Positions 1-64,000 of a stretch of 64,000 bases of DNA are shown one piece after another. The notes beneath the pieces were generated by a model. That model was not told the origin of the DNA and searched no databases. It saw only the letters and a program-made list of their open reading frames with translations. Each line of letters begins with the position of its first letter. Position 1 is the stretch's first letter. Location: the NCBI GenBank assembly GCA_014905635.1, contig JABVCE010000014.1, forward strand, positions 62,001 to 126,000. The letters run 5' to 3'. This DNA is from Scenedesmus sp. PABB004. Its lineage: Eukaryota. A program made the translations under genes and the position numbers.

Positions 1-920
1 TGACAGCGCATTCGCACGCCGCTCGCCCACAAGCGCTGCGCCGCGGCCGCGCGCGGCGGGCAGGTCGGGCGGCGGGCAGGCGAGCTGGGGCAGCGCCGCC
101 GCAGCAGCCCCGCGCCGGCGGCGCGGCGCTTGTGCGCGCGCGCCGTGCGAATGCATTGTCTAGCACGGCTTGACAGCGCATTCGCACGCCGCTCGCCCAC
201 AAGCGCTGCGCCGCGGCCGCGCGCGGCGGGCAGGTCGGGCGGCGGGCAGGCGAGCTGGGGCAGCGCCGCCGCAGCAGCCCCGCGCCGGCGGCGCGGCGCT
301 TGTGCGCGCGCGCCGTGCGAATGCATTGTCTAGCACGGCTTGACAGCGCATTCGCACGCCGCTCGCCCACAAGCGCTGCGCCGCGGCCGCGCGCGGCGGG
401 CAGGTCGGGCGGCGGGCAGGCGAGCTGGGGCAGCGCCGCCGCAGCAGCCCCGCGCCGGCGGCGCGGCGCTTGTGCGCGCGCGCCGTGCGAATGCATTGTC
501 TAGCACGGCTTGACAGCGCATTCGCACGCCGCTCGCCCACAAGCGCTGCGCCGCGGCCGCGCGCGGCGGGCAGGTCGGGCGGCGGGCAGGCGAGCTGGGG
601 CAGCGCCGCCGCAGCAGCCCCGCGCCGGCGGCGCGGCGCTTGTGCGCGCGCGCCGTGCGAATGCATTGTCAAGCACGGCTTGACAGCGCATTCGCACGCC
701 GCTCGCCCGCAAGCGCCGCGGCCGCGCGCGGCAGGCGGGTTGGGCGGCGGGCGGGCGAGCTGGGGCAGCGCCGCCGCAGCAGCCCCGCCGCGGCCGCGCG
801 CGCGCGCCGGCGGCGCGGCGCTTGTGCGCGCGCGCCGTGCGAATGCATTGTCAAGCACGGCTTGACAGCGCATTCGCACGCCGCTCGCCCGCAAGCGCCG
901 CGCTGCGGCCGTGCGCGGCC
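1..920. repeat. Tandem array of a 170-bp fold-back (TIR-bearing, MITE-like) unit inside an intron of the aminopeptidase gene; runs off the left edge
   Basis: Units start TGACAGCGCATTCGCACG at 1, 171, 341, 511, 681 and 863. The first four are (near-)identical, the fifth is a diverged 182 bp and the sixth is partial. Unit ends are inverted repeats of each other. Confidence 0.95.
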
Positions 921-1053
921 GGCGGGTCTGGCGCCGCGGTTCCTGCCTCGCCCGCTGTGATCCGCGCCCGCGGCGGCCGTGCTGGCGCTGACGCCCGCCC
1001 GCGCCCTGCCTCCGCCGCCGCCGTGCCCCGCTCCGCCCCGCCGCGCGGCGCAG

Positions 1054-4000
1054 GGCGTGGTGGGGCACGAGTACTTCCACAAGTGAGTAGCTGCTGCCGG
1101 GCCGGCCCAAACCCGCCAGCCCAGCCCTGACGGCCCACCGCAGCCGCGCGGCCGCCGCGGGGCAGCTCGCGCCGGTGCCGCGCCCCGACGCTGTCCCCCG
1201 CCGTCCCCGCCGCCGCCGCTCACGCCGCGCCGCGCGCCGCACGCGCGCCCGCCGTAGCTGGACCGGCAACCGCGTGACGTGCCGCGACTGGTTCCAACTC
1301 ACGCTCAAGGTCAGGCAGGGGCGGCCCCCGGCCCGCCGCCCGCCGCGCCGCACCCCCCCCCCTGCCCCGCCGGCCTCGCCGCCGCTGCCGCCGCCCGACG
1401 CGCGCCGCCGCCGCCCCCCGCCGCGCGCCCGCCGTGCCGCCGCGCAGGAGGGCCTGACCGTGTTCCGGGACCAGGGCTTCAGCGCCGACATGAACAGCAG
1501 GGCCGTGAAGCGCATCGAGGTGCGCGCGGCAGCGCGCCGCGGGAGCAGCGGGGGGCCGCGGCGGCGCGGCAGGGCGGCGCGCGGGCGGTGTGCGCGCGCC
1601 GAGGCCGCTCCCTCCCTGCACGCGCGGCGCGCCGCGCCGCGCGCGCGCCCACCCGCTCCTCGCTCCCGCCCTTCCTCCCTCACCCGCGCGCACGCCAGGA
1701 CGTCGCGGTGCTGCGCGCGAGCCAGTTCAGCGAGGACGCGGGGCCCATGGCGCACCCGATCCGCCCCGACAGCTACATCAAGATGGACAACTTTTACACA
1801 GTCACAGTCTACGAGAAGGTGCGTGCGCGCGCGTGTGCCTGTGTGACTGTGCGTGCCTGTGTTTGTGTGCGTGTGTGTGCCTGTGTGCGTGCCTGTGTGC
1901 CTGTGTGTGTCCGCGCGCCCGCGCCTGCGCGTGCCTGTGTGCGTGCGTGCGTGCGTGCGCGCGTGCGCGCGTCGGTGCCTCGCGCGCTGCGCCGCGCCGG
2001 GCCGCGCGCGGCGCAGCACGCAGCACTCAGCCCCGTGCGCAGCACGGGGCTGAGTGCTGCGTGCTGCGTCGCGCGTCGCCCGGCGCGCCCACACCCCGCA
2101 CGCCCGCGCCCGCACCCGCGCCCGCGCCCACGCACATACACACCTGCCCACGCACCCCACTGCCCACTCACCCGCCCGCCGCCCACCCGTACAAGGGCGC
2201 TGAGATCATCCGCCTGTACCACACGCTGCTGGGGCCCGAGGGCTTCCGCAAGGGCATGGACCTGTACTTCAAGCGACACGACGGACAGGCGCGTGGGGCT
2301 GGGCGCGGCTGACTGGGCGCTGCTGCGGCGCTGACTGCGCAGCTGGCTGCCTGTGTGTGGCGCCGCCTGTGCGGCTGCGTGTGCGGCGGCTGCGTGGGAC
2401 GGCGGGGTTGTTTGACTCGCGGGCGAGCCCCTCGCCCCCGGCGCCGCGCGGCCCCGCCCTGCCCTCACTCTCGCACTCTCACACACACACCACGCGCCGA
2501 CACCGTCACCCCAGGCGGTGACCTGCGACGACTTCCTGGCCGCCATGGCCGACGCCAACGGGCAGGACCTCTCCGGCGTGGCCGCGTGGTACGGCCAGGC
2601 CGGCACGCCCACGCTGACCGTGCGCGGCGCGTACGACGCCGCCAAGAAGACCTACACCATCACCACGCACCAGGTGCTGTCTCTCTCTCTCTCTGCGGCG
2701 CGCCGTGCCGCCGCAGCGCGTCCCTCGCCCGCCGCGCGCGCGTGGGTTCGCAGGCCCGCGCGGCTCGCCCGCGCGCCGCTGCGCCGCGCCGACCCCGTGC
2801 CGCGCCGACTCCCCTCGCGCGGCAGGTGACGCCGCCGACCAACGGCCAGCCGGACAAGGTCCCTGTGCTCATCCCGCTCAAGGTGGGGGCGCCAGCTCAG
2901 CTCGGCTCAGCTCAGCGCAGCTCGGCTCGCGAGCTCCGAGCGCCGCCGCGCCGTCCCGCTCACCCGGCGCGCCCCCGACGCCACCGACGCCGCCGCCACG
3001 CGCGCCCGCGCGCGCCAGGTGGGGCTGCTGGGCCCCGACGGCGCGGAGCTGCCGCTGCACCTCGAGGGCGTCGGCGGCGTGGGGAGCGAGACGGTGCTGC
3101 GCTGCGACGCGGCGACCAACACCTTCACCTTCACAGACGTGCCGGTGCGCGGCCGCGGGGCCCTGGTGGTGGGAGGACGGGGGCAGCGGGGCGAGTCCCA
3201 AGGGGAGGTCCAGCCAGCAGGGGGGTGACCACCGCGCCAGAACGGCGGCATCCGGGGCGGCGGCGGCGCCCCGCGCGGCGCACGCCGCCGTCGCCGCCTC
3301 CCGCCAGTCTTGCTGGGCGGCATGGCGACGGCGGCGTGAGCCGTGCGCGACGCGATGCGCGTGCGGCAGGGTTAGGGGCGGCGCGCGCGGCGCACGCCGC
3401 CGTCCGCCTTGCTCGTTGCAGCGTCTTGCGGGGCGGCACGGCGACGGCGGCGTGCGCCGCGCGCGGCGCCGGCGACCCCCAATGCACGCCCAGGGGGGCT
3501 CCATGCCCACCGCCCACGCGCGCGCACCCCCTCCTCCCCCGGTCCATCCGTCGTCGGCCGGCGCCCACCCACGCGCGCGCCGCGCCGCCGCCGCCGCCGT
3601 TCCGCCCCCGCCAACGCAGGTCGAGCCGGTGCCGAGCGTGCTGCGCGGCTTCAGCGCGCCGGTCAAGCTGGTGGTGGAGGGCCAGACCGACGAGCACCTG
3701 CGCCTCATGTTTGCAGCAGACTCAGACCCCTTCAACAGGCGCGCGGCGGCGCAGTGGCGGCGGCGCGGCCGCGGCGCTGCACGGCGCCGCCGCGCGGCGC
3801 GCGCCCGCCTCGCGCTCCCCCAGCCCTGAGCCCCCCGCGCCCGCCCCCGCCGCTCCCCCGCTGCGTCACCACGCGTTACAACAACAAAATAACAACAAAA
3901 TGACAACAAAACAACAGGTGGGAGGCGGGTCAGCGCCTCTACATGAAGCTGCTGCTCGACCTCTACGCCGCCGCGGCCAAGGGCCCCGCGTCGGCGCCGC

Positions 4001-5833
4001 TCGCGGAGCGCTGCGCGGCCGGCGGCGGCGTGCCGGCGGCGCTCGTGGACGCGTTCCGCAACCTCGTGACCGACGAGTCGGCCGACGGCAGCTTCAAGGT
4101 GCGCGGGCGCGGGCGTGGGCGTGGCTGGGCGGGCGGTGTGGCTGGGCGGGCGAGACGGCGGGCCGGGCGGGGCGAGGAGGGCGCGGCCGCGCCCGCCGCC
4201 GCCGCGTGCCGCCCCTGTTCCCACGCGCCCGCCCGCCCGCGCCCCGCCGCAGGCGATGGCGATGCGGCTGCCGTCGATGAGTGAGGTGGTGGACCGCATC
4301 GACAACGCCGACCCGGTCCTGGTCTGGCAGGTGCGGCCGCGCGCGCACACGCGCCGCCGCCCGCAGGAGCGCGCGCCGCCGCGGGCTCCTCCTGCGCGCG
4401 CCCGCCGCCGCGCCGCTCTCTGCCACAGAGCACGCGCACAGCCCCTCCGCCGCACGCTAAAACCCTGCGCCGCGCGCGCGTGCCCAAACCCTCCTCGCCG
4501 CCAGGTGCGCCACTACGTGTACACCCAGCTCGCCCAGGTGCTGCGCCCGAGCTCACCGCGCTCGTCGCCGCCAACGCGTCGCCCCCGGGCGCGCCGTACA
4601 AGTTCAACGCCGCCGCGTGCGCGCGCCGCGCGGCGCGCAACATGGCGGAGGCCATCCTGGGCTCGCTCGACGATGCCGACGTGCAGGAGGCGCTGCTGCG
4701 CCGGTGCGGCCCCCGCCGCGGCGCGGCCCGCCGCGGCGCGGCCCACCACCCAGCCTCGCCTCGCCGCCCCACCCCTGTCTCACCCCTCTCTCGCCCCTCT
4801 CTCGCCCCCGTCACCCCCCCCCCCCGTGCCCGCCCAGCTTCCGCGAGGCCACCAACATGACCGACCGCATGGCCGCGCTCTCGGTGCTCGCGGACCACGA
4901 CACGCCCGGCCGCGCCGCGGCGCTGCAGGCGCGCGCGCCCGCCGCCCGCCGCCCGCCGCCGCCGCGCACGCGGCCCCGCGCGCGCGCCGCCCCACGCCGC
5001 GCCGCGCGCCGCCTGCCAGCATCCACCCACCCGCGCGCGCCGCCGCCGCCGCCGCCGCTGCTCGTGCCGCTGGCGTGCGCAGGAGTTTTACGAGGCCAAC
5101 AAGGCCAAGCCGCTCACGCTGCTCAAGTGGCTCGCCGTGCAGGCGGGCAGCGCGGTGCCGGGCAACGTCGCCAAGGTGACGCCGCGGCCGCAGCCGGGCC
5201 GGGGCGCGCCTCGCCCGCCGCCGCACCCGCACCCCGCCCGCGCTCGCCCCCCTCTCGCCCCACCCGCCCCTCCTCTCCACCCACCCGCCCCGCCCCACCC
5301 CTCTCCTCGCCCCCCCCCCTCCTCCCTTGCGTCCCGCCAGGTGCGCGCCCTGCTGGAGCACCCCGCGTTCACCATCACCACGCCCAACTGCTGCTACAGC
5401 CTCTTCCTGGGCTTTGCCCGCAGCGTCAACTTCCACGCGCCCGACGGCTCCGGCTACGCCTTCGTCGGCGACGCAGTCATCATGGTGCGCAGGGGGAGGG
5501 CGCGGGCGCGTGGGCGGGGGCGGCCGCGCGGGGTGGGGCGCGCGGGTGGTGCGGGAGGGCGGGGGGGGCGGCCGTCCGGGCGGCGGCCGAGGCCCGCTCC
5601 CTCGTCCCGTTTGACCCGCGCCCCCCTCCTCACACTCACGCACACGCACCCAGCTGGACAAGGTCAACCACCAGGTCGCGAGCCGCGTCGCGGGCGCGTT
5701 CACGACGTTCAAGCAGTACGACGCCGAGCGCCAGGCCATGATGGTCGCGCAGCTGCGCCGCATCGCCGCGGTCGAGGGGCTCAGCGAAAACGTGTTCGAG
5801 ATCGTGTCCAAGAGCCTGCAGCAGGCGGCGTGA
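1054..5833 (+). CDS. pepN: Aminopeptidase N, M1 family, bacterial PepN-type; 5' part lies outside the window; multi-exon
   Basis: Spliced exons give [36 protein letters not shown] (HEXXH...E zinc motif), [42 protein letters not shown] and [11 protein letters not shown], ending [14 protein letters not shown] (TGA 5831-5833). One apparent 1-nt frameshift near 4548. Confidence 0.95.
2012..2068. repeat. Perfect 27-bp-stem intronic hairpin
   Basis: CGCAGCACGCAGCACTCAGCCCCGTGC (2012-2038), GCA loop, exact reverse complement (2042-2068). Confidence 0.95.
3272..3465. repeat. Two tandem ~80-bp hairpin elements in a pepN intron
   Basis: Each copy is bounded by CGCGCGGCGCACGCCGCCGTC(C)GCC ... GGCGACGGCGGCGTG and shares a TCTTGC.GGGCGGCA core. 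Confidence 0.8.
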
Positions 5834-6069
5834 GCCGCGGCGCGAGCTGCGGCGCGTCGCGCGCCGAGAGCGCCGAGGCGCGTGCGCGAGCGAGTTGTTG
5901 TTACGTCTCGCCGCCCGCTCGTCAGCCCGTCCGCTCGCCCACCCGCCACCGAGGAGGCTAGGGCGCGCCACCAGCCCGCCTCTGCCAGCGCCGCCGCCGC
6001 TGTGCGCGGGCCCCGCGCGCTTGTCGTCGCAGCTGCTGCCGCGCGCCGGCGCCGCCGCTGCTCCGCCCG

Positions 6070-7848
6070 ATGTCGGACTCCGCCCCTGTTCGCGACTCCG
6101 GGGGCCGGGTGCTGGCGGACAGTGGCGTGCTCTCGCTCGAGCGCCTCACGCCCGGCGATCGCGTGCCGCCGGGCTGGCGCGCCTACGCGGCGCCGGACCG
6201 CCGGGGCATCGCCCCGGTGCCGGGCGACCAGGGTGCGGCGGCACGGCCCGCGGCGGCGGCATGGGGTGCACGCGGGGCGGCGCGCCGCTGTGCGCGCTGC
6301 TCACCCGCGCCGCGCTGCGCCGCGCCGTCAGTGATCTATGCCCTCAGCAGCGGGACCGGCGGGTCTGACCAGCCTGGCGGTGCGCCGCGCGTTGGCGTGC
6401 TGGGCTCGCCGCGCCTGCCGGCGGCGCTCGGCAGCGCGCTCCTGCGCATGACAGTCGGCGAGCGCGCTGCGCTCAAGGCCCCGCCGCACCTCATGGCGGA
6501 GGCAGTGAGCGACGACACGGCCGCCCTCACGAGCATCGCGCCGGGCCGCGGGACGCGACCGGTGGCTGCGGGCCCGGCCGCGCGCCGCGAGCAGGCGGCG
6601 CCGCCGCGCGCGGCCGGCGGCGCGCGGCGCGGGCTGTCGCCGATCCCCTCGGCCGGCGCCCTCGACGCGCGCGGCAACGGCGGCGGCAGCTCCCGCAGCA
6701 GCTGGCTGGCAGACGGCAGCAGCGCCGGCAGCGACGCCCCGCCCGGCCCTGGCGGCGGCCTACAGGCGGCACGCGGCGGCCGCGGCGCGGCGGTGGCGGG
6801 CCTGTCGCCGGGCGGCTCCGCCTGGACCTCCTCCTCCAGCGACGTGCTGGCGGTCCAGGGTGCTCCGGCGCAGCGCGGCGCCGCCGCGAGCGCCGCCGCC
6901 GCCGCCGCCGCAGACGCGCACGCAGCGGCGGCCCTCGCGGCGGCGCCGCGGCCGGCCGGCGGCGGCCCGCCGTCACCCGCGCCGCGCGCTCCGAGCGGCG
7001 GCGGCAGCTGCTTCCAGTCCGCGCGCTCCACGCCAGGAGGGTCTTTCTACTCCGCCGCCAGCCGCGCCCCCGGCAGCAGCAGCGGCAGCAGCAGCGGCAG
7101 CAGCAGCAACGACGGCGGCGGCGGCGCCGCCGCGCCGCCCCGGCCCGCCGTGCCGGCGGCCGCAGGCGCGCAGCGCGGGCCCGCCGCCGCGCGGGCGCCG
7201 CCGCCGCAGCAGGCCGCTCCGGACGACGTGCTGCACGCGGCGGCGGGCAAGCTCGCGGAGCACGCGGCGCGGCAGCAGCGCGCGGGGGGCGGGGCCGGCG
7301 GCGCGGTCTTCGCGCCCGTGCTCGCCTGGCGCCCGGCACCCAGCGGGCCCGCGGCGCCGCGCGGCGTCGCGGGCCCGCGGCCCTCCGGCACGGCGCTGCG
7401 CGCCAGCGCCGGCCCGGGCCCGGACAGCTCAGCGCCGGCCGCGGGCGGCGCGCTGGCCGGCGAGCTCGCCCGCGGCGGCGGCGCGCCCAGCGCCCCCGGC
7501 GGCGCGCCCAGCGCGCCCGGCGGCGCGGCCGAGTACGAGGTGGAGGTCCTGGGCATCATCCCCGGCCGGGGGCGGCTCTCCGGCAAGCCCCTGCTGTCGG
7601 CCGCCGCGGCGGAGCGGGGGCTCGACGTGGGCGCGCTGCCGCCGCCCGACGACGCGCGGCTCGCGCCGCCGCGGCCGCTCAAGGGGCTGTGGGGCTGGGT
7701 GCGGCGCCACCTGTCGCTCAACGTGGACGTGCCCTGGCGCGCGAGCAAGCGCGGCCTTACGCCGCTCGGGCTGCGCGGGGCGTGCTGCGGCGGCGGGCGC
7801 GGACGGGGCCCGCCGGGCGACGGCGACGGCGGCGGCGGCGGGGCGTGA
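6070..7848 (+). CDS. FKBP-fold-like protein (degenerate PPIase) with a long low-complexity insertion
   Basis: DSGVLSLERLTPGD..PVPGDQ/VIY and LPAALGSALLRMTVGERAALKAPPHLM resemble the FKBP core. AEYEVEVLGI, ~340 aa later, resembles the final FKBP strand. Probable intron at ~6233-6331. Confidence 0.55.
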   Translation: MSDSAPVRDSGGRVLADSGVLSLERLTPGDRVPPGWRAYAAPDRRGIAPVPGDQGAAARPAAAAWGARGAARRCARCSPAPRCAAPSVIYALSSGTGGSDQPGGAPRVGVLGSPRLPAALGSALLRMTVGERAALKAPPHLMAEAVSDDTAALTSIAPGRGTRPVAAGPAARREQAAPPRAAGGARRGLSPIPSAGALDARGNGGGSSRSSWLADGSSAGSDAPPGPGGGLQAARGGRGAAVAGLSPGGSAWTSSSSDVLAVQGAPAQRGAAASAAAAAAADAHAAAALAAAPRPAGGGPPSPAPRAPSGGGSCFQSARSTPGGSFYSAASRAPGSSSGSSSGSSSNDGGGGAAAPPRPAVPAAAGAQRGPAAARAPPPQQAAPDDVLHAAAGKLAEHAARQQRAGGGAGGAVFAPVLAWRPAPSGPAAPRGVAGPRPSGTALRASAGPGPDSSAPAAGGALAGELARGGGAPSAPGGAPSAPGGAAEYEVEVLGIIPGRGRLSGKPLLSAAAAERGLDVGALPPPDDARLAPPRPLKGLWGWVRRHLSLNVDVPWRASKRGLTPLGLRGACCGGGRGRGPPGDGDGGGGGA

Positions 7849-8698
7849 GGCGCGGCGTCGGCACTGCCGGCGGCGACGGGCGGGAAAGTTGTCGGGCGGG
7901 GCTCGACGCGTGCATTGCGCGGTCACTCAGTGCGCGGTCACTCAGTGCGGCCAGGCCCGTTGTCGCGCCGATCGAGGCCGCAGCCCATCGACACGGCGGC
8001 GGCCGACGGATGCGCCCGCCCTCTCTGGCCTAAGGCCGCCGACCCACACGCCGCTCGCGCGCCTCTCGGTGCGCCGCGCTGCCCCGCTCGTGCAGGGCCG
8101 CAGTCCCTGAAAGATCAAACCATCGTGCGCACTGCCGCCGCGGCGCGCGCGGGCGCTCGTGTGCGGCCGCGTCAAGAGATGCCGCCGGCGCGGCAACAAA
8201 GAACGTGCCGCCGGCCGGCCCCGTGGCGCCGTCACGCACACACACACATGTGCCTAGGCATACCGATCGCTGCGCAGTGCTGCCACGCCCGGCCCGCAGG
8301 GGAGTCGGTCAAACCAACGCCACAGCCAGGGGATCGCCGTCCGCGTCCGCCGCGCTCGTTATTGTGCGCCCGGCGGCCGGGCGGCGGGGGCGCGCGGCGC
8401 GCCCCGCCCGCCGTGCGGCGCCGCCCGCGCCACATGTACGTAGTCTACACGCGCGCAGCACGCAGCACGGTCAAGGGTCAAGGGTCATAACAGAACGATG
8501 GGGGGGCCCAGCGCGGGCGGCGTGCGCCGCACCAGCCGCGCGTGTCGGTGGCGCGGCGGCCGGGCCCTCCTCCTGGCGTGCCGTCCCCGGCACCTCCTCC
8601 CGTTAACCCCAAGCCCGCCGCCGCCGGAGCCCTCCCGCCCGCTGCGTCGTCAGCGTCGGTCGGTCATGCCCCCCCCCCCCCCCCGCGGCGCGCGTCGC

Positions 8699-11600
8699 TC
8701 AGCGCGGGTCGAGGCCGAGCGCGGCCATGCGGCGCTGCACCTGCAGCTCGCGCCGCCGCTCGCGCGAGGCCATGAGCCGCGCCGTGTACGCCGCCCAGCG
8801 CGCGTCCCAGAGGCGGACGAGCGTGGTTGCGCTGTGCAGCGACAGCACGGTGCGCCGCGCCGCCGACAGCTCCTCGTCGCCCGCCTGCCACGCGTCCCAC
8901 CAGTCGACGATCGCCGGGCCGCGCCAAAACTCCCTGCGCGCGCCAGCGGCGGCGGCGTGGGCGCACAGCGGCGCGCGCCGCGCGGCCGGGAGCGGCCGCA
9001 GCCCGGACCGCCACTGGCGGGCGTGCGTCGCGCACCAGCAGTTGTGCGCGGGGCCGCGGTCGAAGCGGTTGCAAAACCCTGCGCCCGAGTGCTGGAGGTA
9101 GAGGTAGCGGGCGCGGTTGTGCCACTCGTTCACGGTCAGGTTGGCGCCGGCGAGGCACAGCGCGCGCAGCAGCAGCGAGGACGCGATCAGCACGACCGGG
9201 AGCTGCCAGGGCGGCGGGCGGGCCGGCGGGCGGGCGGCGGTGGTGAGCGCAGCGCGGACGGGAGCGCGGCGCGGCGCGGCGAGCGTCGGCGGGCGGGCGC
9301 CCCGCCGCACCTGGAACAGCAGCAGCAGCAGCAGGCCGGGGCTCGCGCCGGCGGCGCTGCCCAGCGCCTGCAGCGTGAGCCACCAGCCGCGCAGGCCCCA
9401 GCCCGCGCCGCGCAGGCGCAGCTGCTCCAGCTCCGCGGCGCGGCTGCTCGCGCCGCGCTCCGCGCCGGCGCCGGCCACCACCGGCCCCGCCTCAAACGCC
9501 GCCGCTGCCGCAGCGGCGGCGTCGGCCACGGCGGCCGCGGCTGCGCCCGCCAGCGCGCTGGCGTTGGCCGCCGCCGCCGCCGCCGCGCCGGCCGCCGCTG
9601 CGGCTGCGCCGCCCGCGCCCGCCGCGTCGCCCGGCTGCAGCAGCACGTCAGCCGCGCCGGCGGCGCCGCCGTCGCCGAGGGTCGGCGCGGCGCCGAGCGG
9701 CTGCGCGGCGAGGTGCTGCTGCACCAGCAGGCCGCCGAGCAGGTGCGCAAACAGCAGCGAGGCCGCCAGCACGGCGGCGAGGTAGCAAACAAACGTGCGG
9801 TGGTTGCGCGCGCCCACGCAGTTGCCGATGACGGGGCAGTGGTGGTCAAAGCGCTCCACGCAGCGCCTGGCGCGCGCGGGCGGGCCGGCGAGTCGGCGCG
9901 CGAGCGCGGCGGGGCGCGGCGGGGCGCGGCGGAGCGCGGCGGGGCGCGGCGGGCCGCGCGAGCGCGGGGCGCCCACGACAGACACGCACTTGCAGATCGG
10001 GCAGTGCTTGCTGCGCAGGTTGCGCTCCACGCCGCAGGTCCAGCAGCTTGTCATCGTGCGGCCGGCCAGCTTGGGCCCCGGCGCGCGCGCCGGCTTGGCG
10101 CCGCCGAGCAGCGGCGCCGACTCCCCGGCCGGCGCCGCGCCGGGCGCCTGGCCGGCGCCGCGGTCGCGCAGGTCGGCGGTGGACGACTGCTGCTGCTCGT
10201 CCGCTGCCGCCGCCGGGGCGTCGGCGCCGGCGCCGGCGGCTGACGGCCCCGTGGTGTCGGCGCCGCCGGGCTGCGCCGCGAGGTGCCGGGCGTACGGCCC
10301 CTCCTCTGCACGGCGGCGGCGGCGGCGGCGGCGGCGCTCGTCGTGCGTGCGCGGCGCCGCGGTCGATGCAGCCCTCGCGCCGCGCGCGCCCTCGCGAGCG
10401 CGGCGGCCGGCGCGCACCCGCGTCCAGCAGCGGCGTGTAGCCCGGGTCTGCCAGGTGCGCCGAGAGGTGGAGGCCGAGCACCGCGCCGGCGGCGCCCAGC
10501 ATGGCGAGGCACTGCGCGCCGTGGCCGAGCCACATGGGCGGCAGCACGTGCCGCACAAACGCACCTGCGCGGCGGGCGGGCGGGCGGGCCGAGGCGGGGC
10601 GCGTGTGCGGGCGGGCGGTGCGGCGCCGTCAGCTGCCGCTCCTGCTGGGCGCTGCGGCCGCTGCTGCTGCTGCCGCCGGCCGCCGCCGCACCGGCACACA
10701 TGACCTCCAGCGACGCGACCATCATTGGTGCGACGCGGCTGAGCGGCAGCTGCCGCGTCGGCACGCCCGCCCAGCGCACCGCCATGAGCCACAGGCCACC
10801 CCAGAAGGCGGACAGCCCGAGCGCGAGCAGCTGCCACAGCGCCAGCAGGCCGCTCGACGCGGCGAGGCCGACGAGCGCGAGCCAGAGCGGCGGGAAGAGC
10901 GCGTCAGCGTAGGTGCAGTACGCCCGCCTGCGCGCGGCACGTGGCGGCGCGGGCGGCAGGTCGGCGCGGGCCGCGCCGTGCCGCTCGCGGCGCCCGTCGG
11001 CGGTGGAGCGCGTGCGCGCGCCAGCTGTCGGCGGGCGGTTTGAACCGACGCGCCGCGGGGCGCACCGGTACAGCTCCAGGTAGTCGCCCGGGTACTCCCC
11101 GCTGTCAGCGGGCCGCCACGCGCTCGGCGTGACGTCCTCGTAGTAGGAGCGCGCGCGCAGCGCGCCAGCGGCAGTGCCCGCGGACGCGGACGCGCCGGCG
11201 GGCGCGCCGCCGCCGGCGGGGTCGGCGGCGCAGGCGCTGCCGCCGCGCGGCGGCGCCGGCGCCGCCGCGGTCTCAAACGCGTGGCGCGGCGCGGCGGCCG
11301 CCGCCGAGGCCGCGCCCGCGCCGGCGGCGCCTGCGGAGACGCCCGCGCCGGCGCCGGCGGCGGCAAAGGACCCCGTGCTTGCGGAGCGCGGCGGTGCGCC
11401 GGCCGCGCCGCGCGGCTGCTGCCCCACCACGCTGGTGGGGCCAGCGATCGACACGCGCGGCCCCGCAGCGGCGGCGCGCCCGCCGCCTGCTGCTTGGCCC
11501 GCGGCGCCGCCCTGCCGCCCCGCGCGCCGCCGCTGCCGCCGCTGCCGGCGGTGCTGAGGCGCGGCGCGGCGCCCGCGGCGGCGGCAGCGGCGGCCGCTGC

Positions 11601-13258
11601 CGCGGCGGCGGCCGCCGCCGGCAGCGGCGCGGGCGACGCCCGGCGGCTGCCCGGCGTGCCCGCCGCGAGCAGGCCCAGCGCCGCCGGCTCGCTGACGCCG
11701 GCGAGCGCGCCGCTCGAGCCGCCGCCGTCGAGGCTGCCCGCCCAGCTGCCGCCGAAGAGCGCGGCCGCGCCGGCGCCGCCGCCCGGGGCCGGCATCGGGC
11801 TGAAGCTGCCCGACGCCGACGCGGCGTCCAGCACGTAGTCGGCGTCGGGATCGAGGCTCCAGCTCAGCTCCTTGGTGATGCGCGTGGGCGGGGTGATGTC
11901 GACCACCAGCTCGCCCGAGCCGAGCTGCTCGATGCCGAGCGGCGTCGAGCCGCTGCCGCTCGGGATGGGGCTGCCGCTGTGGGGCCGCAGGATGCGGTGC
12001 CCCAGGCCCGACGCGGGGCGCAGGCCCGCGAGCGCGCGCGCGCTGCCCTCGCGCGGCAGGCCGACCGCCGCCGCCGCGGCCGCCACGGCCGGGTCGGACG
12101 CGCGGCGCCCCGCCCAGGCCTGCTGTTGCTGCAGCTGCCAGCTGGGGCTGAACGGCAGCGCGCCGCCGGGCTCGCCCCACTCGGGCACCGCGAGCGGCGG
12201 CGGCGGCAGCGCGCGGCCGGCCGGCGCGCTCGCCGCCGGCTGCACGCCCGGCGCGCCGCCGGGGTCCATCGCCGACAGCAGGCCGATCGTCGCGTGGCTG
12301 CCGCTCGTCGGCCCGCCCGCGCCGAGCATGTCCGGGAACGCCATCAGCAGCTCCTGCATCGTGCGCGTGCCGTCCGACGCGCGCGGCTCGCGCGCGTCGG
12401 GCGGCGGCGCTGGCTGCTGGCCCTCGGCGGCGCCCGGCGGCGGCGGCGCGCCGCCGCCGGCCTGCAGCAGCTGCGCGCGCGCGTTCCACTTGGCCACGCG
12501 CTGCTGCAGCGCTGCCCACATCGGGCCGTCGTCTCGCTGGGCCCCGCCGGGCGGCGCGGCGCCGACGTCGTCGGCCGGCCCCGCGCCGGCGCGGCCGGCC
12601 GCCTGCAGCTGCAGCGCGTAGTTTTGCAGCGCCATCAGCGCGCGCCGCTGGATGGGCGGCGGCGCGCCGTTGCCGTTGCCGCCGCCGCCGCCCGCGGGGG
12701 CCTGCCCGAGGCCCACGCCCTGCTGCAGCGCCGCTACGGCGGCCTGCAGCGTGCCGGGGTCCAGCAGCTGCGCGACGGCCGGGTCGGCCGCTGCCGCGGC
12801 CGAGAGCACCGGGTCGCCCGCCAGCAGCGCGGTCAGGCGCTCCGGCTGCTCCGCCAGCGCCTTGAACCCCGGGTGCGCCGTCAGCTGCGCCTGCAGCTGC
12901 GCCAGGTCGGGCATCTGCGCGGCGCGGCGGGGCGCGGCGCGAGCAGCAGCGGCGGGTTGGCCGGCGGCGGTGCCGCGCGGCTGCGTGCGGCGCCGCCCCT
13001 CCCCACAAGCTGCGGCGCGGCGGCGCAGGCCAGCCGGCCCGCCGGCTACATGCGGCGGCGGCGGCGGTGGCGGCGGCGCGGCTGCAGCGGAGCGCGCTGC
13101 CGCGGCGACCGGCGGCGCTGCGCCTGCGCGCCGCCGCGCCGCCGCCGCGGCCACGCCGAGCCTCCCACCACGGCCCGCACCTGATCTGGGCCGCCCGCGC
13201 CCTCCCTGCGGCGCCGGGAGCGCCGTGCCGGCAGGCGCGGCAGCGCGCCGTGCTCCAT
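8699..13258 (-). CDS. DHHC-type protein S-acyltransferase with a long N-terminal region; 5' exon structure uncertain
   Basis: [50 protein letters not shown] helices, [10 protein letters not shown] (TTxE-like) and NRFDRG; stop at 8699-8701; candidate ATG at 13258 or 12914. Confidence 0.85.
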
Positions 13259-13843
13259 CGCGGCTCGCTGTCAGTCCTCGTCTCGCCCCGGATCGCGCAT
13301 GGCGAGCGGAACACTGGCCGGGGGAGGCGCGACGCCGTCGCTGGGCGTGGGCGCAGGCTGGACCGGACTGGCTGCGCTCTCTGCACCGTCTGCGCTGCCC
13401 GCGGGCCACCGCGTTGTGCGCTGTGCGGTGTGCACGAGCCCGGCGGCCACGCGGAACGGGGTGGCGCGCGGGAAGCGCTGCTGGCGAACCCGCCTCGCGG
13501 TATTTCTTAGCGCTCGGCCGTCAGTACTGCGTCGCGCGCGGGCTGGGAGTGTCTGCAGGCTTCACCGACGCGCTGGGCGCGCGGCTGGCTTGACCGGCGC
13601 TGCCGCCGCCGCCGCCGCTGGGCACCCGCGGTCCCGCCCCCGCGCCGCACGCACGCGCCGCCGCCTGCGCCCGCCGTGGCGGCTGCTGGTGGCGGCAGTT
13701 TCCAGCCGCGCGCCGCGGCGGCAACGCCAACGCGCCGCGGCCTGCCGCTGCGCCGCCGCCGGCGCGCCCGCGCCGCGCCGCGCCCGCCCGCCGCCTCCCG
13801 AGCCTGGTGGGACCCGCGCGCGCTGAGCTGAGCGAGCGGGCGC

Positions 13844-16800
13844 TCAGTCCCAGTACTTGATGAGGCCGTCCCAGCCGCACGTGGCGACCTTGCTGCTCTC
13901 CATCGGGTGCCACGCCACGCCGATCGCGACGCCGTCGTGGGCCTTGATGGTGCGCACGACGCGGTACGGCTGCGCCCACTCCCAGAAGAACACGCGGCCC
14001 TCGCTGTCGCCTGCGCGCGTGTGAGCGCGTGTGAGCGCGCGTGTGAGCGCGCGTGTGTGCGTGTGTGTGTGTGTGGGGGGGGGGGGGGTCGGGCGGGCGC
14101 CGCGGGCCCGCGCGGCGGGCGCCCGCGCCGCGGGTGGCCGCGCGCGGCGCGCGGCGCGCACCCGACATGACGTATTTGCTGTCGGGGCTGAAGTTGACCT
14201 GGCACGCGTAGCCCGCGGTGTTGTGGCCCTTGAACGTCTTCTTGCGGTTCTGCTTGAACCGCCCGTCCTTGGTCGAGTAGGTCACGATCTGCGCGCCGCG
14301 GCGGGGCGGGGCGGGGCGGCGCGGGGCAAGGTGAGGCGGTCAGGTCCGTGGCCGCCCCACCGCCGCCATGTCCGCGAGCCGGGCGGGCGGGCTGGGGCGC
14401 GCGCGCCGGGCTCTCTCTCTCTCCCTCGTGCGCGCGCGCGCGGGCGCACCTGGTTGTCGAGCGACTGGCAGATGATGGCCGTGCCGGCGGGGTTGGGCGT
14501 GATGGCCGGCATGCTGTGCATGCTGGGGTCGGCGATGTACTTGATCTGCACACGCGGGCGGCCCGGGCAGCGGCGCGGGCAGCGGCGGCGGCGGCGGCGG
14601 CGGCGGGTGAGCCCGCGCCCCGCAGTGCGGCGCGCGCGGCGGGCCGGCGGCGCGCGCGCGCCTGCACGGGGATGCCAAACTCCCACACGCGCAGCGTCTT
14701 GTCGTCGCTGCTCGACACAAAGCGCCGGCCGTCGTCGATGAAGGTCACGGTGTTGACCGCGCCCAGGTGGTAGTTGTACTCCTGCGACGACGGGGCGAAC
14801 ACACGCACACACGCACACAGAGCAGGCGCGCGCGTCAGCGGCGGCGCACGCCGCGCCCGCGCGGCACGCGGCGCGTCTGATCGCGCGCGCCGCGCCGCGC
14901 CGCGTGCCCTGCGCCCTTCGCGCGTGCCGCGCCGCGCCGCGCGTCGGCGGCGCGCCTGCTCTGCGTCGCCTGTGTTGAGGTCAAACTGGTAGATCTTCTT
15001 GTCCCCGCACCCCGCCATGAGCGTGTTCTGGTGCGCCGGGTCGGGGTGGAACACGCCGCAGTAGTACAGCTTGCCCGTGTTGAGCGTGGTGATGACCTGC
15101 GGGGACGCGCGTGCGCGTGTGCGCGCGTGTTTGCATGTGTGTGTGTTTGCATGTGTGCTGGGCGCAGGCGGCGGGCGCCAGCGCCGCGCCCGCGCCGCCC
15201 GAGCCCCCGCCGCGTCGCCGGGCGCCGCCGCGCCTGGCCGGTCTCTGTGTCCCAGAGGCGGATGTTCTTGTCGTAGCCCACGCTCACAAACTTGGAGCCG
15301 TCGGCCGTGAAGTTGATGTCCTTCACGCCCTTGGAGTGGCCCATGTAGGTGCGCATGCACTTGTAGCTCCCCAGCGCGTCCCAGATCTTGACCTTGCCGT
15401 CCAGGCCTGGGCGCGCGCGTGGACGCGCGGGCGGCCCGTGAGCGGCGGCGGCGGCCCGCCGCGCCGCGCCGCGCCGCGCCGCGCCGCGCCGCGCCGCGCC
15501 GCGCCGCGCCGCGCCGCGCCGCGCGGCGCCGCGGCGCGCACCCGCGCTGAGCATGAGCTGGCCGGCGCCGGGGAAGAAGCGGATGGCGTTGACGCCCTTG
15601 GTGTGCCCCGCCCAGGTGTGGATCCAGCGCTTGGGCAGGTAGCACACGTCGCTCTCCCTCTTCTTGTCCCGCGGCGCCGCCAGCCACGACCGCCCCTGCC
15701 GACCGTGCGGAGCGGCGCGGCGGCGGCGCCACGTGAGGCCGCCGTTGCCGCCGCAGCACGCGCCCGCGTGCGCATTCGCGGGGCGGCCCCGCCGGCCGCG
15801 CCCCGCGCCGAGCAGCACAGCGCAGCGCGTCGCGGCGCGCGCGCCTGGTAGTCCTTGGCCGCCTTGCCGTGGAAGTGGGACTTGGGCGCGAGCGCGTCGG
15901 CGGCCTCGCCCTCGGCGCCGTCGGCGCCCTCGCCCGCGCGCCGCGCCTCGCGCGCCGCCTTGGCCTCGGCCAGCTCCGCCGCGTACACGCGCTGCTCCTC
16001 CGTCATCTCAGGCATCTGTGTGCGTGTGCGCGTGGGTTTGTGTGTGTTGGGGGGCGCGCGTGGGCGTGGGCGCGCGCGCGCGGGCGCGGCAGCAGGATGG
16101 GCTGCCAAGGCTGACGGCCCCGTCGCTGCTGTCGGCTGCCACCGCCGCCGTCGGCCCCGCCGCCGCTGTCGGCCCCTCCGCCGGCGCCGCTGCGGGGCGC
16201 GCACCTCGACCTGCTTCTCCGCCCACGGCAGCCGCGCGGTCAGCGTGAACGGCTGCCCCGCCGCGACCTGCGCCTGCGCCTCCTCCTGCAGCTGCCGCTT
16301 GCGCTCCGCCGCCGCCGCCTTCTCCTCCGCGGTCTTGCGCCGCTTCGCGGCCTGCCCGTACACCTGCGCGCGGCCGGCGGCGCCGCGTCGCCGCGTGTCG
16401 GCCGCGCCTCGCCGCGTCGCTGCGGCCCCGCGCCGCGACCCGCGCCGTGGCCCGCGCCGCGCCGCACCGAGCCGTCGCCCGCCGCCGCGGTCGCGCCGAC
16501 GAGGCCCTGCCCGCCCGGCGCGGCGGCAAAGCCGCGCGCTTGGTAGGTGTTGTACTGCTCGTCAAACGCAAAGCTCGGCAGGTGGTGGTCCTCCACGTGC
16601 CCCGCGCGGTGGTTCTTCAGCCCCGCCGCCACCCCGTCCTTCTGGTACGGGTGCGCGGGGCCTGGTGCGCGTGGGCGCGCGGCGCGGGCGGGCGGGCGCG
16701 CGGGCGGGCAGACCGTCGGCGGGCGGGCGCCGCCGCCGCTGCTGCCGCCGCCGGCGCCGCTGCTGCGGCCGCAAGCCCCCGCTGGGCGCCCCGGGCCCCC

Positions 16801-17387
16801 CGTCGCCGCGCACCCGCGAGCGGCGCAGACATGTCCCGGAACGGCAGGTTGTAGGCGATGGTGCGCGCCTTGGGGTCTGCGGCGGCGGCGCGGGTGGGGG
16901 GTCGGCCGCTGCAGCTGCACGCGGGCCGCCGGCGCTGCTGGCGGGGCGCCGCTCGCGGCGCCTGCGGCGCGCGCGCACCTAGGAAGTGCCGCGTCTCCGC
17001 CGCGTTCACCGCGCGGTTGTCCAGCAGCGCCAGGCCCGTGGTGTCGACCTGCACGTGCAGGGAGGGGGTGATCGCCGGCCGTCCGCGCGCTGCGCGGCGC
17101 CGCGCCCGCGCCCGCGCACCTGCGGCGCCGCGTTCACCGCCGACAGCACCACGCCGGCGGCCCCCGACGGGCTCGCGCCGCCCATGTCGGCGTCGTCATC
17201 GCTGCCCCTGCGCGGGTCGGGCCGGCCGGCGGTGGGCGGCGCGGCGCGGCGCGGAGGCGGCCCCTGGCGGCCGGCGGCAGCAGCGGCGGCGCTGCCGCCC
17301 GCTGCCGCGCGGCCGGGACGGCCCCGCGCTACAACGCGTGCGTTGCCAGGGATGCCGTGCGCACCCGTAGGAGGCGAGCAGGTCCAT
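13844..17387 (-). CDS. PRP17: Pre-mRNA-processing factor 17 (PRP17/CDC40), WD40; multi-exon
   Basis: MDLLASY start; [95 protein letters not shown] and [22 protein letters not shown]. Confidence 0.97.
15460..15530. repeat. (CGCGC)n pentanucleotide microsatellite, intronic; same motif on the other strand at ~23260-23315
   Basis: Direct reading of repeated GCCGC/CGCGC units. Confidence 0.85.
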
Positions 17388-17864
17388 GGCGCCCCCTGCT
17401 GTCGCGGGGGGCCCGCGCTGCTGATTCGCCGCTGCTGCCGCCGCGCGTGGCTAGCACCGCGCCGCGCCGCGACTGCAGGGCATGGGCTGTCGCGCGTGCG
17501 TCACGCACAGCCCGCTTGCGGGGCGTGTGGGGCCCTGGCTGCGCAGCAGAGGCGGGGCGAGCAGTCGCGTCGCGTGCAGGGACGGCAGCGAGCTGGCACG
17601 GGTGCGGCGGGGTGGCGCTGAGAACGGCTGTGGCGACGTCGCGCGCTGGCCGCGCCGCCCGGGCGCCGCCGCCGTCGCCGCGCTGCACCGCGGCCGCCCG
17701 CCTCCCCGCGCGCCTGGGCCGCCCCCGCGCCCCCGCCGCCCGCCCCCACTCGCCGCCCGCCCGGCCGGAACGATCCGGCGGCTCCGCCAGGCGCACGGCG
17801 CTGACCGGCGCAGGCGCGCTCAAACGCCGGCCGCCAGCTGCTCGCGGCGCGGCGCTGCGCCGCC

Positions 17865-20800
17865 ATGGCCGCCCCGGAGGCCGACCCGGCGGCCAAGTAC
17901 GAGGTGCGCCACCAGATCGGCAAGGGTTCCTTCGGCCAGGCCTTTGTGGTGACGAGCAAGGCGGACAGGCGCGAGTACGTGCTCAAGCGCGTGCGGCTCG
18001 CCAAGCAGACGGCGTGGCAGCGCGGCGCGACGCTGCAGGAGCGCGACCTGGTGCGCCACGGCGCCGCTCTCTGCGGCCGCGGCCGCCGCACGCGCGCGCG
18101 CCGCACAGCGGCGCCCGGCGCCGAGCGCGCCCAACCACGCGCGCGGACCCCGTGCGCGGCCGCGCAGGTCACGGTGCTGCGGCACCCGTTCATCGTGCCC
18201 TGCGTGGAGAGCTGGGTGGCGGCGGGGCACACGGTGAACATGATCTACGCCTTCGCCGAGCGCGGCGACCTCGCCTCCTACCTCGCGCGCGCGCAGCGCA
18301 CGGTGCGCGTCGCGGCGCGGCGCGGCAGCCGGCGTGCGCGGCGCCGCAGGGCGAGAGCGCGGGGCGGGAGCGCGGCGCGAGAGCGCGGGCGTGAGCGCGG
18401 TGCAAGAGCGGGGGCCGGCGCCGCCCACGCGCGCCGCGGCGCCGCCGCCGCGGGAGCAGCGCGCGCAGGTGGACGAGGCGCTGCTCGCGCGCTGGCTGTG
18501 CCAGCTGCTGCTTGCGCTGGACTACCTGCAGGCGGCGCGCGTGCTGCACCGCGACATCAAGACTAGCAACCTGCTGCTCACCGCGGAGCTGGACGTGCAG
18601 CTCGGCGACTTTGGGCTTGCCACAAAGATGCAGGACGCGGGTGCGCGCCGCGCCGCGCTTGCGCTGCCCCGCGCCGCGCGGCCCCCCGCGCGCGCCGCCG
18701 CGGCGCGGAGGAGGGACGACGCCGCGCCGCGCGCCCGCGCAGGCGCCGGCAGCTGCACGCAGCCGGAGGACAGCAACCTCGTCGGGTGCGGCGCGCGCGC
18801 TGCGCGGCCGCCGCCGCCGCCGCCGCCGCCGGCAGCGAGGCAGCGAGGCGCATCGCGCCGCGCCGCAGGACGCCGCACTTCATGTCGCCCGAGCTGCTGT
18901 CCTGCAAGAGCTACGGCTTCAAGACCGACGTGTGGTGAGGCGCCGCGGCCCGGGCCGCACCCGCGGCGGCCGCGGCGGCCGGTCGCCGGCGCCCGCCAAC
19001 CGCCGCGCCGCCGCCAGGTCGCTGGGGTGCGCCTTTTACGAGCTCACCGCGCAGCGCCCCGCGTTCAACGCGTTCAACATCCACGGCCTGGTCAGCAAGA
19101 TCAAGCGCAACAAGCTGCCGCCGCTGCCGGACACGTACAGCCCCGAGTGGCGCCGCGTCGTCGGCCTGTGCGCGCAGCGCCGCGCCGCGCCGCGCCGCGC
19201 CGCGCGGGGGCGCCCCCGCGAGCGGGGGCGGCGGCGGGCGCCAGGTGACCACCGCCCGGCGGCCCCCGCTCCCGCTCCCCGCTGGCCGCCGCTTGCAGGA
19301 TGCTCTGCAAGAATCCGGACAGGCGGCCCTCGGTGCAGGAGCTGTGAGCGCGCGCGGCCCGCGCGCGTGGGGCCCTCTGTGCAGCTCAGCGCAGCGCAGC
19401 GCGGGCGCCCCGCCGCCGCCCGCCGACGCGGCGCGCCGCCGCCCGCCGCCCGCAGGATGGCGCTGCCCGAGCTGCGCGCGGGCGTGCTGGCGGCGCGGGC
19501 GCGCGCGGAGCAGCTCATGCCGGGCGTGGCGCTGCCACCGCTGCTGGAGCCCACGCCGTTTGAGCTGCCGTCGCGCCGCGCCACCAGCACTGAGGGCGGC
19601 GACGGGCGCAGCTCAGACGCGGACGGCGACGCCGCGCAGGGCAGCGACGGCGGCGCGCGGCGGCTGGGCAGCGGCGGCGGCGGGCGCGAGGCGCTGGACG
19701 CGCTGCCCGGCCGCAGGGAGGGGGCCGGCGCCTGGCGCAGCGCCGGGGCAGACGCGCCTGCGCAGGAGGTGCTGGAGACCGAGCTGGAGGCGCTCTGGCG
19801 CGCCGCGGACGCGCAGCAGCAGCAGGCGCGCGCGCAGCCGGCGGCGCCGCTGGCGCCGCCGGACAAGCAGCAGGCGCCGCCGGACGGCGGCGACTCGGAC
19901 GGCGACCGCCTGGCCGACACCACGAGCAGCCGCGGCAGCGGGCACGCCGGCGCGCTGCGCCCAGCCACGCCGTCGGGGCGGGCAGGGGCGGAGGCCGCCG
20001 GCAAGCGGCGCGGGGACCAGCCGGCCGCCAAGCAGCAGCACAAGTCGTCTGCGGAGCGCGTGGCCGCCGCCATCGCAGCGGCACGCGGGGCGCGGCCCGA
20101 CCAGCGCAGCGACCAGGCCGCGGCCGACGGGGGCGAGCCGCGCGGCGGCGAGGCGTGCCGCGGCGCAGCGCCCGCGCCGGCGGCCCGGCGCGCGGCCGCT
20201 GCCACGGCGGCGCCGGACGCGGCAGCAGCGCCGCGCGTGCCGCCGCTGGGCCTCAGCGCCATCAGCAGCCGGAGCGCCAGCAGCACCAACAGCAGCGCCA
20301 GCAGGCCGCTGTCGGCGCGGGGCGCCCGGACCGCGCTGGCCGGCCCCAGCCCTCGGGCGAGCCCGCGGCCGGCCTGGAACGCCGGCAGCCGGCCGCACGC
20401 GGCGGGCAGCCCCGCCGCCGCCGCCGCCGCCGCCGGCGGCGGCGGCGCGCTCGCGCAGCAGCGCCCCGGCAGCAGCGGCGGCGGCCGCGCCGCCGACAGC
20501 GTCGTCAGGGCGGCGGCGGCCGCGCTCACCGGGGGCGCGGCCGCGGGCGGCGCGAGGCCCGCGGCGGCGGCGCGGCCGCCCGCGCCCGGCGGCGTGCGGC
20601 CGGGCGGGCACTACCTTGCGTACCTGGAGGAGCAGCGCCAGCAGCGCAACGCGGCGGCGGCCGCGCAGGGCAAGCGGCAGGCGGGCCAGCAGGCCGAGAC
20701 GGCGCAGCAGCCGGGCGGCGCGGCGTCGCCGGAGCTGGGCGCGTCGCCCGAGCTGGGCGCGCCCGGCGCCGACGTGCAGCGGCTGCTGCGCCAGTCGCAG

Positions 20801-21732
20801 GAGCTCAGCCGGCGCGCGGTCACGCTGCAGCAGGGCCTGGCGCCGGCCGCGGCGCAGGCGCAGGCACCGCGCCCTGCGCCGGTGGGCAGCCCCTTTTACG
20901 CGGCGGGCAGCGAGAGCGACGACGATGAGGACGACGGCAGCGGGGGCGTCGAGTCCGCCGTGAAGCAGCTGCGCTTCGACAGCTCCTCGCCTGCGGGCAG
21001 CCTCGCGGGCCGGCCGTCGGACGGCGCCGCAGGGGCGGCCAGCCCGGCGGCGGCGGGCGAGGCCGCCGTGCCCGACATGTTTGCCGCCGCGTCGCGGCAG
21101 GGCCCCGCAGGCAGCCCCGTGCTGTGGGGCAGGCCGGCCGGCGCCGGCGCGGCCGAGCCGGGCGGAGTCGCGGCACCGGCGCCAGCGGCGGGCGCTGCGG
21201 GCGCAGCGTCCGCGGAGCCGGAGCAGCAGCGGACGCGCCTGGAGGTGCTCGAGAGCGCCGTGCGCGTCCTCGGTGGCCTCTACGCGCGCGGGTGGGCGGC
21301 CTCCCACGCCGCAGCGCGCCGCGCCTGCCGCGGCGCCGCGCGGCTCACACGCCCCCGCCGCCGCCCCCTCGCTCCCCCCTCAGGCGGTGGCAGGAGATGG
21401 GCAGCGTGCTGGGCGGCCTGCTGCCGGAGCAGCTCGCGCCGTCGCTGGCCGCGGCCGCAGCGCGCGGCCCAGACGGCGGCGGTGAGCCGGGCGTGGGCGC
21501 GCGTCTGCGCCTGGGCGACGTCGTCGTGCTGGGGCGCAGCGGGCGGGTGCGGGGGCGAATTCGCTACCTTGGGCCAGTCGCTTGGGACGGCGGGGGTGAG
21601 GACTGGGCCGGCCTGGAGCTCGACGCGCCCGCCGGGTCGTCGAGCGCCGTCGACGGCGTCACCTACTTTGCCGCGGCACCCGGCTGCGCCGCCTTCTACC
21701 GCGCAGCGCAGCTGACCTCGGCGGCGCCATGA
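17865..21732 (+). CDS. NIMA-related (NEK) Ser/Thr kinase with a plant-NEK-like C-terminal helix and a CAP-Gly domain
   Basis: IGKGSFG, YVLKRVRLAKQT, HPFIV, LCQLLLALDYL, LHRDIKTSNLLL, LGDFGLA, GTPHFMSPE and YGFKTDVWSLGC; C-terminal LRLGDVVVL..GRIRYLGPV..DWAGLELDAPAG...VDGVTYF; TGA 21730-21732. Confidence 0.93.
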
Positions 21733-21841
21733 GCGGTCGCAGCCGCGGCCCGGGCGGCCGCGTTTCAGTTGACCGTGGCCGCGCCGCGGGCGGCCGTAGC
21801 AGCGGGCCGCGCTGGCGGCGGCGCGCCGCGTGCCCGGAGGG

Positions 21842-21846
21842 TGTAA
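21842..21846 (+). terminator. TGTAA polyadenylation signal (green-algal type) for the NEK gene
   Basis: TGTAA 110 nt after the stop. Similar signals at 32906-32910 (+), 48429-48433 (+), 35210-35214 (-, BUB3) and 26536-26540 (-). Confidence 0.65.
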
Positions 21847-21956
21847 CGTGGGCGTGTACACCTGTCGGGCGGCTCGCGAGTCCCGCAAACGCAGCAGCTG
21901 GGCGGAAGGAAGCGAGCGCAGCTGTCCCGCGTCGCCCGGCCCCGCCGCGCAGCCCC

Positions 21957-23520
21957 ATGGTTGCCGCAGCGGTGCTTGACGAGCTCGTGGCGACCCTTTC
22001 AACCGACCGCGGGAGCCGCTGGATGGGGGAGCAGCTAGCGGAGCAGCAGCGGCGCGCGCTGGCGAGCGCGGGTGGCGGCGGGGCCCCCGGCTTCGCTGCC
22101 GCCACTGCCGTGCTGCCACGCGGGCCACTGGAAGGTGCGCAGGGGCGCAGGGGGTGCAGCGCGCGCGCGGCCAGCGCAGCGACCGCGGCGCTGCGCGCAG
22201 CGGCGGCCAGCGCGCGCCGCGCCTGCGCCCGTGCCCCTTCGCAGAGTGCCCGCACGCTGACGTGGAAGGCATCCTGAGCGCCTTCTCCCCCAGCGTGGGC
22301 CAGGGCATCCGCTCGCTCCCCAACGCGCTGGCGCCGGACTACCGGGCCAGCTTGCTCGCGGAGCGGCAGCGCGCAGTGGCGGCGCTGGCTGCGCAGCGGC
22401 AGCATAGCCACGCGACGGCGTCCTGCTCGGGGCGGGGCCCAGCGCCGCGGGCGCGGGGCGGCTCGCCGGCCGCCATCCGAGCACCGCACCGCAGCAGCCC
22501 TCAGGCGGGGCTCTTCTCGACCTTTGATCACGCCGCCAGCGAGTTTGAGCGCGCGGAGCTGCTGGCCCGATTTGCGCGGCTCGGCGCCAAGCTGGCGGAG
22601 CAGGCGGTCAGCGCGGAGAGCTTCGCCGTGCGCGGCGTGCCGCTGCCGCACGCGCACGCGCCCGCGTTTGGCGCCTTCCTGCCGCTGGCCGCGGAGGGCC
22701 CCTATCAGGTGCGGCGGCCGGCGCCGAGCGCACCCGGCCGCCCCGCAGCGCGCCCGCAGCAGCGCCTGCGCTGCTGGGGCCGGGCGTGTGTGCACGCGCG
22801 ATGCAGCTGACCCGACCGCCGCCGCGGCCGCAGGAGACTGACCACCTGGGCCGCCCGCCAGAGAGCCAGCAGGCGGCGCGGCGCACGCTCGCGCACGGCG
22901 TGTTCCTGCCGACGGGGCGCGCGCGCAGCCCCAAGCTCGCGCTGCGCGGCGCCGCGGGCGAGCTGCTGGCGCTGCTGGAGCGGCAGCTGGGCCACGACTG
23001 GCCGCGCAGCTTCCTCAAGGTGACCTGAGCTCTGATGCGGGGCTAGCTGAGCTGAGCGCTGAGCTGAGCTGAGCTGAGCTGAGGTGGACTGAGCTGCCCT
23101 GCCGCGCCACGCGTCAGGCCTTCCTGGACGCCGGGGGCTGCGTCGTCGCGAGCTTTGACGGCGCAGCAGCGGCGCGCGAGGGCGACGTGGTCCGGTACAT
23201 GACGCAGCTGGCCAAGGCCGGCCCGCTGGCAGCAGAGTACAGGTGTGCGCGGCGCGGCGGCACGGCGCGGCGCGGCGCGGCGCGGCGCGGCGCGGCGCGG
23301 CGCGGCGCGGCGCGCGGGCCGGTGCGTGGCGGCCGCCCCCTGACGCCCCCGTCACACGCGCGCGCCGCGCCGCCTGCCGCTGCTCCCCAGGCTGGCCAGA
23401 GACCCCGCCCGCTGGGGCGTGGCAGAAGGCGGCGGGCCGGCGCTGTTTTTCGTGCTGCTGCCGCCCTGGGCGGCGGCGCCGAGGGGCGCGCCGGACGCGC
23501 TGGCCGGCGACCGAGGCTGA
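21957..23520 (+). CDS. Hypothetical protein, multi-exon
   Basis: ATG 21957. Coding-like exons with canonical junctions (GILSAFSPSVGQGIRSLP, GLFSTFDHAASEFERAE, LGHDWPRSFLK, AFLDAGGCVVASFD, YRLARDPARWG) end at TGA 23518-23520. Confidence 0.7.
23045..23096. repeat. (AGCTG)n pentamer repeat, intronic; reverse-complement copy (CTCAG)n at ~2893-2930
   Basis: Direct reading. Confidence 0.8.
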
Positions 23521-23551
23521 GGCGCCGCCGGGGGCGCCGCTGGCCGAGTGC

Positions 23552-23956
23552 ATGGCCTACAAGGCGACGCGGCTGTCCGAGGTCGTCACGCGGCGCACGG
23601 TGCGGCTCTACAGCGACCGCCTGGTTACAGTACGCACAGATGGCAGCAGCGAGCGCGCCTGGGCGCTCTCCAGCCAGTGCCGCCTGGAGCCCGAGTACGC
23701 GCAGGAGATCGCGGGCGCCGAGCTGCACCGCGTGCGGCCGCCGGGGACCTGGAGCATCACCGCCAAGCTCACGGGCAGCGGGGCAGAGGCCATCGGCCTG
23801 GTGAGCCCCGGGCGCCCGCGGCCCAGTGTCACTGTCGCCGCGCGTCGCCGCGCGCCGGCCGCCGCGGGCCGCGGACGCCGCCGGCCGGCGTCACCAGCGC
23901 CCGATGGTGCCTGCAGCGCGCGCCGGCAGCCTGCGCGCGCCGGACCGATTGACTGA
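23552..23956 (+). CDS. Short ORF or orphan exon, PH-domain-like; possible gene fragment or second cistron
   Basis: MAYKATRLSEVVTRRTVRLYSDRLVTVRTDGSSERAWALSSQCRLEP in typical coding codon usage; GTGAG donor at 23801; 3' end uncertain. Confidence 0.45.
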   Translation: MAYKATRLSEVVTRRTVRLYSDRLVTVRTDGSSERAWALSSQCRLEPEYAQEIAGAELHRVRPPGTWSITAKLTGSGAEAIGLVSPGRPRPSVTVAARRRAPAAAGRGRRRPASPAPDGACSARRQPARAGPID

Positions 23957-24012
23957 CTCAGCAGCCCGGGCGACGGGCCGGGGGTGTTGCCGACCAGAAC
24001 AACTCGCCGGCG

Positions 24013-24553
24013 TCACCAGCGCCCGATGCTGCCATCGGCCAGGCCCGCCTCCTCCTCGGGAGTGCTCTCGCGCCCGAGCATGGCGTTGCGGTGAGGGAAA
24101 CGCCCCCAACGCGCGATGACGTCCCGGTGCGCGCTGGCAAACTGCACCTGGGCCGCCCACGCCGCGGCCGCGGGCGACGCCGGGTCGAGCGCGCGCGCCG
24201 CCGCGAGCTCGCGCTCGGCCACGTCCACGCAGCGCTGCTGGTCCTCGAGCCGCTCCGAGTGCATGAACGGCGTGTTGACAAACGACCGCACCACGCCCGG
24301 CAGCTGCGCCGCCGCGGCGCCAGAGTCCTGCAGCGCCCTCGCCCACGCGAGCGCCTTGGCGTCGAGCTCAAACGCGCGCGCGCTGCCGCGGTAGATGTTG
24401 CGCGTGAACTGGTCTGCCAGGATGATCCCCGCCGCCGCCGGCCACGGCGAGGCCTGCCACTCGTCGAGCGCGCCCGACGCGAGCGCCTCGACGTCGCGCT
24501 TGAACTCGGCCGTGATGTGCTGCGCGCGCGCCCGCGGCGGCGACGGTCGCGGC

Positions 24554-24586
<33 letters not shown>

Positions 24587-24990
24587 GCGCGGGCCGCTCG
24601 CTGCCCGCCGGCGCGCTCTGTCGGCGCGGCCGGCGCGCTGCCGCGCGGCAGCCCACCGCGTCGACGGCGGGGCCGCCCTTGTACCACCGCGCCGCGCCCT
24701 GCTCCGCCGGCGTCCACCAGCGGGGGTCGGTCTGCGTCGCGTAGTCCGGCCCAAACCTGCGGGCGCGGCGGGCGGGCGCGGCGGGCAGTGGGCGCCGGTC
24801 AGCAGCAGCGCCACTGCGCTGTGCGCGCGACACCGCACCAGTATGCGAGCACCGCGTGGGCGCGCTCCGGGATGGGCGCTGGGGGGCCCTGCCCGGCCGA
24901 CATGGCGGCGCGGCGGAGGCGCGCGGCGCTGCGCGGCAGCGGCAGCGGCGCGCCCGGGCTGCTGCGGTGCGCGAGCAGCGCCCTGCGCAT
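24013..24990 (-). CDS. DUF924-family protein, possibly with a transit peptide
   Basis: AVLAYWFG, WYKGGPAVD, IILADQFTRNIYRGSARAFELD, PFMHSE and HRDVIARWGRFPHRNAMLGRESTPEE are the DUF924 signature; ATG at 24990 or 24903. Confidence 0.92.
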
Positions 24991-25182
24991 GAGGTGCAAC
25001 AGGGCGCGGCGGTTGTGACGACGGGGGTGGAGCGGCGGTGTGCGGGGCGCGGCGCAGCGCGGCGGAGCCAGGCGGAGCTGCGCGTCGCCGAGCTCGGAAC
25101 CCCGTCGCGACGGCGGCGAGCCCCAATCGGCGCCGGCCAGTTCTGCCATCACCCGCAGCTGCGCGGCACGCGCCGGAAGCCC

Positions 25183-25369
25183 ATGGCGCCGGCAGCAGCG
25201 GCGGCGGAGGCGCCAGCAGCGGCGGAGGCGCCGCCAGCGGCGGCGCAGGGGCCGCCGGGCGGCGCAGGCGCGCTGGCCGTGGGCGCCACGGTGACGGTCA
25301 AGCGCCACGGTCGCGCCCGGATCATCAGCGAGGCGCGCGAGGACGGGCGGCTGCAGGCGCGAGCGCGGC

Positions 25370-25401
<32 letters not shown>

Positions 25402-26526
25402 TCCGCCGCTCAGCGCCCCCGCCGCCGCCGCCCCAGGTGCGCTACCTCTCGGACGGCTCCACCTACTGGGCGCGCCCCAGCTCGCTGCGCCCGTTCGAGC
25501 AGCCCGCGGCGCGGCTGCTCGTATGCAGCACCACGCGGCACTATCGCGACGCGGCGCTGCGCTACGCCCAGCCGGACGACGTGGTGCTCGAGGTCGGCTG
25601 CCACGAGGGTGAGCCGCTGCCGGCACCGGCGTGCGGCGGGCTGCGCGCGGCGGCGTCCGGGCGCCGCCCCCGACGCCCCGCGGTCTCAGCGCGACGACGG
25701 GCCGCGGCGGGGCGCCGCTGACCCGTCGCCGCCAAGGTGTGACGACGGCGTTGCTGACGCCGCGCGTCAAGTGGGTGATGGGCGTGGACATCGCAGACGA
25801 CCCCGTCGCGCGGTGGGGCGGCGGGGCCGCGCGGCGCCGCCGCCGCGGGCGCCGCAGCGGCGGCGCCCGCCCGCCGCGCCCGCGGCGCGGCCGACCCGCG
25901 CCCCGCCGCGCCGCCGCGCCGCCGCGCGCCGCACGCCGCAGTGCGCGCGCGCGGTTCCCGGGCTGCCGCTTTCGCGTCGCCGACGGCTTTGACGTGCCGC
26001 CGCTCGTCGCGGCGAGCCCGACTGGCACCTTTGACAAGATCTTCATCGACATCAGCGGCCTCGCCGAGCTGCAGCTGCTGCTCAGCCTCGTCGGCATCTA
26101 CTTCAGGCGCGGCGGCCGGCGCGGGCGCGGGCGCGGGCGCCGTCGCGCACAGCGCGGCACGCAGAGCGTGCGCCGCCGACGCACGCCGTCGCCGCCGGCC
26201 GGCGGCGCAGGACGTTCAAGCAGGCGGTGCTCGTGGTCAAGAACAAGCACTTTGCGCACATGCTGCACCACACGGCGCTGTACCTGCCGGCGACAGAGCT
26301 GGCGCACCAGCAGCAGCGCGAGCAGCGGCAGCGTGAGCAGGAGCAGCCAGGGCAGCGCCAGCAGCAGGGGCCGCAGCGAGAGCGGCGGCAGCAGGGGCGG
26401 CAGCAAGAGCGGCGGCAGGAGACGCAACAGGAAGCGCAGCAGGAGCGCGAGGCGCAGCAGCAGCAGGAGGCGCAGCCGCAGCAGGAGGCGCGGCGACAGC
26501 AACCGCAGGCGAGCGCCGAGGGCTGA
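25183..26526 (+). CDS. Class I SAM-dependent methyltransferase-like protein with an N-terminal Tudor/SH3-like barrel and a Gln-rich tail
   Basis: DVVLEVGCHEGVTT (motif I), VMGVDI, FRVADGFD and FDKIFIDISG; N-terminal LAVGATVTVKRHGRARII..VRYLSDGSTYWARPSSL. Confidence 0.8.
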
Positions 26527-27165
26527 CTGACTTTTTTACAACGGCTGCCGAGCAGTCGGGCAACTCTCAGGCATCAAACCTTCGCCGCCGCGCCGCGCTG
26601 AGCTACAGACACTCAGCGCGCCCCGAGGTGGCAGCGCGCCGCAAACAGCCCGCGCCGTTGGCCCCGCGTGGCGTGTTGCAGCCAGCGGGGGCCCAACGCG
26701 GCGGCCAAGCAATGCGGCTGCCGCGCATGCACGCCGCGCATGCACGCCGTGCAGAGCTCGCGCCGGCGCGCACGCCCGGCACGCGCCGGGGCGCGCGCCG
26801 TGTACAAGCAAGGCAGCTGCCCGGCGAGCGGTGTGCGCCGGGTGTCAGGCACGTCAGTCAAAGGGACAGGCTGCGCGCACGCGAAAGCAGTGAAGAGAAA
26901 AGCGGGTGCGGTCGTCAGGGTGTCGACGTCAAAGCAAATGTGCACGGCGGCGGCGCGCGCCGTCGACGTCGGCGGCGCGGCCCCTGTCAGCCGTCAGGCG
27001 CTCGCGTGACACCCGCCGAGGCCGCCGCTGCTGCTGGGGGAGCGTTGGGAGGGACCCGCCGTCGAAGGAAAAGTCTAGGGTGCTGTTGGTACACTGCTGC
27101 TGCCGCTGCTTGCCGCTGCTCGCCGCTGCTTGCCGCTGCCGCTGCTGCTGCGCTGGCCGGCAGCC

Positions 27166-28423
27166 TCACAGCAGGCCGCAGAACTCGTCCGGCGCCGCAA
27201 GCAGCCGCTCGTGCGCGTCCTCCAGGAAGCCCTGGCGTCGGCGGCGCCCCGGCGGCGGTCAGCGGCGGCCCAGCAGCCCGCCCGCGCGCCGCTGATTGCG
27301 TTGCGCCCCGCGTGCGCCGCGCCGCGCCCGTGCCGCACCTTCCTGATGCCCACCACGGGGTAGGCCACGAGGCTGATGCGCAGCCCCAGCGCCGCCATGA
27401 GGGGGTCGCTGCCCATGAACTCGGCGGTCTGACCGCGGCGACGGCGGCGGCGCGCGGCGCGCATTGGCGGCAGGGGCAGGCCGCAGCCGCGGCCGCGAGG
27501 GCAGCGCGGCGCGAGGGCGGCGCGGCGCGAGGGCGGCGCGGCGCCAGGGCAGCGCGGCGCGAGGGCAGCCCAGCGCGGGGGCAGCGCGGCGCGGGAGCAG
27601 CGCGGCGCGAGGGCAGCGCGGCGCGGGCGCGGCGCTGCGCGTGCCGGGCGCGGGCGCGGTGCTGCGCGGGCGCTGCGCTGCGCGGGGGCGGTGCAGCACG
27701 AGGGCGGCGCGGCGCTGCGCGTGCCCGCGGCGCTGCGCGTGCCCGCGGCGCACCATGACCTGGATGTCGGCGTCGCCCCGCGCCGCGCGGCCGCTGTCCT
27801 TGCGCAGCACCGTGTACTCCCAGTCGCGGTAGCACAGCACCAGCCGCAGCTCCGTGCGCACCACGTCGCCTGCCGCGCGCGCGCGCGGCGCAGCGGCGTC
27901 GGCGCGGCGTCGGCGCGGCGTCGGCGCGGCGGCGCGGCACAGCGCGGCGCTCGCACGGCGCGGCGTCGGCGTCAGTGCGGCGTCGGCGCGGCGCGCGGCG
28001 CGCGCACCCGGCAGCGCGAGGCACTCGGTCGCGGGCGTGAAGCGGCTGAACGCTTCGCTCGTGCAGTAGTCTGGCAGCTGCGCGGGCGTGGCGTAGTGGC
28101 TCTCCACCAGCTCCTTGGGCAGGTCCTGCAGGGCGCGGGGCGCGCGGCTCGGCGCGCCGCCGCGCGTGCGGGCGCCCGCCAACCGCCGCCGGCGCCGCGG
28201 TCCGCCGCGCGGCGCCCGCGCGCGCCTGCAGCGCATCCAGCGTCGCGAGCGGGCGCAGCTCCAGCTTGTTCAGCTTGGTCTGGCCCTGCCCGCCGAACCA
28301 GCGGATGTAGAGGATGTGCTCGATCGCCTCCGCGTGGCGCTGCTGCTGCGGCGCCGCCGCGTCCGGCGCGGCCAGGCGGCGCCGCTTGGCCGCGGGCTCG
28401 TCACCACCGCGCCGGTCCGCCAT
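27166..28423 (-). CDS. Hypothetical ~200-aa protein with an N-terminal NLS-like motif (PAAKRRRL)
   Basis: ATG 28423; five coding-like exons (EHILYIRWFGG, ELVESHYATP, ELRLVLCYRDWEYTV, LGLRISLVAYPVVGIRK, GFLEDAHERLL..CGLL*). Confidence 0.7.
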
Positions 28424-28828
28424 GGCCACCCTCCCGCGCTGCCGCGGCCTGCTGAGCGGCGGCCGGGCGCCGCTGGCAGGGGCAATTGCAGGCCGGAGCG
28501 TGCGTGGCAGGGCTCGCGCGGCGCGTCGGGGCGGGCGTGCGGCGTCGTGGCGGCGGCAGCGGGGCGCGGGGCTGCACTGGGCGGTGCGCGGGGGGCGGGG
28601 AAGGCGCGGGGAGCGAGTTTGGCCGGCCGAGACCCGCGGGCACAGCGGCCCCGCGCCCCGCGCGCGCGCGGTCGTGCAGGCCCCCACCCGCCGCCCAGAG
28701 CCAGCCAGAGCCCGTACGCGGCATCCCGTCCCCCCGCCGCGCCCGCCCGGGCCGGTCGTCCGGGTGTACTGTGTGCGCGCGCGCCGCGCCGCGCCGCCGC
28801 CGAGCGCCGCCGCGGCCCCGGGGCCGCC

Positions 28829-30469
28829 ATGCCGCTCATTTACGCGGGCGTGGCCCGCGGGTCGGCCATGCTGGCGGAGTACAGCCTCTTCGCGGGCAAC
28901 TTTCAGGCGGTCGCGAAGGACTACCTGTCGCGCGCCGCGCACACCGGGCGCTTCGCGCACACCGTGGACGGCCACGTCTTCAGCTTCCTCGCCGAGGAGG
29001 GCTACTGTGAGCCCCAGACCCGCCCCGCCGCGCGCGCGCGCGCCCACGCGGGCGCTCCCGGCCGCGCGGCGGCGCACGCTGCCCCGCGCGCGGCGCCCGC
29101 CCGCTGCCCTGACGCGGCGCCCGGCCCCGCCCGCTCCGCGTGCAGGCTACGTCGTCGTGTCGGACGAGGCCGCGGGGCGCACCATCCCCAGCGCCTTCCT
29201 GGACCGCGTGAAGGGCGAGTTCTTCGCAAAGTATGCGGAGAAGGGCAGCGCCGTCAAGGAGCTCGGGCTCAGCAGCTTCGGGTGCGGCGGCGCTACTCCT
29301 GCCACGCCATCGTCCGGCGGGCAGGCCCGCCGCTGCATGGCACGGCGCGGCGGGACGCGCGCGCGCGCGCGCGCTGAGCGCCGCGCCGCCGCCGCCGCCG
29401 TTGCCGTGTCGCCGTGTGCGCTGCGCGCGCAGCAAGCGGCTCAAGGAGATGATGGAGCACGCGACGCAGTTCCCCGAGGAGTACTCCAAGGTCTCGTCGG
29501 TGCAGAAAAGGGTGCGGCGCGCGCGCGGCGGGGGCGCAGGGTGGTGCCGCGGCGGCGGCGGCCCGCGTGCGGGGCGCGCGCGCGGCGGGCGGCCGAGCTT
29601 GGCAGCTCGGGCGCCGCTGCCGCCGCCGGGGAGCTGAGCGCGCGCGCCAACGCGCGCGCCGCCGCCGGCTGGCCGGGGCCGCCGCCGCTGCGCGCCAGGT
29701 GGACGAGGTCAAGGCGGTGATGAGCGACAACATCGAGAAGGTGCTCTCGCGCGGCGAGAAGCTCGACCTGCTCGTGGACAAGACGGACAACCTCATGTTT
29801 GAGGCGCGGCGCGGCTGCTCGCGGCGCAGCATGGCTGGGGGCGGCTGCGGGAGGGCCGCGCGCGGCGCGGCTGCGCGGCGGCAGCCGGCTGCGCGGCGGC
29901 AGCCGGCTGCGCGCGGCGCGGCGCGGCGCCGGCGACGCGCGCCGAGCCCCCGCCCCACCAACCAACCGCCCCCGCTCCACCAACCCGCACCGCTCAACCA
30001 ACCCGCGCCGCGCCGCGGCGCCAGGCGGACCGCTTTGTGAAGAGCGGGCGCGCGCTGCGGCGCAAGATGTGGTGGAACAACCTCAAGATGAAGGTCGTCA
30101 TGGCGGTCGCCGTCATCATGGTCTGCCTCATCATCTTCCTCCTCATCTGCTTCGGTGGTGCGCCGCGGCCTAAACCCTGGCACGGGCCGCGGCGCCGCGC
30201 GCGCCGCGCGCGTGCTGCGCGTGCTGCGCGTGCGCGGCGGGCGCGCGGGCCCGGGCCTGGCTTGGGGCACAGGGCTGTGGGCGGGCTTTTGACCGGCTGG
30301 GCGCCCGCGACCGCGCGCGTGCGCGCCCGCCCGCGCGCCGGCCGCAGGCGGGCGCAGCTGCATCAAGAGGCGCCACGCCGCGGCGGGGGCGCCGGCGGCC
30401 TCGCCGCAGCCGCCGGTCGTCGCCGGTGGCAACCGGCGGCTGCTGCTGCAGCTGCTGGACAGCCTGTGA
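28829..30469 (+). CDS. VAMP72: Longin R-SNARE, VAMP7/VAMP72 type
   Basis: [80 protein letters not shown], then a TM helix; TGA 30467-30469. Confidence 0.95.
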
Positions 30470-30911
30470 GCGGGGCGGCGGGCGCTGCGGCTGCAGCCGG
30501 AGCGAGAGGGCCGCGGCGAGGGCGGCGGGCGCTGCGACAGGCGCTCGGCGCACAGGGCTGCGCTGTGCTGTGTGTGTCGCAGCGGCTGGGGGCGGGGGGC
30601 GAATAAGGTCGCGCGCGCGCGGGCTGCGCTCTCCCGCATTCCAGGCAGCTGCCTGCAGGCGGGCGGGGCGCACGAGGCGGCTGCAGGGATTCCACGGCCG
30701 GCCTGGCGGTGCGCTGAGCCGCTGAACTGCTGCTGGGGCTGGTGCGGCGGCTGACGGCAACTGCCTGGTCGGCGCACGGGCACGGCGCCGGCCGTGTGTC
30801 AACTCCCTGGTTGCCGTGCCTGCCGCAGCTACGCATGCCAACTCCGTGCAGCGCCGCCTGGCCCCCGCGCGCACCCGCCGGCGCCAGCCGCGGCGCCCGC
30901 CTCGCCCGCGG

Positions 30912-32237
30912 TCACGCGGGCTGGGCGCGCGCCCAGTCGGCCACGGCGTCGTGCCCGCGCTCCCACGCCGCTGCTGCACAGGCCGCTCGGTCCCAGGGGC
31001 AGGGCGGCTCGCGCGAGTGCAGCCAGCGCAGGAGGTCCAGGTGGCCGGCAGCCGCCGCCTGCTTGCAGACCTGCTCGCTCCAGGGCGCGGGGTCGGGCTG
31101 CGCGCGCGCCCACTCGAGCACCTCCAGGCGCCCGTGCTGCGCAGCCTCACAGCAGACCGCCTGGTGCCAGGGGCAGGGCGGGTCCTGCGCGCGCAGCCAG
31201 CGCAGCGCCTCGAGCGAGCCGCCGCACGCCGCCGCGCCGCACGTGTGAACGTCCCACGGTGCGGGCGGGTCCTGGCTGCGCAGCCATGACAGCACGGCGA
31301 CGTGCCCCTGCTTGGCCGCCAGCGCGCAGGCCAGCGAGTCCCAGGGGCACGGCTCCGGCTGCTGCGCGCGCAGCCACTGGAGCGCCGCGAGCTGGCCGCC
31401 CGCAGCCGCGGCGGCGCAGGTGCGCGGACTCCACGGGGCGCCGCGCTCGCGCGCCCAGGCCAGCACGTGCAAGTGCCCGCCCGCCGCCGCCGCCGCGCAG
31501 ACATCGGCGGAGAGCGCCGGCGCCCCCGGCTGCGCCGCCACCCAGGCCAGCACGTCCAGGTGCCCGCCGAGCGCCGCCGCCTCGCAGACTTCCGCGCCCC
31601 ACGCGAGGCGGGGCCGCCGCGTGCGCGCCCACCGCAGCACCGCGACGTGCCCGCCGCCGGCGGCCGCCGTGCACACGCGCCCCATCGCGCACGCCTGGCT
31701 GCGCAGCCAGGCCAGCCTCGCCACGTCGCCGCACTCCGCGCGCGCCTCGGACAGCCACTCCTGGGCGTCGCGGCGCCGCTCCGCGCGGCAGGCCGCATAG
31801 GCTTCGCGAACGGCCACGGGCGGGAGGTCTGGGCAGCGCAGCGAGACGGCCGTGGCGCCGCGGAAGCGCTCGCGCGCGGCCTTGCAGACTCGCTTGGCGC
31901 TCCACGCCTGCAGCGCCGGCGGCAGGCGCCCCAGGATGTCCAGCAGCGCGACGCCGTCCGGCAGCCGCAGCGACACCGCGACGCCGAGCAGCCGCGACAC
32001 AGCGGCGGGCGGCAGCGCCCGCGCCGGCGCGGACGCGGGCGCCTTGCCGTGGCCGCCGCCCGCGTCGGCGAGCGACTCCACGCTGCTCGTGTCGAGCTGC
32101 TGCAGCGCCGCGAGAACGAGGGCCTCCACTCGCTCCGCCGGCAGCTCCGCCGCGGCGGGCTCGAGCCGCCAGAGCAGCGTGTCGACGGCGTCGGCAAACT
32201 CCGCCCGTATCGCCGCGAGCACACCTAGTGGGCGCAT
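30912..32237 (-). CDS. Intronless F-box-like + ankyrin-repeat protein (CAAAAxGGHLxVLxWLR..xCPW type)
   Basis: About 7 repeats of C.AAA.GGHL.VL.W.R....PCPWD; N-terminal LPDGVALLDILGRLP..SAKRVCK looks F-box-like; start uncertain (32237 or 32303). Confidence 0.88.
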   Translation of the reverse strand: MRPLGVLAAIRAEFADAVDTLLWRLEPAAAELPAERVEALVLAALQQLDTSSVESLADAGGGHGKAPASAPARALPPAAVSRLLGVAVSLRLPDGVALLDILGRLPPALQAWSAKRVCKAARERFRGATAVSLRCPDLPPVAVREAYAACRAERRRDAQEWLSEARAECGDVARLAWLRSQACAMGRVCTAAAGGGHVAVLRWARTRRPRLAWGAEVCEAAALGGHLDVLAWVAAQPGAPALSADVCAAAAAGGHLHVLAWARERGAPWSPRTCAAAAAGGQLAALQWLRAQQPEPCPWDSLACALAAKQGHVAVLSWLRSQDPPAPWDVHTCGAAACGGSLEALRWLRAQDPPCPWHQAVCCEAAQHGRLEVLEWARAQPDPAPWSEQVCKQAAAAGHLDLLRWLHSREPPCPWDRAACAAAAWERGHDAVADWARAQPA

Positions 32238-32247
32238 CGGCGACGCA

Positions 32248-32865
32248 ATGTTGCGGAGCGGTATGACGGTTCGGGCGTTCCATCCACATGGACCCGGCGA
32301 CATGGACTATGAGAAACTCCTGCGCACCGAGGGGCAGACCGCCGCCGCCGCCGCCGCCGACGCGGACGCCGCCAAGGCGTGCGCCGCCGTCGCGGATGCC
32401 GTCAAGGCCGCCGCCGCGCGCCGGGCGGCGCTGAGCTGTGACACCACCCTATACACGCTAGTCAGTATCTTTGGCAGCAGCAATGTTGTGGCCGGTTGGG
32501 AGTTGCTGGAGCACACCAACGGCCAAGCACCCAAGACCGAGGTTGACAGCGTGGTCAAGGAGTTGCTCGATGTGCTCGCTAGGCACAACATCTCACCGGG
32601 CCGAGTGCCGGGGAAGGAGCTTCAAGCCGGGGCCGGCGCGACGCACGCTGCGAGGCACCCCGACGACGCTGCTCGTGCGATCGAGCTGACGCGCGATGAG
32701 TATGTGGCTGTGGCGCCGGCTGACGCTCGTGATGAGGTCGCGGCAGCGTTTGATGCGTCCGTAGACCTCACGCGGCGTCACAAGATGACGTGGGGGGAGT
32801 TCATCACGCGCTTCATCAAGCACGCCCCTCGGCCGCCGCCCCGTGCGCTATCGTCGTTGCTTTGA
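32248..32865 (+). CDS. Intronless orphan ORF (~190-205 aa) with atypical, lower-GC codon usage
   Basis: Open frame with complex, non-repetitive protein sequence and many A/T third positions; TGTAA signal 40 nt after the stop; ATG at 32248 or 32302. Confidence 0.6.
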   Translation: MLRSGMTVRAFHPHGPGDMDYEKLLRTEGQTAAAAAADADAAKACAAVADAVKAAAARRAALSCDTTLYTLVSIFGSSNVVAGWELLEHTNGQAPKTEVDSVVKELLDVLARHNISPGRVPGKELQAGAGATHAARHPDDAARAIELTRDEYVAVAPADARDEVAAAFDASVDLTRRHKMTWGEFITRFIKHAPRPPPRALSSLL

Positions 32866-32969
32866 GCCGGGGGGCGGCGTGGCCGCCTGGCGCACAGCGC
32901 CTGCATGTAACACCCACTCGCGCCGCCGCCGATGAGCGCACGCGCACTCCGCTGCCGCCGCTGCAGCAC

Positions 32970-33932
32970 ATGCTGCGCGCCGCGCAGCGCCGCGCCGCGC
33001 GCGCCGGCGGCGGCGGCGGCGCCGCGCGGAAGGTGAGCGACGACGCTCCGCGCTCAACGCCGCCGTGGTGCTGGCGTTTGCGGCGCACAGCGCGCGCTCG
33101 CCGCACCGCGCGGCGGTCGTCGCGGCGCAGCTCGGCGGCCTGGCGGCGATGTGGGCGGGCATAAGGTGACGCGCGCGCGCGCCCTCTGACCACCCCCGCG
33201 CGCCGCGTCGGGCCCGCGGGCAGCCAACGCGCGCGCCGCGCCCCCCGCCGCCCCGCAGCTGCGTCATGCGCGCCGCGTCGGCACCCGCGGCGCGCCTGGG
33301 GCTGCGGCTCGCGCCACACTTCATCAACCCCTTTGGCGCGACCTCCCTGACAGACTTTTGGGCGCGGCGGTGAGTGCCGGGGCCGGCGGGGCCGGGGCCG
33401 GCGGGGCCGGCCTGACCAGCTGGTCAGCGGGCGCCCTCCGCGCCCACGCGCGCGCTGCCTGCCGCCGCATCGCAGCTGGAACATCACGCAGGGCCTGGTG
33501 CTGCGCGCGCTGGTGTACGAGCCCATCGCCGCCGGCCGCCTCGTGCGCACGGCCAACGAGCGCGGCGGCGCCGGCGCGGCGCCGCCGCGCTGGCGCCGCC
33601 AGGCGGCCGCGGCCGCCACGTTTGTCTGGAGCGGCCTGGAGCACGACCTGTTTCTGTTCTACGTGCTGCGCCGCCCCGGCGGGCGCTGGCTGCTGTTCTT
33701 CAGCGCCCAGGGCGCGCTGCTGGCGGCCGAGGGCGCGCTGCGCCGCCGCGCGGCGGCGGCGGGCCTGGCCCTGCACCCGCGCGTGGCGCTGCTCGCGGTG
33801 CTGCTCTGCCTGGGAATCACCGCCGACCTCTGGTTCTGGCCCGACCTCCTGGCGCTGCTCGACATGCTGCACGCTGCGCTGCCGCCGTGGGCGCGCGCGC
33901 TGGGCGCGCGGGCGGCGGCGGCGTGGCCGTGA
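32970..33932 (+). CDS. Wax synthase-like MBOAT acyltransferase; short, 5' end uncertain or truncated
   Basis: LGLRLAPHFINPFGATSLTDFWARRWNITQGLVLRALVYEPI, ATFVWSGLEHD (catalytic His) and WLLFFSAQG. Confidence 0.85.
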
Positions 33933-35252
33933 GCTTGCAGGTTGGCGGAATGAGGAGCGGCGGACGAGTTGAGAGACGCGTGGAAAGGCGCTGTGAGCAC
34001 AGCATGCAGGCCGCATGGATGCGCTGGCAGACGATCTCTTGTGAACCCCTCCACACAACACCTGCGGCGGGGGAGTGCTGCCAAGGGGTGGGAAGGCTGG
34101 CGGCGGGCGGCGAGGCGCCGCGCCAGCCATGGCGCGGGCGAGGCGGGTGCGTGCGTGGCGCGGCGCTGGCGGAGTGCGTTGCATGCGCGGACAGGCCGCG
34201 GCGCGGGCTGGGCGCGGGCCGGCTGGGTGCTGCCGCGTGTGGCGCGCGTTGTCGTGCACCGCCGCGCCCGGCGCGCCGCCCGGCGCCGCCGTGGTGCGAG
34301 GCTGCGGGTGACGGGTTTCAATTTTTGGCGGTGCTTTTTGAGCCAACCGCCTCCGCCCGCCCGCCGTCGCGCGCCGCCCGCCTGCCCAGGCACAGCCCCC
34401 GCGCCGACCGTGCGCAGGCCCGCCCCGCCGCCCCCGCAGCACGCGTGCGCAAAGCGGCGCGGCATCACAGCCAGCCCCCCGCCCCCTCTGTGACCCCGCA
34501 CCCAGCCCCCTGCTGCGTCAGGGGACGCAGCGTCATCATCAGCCCGGCGCAGCACCAATGCGGCGGCTGCGCACTCAGTTCACAGGGGCAGCTGCGGCGT
34601 CGACGCCCAAAACGTGTGCTCGCTCGTACTGTACACGGCGGGCGCGCGGGCCCCCGGCGCCGCCGGCGGGGGCATGCGCCCCGCGCGCAGGCGGCGGCGC
34701 CGACGCGGCCAGGCTCGCTGCTGGCAGCTAGCAGCTGCACGAGAGCGCGTAGCCCCAGCACCTCGGGCAGCTCCGGCAGCGCCGGCGCGTCGTCGGCCTC
34801 GCCCACCGCGCCCGGCGCCGCGGCGCGCGCGCGCGTGCGGCGGCCGGCGCGGGGCGGGGCTTGCGACGACATGGCGCCTGCGGTCGTGCCTCCCGCGGTC
34901 GTGCGCAGCAGCGGCGGGCCTCCGCTCGGCGCGGGCGCGGCGGCAGCAGCGGCGGGCGCGTGTGCGCTCGCTGCTGCCAGCGCGACGCACCGGCTCGGGG
35001 GCCGGGCGCGCGCTGTCTGGAGCGCAAGAAGCAGAGCGTGGCAGGGCGCCCACGAGTGGGCGCGGCGCGCGGCGGTGCGGCGCGCGTGCGGTCGGCGCGG
35101 CGCACACGCTGCGGCGGACGGCTCGCAGGGTGTGCAGCTGATGTTGGGGGGCGGGGGTGTGCCGTGTCGCGGGCGCGCGGGGTGGAGAGACGCGGCCCCG
35201 CGGCAAGCGTTACAACGCTGCAGCGCGTCACGCGCAGCGCGCACGTCGCGGC

Positions 35253-36857
35253 TCACTGCTGCGGCTCGGGCGGCGCCGCGGCCGGCTCCGCGGCCGGCGC
35301 GGCGGCCTTGCGCGGCTTGGGCTTGACCTCGGCCTCGGCCACGGGGCGGATGTAGACCTCGTCAGGCGGGCCGCCGTTGCGCTCGCCAAACTCAAAGCAG
35401 TAGCTGCTCGCGACGGCCAGATAGCCCCCGCACGCGCTGAAGGCGAGTGACGAGACCGACGAGGGGTACGCCGCGGTCTGCGCGGCGCGCGTGCGGCGCC
35501 GGCGGAGGCAGCGGTGTGCAGCGCCGGGTGGGCCAGGAGCGGCGGAACGGCGGCGCGGCGCGCATCGCGCGGCGCGCGGGCGGGGCCGCGGCCCGGGGGC
35601 CGGCATCACTCGGCGCCGCGGGCACCGACCTGGAAGATGCGCTTCTTGTGCGCGCCGTCCCAGACGTTGACGAGGCCGTCGCCGCCGCCCGTCGCAAAGG
35701 TGCCGTGCGTGGGGTGGAACGCGATGGCGTTGACCGGGAACACCACGTCCACGCCCGCCTCGTTGCGCCGGTGGCACTGCGCGTGCGTGCGTGCGCGCGG
35801 CGCGTGCGCGTGCGCGTGCGTGTGTGCCTCGTCCGCCGCCACGTGACCGGCCCGGCCGGCGCCGGCGCGAGGGCCCGGGCGGGCGCCGCACCTTGAACGC
35901 GTACTTTGCCTCCTGCGCGGCGGGGTCGGGGTCCAGCACCTCCATCGCGACGCGGCCCTCGACGCTGCCCAGCGCAAACACGGGCTGCCCGCTCGCCGCG
36001 GCGACGCAGCGCGTCTGGAACTTCAGGCTGCTCTCCCGCACCGGCTGCTCCGGCGCGTCGAGGCTGCGGCGGCGCGGGCGCGGCGGCGCGGGCGCGGCGC
36101 GGCGGCGGGCTGGCGGCGGCCGCGGCGCGGCGGGGCGCGGGGCGCAGCAGCCGCGGCCGGGGCCCCGCACCGGTCTGTTGCGAAGATCGCGAGTTGCCGC
36201 CCCGACGTTGCGGCGATGACGTGCGTGCGCGTGACGGCGAGGCTATACGCCCGGCCCGGCAGCGCCACGCGCGTCACGGCCGCGGCGCCCGGCGCCGCGC
36301 GCGGGTCCCAGTAGCAGAGGCTGCCGTCCCAGCTCGAGGTCGCGAGCAGGCCTGCGCAGACGCGCGGCGCGGCGCGGCTCGACTCGGCGCGGCCGCCGCG
36401 GCGCGAATCGCCCTGCCGCGCGCGCTGTGCGCCGCGGCGCGGCCGCACCCTTGTCCTCCAGCCACTCGGTGCACTTGACCGCGTCCGCGTGGCTCCCCAC
36501 CGCGGTGCGCTGCTGCGTGGCGAGGTCGAGCCGCGACACGCTGCCGTCGAGCCCGCCCACAAACGCGGCGCCGTCGTCCTGGAAGCAGCCGTCCAGCAGC
36601 GCGATCCCGGTGGCGATGCTGCACTGCGCAACGCCCTCCACGTCGTACACCCGCGCCGTCTGTGGGCCGCAGGGGCGTCGGCCGGCGGTGCAGCAAAGGG
36701 GCGTCGGCAGCAGCGCAGCGCCGCTGCACGCGCGCACCTCGTCCCACGACGTCGCCAGCAGCCGTCCGCCGCTGCTCCAGCGCAGCCGCGTGACGCCGTC
36801 GGACGGCGGCGCGGCCACGGGCGTCCCCAGGGCCGCCGCCGCGGGCGCCGCCGCCAT
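35253..36857 (-). CDS. BUB3: Mitotic checkpoint protein BUB3 (WD40)
   Basis: [79 protein letters not shown] and EVKPKP. Confidence 0.96.
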
Positions 36858-37196
36858 CGCCGCTGCGCGCGCGCCGCCGCCTGCCCGCGCTGCTGCTGTG
36901 CCGGAGCACCTGCCCACCGCGCGGGTATAAGAGAGGCAGCTCGATCAACCGCCGCCGGCGCTGTCTCCGATCGCGCGACGCTGCTCGGTCGCGTTCGCGC
37001 TGCTCAGCCCGCGGCGGCGGCGCTCTGCGGGCGTGCTGCGTGCGGGAGCTGCGAAAGGGATCTGCGAAGGAGCGCGGGCGACCACACCGCCGCCGCCCGG
37101 ACCACAACTGCCGTTTCGTATTCCGGCGAGGCGTTCCGCACGCGCGCCCCGCCGCGTCACGCCCCCGCTCACGCCGCCGCCCGCCGCCGCGCCGCG

Positions 37197-40100
37197 TCAC
37201 GCCGCCGCCGCCGCCGAGGCGCCCCAGAAGCTACTCGCGACGCTCGCGGCAAAGTAGAGGCCGTACCACGCGCGCGCGGCGTGAGCAAACCAGGGCGGCA
37301 GGCGCCGCCCGGGGCGCCGCCCGACCGCGACGATCGCGGCGCCGTAGGCCAGCAGGAAGGCGCAGCCGAGCGCGACCTCGGGCGTGAGCTCGACGCGCAC
37401 CGCTGCCGCGCGCGTGCGGTGGAGGCGCGCGGAGAAGCCGAGCGCGAGCGACATGAGCATGTTGAACAGCGGCGCGGCGAAGCACGCGGTGATCGCGGTC
37501 GACCCGTGCCCTGCGCGCGCCATCGCGGTGTTGCCGAAGTAGTCGCCGAGCGAGTTGCCCCACGCGAGGAGCGTGAGGCCCATCAGCCCCGACGGCAGGC
37601 CCGCGAGGCCGCCGAGGAAGGTGATGACGCCGACGACCTCGCCCGCGACGCTGTCGATCCACGCGACGCCCATCGCAAAGCCCGCGACCGCGAGCAGCCC
37701 TGGCGCGGCGCGCGACGCGGGCCCGCCGAGGCCCTGCGCGGGGAGCTGCCCCGGGGCGTCGCGCGCCGTGAGCGCGGCCGCGGCCGCCGCGGCCACGACG
37801 CCGCCGCCCGCCGCGCCGAGCACGGCGGGCAGCGTGAGCGCGCCGAGGTAGACGACCGCGCCCAGCGGCGCGCACAGCAGCGCGGCGATGAGCCACTCGC
37901 GGCTGTAGCCGGCGTCGCTGGCAAAGGGGATGGTCAGGCGCTGGCCCAGGTAGGCCGGCAGCAGCAGCGGGAAGGTGACGCGGCGGAAGGTCCGCCGCAC
38001 CGCGCCCGCGCCCGCCCAGTCCTCCGAGTTGCCGAGCGTCACGTGCCACTGCAGCTGCTGCCACGCGTCCGCCCCGGCGGCGGCCCCGGCGCCGCCTCGA
38101 GCTGCTGCTCCTCCTCCTCCTGCTGCCGCTGCTGCTGCTGCTCCCGCGGCCACCGCCGCTTGGTCCCGCCGCCTGCCGCTGCAGGGGGCGTGGAGGGCGC
38201 GGTGTGCGTCGCGCCGTCCCCAAACGGGCTCAGCAGCAGGCCCGACGCTGCCGCTGTGCCGCCTGCTTCGCCGGGCTGCTGCTCCTGCTGCTCCTGCTGC
38301 TGCTGCTGCTGGACCGCGGCCAGCAGGTCCAGCTGCTGCTGCCGCGCCGCCAGGGTTGGCATCGACGACGCCGACCGCTCTACCAACGCGCCCTGCGCGG
38401 GCGGCTGGTAGCTGCCGTCTGCGGGAGGACAGCGCAGCAGCGGGCGGGCGCCGTGAGCGCGTGGCGCGCCGTGCGCGGCGGCGGCCGGCCGCGCGGCAGC
38501 CGCCGGGCGCCGGCGCGCCACGCCGCCCACCCAGCGTGCCGGGGCCGCCCGGCAGGCTGCCGCCGCGCGCGGGGCGGCTGCGGCCGAGCGCGGCCGCCGC
38601 GATCTCTCGCTCCAGGCGCGCCTCCTCCTCCTCGTCCTCGGCCAGGTCCGCCCACACCAGCTGCCGGTAGGTCTTGGCGTCGACATACGTCTGGCTGCCC
38701 AGGCTCAGCAGGTGCGGCGCGTGGCCCGTGTGGCTCGCGCGCTGCGCCGCCGGCGCGGGCTGCCACGGCGCCGGCTCGGCGCCCCACGGCGGGCCGGCGA
38801 CCGGGCTGCCCCCGTGCAGCGACGTGCCCGGCGTGCTGCCGCGCCGCGACGAGGCAGCCCAGTCGGACAGCTCCGTGCTGACGCCGCTGCTCGCGCGCAG
38901 GCCGCTCGCGCCGGACGCCCGCCCCCCACGCACGGCGCTGCCGGCGCGGCCGGGCAGCCACTCGGCCGGACTCAAAAACGTGTCCGCCTCCTCGTCCTCC
39001 GCCAGCGCCCAGGGCAGCAGCGACTCCTCCAGCTCGTCCCGCGTCGCAAAGCCCTGCGCGCCGCCGCCGGGCAGCGCCGCGCCGCCGCGCGGCCCGCCGC
39101 CGCCGACGCCGCCTTGGCCGCGCCGCCGCCGCCGGGCATGTACGCCGACAGCGCCGCGCGCAGCGAGTCGAGGCGCGGCGGCTTGGGCCGGCCACGCTGG
39201 TGCCACTCGTCGCCCGCAAAGACCCAGGCCATGTAGGCGATGTACAGCGCGACCGCCCAGCCCACAAACACGCGCGACACCTGCCGCGCGCCCGGGCGCG
39301 GCGCGGCGCGTTCGTTCGGCGCTCGGCGCGGCACGGCGCGGCGCGGCGGCGTGCGTGCGCGCCTGCGCTCGCGCGCGCGCGCGGCCGCGCCTGGCCCAGC
39401 GCAAAGGCGAGCAGCACGCTGGTGATAGCCAGGCAGTACACGCCCACGTCGCGCAGCATCGCGCCGCCGCACTTGATGCCGTCAGGCCCCGCCAGCGCGA
39501 TCAGCTCCGCGGCAACGATGCACTGCGGGCGGACGGGCGGGCGGGCTCGGCGGCCGGCCGCACGGCGCGGCGCAGCGCGGCGCGCGCGTGGAGGCGGGGG
39601 CCGGGGCCGGCGCCGCGCACGCACCTGCACAAACATCGCCGCGCCGGTGAGCGCGCCGGCGGAGAGCACCACCTCGCCCGCGCTGATGGCCGCGACGTTG
39701 GCCGACAGGTCGGGCGCGCCGTTGCCGAGCGCGACAAACGTCACTGCGCGCGCGGCGCGCCGCGGCGGCGGCGGCGGCGCGCGCGCTCTCGCTCGGCGCG
39801 CCCAGCGCTGCGCGCGCGCCGCCGCCGCGGCGCCGCGCGCCGGCCGGCTCGCAAGCCCCCGCACCGCCTGCGAAGCGCGGGCGCATCTTTGGGATGGCCT
39901 GGCTGACGTGGGCCATGATGGGCGCGATGTAGAACTCTGCCGTGTCGCCGAGCAGGCAGAACGCGAGCGGCAGCAGGCAGCACGCCGCCGCCTGCACGCG
40001 CGACGGCGGCCGCGGCCGCGGCGGCGTGAGCGCCGCGCGGGGGGCGGCCCGCCCGCGCGGGGGCGGGCTGCGCAGGAGGCCGGCCGGCTGCGCGGGAGGG

Positions 40101-40604
40101 CTGGCTGCATGGGGGCTGGCTGCGCGTGCGCACCACGTAGGCCCATCGGAAGACCACATTCGTGTGGGCGACATGGCAGTAGTACCAGCGCGCGTACGGC
40201 ACGGCGCTCTCTGCAGCGGCGCGCGGCGGCGGCGCGCGGCGCTGGTGTGCCTCCTGCGGCCGCGGCGCGGCCCAGGCGCGCCCGCCGGCGCCGCCCGCCC
40301 CGGCGCACCTGAGGGGCAGCTCTCGCGCACGAAGGCACAGCGCTGCTCCGCCGGCACGCGCGCGAGCGCGTCGCACGAGTAGGCCTGCTGCGCGGCGGCC
40401 GGCCGGCCGGGGGTCGGCTCGCCGCGCGGCGCCGCGCTGCCGCCGGCGGCGGTCCTGCGTGCCAAGTGCAGTGCAGACACACCCACGCACCTGTGTGCCG
40501 CCGCCCTTGCCGTGCTCGCCGACCGCGGCCGCGCACGCGAGCGGCGGCAGCAGCAGCGCCGCTGCAACCGCCGCCGCCGCCGCGCGGCGGCCACCTCCTG
40601 GCAT
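37197..40604 (-). CDS. CCX: Cation/calcium exchanger (CCX/NCLX family)
   Basis: Signal peptide; LGDTAEFY; alpha-1 repeat VTFVALGNGAPD; alpha-2 repeat GLTLLAWGNSLGD; AITACFAAPLFNML. Confidence 0.93.
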
Positions 40605-40987
40605 GGTCACGGGCTGCTGGGCATGCCGCCGGTGCGGGCGGGGGACGCCTGGGGGCTGCGCCTGGTGCCGGGCCGCCTACGTGTGAGAGTGGCGGCCGCA
40701 CGCGGCGCGCGGCGCGCTCTGCGAGCGGCGCGGAGGCACGACGGGAGTGCCCTGGGCGGGAGTGAGGCCAGAAACGGCGCCCCAGCAGTTGCAGCAGCGA
40801 GCTGTCACAGCGAGTTTTTCTGCAGAACACGCGCCTCCGCCCTTGATCCTCCTCCACTCCTCCGTTGCTCTCATCCTCGCCCGAGACCGGCAGCACCACC
40901 CGCCACCAGCAGCAGCAGCAGCAGCAGCAGACGCGGCGCCGCGCCTCTCCGCGCCATGCCCGCCGCCCCCGGCAGCCCCGCCGCATA

Positions 40988-41382
40988 ATGGTGTCGGCCA
41001 CCGCCGGCGCCCTGCTCACCTGGTGGGCCGTGCGCGGGCGCATGCACCGGCGCGGCGCGTCGGCGGGCGCGGCCGCCGCTGATGCCGCGCCCCGCCGCCC
41101 CCGCGCCGCAGCGACGTGCCCACCAAGGAGTTCCTGGTCTGGCTGAACAACCAGCACAAGGGCCAGAAGTGAGCGCGCCAGCACCGCCGGGTCGCGGCCG
41201 CCACGCGCACCGCCCGCCGCGCCGCCGCCGCCCTCACTGCCGCTGCGCGCAGGCAGGCGTTCATCATCCGCGTGCTGGACGACACGCACCTGCTGGTCAA
41301 GGAGGACGTGGTAGAGTGGGTGCAGGAGCAGGTCAAGGCGTTCAACAACAAGAACGTCTACACGCCGCCCGTCGTCGAGTGA
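40988..41382 (+). CDS. TFB5: TFIIH subunit 5 (TFB5/TTDA; REX1-S), 3 exons
   Basis: MVSATAGALLTCDVPTKEFLVWLN..FIIRVLDDTHLLV..WVQEQVKAFNNKNVY; TGA 41380-41382. Confidence 0.95.
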
Positions 41383-41430
41383 ACGCGCACGCACGCGTGC
41401 ACGCGACGTAGCTCGCACCTGACGCGCGCG

Positions 41431-42492
41431 ATGGACGGCGGCGGCGGCGGCGGCGCGGCGCTCGCGCTGCTGCAGGAGTTCCAGGCGGTGCAGGCCGCGC
41501 GCGCGGAGGCGTACAGCCGCTTCGCCGGCGGCTTCCGCGATTTCCTGGGCCACGGGCAGGAGGGGCGGTACAAGCAGCTCATGGCCGCCGTCACGCCCGC
41601 GTTTGCGGCGGCGTCGCAGCAGGCGCGGCGGCCGCGGGGCGGATGCCGCCCGGCGCGCGGGGCGCGGGGTGCGCGGGGCGCAGGCAGCTGAGCACACGGC
41701 CGCCGTTGGTTGCCGGGCGCAGGTCATCCACATCGAGGGCTGCCTGCGCTCCGACGCGGTCGGCCGGCCCGACCTCGCGGCGCTGCTGCGCCGCGTGCAG
41801 GAGCTGGAGCGCGACAAGCTGCGCCTCACGCTGAGCTGGTGCGGCGGGCGCCGAGGCGGGCCCGGCCGCGGCGGCGGCGGCGCCAGCGCCGGGCGGCGGC
41901 CGACCCCCGCCGCCGCTCCCCCCTCGCCGCGCGCGCGCAGGCAGGCGCTGCGCGCAGCGCACGCCGCGGGGCGCTTCAGCTGGCAGGCGCCGGCGGACCG
42001 GCCGGGCGCCAAGTTCAGCCAGGAGCAGCAGGCGGCGCAGCTGCAGGGCCTGCTGCAGGTGCTGCGGCTCGAGCAGGAGGCGCTCGGGCGCGCGGGCGAC
42101 GACGTGCGCGCATGCACGAGCGACCAGCAGCGCGGCGGGGCGGCGCAGCAGGTGGAGGGGCACATGACGGTCAAGCCGGGCTTCTACCAGCAGCAGCTGG
42201 CGCAGGCGGCGGCCGCGGCCGCGGCGGCGCCCCCGCGCACGGCCCCGCCGGCGGCGCGCAGCCGCGCGAGCAGCAGCAGCCGCGCGGGGACCACCACCAC
42301 CACGGCTGCTGCGGGCACGGGCACGCCCCGCCCGACCCGCTGGACGCCGGCGGCGCGGAGGAGCCGAGCGAGGCCGAGTACTCGGCGGCGGTGCGCGAGG
42401 CGCTGCAGGCGCTCGACGGCTGCGTGGAGGGCATCAACGAGGCTCTGGAGGAGCTGCGCGACGCGGCGGCGGAGCTGGCGGGCGCGGAGTGA
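41431..42492 (+). CDS. REX1-B: REX1-B (required for excision 1-B) domain protein
   Basis: LLQEFQAVQAARAEAYSRF..GF, VTPAFAAASQQV..IE..L, LAALLRRVQELERDKLRLT and INEALEELR; apparent frameshift in the C-run near 42230. Confidence 0.88.
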
Positions 42493-42767
42493 CGCGGGGA
42501 GCGCGGCGCCGCGCCGTCACTGACGCGGCGCGCGAGCCGCTGTCTCGCGTGTGAAGCTGCCGCCGCCGGCTGGCGGCTTCTGCATGTACTGCGTGCGTGC
42601 GGGAGCTCAGCAGTTGTGTGTGCGGCAACTCCCCTCTGGCCGCTCCGCTCTGCGCCGCCAGAGGAGTTTCTCTTTTTTCGTCGCCGCTCCGCTCTGTGCC
42701 GGCCTCGCTTTGAGCCGCCCGCCCGTCCGACAGCACCGCAAGCTCAGTTAGAGCAGCCAACGCGGGC

Positions 42768-44067
42768 ATGGCGAGCCCGGCGAGCGGCGCAGGCGGCACG
42801 TACGTGCCGCCGCAGCTTTCGCAGCTGCCGCCCGACGAGCACCGCCAGCCGCTGCTGGGTCCCGACGAAGGTGCGCTAAAGAGTTCTCCTGACCTCACCG
42901 CGCGAGCAGGGACAGCTCGGGACGGCGGAGGAGCGAGGCCAGGCGCGCGCTGCAACAGCGGCGCCCGCGCCGCGAGCTCAGGCCCCGCCCTTCCCCGCCC
43001 TGCCCGCCGCGCCCCAGAGCGCAGCAGTGGCGAGCCACACCACCAGCCGGCAGGCGCGCCGCAGCCCGCGGCGGCGCCGCCGCCGCAGCCAGCGGCGCGC
43101 GCGCCGAGCCAGCCGCCGCCGAGTGTGCACGACCAGCTCCACATCGAAGCCGCGCTCGCGGCGTGGGGCTCGCTGGCGACGGGGCACCCCGTGGCCGGCC
43201 TCAGCGCGGGGCTGGCGCTGCCAAACGTCGCGGCCGCGTGGGCGGCGCAGCGCGGCTTGATGACAGCGCTGCTCGTGTCGAGCACGCTCGAGCTGCTGCT
43301 ATTCGCGCCGTTCTTCGTGACCACCAGCCTCTTCCTCGGGGCGAGTGCCGCCGCCGCCGCGCCAAGCACGCCGCCGCCAGCGGGGCGTCCGAACGCCTGG
43401 TCCAGCGAGCCCCCCGGCGCACGGGCTGACCTCCCTTCCGCTGCGGCGCGCTCGCAGGCGGAGGTCGCGGCCATCCTCGGCCTCTGCGCCTCGGGCCTGC
43501 ACGTCTGCCAGCGCCGCGCCGCGGACGGTGCGGCGGCGCCGTCGAGGCGGGCGCGCACCCGCGCCCCCGCGCAGTGGTGGTGTGTGAGCGACGCCGCGCC
43601 CGCGCCGCGCAGTGCTCGAGCTGGGCGGCCAGATCAAGGCCGCCGCGGCGTGCGGCGCGGCGGCATTCGTGCTGGACGGAATGTCCGCTGCGCTCTGCCT
43701 GGTCGTGGCATGGGGCGCCAGCGACTGCGACGACGGCGACGAGGCGTGCGAGAGGTGCGGCGCGGCGGCGCGCGCGGCGGCGGCTGAGCCCCTCGCGCCC
43801 TGCGCTGTGTGCCCTCCCGAGCTCAGCGCGCCGCGCTGCGTCGAGCCCCGCGCCCGGCGCCGTGCGCCCTCCCGAGCTCACCGCGCTGCGCCGCCGCGCC
43901 GCGCGCCGCGCCCCGCGCCGCGCCGCGCCGGCAGCATCGTCTCATACATCGCGCTCTTCGGCGTCTTCTGCTGCTGGCACGCCTGGCTCAGCCTCACCGT
44001 CGCGGGGCGCGCGCGCGCGCTGCTGCCGCTGCTCAACCCGGTCAGCTCCGGCGTCGTCGCGCTCTGA
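42768..44067 (+). CDS. Hypothetical 4-TM membrane protein
   Basis: ATG 42768; four hydrophobic segments over ~5 exons; Cys-flanked acidic loop SDCDDGDEAC; N-terminal dileucine-like DEHRQPLL. Confidence 0.7.
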
Positions 44068-44774
44068 GCTGCTCAGAGCGCGGCCTCGCCCAGGCCGAGC
44101 GAGGCCGGGGCGCGCGCGGGGTCGCGCGCGCACGTCCGGGTTGCGCGCACACGTCCGGGGTTGCGCGCAGCGGCGCGGCGGCGGGCGGGCGCGCGGCCGC
44201 TGCGAGACGCGGCTTGTGTGTGTGCTTCCAGCGCAGCAGCGGAGCGGAGGGGCGCGGCGCAACAACGCCGCAATGCGTGGGCGGCGGGGCGGGGCGCAGC
44301 GGCGCGCCAAACCGCGCAGCGCTGCTGCGCCGCTCCGGACTTGGCGGCCCACGCAGGTGACCGTGGCACCTGCGCACGCAAGCGTCGTGACAGCCCGAAT
44401 CACCGTGCCCAACCGGAGGCGGAGAACGCCGCGGCGCACCCCGGCCTGCGGCCCCGCCACGGCCTGACCACGCCGACCCGCAACCCCCGGCTGGGCGCCG
44501 GCGCCGTTGCGGAGCGCCAGCGTGCCGGGCAGCGGGCGCGGGTGCCCGCGCCTGGTGCCGCGCTGCGGGGCCTCCCGCGTGATGCCCGGGCCGTGAAGGC
44601 CCGGGGGCCGCACCGTCGCCGCTCGCGTGCCGGGCGCGCGTGGGGCGGCCGCGCTCGCGGCCCAGCGGCGGCAGCGGCGCCGCTGCTGTTGGCGCCGCGC
44701 CCGCGCGCGCGTGATGGCTGCGGCCCAGCCCGCCTGAGGCGCTAGCCCCGCGCGACTGCACCCAGCACGCCAGC

Positions 44775-47700
44775 ATGAACATCTGGGACCAGCTGGTGGA
44801 CTGCATCTGCCGCCCGCCGAGGTGGCCCGCCGCGCGCGAGCTGGCGACGACAACCCAGCACCGCGCGCCGCAGCGCGCCAGGGCCACGGCGTGGCCTGGG
44901 CGCGCCAGGGCCGCGCCCGACCCCCGGCCCGCGCCGCGTCGCGCTGCCGCAGGGATGTGTACGCGCCGCAGGAGCTGCTGGGCGGCACGCACCCGCAGTC
45001 GTTCATGGTCGGCAGCATGGAGGCGACACGCATCGACTATGAGCTGGTGCGGCCCGTTGGATGATGACGGGGGCGGGGCTGGCGGGGCCTGGGCTGGGTC
45101 GAGCTGTGGGCTGGAAGGCTGCAACAGCAGCAGCAGCATCGGCAGGCGGCAGACGGCAGACGGCAGCAGCTGCGGCCGGCGCGTGCGTGTGCCGGCGGCG
45201 AGCGCGGCCCGCGGGCGCGAGCGCTGGCGCCCGCCGACCCCCCCCGTGCGCGCCTGCCGCCGCGCCCGGCAGACGAGCACCCGCGGCGAGGCGATCCAGT
45301 GCAGCCACTACCTGCCGCTGGGCGCGGTGCCACGCGAGGGCTGCAAGCCGCCGGTCGTCGTGTACTGCCACTGCAACAGCGGCAGCCGGCGCGACGCGGA
45401 GGAGGCGGTCTGGCACCTGCTGCCCTGCGGCGTGGGCGTGGTCGCGTTTGACTTCACGGTGTGTGCAGGACTAGGACTAGCACTGAGCGCACCACGCGGC
45501 GCGACGACGCGCGCGGCGCGGCGGGGGCCGCGCGGCCGCGCCCGCCTGGCGGTGCGCAGACCGCCGCCCACGCGCAGCTACGCGCCGCCCGCCGCGCGCG
45601 CAGGGCTCGGGCCTGTCGGACGGGCGCTGGGTGACACTGGGCGCGCATGAGGTGGACGACCTGGCTGTCGTGGTGGCGCACCTGCGCGCCAAGTGGGGCG
45701 TTGGCACGATCGGGCTGTGGGGCCGCTCCATGGGCGCCGTGACGGCGCTGCTCTACGCGCACACAGACCCGGGCATCGCCGGAATGGTGCGGCGCCGGCG
45801 CGGCGCGGCGGGGTCCGCCACTGCGCGGGCGCGCGCCGGCCGCCGCTGGCCTGACGCGGCTGCTGTGTGCGCCGCCGGAACCGGGCGCAGGTGCTGGACA
45901 GCCCGTTCAGCCGGCTGACCGACCTCATGCTGGAGATTGTGGTCAGCCAGCGCCTGCCCATCCCCAAGGCGCGCCCGCCAGCGGGCGTGCTCCCGCGCAG
46001 CGCCGCCGGCTGCGGCGGCGGCGCGGCCGGCGCCCGCCCGCCCACCACCGGCGCGCCGCGCACCGCCCCGTCGCGCAGGTGATGCTGCGGCTGGCGCTGA
46101 AGCTCATGCGCGCGAGCGTGCGGCGCAAGGCGGGCGCCGACATCAACAGCGTGTCGCCGCTCGACGTCGTCGGCCGCGCGACCGTGCCGGCCATGTTTGG
46201 GCACGGCGAGGAGGACAGTTTCATTGACGTCTCACACTCGGGTGCGTGTGTGGGCGCGACGGCAGCGCGTCGCTGCGCGGCGCTGGGCTGCACGGCGGGG
46301 TGTGCAGCCGGGCGGGCGGCAACGCCCCCTGGGGGCGGCCGCCGCCCGCGGCACCACTGCGCCCGGGCCGGGCACCCCCTCCGCCGCCGCCCACGCGGCA
46401 CCGCGCGCGCGCGGCGCGCAGTGAAGCTCCACGCCGCGTACGCGGCGGCCGCGCCCGCGGGCGTGTACAAGAACCTCGTGCGCTTTGCGGGCGACCACAA
46501 CCACCCGCGCCCCGCGTTCTTCTACTCCTCTGTCTGCTGCTTCTTCCACCAGCAGCTGCGACTCGACGACCTGCTCCTGGGCGGCAACCCGGTGCGCGCC
46601 GCCGGGGGCCGGGCGCAGGGCGCAGGGGTCAGGGCAGCGGCGGCGCGCGGCGCGGGCGCTCAGCGGCCCGCCGTGCGGGCGCGGGTCGTCAGCGCCGGCG
46701 CGCCGCCTTCGCGTGTCACCGCGCGCCGCAGGCCGACACGCAGCAGCTGCTGCGCCACGGCTCGCTCAACCTCGCGGGCGAGGCGGCGGAGCAGGTGGAC
46801 CGCGCCAATGGGTTCATCAACACGCCGTGGAGCCTTGACGGCATGCACCAGCTGTCGGCGCTCGAGGACCAGCGCGACGCCGCGGCCGCGGCGCTGCTGC
46901 TGGAGGCGGCCGACGCGGAGGCGGCTGCCGCGTTTGCCGCCGCCGCGGCGCCGCGCGGCGCGGCGAGCGGCGCAGCCGCGGCGCGCCGCCGGCGCTCGGC
47001 GGCGGGCTCAACTCGCCGCGCGCGCCGCGGTCGCGCGCGCACGGCGGCTTTAGCTGCCGCGCCGACGGCGCCGTCGTGGGCTCGGCGCCGGCGGGCGTTG
47101 CGTTCGAGGAGCTCGTCGCGCAGCGCCAGCTGCAGCTCGCGGCGGCGGGCGCGGCGGCGCACGGCCGCGGCGCGTTTGACGGCGGCGCCGGCGCCGCGCC
47201 GGCGGGGCTCGCGCTGCGCGCGCGGCGGCTCGCCGACGACGCATTTGAGCTGGGCAGCCGCGGCGACCTGCTCAGCGCGGCGGCACGCGCAGCGCCCCCG
47301 GCCGCCGACGCGGGCGCGCCGCAGGGGCTGAGCGGCGCGCCCGGCCCGGGGCCGCGCAGCCCGGGGGGCAGCGCCAGCAGCGGCGCCGGCGGCGCGCGCT
47401 CGGCCAGCCCCAGCCTGCTGGCGGCCGGCGCCGACCGGCTGCTGGGGCTGCTTAAGCGCAAGGGCGGCGGCCTCGGAGCAGCCCCGGAGGCGGCGGCGCC
47501 TGGGGCGGCGCCCGATGCGGGGCCGGCGGCGGCGGCGACGCGCCGCTGTCGTCGTCGCCGCCGGCCGCGCCGCTCAGGAGCCCGCGAGGCAGCGGCCAAC
47601 CGGCGGCGGCGGCGGCGCGGTCCCTCGCCTACGGACAGGACCCGCGCCAGCAGCGCCCCCGCGCGCCGCTGCCGCCGCTGCCGTCGCTGTTTGCAGGCGC

Positions 47701-48238
47701 GGCCGGCGCCGGCCAGGCGGCGGAGTGGCAGCTGCCGCCGCGGCCAGGCAGCCCTGGGCCCGGCGGCGCATGGGCAGGCCACGCCGGCGCGGCGTCGGAC
47801 GACGACGAGCTGTCCGCCGTTGACGACCAGCTCGCCGCCGCAATCGCCGCGTCGCTGCTGGACCAGCAGCACCTCGGCGCCGGCGGCGCGCAGCCGCAGC
47901 AGCAGCAGCAGCAGCAGCAGCAGCTGCTGCTCCCGCCGCTCGGCGCCGCGCCGCGGCGGGAGCCGTTCACGCACGACGAAGAGGTCGAGATGATCCAGCG
48001 CGCCATCCAGCTCTCCCTCGCGGAGGCGGCGCTCGCGGAACGCGGTGGAGGCGGCGGCGGCGCGCTGCTGGAGAGCCAGGCGTCGGAGCCGCCGGCGCCG
48101 GCGGCACTGCTCGGCGGCGGCGGCGGCGGCGACCCGCCGCCGCCTGCGCAGCAGGGCGGCGACGGCGAGGTGCAGCAGGAGCCGGGCTTGCAGTGCTCGT
48201 CCGGCGGCCGCACGGTCGCGGCGCGGGGGCTGGCGTGA
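44775..48238 (+). CDS. Alpha/beta hydrolase (YqkD-like) with C-terminal UIM-like motifs
   Basis: WDQLVDCICRPPR, VVYCHCNSGSR, FDFTGSGLSDG, GLWGRSMGA (nucleophile), VLDSPFS and FAGDHNHPRP; UIM-like DDQLAAAIAASL and EEVEMIQRAIQLSLAE; 3' exon structure uncertain. Confidence 0.9.
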
Positions 48239-48445
48239 CGCATCAGGCGGCGGGGACCGCAGAGGGCTTAACGATTAAGCGCACACGCGCGCGGGCGGGC
48301 GACTTGCCCCGCACATGGTCCGTGGATCTAGCACTCATCACCACCGTCACCCGTTTTTCGCCATTGCCACGGGCTTCGTCCCCGGCGCTGTATTCTTTTC
48401 CTTTCCGCTAAACAATCCGTCAACGCCATGTAATAAGCGATGGCC

Positions 48446-48965
48446 TGCCGCAAGCGCCGCCCGTCCACCCGCGGCGCGATCGCCACCCGCACGCTGCGCG
48501 CGTCGCGCAGCATGCGCCGCCGCCGGGCGCTGCCGTACTGCTGGGGGCTGCGCCGCGTCGCGTTCGACGCGGCGCGCTGCTGCGAGCGCGGTGCGGCGTG
48601 CGTGGGCCGCGCGGGCGCCCGCCGGCGCGGCGCGGGCCGCGGTCAGCAGCGGTCAACGCTCGACCGCAGCGCTGCCGCTCGCGCGCCCGAGCCACCCGCG
48701 CGCCTCGCAGCGCACTTGCGCCACCAACGCGCCACCAACGCAACGCAGCGCTGCCCCGGACGACGCCGCCGGGGCCGGGCGCCGCAACCTTGCTGCGCCG
48801 CAACCTCAGCCCCCGCCCCTGCGCCTTCCTTGGGCGCCAGGTGCGCCGGTCCGGCTCCTGCTGCTCTCGGCGCGCCCCCAAAGGCCGCGCCCCGCCCGCC
48901 AGGGCCGCAGTCCAGGCTCCGCGTCCGCCACTCGCTGCTGCCAATCGCTGCCTACGAGCCGCCCC
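48446..48965 (+). repeat. Conserved 5' flank module A, copy 1 (upstream of gene 48990)
   Basis: Aligns by eye to 50629-51145 at high identity. Confidence 0.92.
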
Positions 48966-48989
48966 GAGCCTCCCCCAACCTCCAGCATC

Positions 48990-50397
48990 ATGGCCAATCG
49001 TCGCGCCGTCGCCCTCTCCTGCCTGCTGGCCTGCCTCCTGCTCGGCGCCGCGCGCGCCGACGACCCCAAGCCCCCGCCCGCCACGCGGCAGATTGACCCC
49101 GCCGTCGGCGCCGCCGCCGGCGCGGCGGGCGCGGCCGCGGGCACCGCCGTGGGCGCCCTCACGGGCGGCCTCATCAGCCCCGACGTCGCCGCGAGTGCGC
49201 GCCGCGCGGGCGCGCGCCGCGCTCGGCGCGCCGCGAGGGCCGCCGCCGACCCTGCCAACCCGCCGCCGCCCGCCGCCCTGCAGGCGTCGTGGCAAACAAG
49301 GTCATCGCCGCCGACTCGGCGGCCAAGGCCGCCGCCGACGTGGGCGGCCTCGTGGGCGGGCTCTTTGCGGGCCACGGCGCCAAGCTCGCCGCGCTCACGG
49401 GGTCGCACAAGGCGCTCGGCGCCGCGCTCGTCGAGGTCGTCCGCACGGTGAACTCCCTCAACATCGCCGGCGGCACCGCCGCCGTGGGCGTCGCCGACGC
49501 CGCGCTGACCGGGATCATGTCGCACATCAGGTCCGAGGGGCCGGGGGGCGCGCGCGCGCTGAGCACGCCGCGCGCCGCGCGCCGCGCGCCGCGCACCGCC
49601 GCCGGCTGACCAGCCCCCGCGGCGGCGCGCAGGTCGGAGGCGCTCGCGCTGGGCAACGTCTACGCCCAGCTGCTCGGCGAGTTTGGCCGCGCCGTCGGCG
49701 CGGGCGTGTCGGCGGCCGAGACGCTCGGCGCGGGCGGGCTGCGCTTCCTCAATCCCTTTGCGCTCGGCGTGGACAAGCTGGAGGTGCACCTCAACGCCCT
49801 CATCTCCTTCCTCGAGGTGGGGGGGGGGGGGGGGGGACGAGGCCCGTTCGCTCTCACACTGAGAGAGGGCCGCGCCGCGCCGCGCCGCGCCGCGCGGGAG
49901 GAAGCGAGGGCGGCGCGCCGCCGCCGACCCCGACCCGCCCAACCCCTGCCCATGCGCGCGCCTGCGCGCCCGCCCGCAGGGCGCCGCCGACGCGAGCGTC
50001 TCCAAACCCGGCCGCGCCGCGCACCTCGCGCCGTTCCTGGGTGCGCGCCGCGCGCGCGCCCGCGCGCGCGCGTCCCTGCGCTCGCGCGCGCCGCGGGCTC
50101 CCCTGCCGACCCCCGCGCCCCGCGTCGCCGCCGCGCGCAGGCACGCTCAAGGCGGTGCAGGGCCTGCTGGACGGCCTGCAGGCCACGCTGCTCGGCCCCG
50201 ACGGCGGCCTCCTGACCGCGTTTGACGACGCCATCGGCGCCGCGGCGGGCCTGCTCAACGGCGCCATCGGCGGCGCGGTCGACGCGGTCGCGGGCAAGCC
50301 GGTCGCGTCGGCGCTCGCGGGCCTCGCGTCCACCAGCCACGTCGCGGGCCTCGCGGGGCAGGCGCTGGGGCTCATCAACTCCCTGCTCGCGCCCTGA
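48990..50397 (+). CDS. Secreted Ala/Gly/Leu-rich, probably amphipathic-helical, hypothetical protein; 5 exons
   Basis: Signal peptide MANRRAVALSCLLACLLLGAARA-DD; ends GLINSLLAP*. Confidence 0.8.
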
Positions 50398-50429
50398 GCC
50401 CCGCGCGCGCGCTCTGTGTGCTGCTAGCT

Positions 50430-50620
50430 CGTGATGCGTGTTGCTGGCCCCCTGTGAACCCGCCGCCACTTGCGCGCGCCGACTGTGAACCTCAGAGAGT
50501 GCGGGTAACCGAGGCCGTGCACGGACGCGCGCGCGTGAGCGGAGGGACCCGCGCGCCCACACAGCTCAGTGCTTTCGCCGCCAGTCGCAGTCGCGCCGGC
50601 AGCGCCAAAGGAGTGCGCGC
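50430..50620 (+). repeat. Conserved 3' flank module B, copy 1
   Basis: GCGCGCGCCGACTGTGAACCTCAGAGAGTG..GGGTAACCGAGGCCG..CAGCGCCAAAGGA is shared with 53525-53758. Confidence 0.88.
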
Positions 50621-50628
50621 ACTGCCGG

Positions 50629-51145
50629 TGCCGCGAGCGCCGCCCGTCCGCCCGCGGGCGGCCGCGGCACGATCGCCACCCGCACACCGCGCGCGCCGCG
50701 CAGCATGCGCCGCCGCCGCGCGCTGACGTACTGCTGGGGCTGCGCCGCGGCGCGTTCGGCGCGGCGCGCTGCTGCGAGCGCGGTGCGGCGTGCGTGGGCC
50801 GCGCGGGCGCCCCGCCGGCGCGGCGCGGGCCGCGGTCAGCGGCGGTCAACGCTCGCCCGCAGCGCTGCCGCTCGCGCGCCCGAGCCACCCACGCGCCTCG
50901 CAGCGCACTCACGCCACCAACGCGCCACCAACACACCGCAGCGCTGCCCCGGACGACGCCGCCGGGGCCGGGCGCCGCAACCTTGCTGCGCCGCCGCAAC
51001 CTCAGCCCCCGCCCCTGCGCCCTCCTTGGGCGCCAGGTGCGCCGATCCGGCTCCTGCTGCTCTCGGCGCGCCCCCAAAGGCCGCGCCCCGCCCGCCAGGC
51101 CCGCAGTCAAGGCTGCAGCCCGCCTGCTGCCGACGAGCCGCCCCC
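50629..51145 (+). repeat. Conserved 5' flank module A, copy 2 (upstream of gene 51211)
   Basis: Aligns to 48446-48965. Confidence 0.92.
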
Positions 51146-51210
51146 ACGCCGTGCCGCGCGTCGCGCGCCCCCTGCCCTCCTCGCTCCCGCCCCCTCCCCG
51201 CACCAGCACG

Positions 51211-53458
51211 ATGCCGCCGCCCCGGCGCGCCGCCGCGGCCCTGCTCCTGCTGCTCTGCGCCGCCGCGGCGCAGGCGCAGCCGGTGCGCGCCCGCCGCCGC
51301 GCGCCGCGCCCCGCACCGCTGCGCACCGCCGCCGCGCGCCCGTCCACACTCTCGCCGACCGCCGCGCGCGCAGGCGTGCCGCGCGTACAAGCGCCTGTTC
51401 ACCTCCAGCGACCCCCGCCTGGTCATGGACCCGCTGGTCGTGCCCGAGTCGTTCGCCGTCGCCTCCGCGGCGGTCGCCGACGTGAGCGTCGCGCACGGCG
51501 CCGTCGGCGCGCTGCAGGTCACCCTGCTTCACCAGGCCCCCGGCGCGGAGCGCCCGACCGCGGTCGTGCTCAAGCGCAGCGCGGTCGGCGGCGCGGCCGC
51601 CAACCTCGCGGCCACGGGCTGGGACGACGCCGCGGCGTCCGAGTTCCCCGCCACCCCCGACGCCGCGCCCTTCACCGGCAACTTCCGGCCCGCGTCGCCG
51701 CTGTCCGGCTTCAACGGCCAGGACGCCGCGGGTGCGCGCCGCGCGCGGCGCGCGCGCGCGCGCCAGCCGCGCTGCGCCCGCCGCGCCGGCCCCACACGCG
51801 GCCGCCGCCTGCCGCCGCAGGCTCGTGGGTGCTGCGCATCGCCGACGTCAGCCTCGGCGGCGAGCCGGCCGGCCCGATCACCCTCACCGGCTGGAGCCTG
51901 ATCCTCTGCCCCGGCTCGACGCCCGTGCCCGTGGCCGACGTCGCCGCGGCCGCCGGCCCCGACGACGCCCCCGCTGCCCCCGCCGACCCCGCCGCGCCCG
52001 GCGAGGCCTGGCAGGCGCCGCCGGCGCTGCCCAACGGCACCATGCCGTCAGTCAACGTGAGCCTCAACGCGAGCGGCCTCAACGTCTCCATTGGCAACGG
52101 CACCACGCTGCGCCTGGGCCTCGGCGCCAACGTGTCCTCCTTCTCGGGGGTGCGCCGCGCGGGGCGCGCGCCGCCGCCGCGCCGGGGGCGCGCCGCGCGC
52201 ACGCGCCCGCGCCCGCGCCCACGCGCGCGCCCGCGCGCCCGCCGCGCCGCAGCCCGGCGAGGGCGGCAAGCTCGGCAACGCGCTGCTCGCGCTGCTCTTC
52301 CCCTTCAAGCCCCAGTGGGCGCCCGACGGTGCGCTCGCCGCGCCCGCGCACACGCCGCGCCGCGCCGCCGCGCCTACGCACATGCCGCCGCCCGCGCCCG
52401 CCGCGCGCCTCGCCCACCCGCCGCGCCGCCGCCCGCCGCCCGCCGCGCCGCGCAGCGTCGTCGTACAAGGCTGGGCCGGTGGTGTCGGCCGCGGGCGCGG
52501 CGCGCGACGCGGCGGAGGGGCACCTCGCCGACGCGCTCGACTTTGCGACCAAGGCCTCGGCGCTGGTGCGGGACGCGGTCAACAAGAAGATCAGCGACTA
52601 TACCAACACGGTCAACGCCGCGTCGGGGGCCACGCAGCGCCTGCTCACCAGCGGCGGCGCCGACCTGGGCAAGCACGCGGCGTCGCTGTTCGCGCACGCG
52701 GGCAGCCTGCGCGGCGCGCTCGCGGGCCTGCCCGCCGCCGCCGCGGGCGCCGCGCGGGCCGACCTGCAGGACAAGGCCTCCCACCTGCAGTCGGTCAGCT
52801 CCCTCCTCACCGGCTTTGCCTCGTCGCTCGTCGGCGACCTGGGCAGCTCCCTGGGCCTCGTCGGCAGCGCCGTGGCCGCCAAGGCGCGGCGCGGGGCGCG
52901 CGGGGGCGCGGGGGCGCGGCGCGGCGCGGCGCCGGCCGGCGCTGGCCTGGCCGGGCGCGCGCCGCGCGCCGCACGCCCCGAGCCGCGCCGCGCCGCCCGA
53001 CCCCTCTCTGCCCCCCCCCCCTTGTGCGCCCCGCATGGACACCGCCAGGCCAAGGCCCTGACCGGCGCGTACACAACGACCGAGGGCCTGGTCAAGGCGC
53101 ACGTCGACGAGGCGCGCGCGCGCGTCGCGTCGCCGCGCTCGACGCGCTGCTCGGCGCCATCATCGCCAAGGCCGACGCCGTCGCGGCCGCGCCCGGCACG
53201 GGGCCGGCGATCGACTTCACCGCCGCCGCGACCAAGGCCAAGCTCCAGGCGCTCACCGCCGCGCTGGGCAAGATCTCCGCCGCGCTGTCCGCGCTGCCGA
53301 CGCCGAGCGAGGCGATCGGCGCCAAGGCCAGCGCCGTGGGCGCGCTGCTCGGCGCGACGCACGTCGGCCAGGCGGTCGCCGACCCCCAGGGCGCGCTGAC
53401 CTCCCTCGTGGGCAAGTTCTCCCAGCTCAAGGGCCTCGCCGCCAACCTCCTGGGCTGA
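51211..53458 (+). CDS. Secreted protein: proprotein-convertase P-domain plus an Ala/Gly/Leu-rich helical region
   Basis: Signal peptide; VSVAHGAVGALQVTL, FTGNFRPASPLSGFNGQDAAGSWVLRIAD..LTGWSL (P-domain pattern); several N-x-S/T sequons; apparent frameshift near 53125-53130. Confidence 0.8.
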
Positions 53459-53524
53459 GCCTGAGCCGGCGCGCAGGCTCGGCGTCCCCGCGACCCCAAC
53501 CCGCGTGTGCGCGCGCGCGCCGCC

Positions 53525-53758
53525 CGTGACGCGCGAGCTGGCCCCCCTGTTGAGTGCTGTGACCCCGCCGCCGCCGCGCGCGCGCCGACTGTGAACCTCA
53601 GAGAGTGTGTGCGGGGTAACCGAGGCCGGCCACGGCGACGCGCGCGCGTGAGCAGACAAACGACCGTTACGCAGTTCAGTGCTCTCACCGCCAGAGCCGC
53701 AGTCGCGGCGTGACCGACGCAGCGCTGCGTGCCTCAGCAGCGCCAAAGGAATGCGCGC
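53525..53758 (+). repeat. Conserved 3' flank module B, copy 2
   Basis: Aligns to 50430-50620, with indels. Confidence 0.88.
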
Positions 53759-53785
53759 CCTCAAAACCGGCCCGCCGCGGCGCCG

Positions 53786-55421
53786 TCAGGGCAGGCAGTC
53801 GTCCCAGAGCTTTGAGAGCGGGAACTGGGGGTTGAAGCCGCCCCACGCGTTGGGACACGTGTCGCTGCACGCGGCCCCGTCCTCGCACGTGTACGACGCG
53901 GTGCCGATGCAGCACCCGGTGCCGGTGTGCACGAGGCAGCCGCCCGACTCGCCGCCGATCATCGACCCGGTCGCCCAGATGGAGTACTTGTCGGCGCCGC
54001 AGCGCCCCAGCGCAAAGCCCTTGCGGTAGTTCAGGTTGCTGCTCATGCCGCGGCTCTCCACCATGCCCAGGTACGGCTGCTTGCCCTCGAAGCACCGCAG
54101 CTCGCTCCTGTCGGCCGGGAAGGCGAGCATCGCCGTCTCCGTGTGCAGCCGCTGCTCGGCCGGCAGGTTCTTCACATACTCCACGCCCCTGCGGCGGAGA
54201 GAGGCACGCGGTCGGCGCGGCCCGGCGCCGCGCCGCGCCGGCGCAGCAGCGCGCCGGGGCCGCCGACGCGGCCGCGCGGCCCCGCAGCGGAGGAGCCCCC
54301 CGGCCCTCCCACGACGCCGCTCACATGTAGCGCGGCAGGTTCAGCGGCTGCTTGAGCACGATGATCGCGTTGTCAGCCTGGGGCCGCGGCGCGGCCGGCA
54401 GGCCGCGGCGGCGGGCGGCGGCTCAACGGCGGGGCGCGGCAGCGGCGCCGCACGCCCCGCGGCTTGCGCACGAGGGCCCCGCGCGCGCAAGCCGTTCGGC
54501 CCGCGCCGCCGCTTGCGCCGCGCCGCGCCGCGCCGCGCCGCGCCGCGCATGGCGCTGCTCGCTGCGCGGGCCCACCTGGCGGTCGTCGTTGAAGAAGGCC
54601 ACGCAGCGGCTCACGCCGCGGCCCGCCGTTGCGTGCGCGCCGTCGTAGCCGTAAAGGGCGTCCACGACGACGCGCGGCCAGAGCGCCGGGTTGTCGGGCA
54701 TCACGCAGTGCGCGCTCGTCACCAGCACGATGTCGCTGCGGGACGGCGACGCGCGGCGTCGGGCCCGCGCAGCCCGCCGCGCGGCGAGCCGCGGCTGTGG
54801 CGGCCCGGCGGGTGCGACGGGCGCGGCGCGGCGGGCGCGGCCGCACCTGATGGCCGTCGCCGTGCACTCATACGTGTCGCGCGCGAGCGTGCCGTCGTTG
54901 CGCACCGCGGTGATGCGGATCTTGACGACAGCGTTGTACGGGTATTCGGCGAGGTAGGCGGTGTTGCCGCGCTCGAGGCTGAGCTGGTTGTACAGAGGCT
55001 TGCCGCCCTGCCAGCACACGTTGGCCGGGTTGCGCGGCGCCGCGGTCGCGTTGCCCGCAAACCCGACGGCGCGGCGGCGCGTGATTGGCCCTGAAGGCGG
55101 CGTGGCGCCGTCCGGGGCCGCCGCCGCCGCCGCGCGCCGCGCCGCGCGCAGGGCCGCCACGTCGGCGTCGTCGGTGAGCAGCCGCTTCGCCGAGCCGCGC
55201 AGGCGGCTCGCGCGCGTGATGGGCGGCAGGATCGGCGCGTCGGCGTCGGGCGAGCCCGCCTGGCGCAGCCGCGCCTGCACCTCCGCCCACATCGGCGCCT
55301 GCGGCGCCTTGCAGCCGCTGGGCGCCGCCGCGGCCGCCGGTGCCGCCGGAGCTGCGAGCGCCAGCGCCAGCAGCAGCAGCGCCGCCGTGCCCGCCGGTGC
55401 CGCCGGCCGCCGCCGCCGCAT
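53786..55421 (-). CDS. Secreted trypsin-fold serine protease (V8/glutamyl-endopeptidase-like), 4 exons
   Basis: Signal peptide and propeptide; YPYNAVVKI, CTATAI..VLVTSAHCV (His), DNAIIVL (Asp), GGESGG (Ser); Cys-rich C-terminus. Confidence 0.85.
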
Positions 55422-55856
55422 CCCGGCCTGCGGTGCGGGCGACGAGGGAGTGCGCTGCTCAGGGCGACCGTCGGTGACCGAGCGGGTCGTGCCGGCCGGG
55501 CAGGCTGCCCCTGCACCATCACCGCGCTGCCGTCGCGCGAAATGAGGCCGCGCCGCGCCCCCCCCGCCAGGCCAGGAGACCGCCCTCGGGCCTGACCGCA
55601 CCTGCTGCGCGCGACTGCGTGTGCTGCTCGCGGCGCTCGGCCGGCCTTCTTCGCCGCCCCCCGCTCGGGTGCGCTGCGCTGGCTGGCCGGCCGCACTGGT
55701 CGGGCTGCTGCTTGCGTGCTGGACGCTCGCCGGTCTCGAGCAACGCGGCGGTTGCCGCTGAGCCCCGGCGCCGGCGGCGCGTCGAGTGACGTTGGTCCAC
55801 CGCTGAAGCTCAGCGTTGAGCACGCCCGGGCCCCGCGCCGGTCACCGCCGCCGCGC

Positions 55857-61186
<5,330 letters not shown>

Positions 61187-61424
61187 CTATCGAGTGCGGC
61201 GCTTGAAGCGTCGAGCGTGCGCCCAGGGCACAAGCGGCGGTTGGCTGCTCGTCGTGGCGCGTCTCCTGATCGCCGAAGCCACTCTCCGCGACGACGCCGC
61301 TCAGCCCCTCGGCAGCAGCCGATCACACGCCCGCGCCGCGATTCGGCAGCGGCGCAGCAGCGCCGGCGGCGATCGGGCCGCCGCGGTCGCCCGCATGCCC
61401 GCCTGAGGCCGCTGACACGCCGGC

Positions 61425-64000
61425 ATGGACCTGCTGGACGACTTCAACAGCGTGCGGCAGACGTTTGCGGAGCTCGGCGAGCTCGGCGGCGCGGCGCTCG
61501 GCGACGACAGCCCCGAGCTCGCGCCGCCGCCGGCCGCGTGCGACCTGCCCTCGCTCAGCATCGAGGCCAGCGTCCGGCAGGCCGCGCGGTGCGCGGGCCT
61601 CATGAGACGGCGCGGGCCGGCGGGCGGGAGCGGGGGTGCGCGCGAGAGCAGCGGTCGCCGCTGCTGACGCTCGCGCCGCCGCGGCCGCCGCGCTGCCGCA
61701 GGGGGCGCGGGCAGGTCGTCGCGGCGGCGGCGGCGGCAGACACCGTGCTGCTGGCCACGAGCCGAGGCTTCCTGCTGCGCTACCAGTGGGACGAGACCGG
61801 CAGCGAGCGGGGTGCGGCGCCCCGCCAGAGCGCGCGCCATCACGGCATCAGCCGCTGCTGCGGGGCCTGCCTGCTGCAGCGGGGGCCGCAGCAGCGGCTG
61901 TCGCGGCGGCAGCCTCGCCTGGCCCCGCAGCGCGCGGCAACGCCGCCGCGCCGCTCCCCGCCGCGCCGCGCAGTCACGGAGGTCGAGGCCGTGCGTGGCG
62001 CCGACGCGCGCGTGCGCTCACTCTGGGTCGACCCGCGCGGCCGCCACGTGCTGCTGGGCGTGAAGACGAGCAGCCATGTGGAGCTGCTGTACTGGCACAG
62101 CAGCTGGACCAAGCCGCGCCCCCTGGGCAAGCTCAAGGGCCTCGCTGTGAGCGCCGTGGGCTGGCAGAAGCAGCCCGCGGGCGGCGGCGGCGGGCAGGAG
62201 CCAGAGGCGGAGGACGAGCTCGCTCTGGCCACCGGGTGAGCCTTAGGGGGGCGGGCGGCTGCATCGCGCGCGCCGGCAGCAGCGCCGCCGGCGCCGGCAG
62301 CGCCCCCTCGCGCCGCCGCCTCACCCCCGCGCCGCGCAGGGACGTGCTGCTCGGCAGCGAGAGCGGGTCGCTGCACGTGACGGCGCAGGACGCGCGCGTC
62401 AAAAAGGAGGGCGCGAGCACGCTGCTGCTGGACTTTAAGGACAAGCGCAAGTGCGTGCCACGCCGCGCGCGCTCAGGCGGGGCGGGGCGGCAGCGGCGGC
62501 GCGACAGGCGGCGGCGGGGCAGGTGCGCGGCGCGAGCCGCCCGCGGCGCCTCCGCTCGCAGGGCCATCACGGCTGTGGAGCAGGAGGTGCTGCCGGGCGG
62601 GCGGCGCCTGGTGCTGCTGGCCACGCCGTCGGCGCTGTTTGTCGCAGTCGGCGGCCCGGGGCTGCAGGGCGCGCTGGCACGGTGCGCTGCGCGGCGTGCG
62701 CGGGGCTGCGCCGCCGCCGCAGGCGCAGGCGCAGGCGCTGGCTGCGGCCGCTAAAAGACCCCCCCCCCCCCCCCGCGCGCGTGCGCGCAGGTTTGCGCCA
62801 GGCGGCGCGTCGTGGGAGCCGCTGCTGGAGGTGGTCTCGCCGTCCATGCACAGCACGCTGCGCCTGCTGCGGTGAGGCGGGGGGGGGGGGGGGGGCAGCG
62901 GGCTCTGCGGCGCGCGGCGCCGTGGGCGTCCACGCCCGGCCCGGCCCGCCGCCGACGCCGGCTCCGCCGCCCGCGCCGCGCCGCCGCGCCCCCTGCAGCG
63001 GCGCGGGCGACGTGGGCGCGCTGCCGGGGCGCTTTGCGTGGCTCGTGGGCGGCATGCTGCTGCACGGCCACCTGCTGCTGGACGAGCTCGCCGGCGACGC
63101 GAGCGTGGATGACGGCGGCGAGCTGGTCGGCGACATGCGCCAGCTCGCGCTCGCCGGCGCGGGCGGCAGCCCCGAGGACGAGCCGCACGACCTGGTGCGC
63201 CGCGGCGGCGACGGCGCTCGCCCGCCCAGCTCGCAGCACGCGCGACGGGCTCGCGGCCAGCTCTCCCTCTCGGGGGCGCCGCGCCCTGCCGCTGAGCCCT
63301 GCCCTGCGCTCGACTGGCACTGCTCGTCTCTCCCCGCCCCGCCCGCAGGCGGTGAGCGAGCATCACTACCTGGTGCTGTATGCCGACCGCCTGGCGGCGG
63401 TCAACCAGGTCAGCGGGCGCGTCGCCGCCGAGGTGGCCTGGGGCCCGGGCAGCCACGTCGCGGGGCTCATCGGTGAGCGCGCGCACCGCAGCCCCGGCCT
63501 GCACGCCCGCGGAGGCGGCGCCGGGGGCCGGGGCGGCGCCGCCCTGCGCACGGCCGCGTCCGCCGACCGGCGCACGTCGAGTCACGTCGCATCGCCGTGG
63601 CGCAGGCACGCCGCTGGGGCTGCTGCAGGACCCCGCCGGCGGCGGCGTGAGCCTGTGGAGCGGTGAGGCGCTGCACGACGTCGCGCTGGCCAACGAGGGC
63701 CGCGACATGTGGCGCATCTATCTGGCGCACCAGGTGATCACTGTGACGCCACGCGCCCCAGGCCGCGGGCCGCGGGCCGCAGGTCACGGGCCAGGCCGCG
63801 CCCGGCGGTGCGCCGCCCCCGGCGGCCGCGCGCCGCGTCGCCCCCAGCGGCAGACAGCCCACGCGCGCCGCCCGCGCCCGCCTCCGCCGGCCGCCCGCGC
63901 GCGCGCGCGCGCTCAGGACTATGCCAACGCGCTGAAGCTCGCCGCGGGGGCGGCGCAGCGCGACGCCGTGTATCGCGCGATGGGCGACGCCGCGGCGGCG
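61425..64000 (+). CDS. VPS18: Vacuolar protein sorting 18 (VPS18/PEP3); 3' part lies outside the window
   Basis: LLATSRG, LWVDPRGRH, YWHSSWTKPRPLGKLKGLAVSAVGW, VLLGSESG, SEHHYLVLYADRLAAVNQVSG and NEGRDMWRIYL. Confidence 0.92.

What the first reader, a model, noticed from the sequence alone, without database searches (positions are those of the whole stretch)
48446..53758. Two abutting expression cassettes: conserved 5' and 3' non-coding flanks around non-alignable secreted-protein genes
Seen: the layout is A-gene1-B-A'-gene2-B'. A (48446-48965) and A' (50629-51145) match closely over ~500 bp, roughly 90% by eye. B (50430-50620) and B' (53525-53758) are clearly homologous, and B ends ~10 bp before A' begins. 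Homology stops just before each ATG and resumes after each stop. The CDSs differ in signal peptide, exon number and domain content (only gene 2 has a P-domain), and I cannot align them. Established: after tandem duplication, coding sequence normally stays more conserved than flanks, so this pattern is inverted. Inference: a reusable promoter/terminator chassis with exchangeable cargo, flank-restricted gene conversion co-regulating a secreted family, or extreme diversification of the cargo. Doubled motifs in A (GCCACCAAC, GCCGCAACCT, CGGTCA, each twice) are candidate cis-elements.
Basis: partly seen in the sequence, partly recalled or inferred. Interest (0 to 1): 0.8.

Follow-up and report, generated by a model that had tools for sequence, protein, structure and literature searches.

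The report
Two dissimilar genes share duplicated flanks
In a GC-rich green alga, two neighbouring secreted-protein genes sit in near-identical upstream DNA and related downstream DNA, although their coding sequences barely align; this is a real but one-off tandem duplication whose flanks were probably kept alike by gene conversion, not a genome-wide cassette system.

Summary
The layout is real. A/A' are 96% identical over 472 aligned bases and B/B' 86% over 144. Only 5 bases separate B from A'. Each flank was found only twice in the 40-Mb genome, so neither is a dispersed transposon or a reusable chassis.

Gene 2 is the conserved resident. It belongs to a chlorophyte family of secreted proteins with a P-domain and a helical tail (44% identical to a Flechtneria protein) and carries a frameshift that may be an assembly error. 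Gene 1 (317 aa, intact, amphipathic helical) has no detected homolog anywhere. Its similarity to gene 2 is weak, is not seen by the family profile, and no intron is clearly shared.

Divergence is layered: coding bodies far older than B, B older than A. The best explanation (0.4) is an old tandem duplication of a one-gene slot, with gene 1 as the fast-evolving copy and conversion confined to the flanks, probably giving co-expression. Rivals are capture of gene 2's flanks by an unrelated gene (0.25), two idiomorph-like alleles joined in tandem (0.22) and misassembly (0.08). Expression and the junction could not be tested.

The parts
48429..48433 (+). TGTAA, putative poly(A) signal of the upstream alpha/beta-hydrolase gene (stop at 48238); A begins 13 nt after it
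   Evidence: motif scan; hydrolase exon Pfam Hydrolase_4/Peptidase_S15; TGTAA as green-algal poly(A) signal is recalled
48446..48965 (+). A: non-coding promoter/5' leader of gene 1; 96% core to 48918, older-looking shoulder block 48947-48965
   Evidence: no three-base GC periodicity, unlike exons; no Rfam match; two copies in the genome
48990..50397 (+). Gene 1: exons 48990-49194, 49284-49530, 49633-49816, 49980-50040, 50141-50397; 317 aa; signal-peptide-like N-terminus; Ala/Gly/Leu-rich amphipathic helical mature part without Cys; no homolog found
   Evidence: model; GC3 96.5%; helical moment 0.226 vs 0.167+-0.017 shuffled; blank searches
50398..50623 (+). B: 3' region of gene 1; core 50452-50598, tail block 50599-50623
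50624..50628 (.). B|A' junction: 5 nt, no repeat or spacer
50629..51144 (+). A': promoter/5' leader of gene 2
51211..53458 (+). Gene 2: exons 51211-51282, 51374-51731, 51821-52149, 52253-52328, 52456-52883, 53049-53458 (intron 5 has a GC donor); signal peptide, P-domain-like beta-sandwich, N-glycosylation-site linker, about 270-aa helical domain
   Evidence: ortholog P0002 257/585 identical columns; family in Flechtneria, Haematococcus, Gonium; two Cys and linker sequons shared with P0002
53112..53128 (+). Frameshift in gene 2's last exon, 2 nt longer than the ortholog spacing, in a GC dinucleotide run; assembly error or real loss of function
   Evidence: ortholog matches on both sides in different frames
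53459..53761 (+). B': 3' region of gene 2; 26 extra nt at 53711-53736 relative to B; ends 24 nt before the stop of the convergent downstream gene
   Evidence: a wild contig spans 53522-54073 with 4 differences in 552 nt

Best explanation
The interval between the upstream hydrolase's poly(A) site and the downstream gene's stop is a one-gene slot (A-gene-B) that was duplicated in tandem long ago. One copy (gene 2) kept the ancestral chlorophyte protein. The other (gene 1) lost the P-domain and diverged to the edge of detectability. Recurrent non-allelic gene conversion between the neighbouring copies keeps the non-coding flanks alike, A most recently and B earlier. Tracts entering the coding bodies fail for lack of homology or are removed by selection, so similarity stops 24-66 nt short of each ATG and resumes about 30-60 nt after each stop. 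The likely effect is co-expression of two secreted, amphipathic-helical cell-surface proteins from one promoter design. Shown: the layout, copy numbers, layered divergence and conservation of gene 2. Inferred: conversion, paralogy of gene 1, co-regulation and secretion.
For: Divergence is layered: A 20/472 substitutions vs B 20/144 (Fisher p=1.5e-4), with identical runs of 30-54 nt in A. Coding third positions agree at chance level (40 of 76 vs 43 expected). A's outer edge is the most diverged part (9/124 vs 7/175 and 4/173), with gappy shoulders towards the ATGs. Over 182 nt, A and A' differ by 7 substitutions + 1 indel, whereas one wild contig differs from A' by 12 + 1 and from A by 13 + 2. 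P1 vs the P2 helical part scores 136 against 79+-11 shuffled (0 of 500) and 93-100 under periodicity-keeping nulls (1, 0, 3 and 7 of 500), on one diagonal (offset 236-253) with four matrices and the same C-terminal register. No donor for gene 1 was found elsewhere in the genome. Precedent for non-coding sequence converted while coding sequence stays divergent: opsins and colobine RNases (PMC3924837, passages).
Against: The family profile does not recognise P1: HMM -7.1 bits, below the shuffle mean; hhalign 0.3%, no better than reversed P1; P1 vs P0002 matched by 69 of 500 shuffles and vs P0065 by 135 of 500. P1's thirds align in inconsistent registers. None of gene 1's 4 introns coincides with a gene 2 intron on the collinear alignment. 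The junction is sharp to 5 nt, surprising for a very old duplication. The wild contig is a single record of depth 3.1 from a possibly multi-strain sample, and a neighbouring intron-spanning contig has 4 substitutions + 4 gaps in 153 nt. Stronger purifying selection on A could mimic conversion.
Confidence: 0.4

Rival explanations
1. Regulatory capture by an unrelated gene. The slot was duplicated at about B's age, and an unrelated native gene came to lie between the copied promoter and 3' region (replacement of one coding body, or duplication of a two-gene block followed by deletions). A was converted later.
For: No profile-level homology; no shared intron on the diagonal; sharp junction, with the 23/25 tail block consistent with B's overall divergence; gene 1 has native codon and intron style.
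Against: Both breakpoints must fall within about 25-65 nt of start and stop codons. No donor or remnant was found (one search scored only 40 of 314 candidates). Both proteins are secreted-type with similar-length amphipathic helical parts and a weak collinear signal.
Confidence: 0.25
2. Two idiomorph-like alleles (A-gene1-B and A-gene2-B) occupied one locus in different strains. Allelic recombination kept their flanks alike, and one non-homologous exchange joined them in tandem. A x A' or B x B' recombination would pop either gene out again.
For: The repeated unit fills exactly the space between the two neighbour genes. Homology ends at the coding edges. The junction is sharp. A third A version exists in a wild sample. 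Idiomorphic and highly polymorphic loci with conserved flanks are known in fungi (PMC10890737, passages).
Against: Gene 2 is conserved across Chlorophyceae, so strains lacking it would be unexpected. Identity should rise away from the coding sequence, but A's distal part is the most diverged and B's distal part has many indels. No single-gene haplotype was seen.
Confidence: 0.22
3. Assembly artefact: two haplotypes or contigs were concatenated at the B|A' junction.
For: The assembly seems to carry small indel errors (gene 2 frameshift; a homopolymer frameshift near 42230). No read spanning the junction was seen.
Against: The junction has no overlap or repeat. The copies differ by 4-14% plus indels, far above error level. 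The unit is only 5.3 kb inside a long contig. Even then two very different genes would share flanks, which is the idiomorph case.
Confidence: 0.08
4. A and B are dispersed mobile or repetitive elements, or a genome-wide reusable chassis around many secreted genes.
For: None beyond the two copies.
Against: B: 2 of 2 matches are these copies. A: 2 of 32 matches are these copies; the other 30 are short (38-185 nt), 70-87% identical GC-rich hits within query positions 50-314. The tool warns that counts are lower bounds.
Confidence: 0.03

Closest known systems
Tandem duplicates under conversion with a coding divergence peak (primate red/green opsins; colobine pancreatic RNases), PMC3924837 (passages seen)
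   Same: Neighbouring duplicates whose non-coding sequence is more alike than the coding sequence, explained by conversion plus selection.
   Different: There the introns are converted and the proteins align easily. Here introns do not align, the proteins are at most about 25-34% identical, and the domain content differs.
S. pombe wtf genes with the conserved_up element, PMC5478263 (passages seen)
   Same: A nearly identical 288-bp upstream element is shared by diverged genes; clustered copies stay distinct despite ectopic conversion.
   Different: wtf is a 25-member dispersed meiotic-driver family with alignable genes. This is a two-copy locus with a conserved partner and no evidence of drive.
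Fungal idiomorphic or pseudo-allelic loci (het-Q, het-B, mating type), PMC10890737 (passages seen); idiomorphic gene clusters, PMC5711037 (search listing only)
   Same: Dissimilar genes between conserved flanks at one position.
   Different: Idiomorphs are alternatives in different strains. Here both lie in tandem, and allelic alternation was not observed.
Trypanosome VSG-type cassette switching (recalled, no call)
   Same: Conserved 5' and 3' blocks around non-alignable secreted or surface cargo.
   Different: It needs an archive of many cassettes and an expression site; only two copies exist here.
Proprotein convertase P-domain (PF01483; P/Homo B) proteins
   Same: Gene 2's N-terminal beta-sandwich. 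Orthologs hit PF01483 at E 0.003-0.03; a Gonium member is named P/Homo B domain-containing; a family model matches a kexin-like protease, Kex2 and furin.
   Different: No subtilase domain; followed by a helical tail; scores are below Pfam's cut-off.

Membership tests
Reusable cassette / antigenic-variation archive | Many loci with the same flanks around different cargo | tested here: not met
   two copies each (search counts are lower bounds)
Reusable cassette / antigenic-variation archive | Switching of cargo between strains or cells | not testable with these tools
   no second assembly or reads across the locus
Transposable element or dispersed repeat | Multiple dispersed copies | tested here: not met
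Transposable element or dispersed repeat | Terminal repeats or target-site duplication | tested here: inconclusive
   none visible in the edge sequences printed; no dedicated repeat search was run
Duplicates under gene conversion | Tandem units with homologous flanks | tested here: met
Duplicates under gene conversion | Uneven divergence along the unit | tested here: met
   A 4.2% vs B 13.9%, p=1.5e-4; third positions at chance on an uncertain alignment
Duplicates under gene conversion | Paralogs closer to each other than to orthologous copies in relatives | tested here: inconclusive
   one wild contig of depth 3.1 fits, but its orthology is unknown
Duplicates under gene conversion | The two coding sequences are homologous | tested here: inconclusive
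   weak pairwise signal, no family-profile signal
Idiomorphs | Dissimilar sequences between shared flanks | tested here: met
Idiomorphs | Occur as alternatives at one locus in different individuals | not testable with these tools
   metagenome scans gave no algal locus
P-domain (PF01483) protein, gene 2 | Pfam gathering score of 21 bits | tested here: not met
   orthologs 15-18.3 bits; window exons no hit
P-domain (PF01483) protein, gene 2 | P-domain beta-sandwich fold | tested here: met
   model of family member P0064 with an alignment containing window exons, pLDDT mostly 85-97 over residues 21-180; best Foldseek hits a kexin-like protease (E 1.3e-4), Kex2 and furin; E-values modest, viral jelly-rolls also score
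Proprotein convertase enzyme, gene 2 | Subtilase catalytic domain | tested here: not met
   no such Pfam or NCBIfam hit in orthologs or exons

The most novel reading that the evidence does not exclude
This is an idiomorph-like cargo slot in a green alga. One promoter/terminator frame carries alternative, non-homologous secreted proteins in the population. The tandem state seen here resolves by A x A' or B x B' recombination into single-gene haplotypes, giving a switchable cell-surface locus of a kind known from fungi.
Probability: 0.22. Interest if true: 0.72.

Novelty: new variant of a known kind. Interest (0 to 1): 0.48.

Why it matters
It is an extreme case of non-coding flanks outlasting coding homology: introns, codons and domain content are unalignable, yet 470 bp of promoter are 96% identical. 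Under any of the three biological readings it shows how an orphan gene can share a complete regulatory frame with a conserved neighbour. Population data could separate conversion from capture from idiomorphy at a single 5-kb locus. The direct repeats also predict one-step loss of either gene. As a by-product, gene 2 defines a chlorophyte family of secreted P-domain plus helical proteins; one literature search for it found nothing. It is not a new genome-wide system.

Tried and rejected
Homologs of gene 1, all blank: own genome by exons 1, 2, 3 and 5 (exon 4 not searched) and by DNA; the 5.8-billion protein set with exon 3 (0 of 636 candidates); ESM Atlas with exon 3; viral contigs with exons 3 and 5; prokaryote genomes with exon 2; Pfam and NCBIfam. 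All used single exons of 61-84 aa, so sensitivity is low and the blanks do not prove orphan status.

Gene 2 helical part: exon 5 found nothing among 8000 candidates; the Atlas gave one low-score lead (0.77); P0002 residues 270-557 found only itself; no solved structure by sequence; the AlphaFold model from 3 sequences was unusable (pLDDT 39.9).

Synteny in other algae: a 24-nt B pattern had 0 matches in metagenome contigs; a P-domain alignment gave 1 locus at 35% identity that I did not examine.

Reads: no RNA holder listed. The one DNA run gave no listed piece across the junction, the frameshift or gene 1 (only 8 of 658 pieces were shown), which is no evidence either way.

Rfam: 0 matches. 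Earlier scan findings: none returned.

Considered and left unresolved: gene 1 intron 1 and gene 2 intron 2 are both 89 nt and phase 1, and score 73, above all 117 motif-picked candidate introns (maxima 68 and 70), with similar exon flanks (7 of 234 controls as high). However, two introns within gene 2 score 81 against each other, the control set contains false introns, and the implied register conflicts with the protein diagonal.

I rejected calling the wild A contig a mosaic: three sequences cannot show recombination. I rejected A as coding.

Literature searches for the same pattern in algae listed no such case in the library searched. PMC11500718 (passages) concerns megabase-scale haplotypes and was not close. 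No supplements were read.
Full report
Observation. The window is G000:C7:62001-126000, in a 40-Mb assembly of 80 contigs with 75-83% GC here and spliceosomal introns. The closest full-length protein relative comes from Flechtneria rotunda, Scenedesmaceae, so the organism is very probably a chlorophycean alga. Apart from a satellite at 1-936, the A/A' match is the strongest repeat in the window: 48446-48918 vs 50629-51114, 92.6% over 487 columns, with 452 matches, 20 substitutions and 15 gap columns. An 18/19 block extends homology to 48965/51144. B's core (50452-50598 vs 53557-53710) has 124 matches, 20 substitutions and 13 gaps, and a 23/25 tail block ends at 50623/53761. Five bases separate B from A'. 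A has no coding periodicity and no Rfam match.

Copy number. B matches only these two places (2 of 2). A gives 32 matches, of which 2 are the copies and 30 are short GC-rich hits. The tool states that such counts are lower bounds, but a dispersed element or general chassis is not supported.

Boundaries. A begins 13 nt after a TGTAA at 48429 (the green-algal poly(A) signal, recalled), downstream of an alpha/beta-hydrolase gene. B' ends 24 nt before the stop of a convergent gene. The repeated unit is therefore the whole one-gene slot between two neighbours, and nearly all of the 813 nt between gene 1's stop and gene 2's ATG is B plus A'.

Gene 2. Six exons encode a signal-peptide-like N-terminus, a P-domain-like region, a linker with six N-glycosylation sequons and a helical domain of about 270 aa. 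Its second exon found 379 proteins at E<=0.001 among 1.84 billion representatives. These include a 557-aa Flechtneria protein with 257 identical columns of 585 and members from Haematococcus and Gonium. Four family members hit PF01483 only below the cut-off. A model of one member has a confident beta-sandwich whose best structural matches are a kexin-like protease, Kex2 and furin. Gene 2 is single-copy. Its last exon has a frameshift, 2 nt longer than the ortholog spacing, in a GC run. A neighbouring gene has an apparent homopolymer frameshift near 42230, so assembly error is plausible but unproven.

Gene 1. Five exons give an intact 317-aa protein with GC3 of 96.5% and host-type introns. It is Ala/Gly/Leu-rich, amphipathic (moment 0.226 vs 0.167+-0.017) and has no Cys after the signal region. 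No homolog was found in the genome or any collection searched, all with short single exons except the DNA search.

Are the two proteins related? Unresolved. For: P1 against P2's helical part scores 136 vs 79+-11 (0 of 500 shuffles; 131 and 2 of 1000 with a slightly shorter target). Only 1, 0, 3 and 7 of 500 periodicity-preserving controls reach it, though one order-preserving control reached 138. The alignment keeps one diagonal under four matrices and ends in register. Against: composition-adjusted BLASTP gives E=0.043; the orthologs P0002 and P0065 show no signal; the family HMM scores P1 at -7.1 bits; hhalign gives 0.3%. Parts align in inconsistent registers, third positions agree at chance (40 of 76 vs 43 expected), and none of 4 introns is shared on that diagonal. 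One 89-nt phase-1 intron pair is suggestively similar but inconclusive. I put homology at about even odds.

Layered ages. A (4.2% substitutions) is significantly less diverged than B (13.9%; p=1.5e-4), and both are far younger-looking than the gene bodies. One duplication date cannot give this without later exchange in A or much stronger constraint on it. A's outer edge is its most diverged part. In a freshwater metagenome run, contigs match gene 2 exon 3 with 3 differences in 206 nt and B' plus the downstream gene with 4 in 552, which confirms that linkage in nature. An A-like contig differs from A' by 12 substitutions and a gap in 182 nt: 10 states are private, 3 are shared with A and 5 with A'. 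A and A' are thus closer to each other than to this version, as conversion predicts. It is one contig of depth 3.1 in a possibly mixed sample, and another intron-spanning contig is also more diverged, so this is a hint only.

Mechanism. Most likely (0.4): an old tandem duplication with asymmetric evolution of gene 1 and conversion limited to the flanks, probably yielding co-expression of two secreted surface proteins. The P-domain may bind wall carbohydrate or a partner and the helices a hydrophobic surface; this is inference only. Rivals: capture of the duplicated frame by an unrelated gene (0.25); two idiomorph-like alleles joined by one non-homologous exchange (0.22); misassembly (0.08); dispersed chassis (0.03). 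The sharp junction favours the first two rivals. In every biological reading, recombination between A and A' would delete gene 1 and between B and B' would delete gene 2, which is testable in strains.

Comparison with known cases. Conversion of non-coding sequence with divergent coding sequence is described for opsins and RNases (PMC3924837, passages). A shared upstream element among diverged genes is described for wtf (PMC5478263, passages). Dissimilar alleles between conserved flanks are described for fungal het loci (PMC10890737, passages). It works like the first, but is more extreme. Membership among idiomorphs was not testable, and membership among cassette archives failed. Searches listed no algal case; the library lacks most subscription papers, and no supplements were read.

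Verdict. Real, unusual and local. New variant of a known kind; interest 0.48. The junction, expression, secretion and the origin of gene 1 remain untested.

Noticed in passing
window 1-936: 170-bp tandem satellite, 5.4 copies at 95% identity, running off the window start.
   Followed up: no
window 42225-42240: Apparent frameshift at a C run in a REX1-B-domain gene; the downstream frame reads a His/Cys-rich motif and a helical C-terminus. Probably an assembly indel.
   Followed up: partly
window 53786-55420 (- strand): Convergent gene with a signal-peptide-like start and trypsin-like motifs (TSAHC, GESGG; family motif recalled). Pfam gave no hit on the two exons tested.
   Followed up: partly
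window 55860-60000 (- strand): Intron-rich DNA gyrase A gene; C-terminal beta-propeller repeats hit PF03989.
   Followed up: no
window 44775-48238: Alpha/beta-hydrolase gene with a long low-complexity C-terminal extension directly upstream of A.
   Followed up: partly
window 49195-49283 and 51732-51820: Gene 1 intron 1 and gene 2 intron 2 have the same length (89 nt) and phase, with similar sequence and exon flanks; shared origin or an intron family is possible.
   Followed up: partly
window 51150-51206: Possible short 5'-UTR intron in gene 2 (GT...AG just before the ATG) accounting for the extra leader length relative to gene 1.
   Followed up: no
proteins P0002, P0065, P0079, P0154: Chlorophyte family of secreted P-domain plus amphipathic helical proteins; the P-domain is 35-45% identical to repeated P-domains in many very long proteins from metagenomes and bacteria.
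   Followed up: partly
window 30917-31716: Imperfect coding-like tandem repeat, 66% identical over 600 nt.
   Followed up: no
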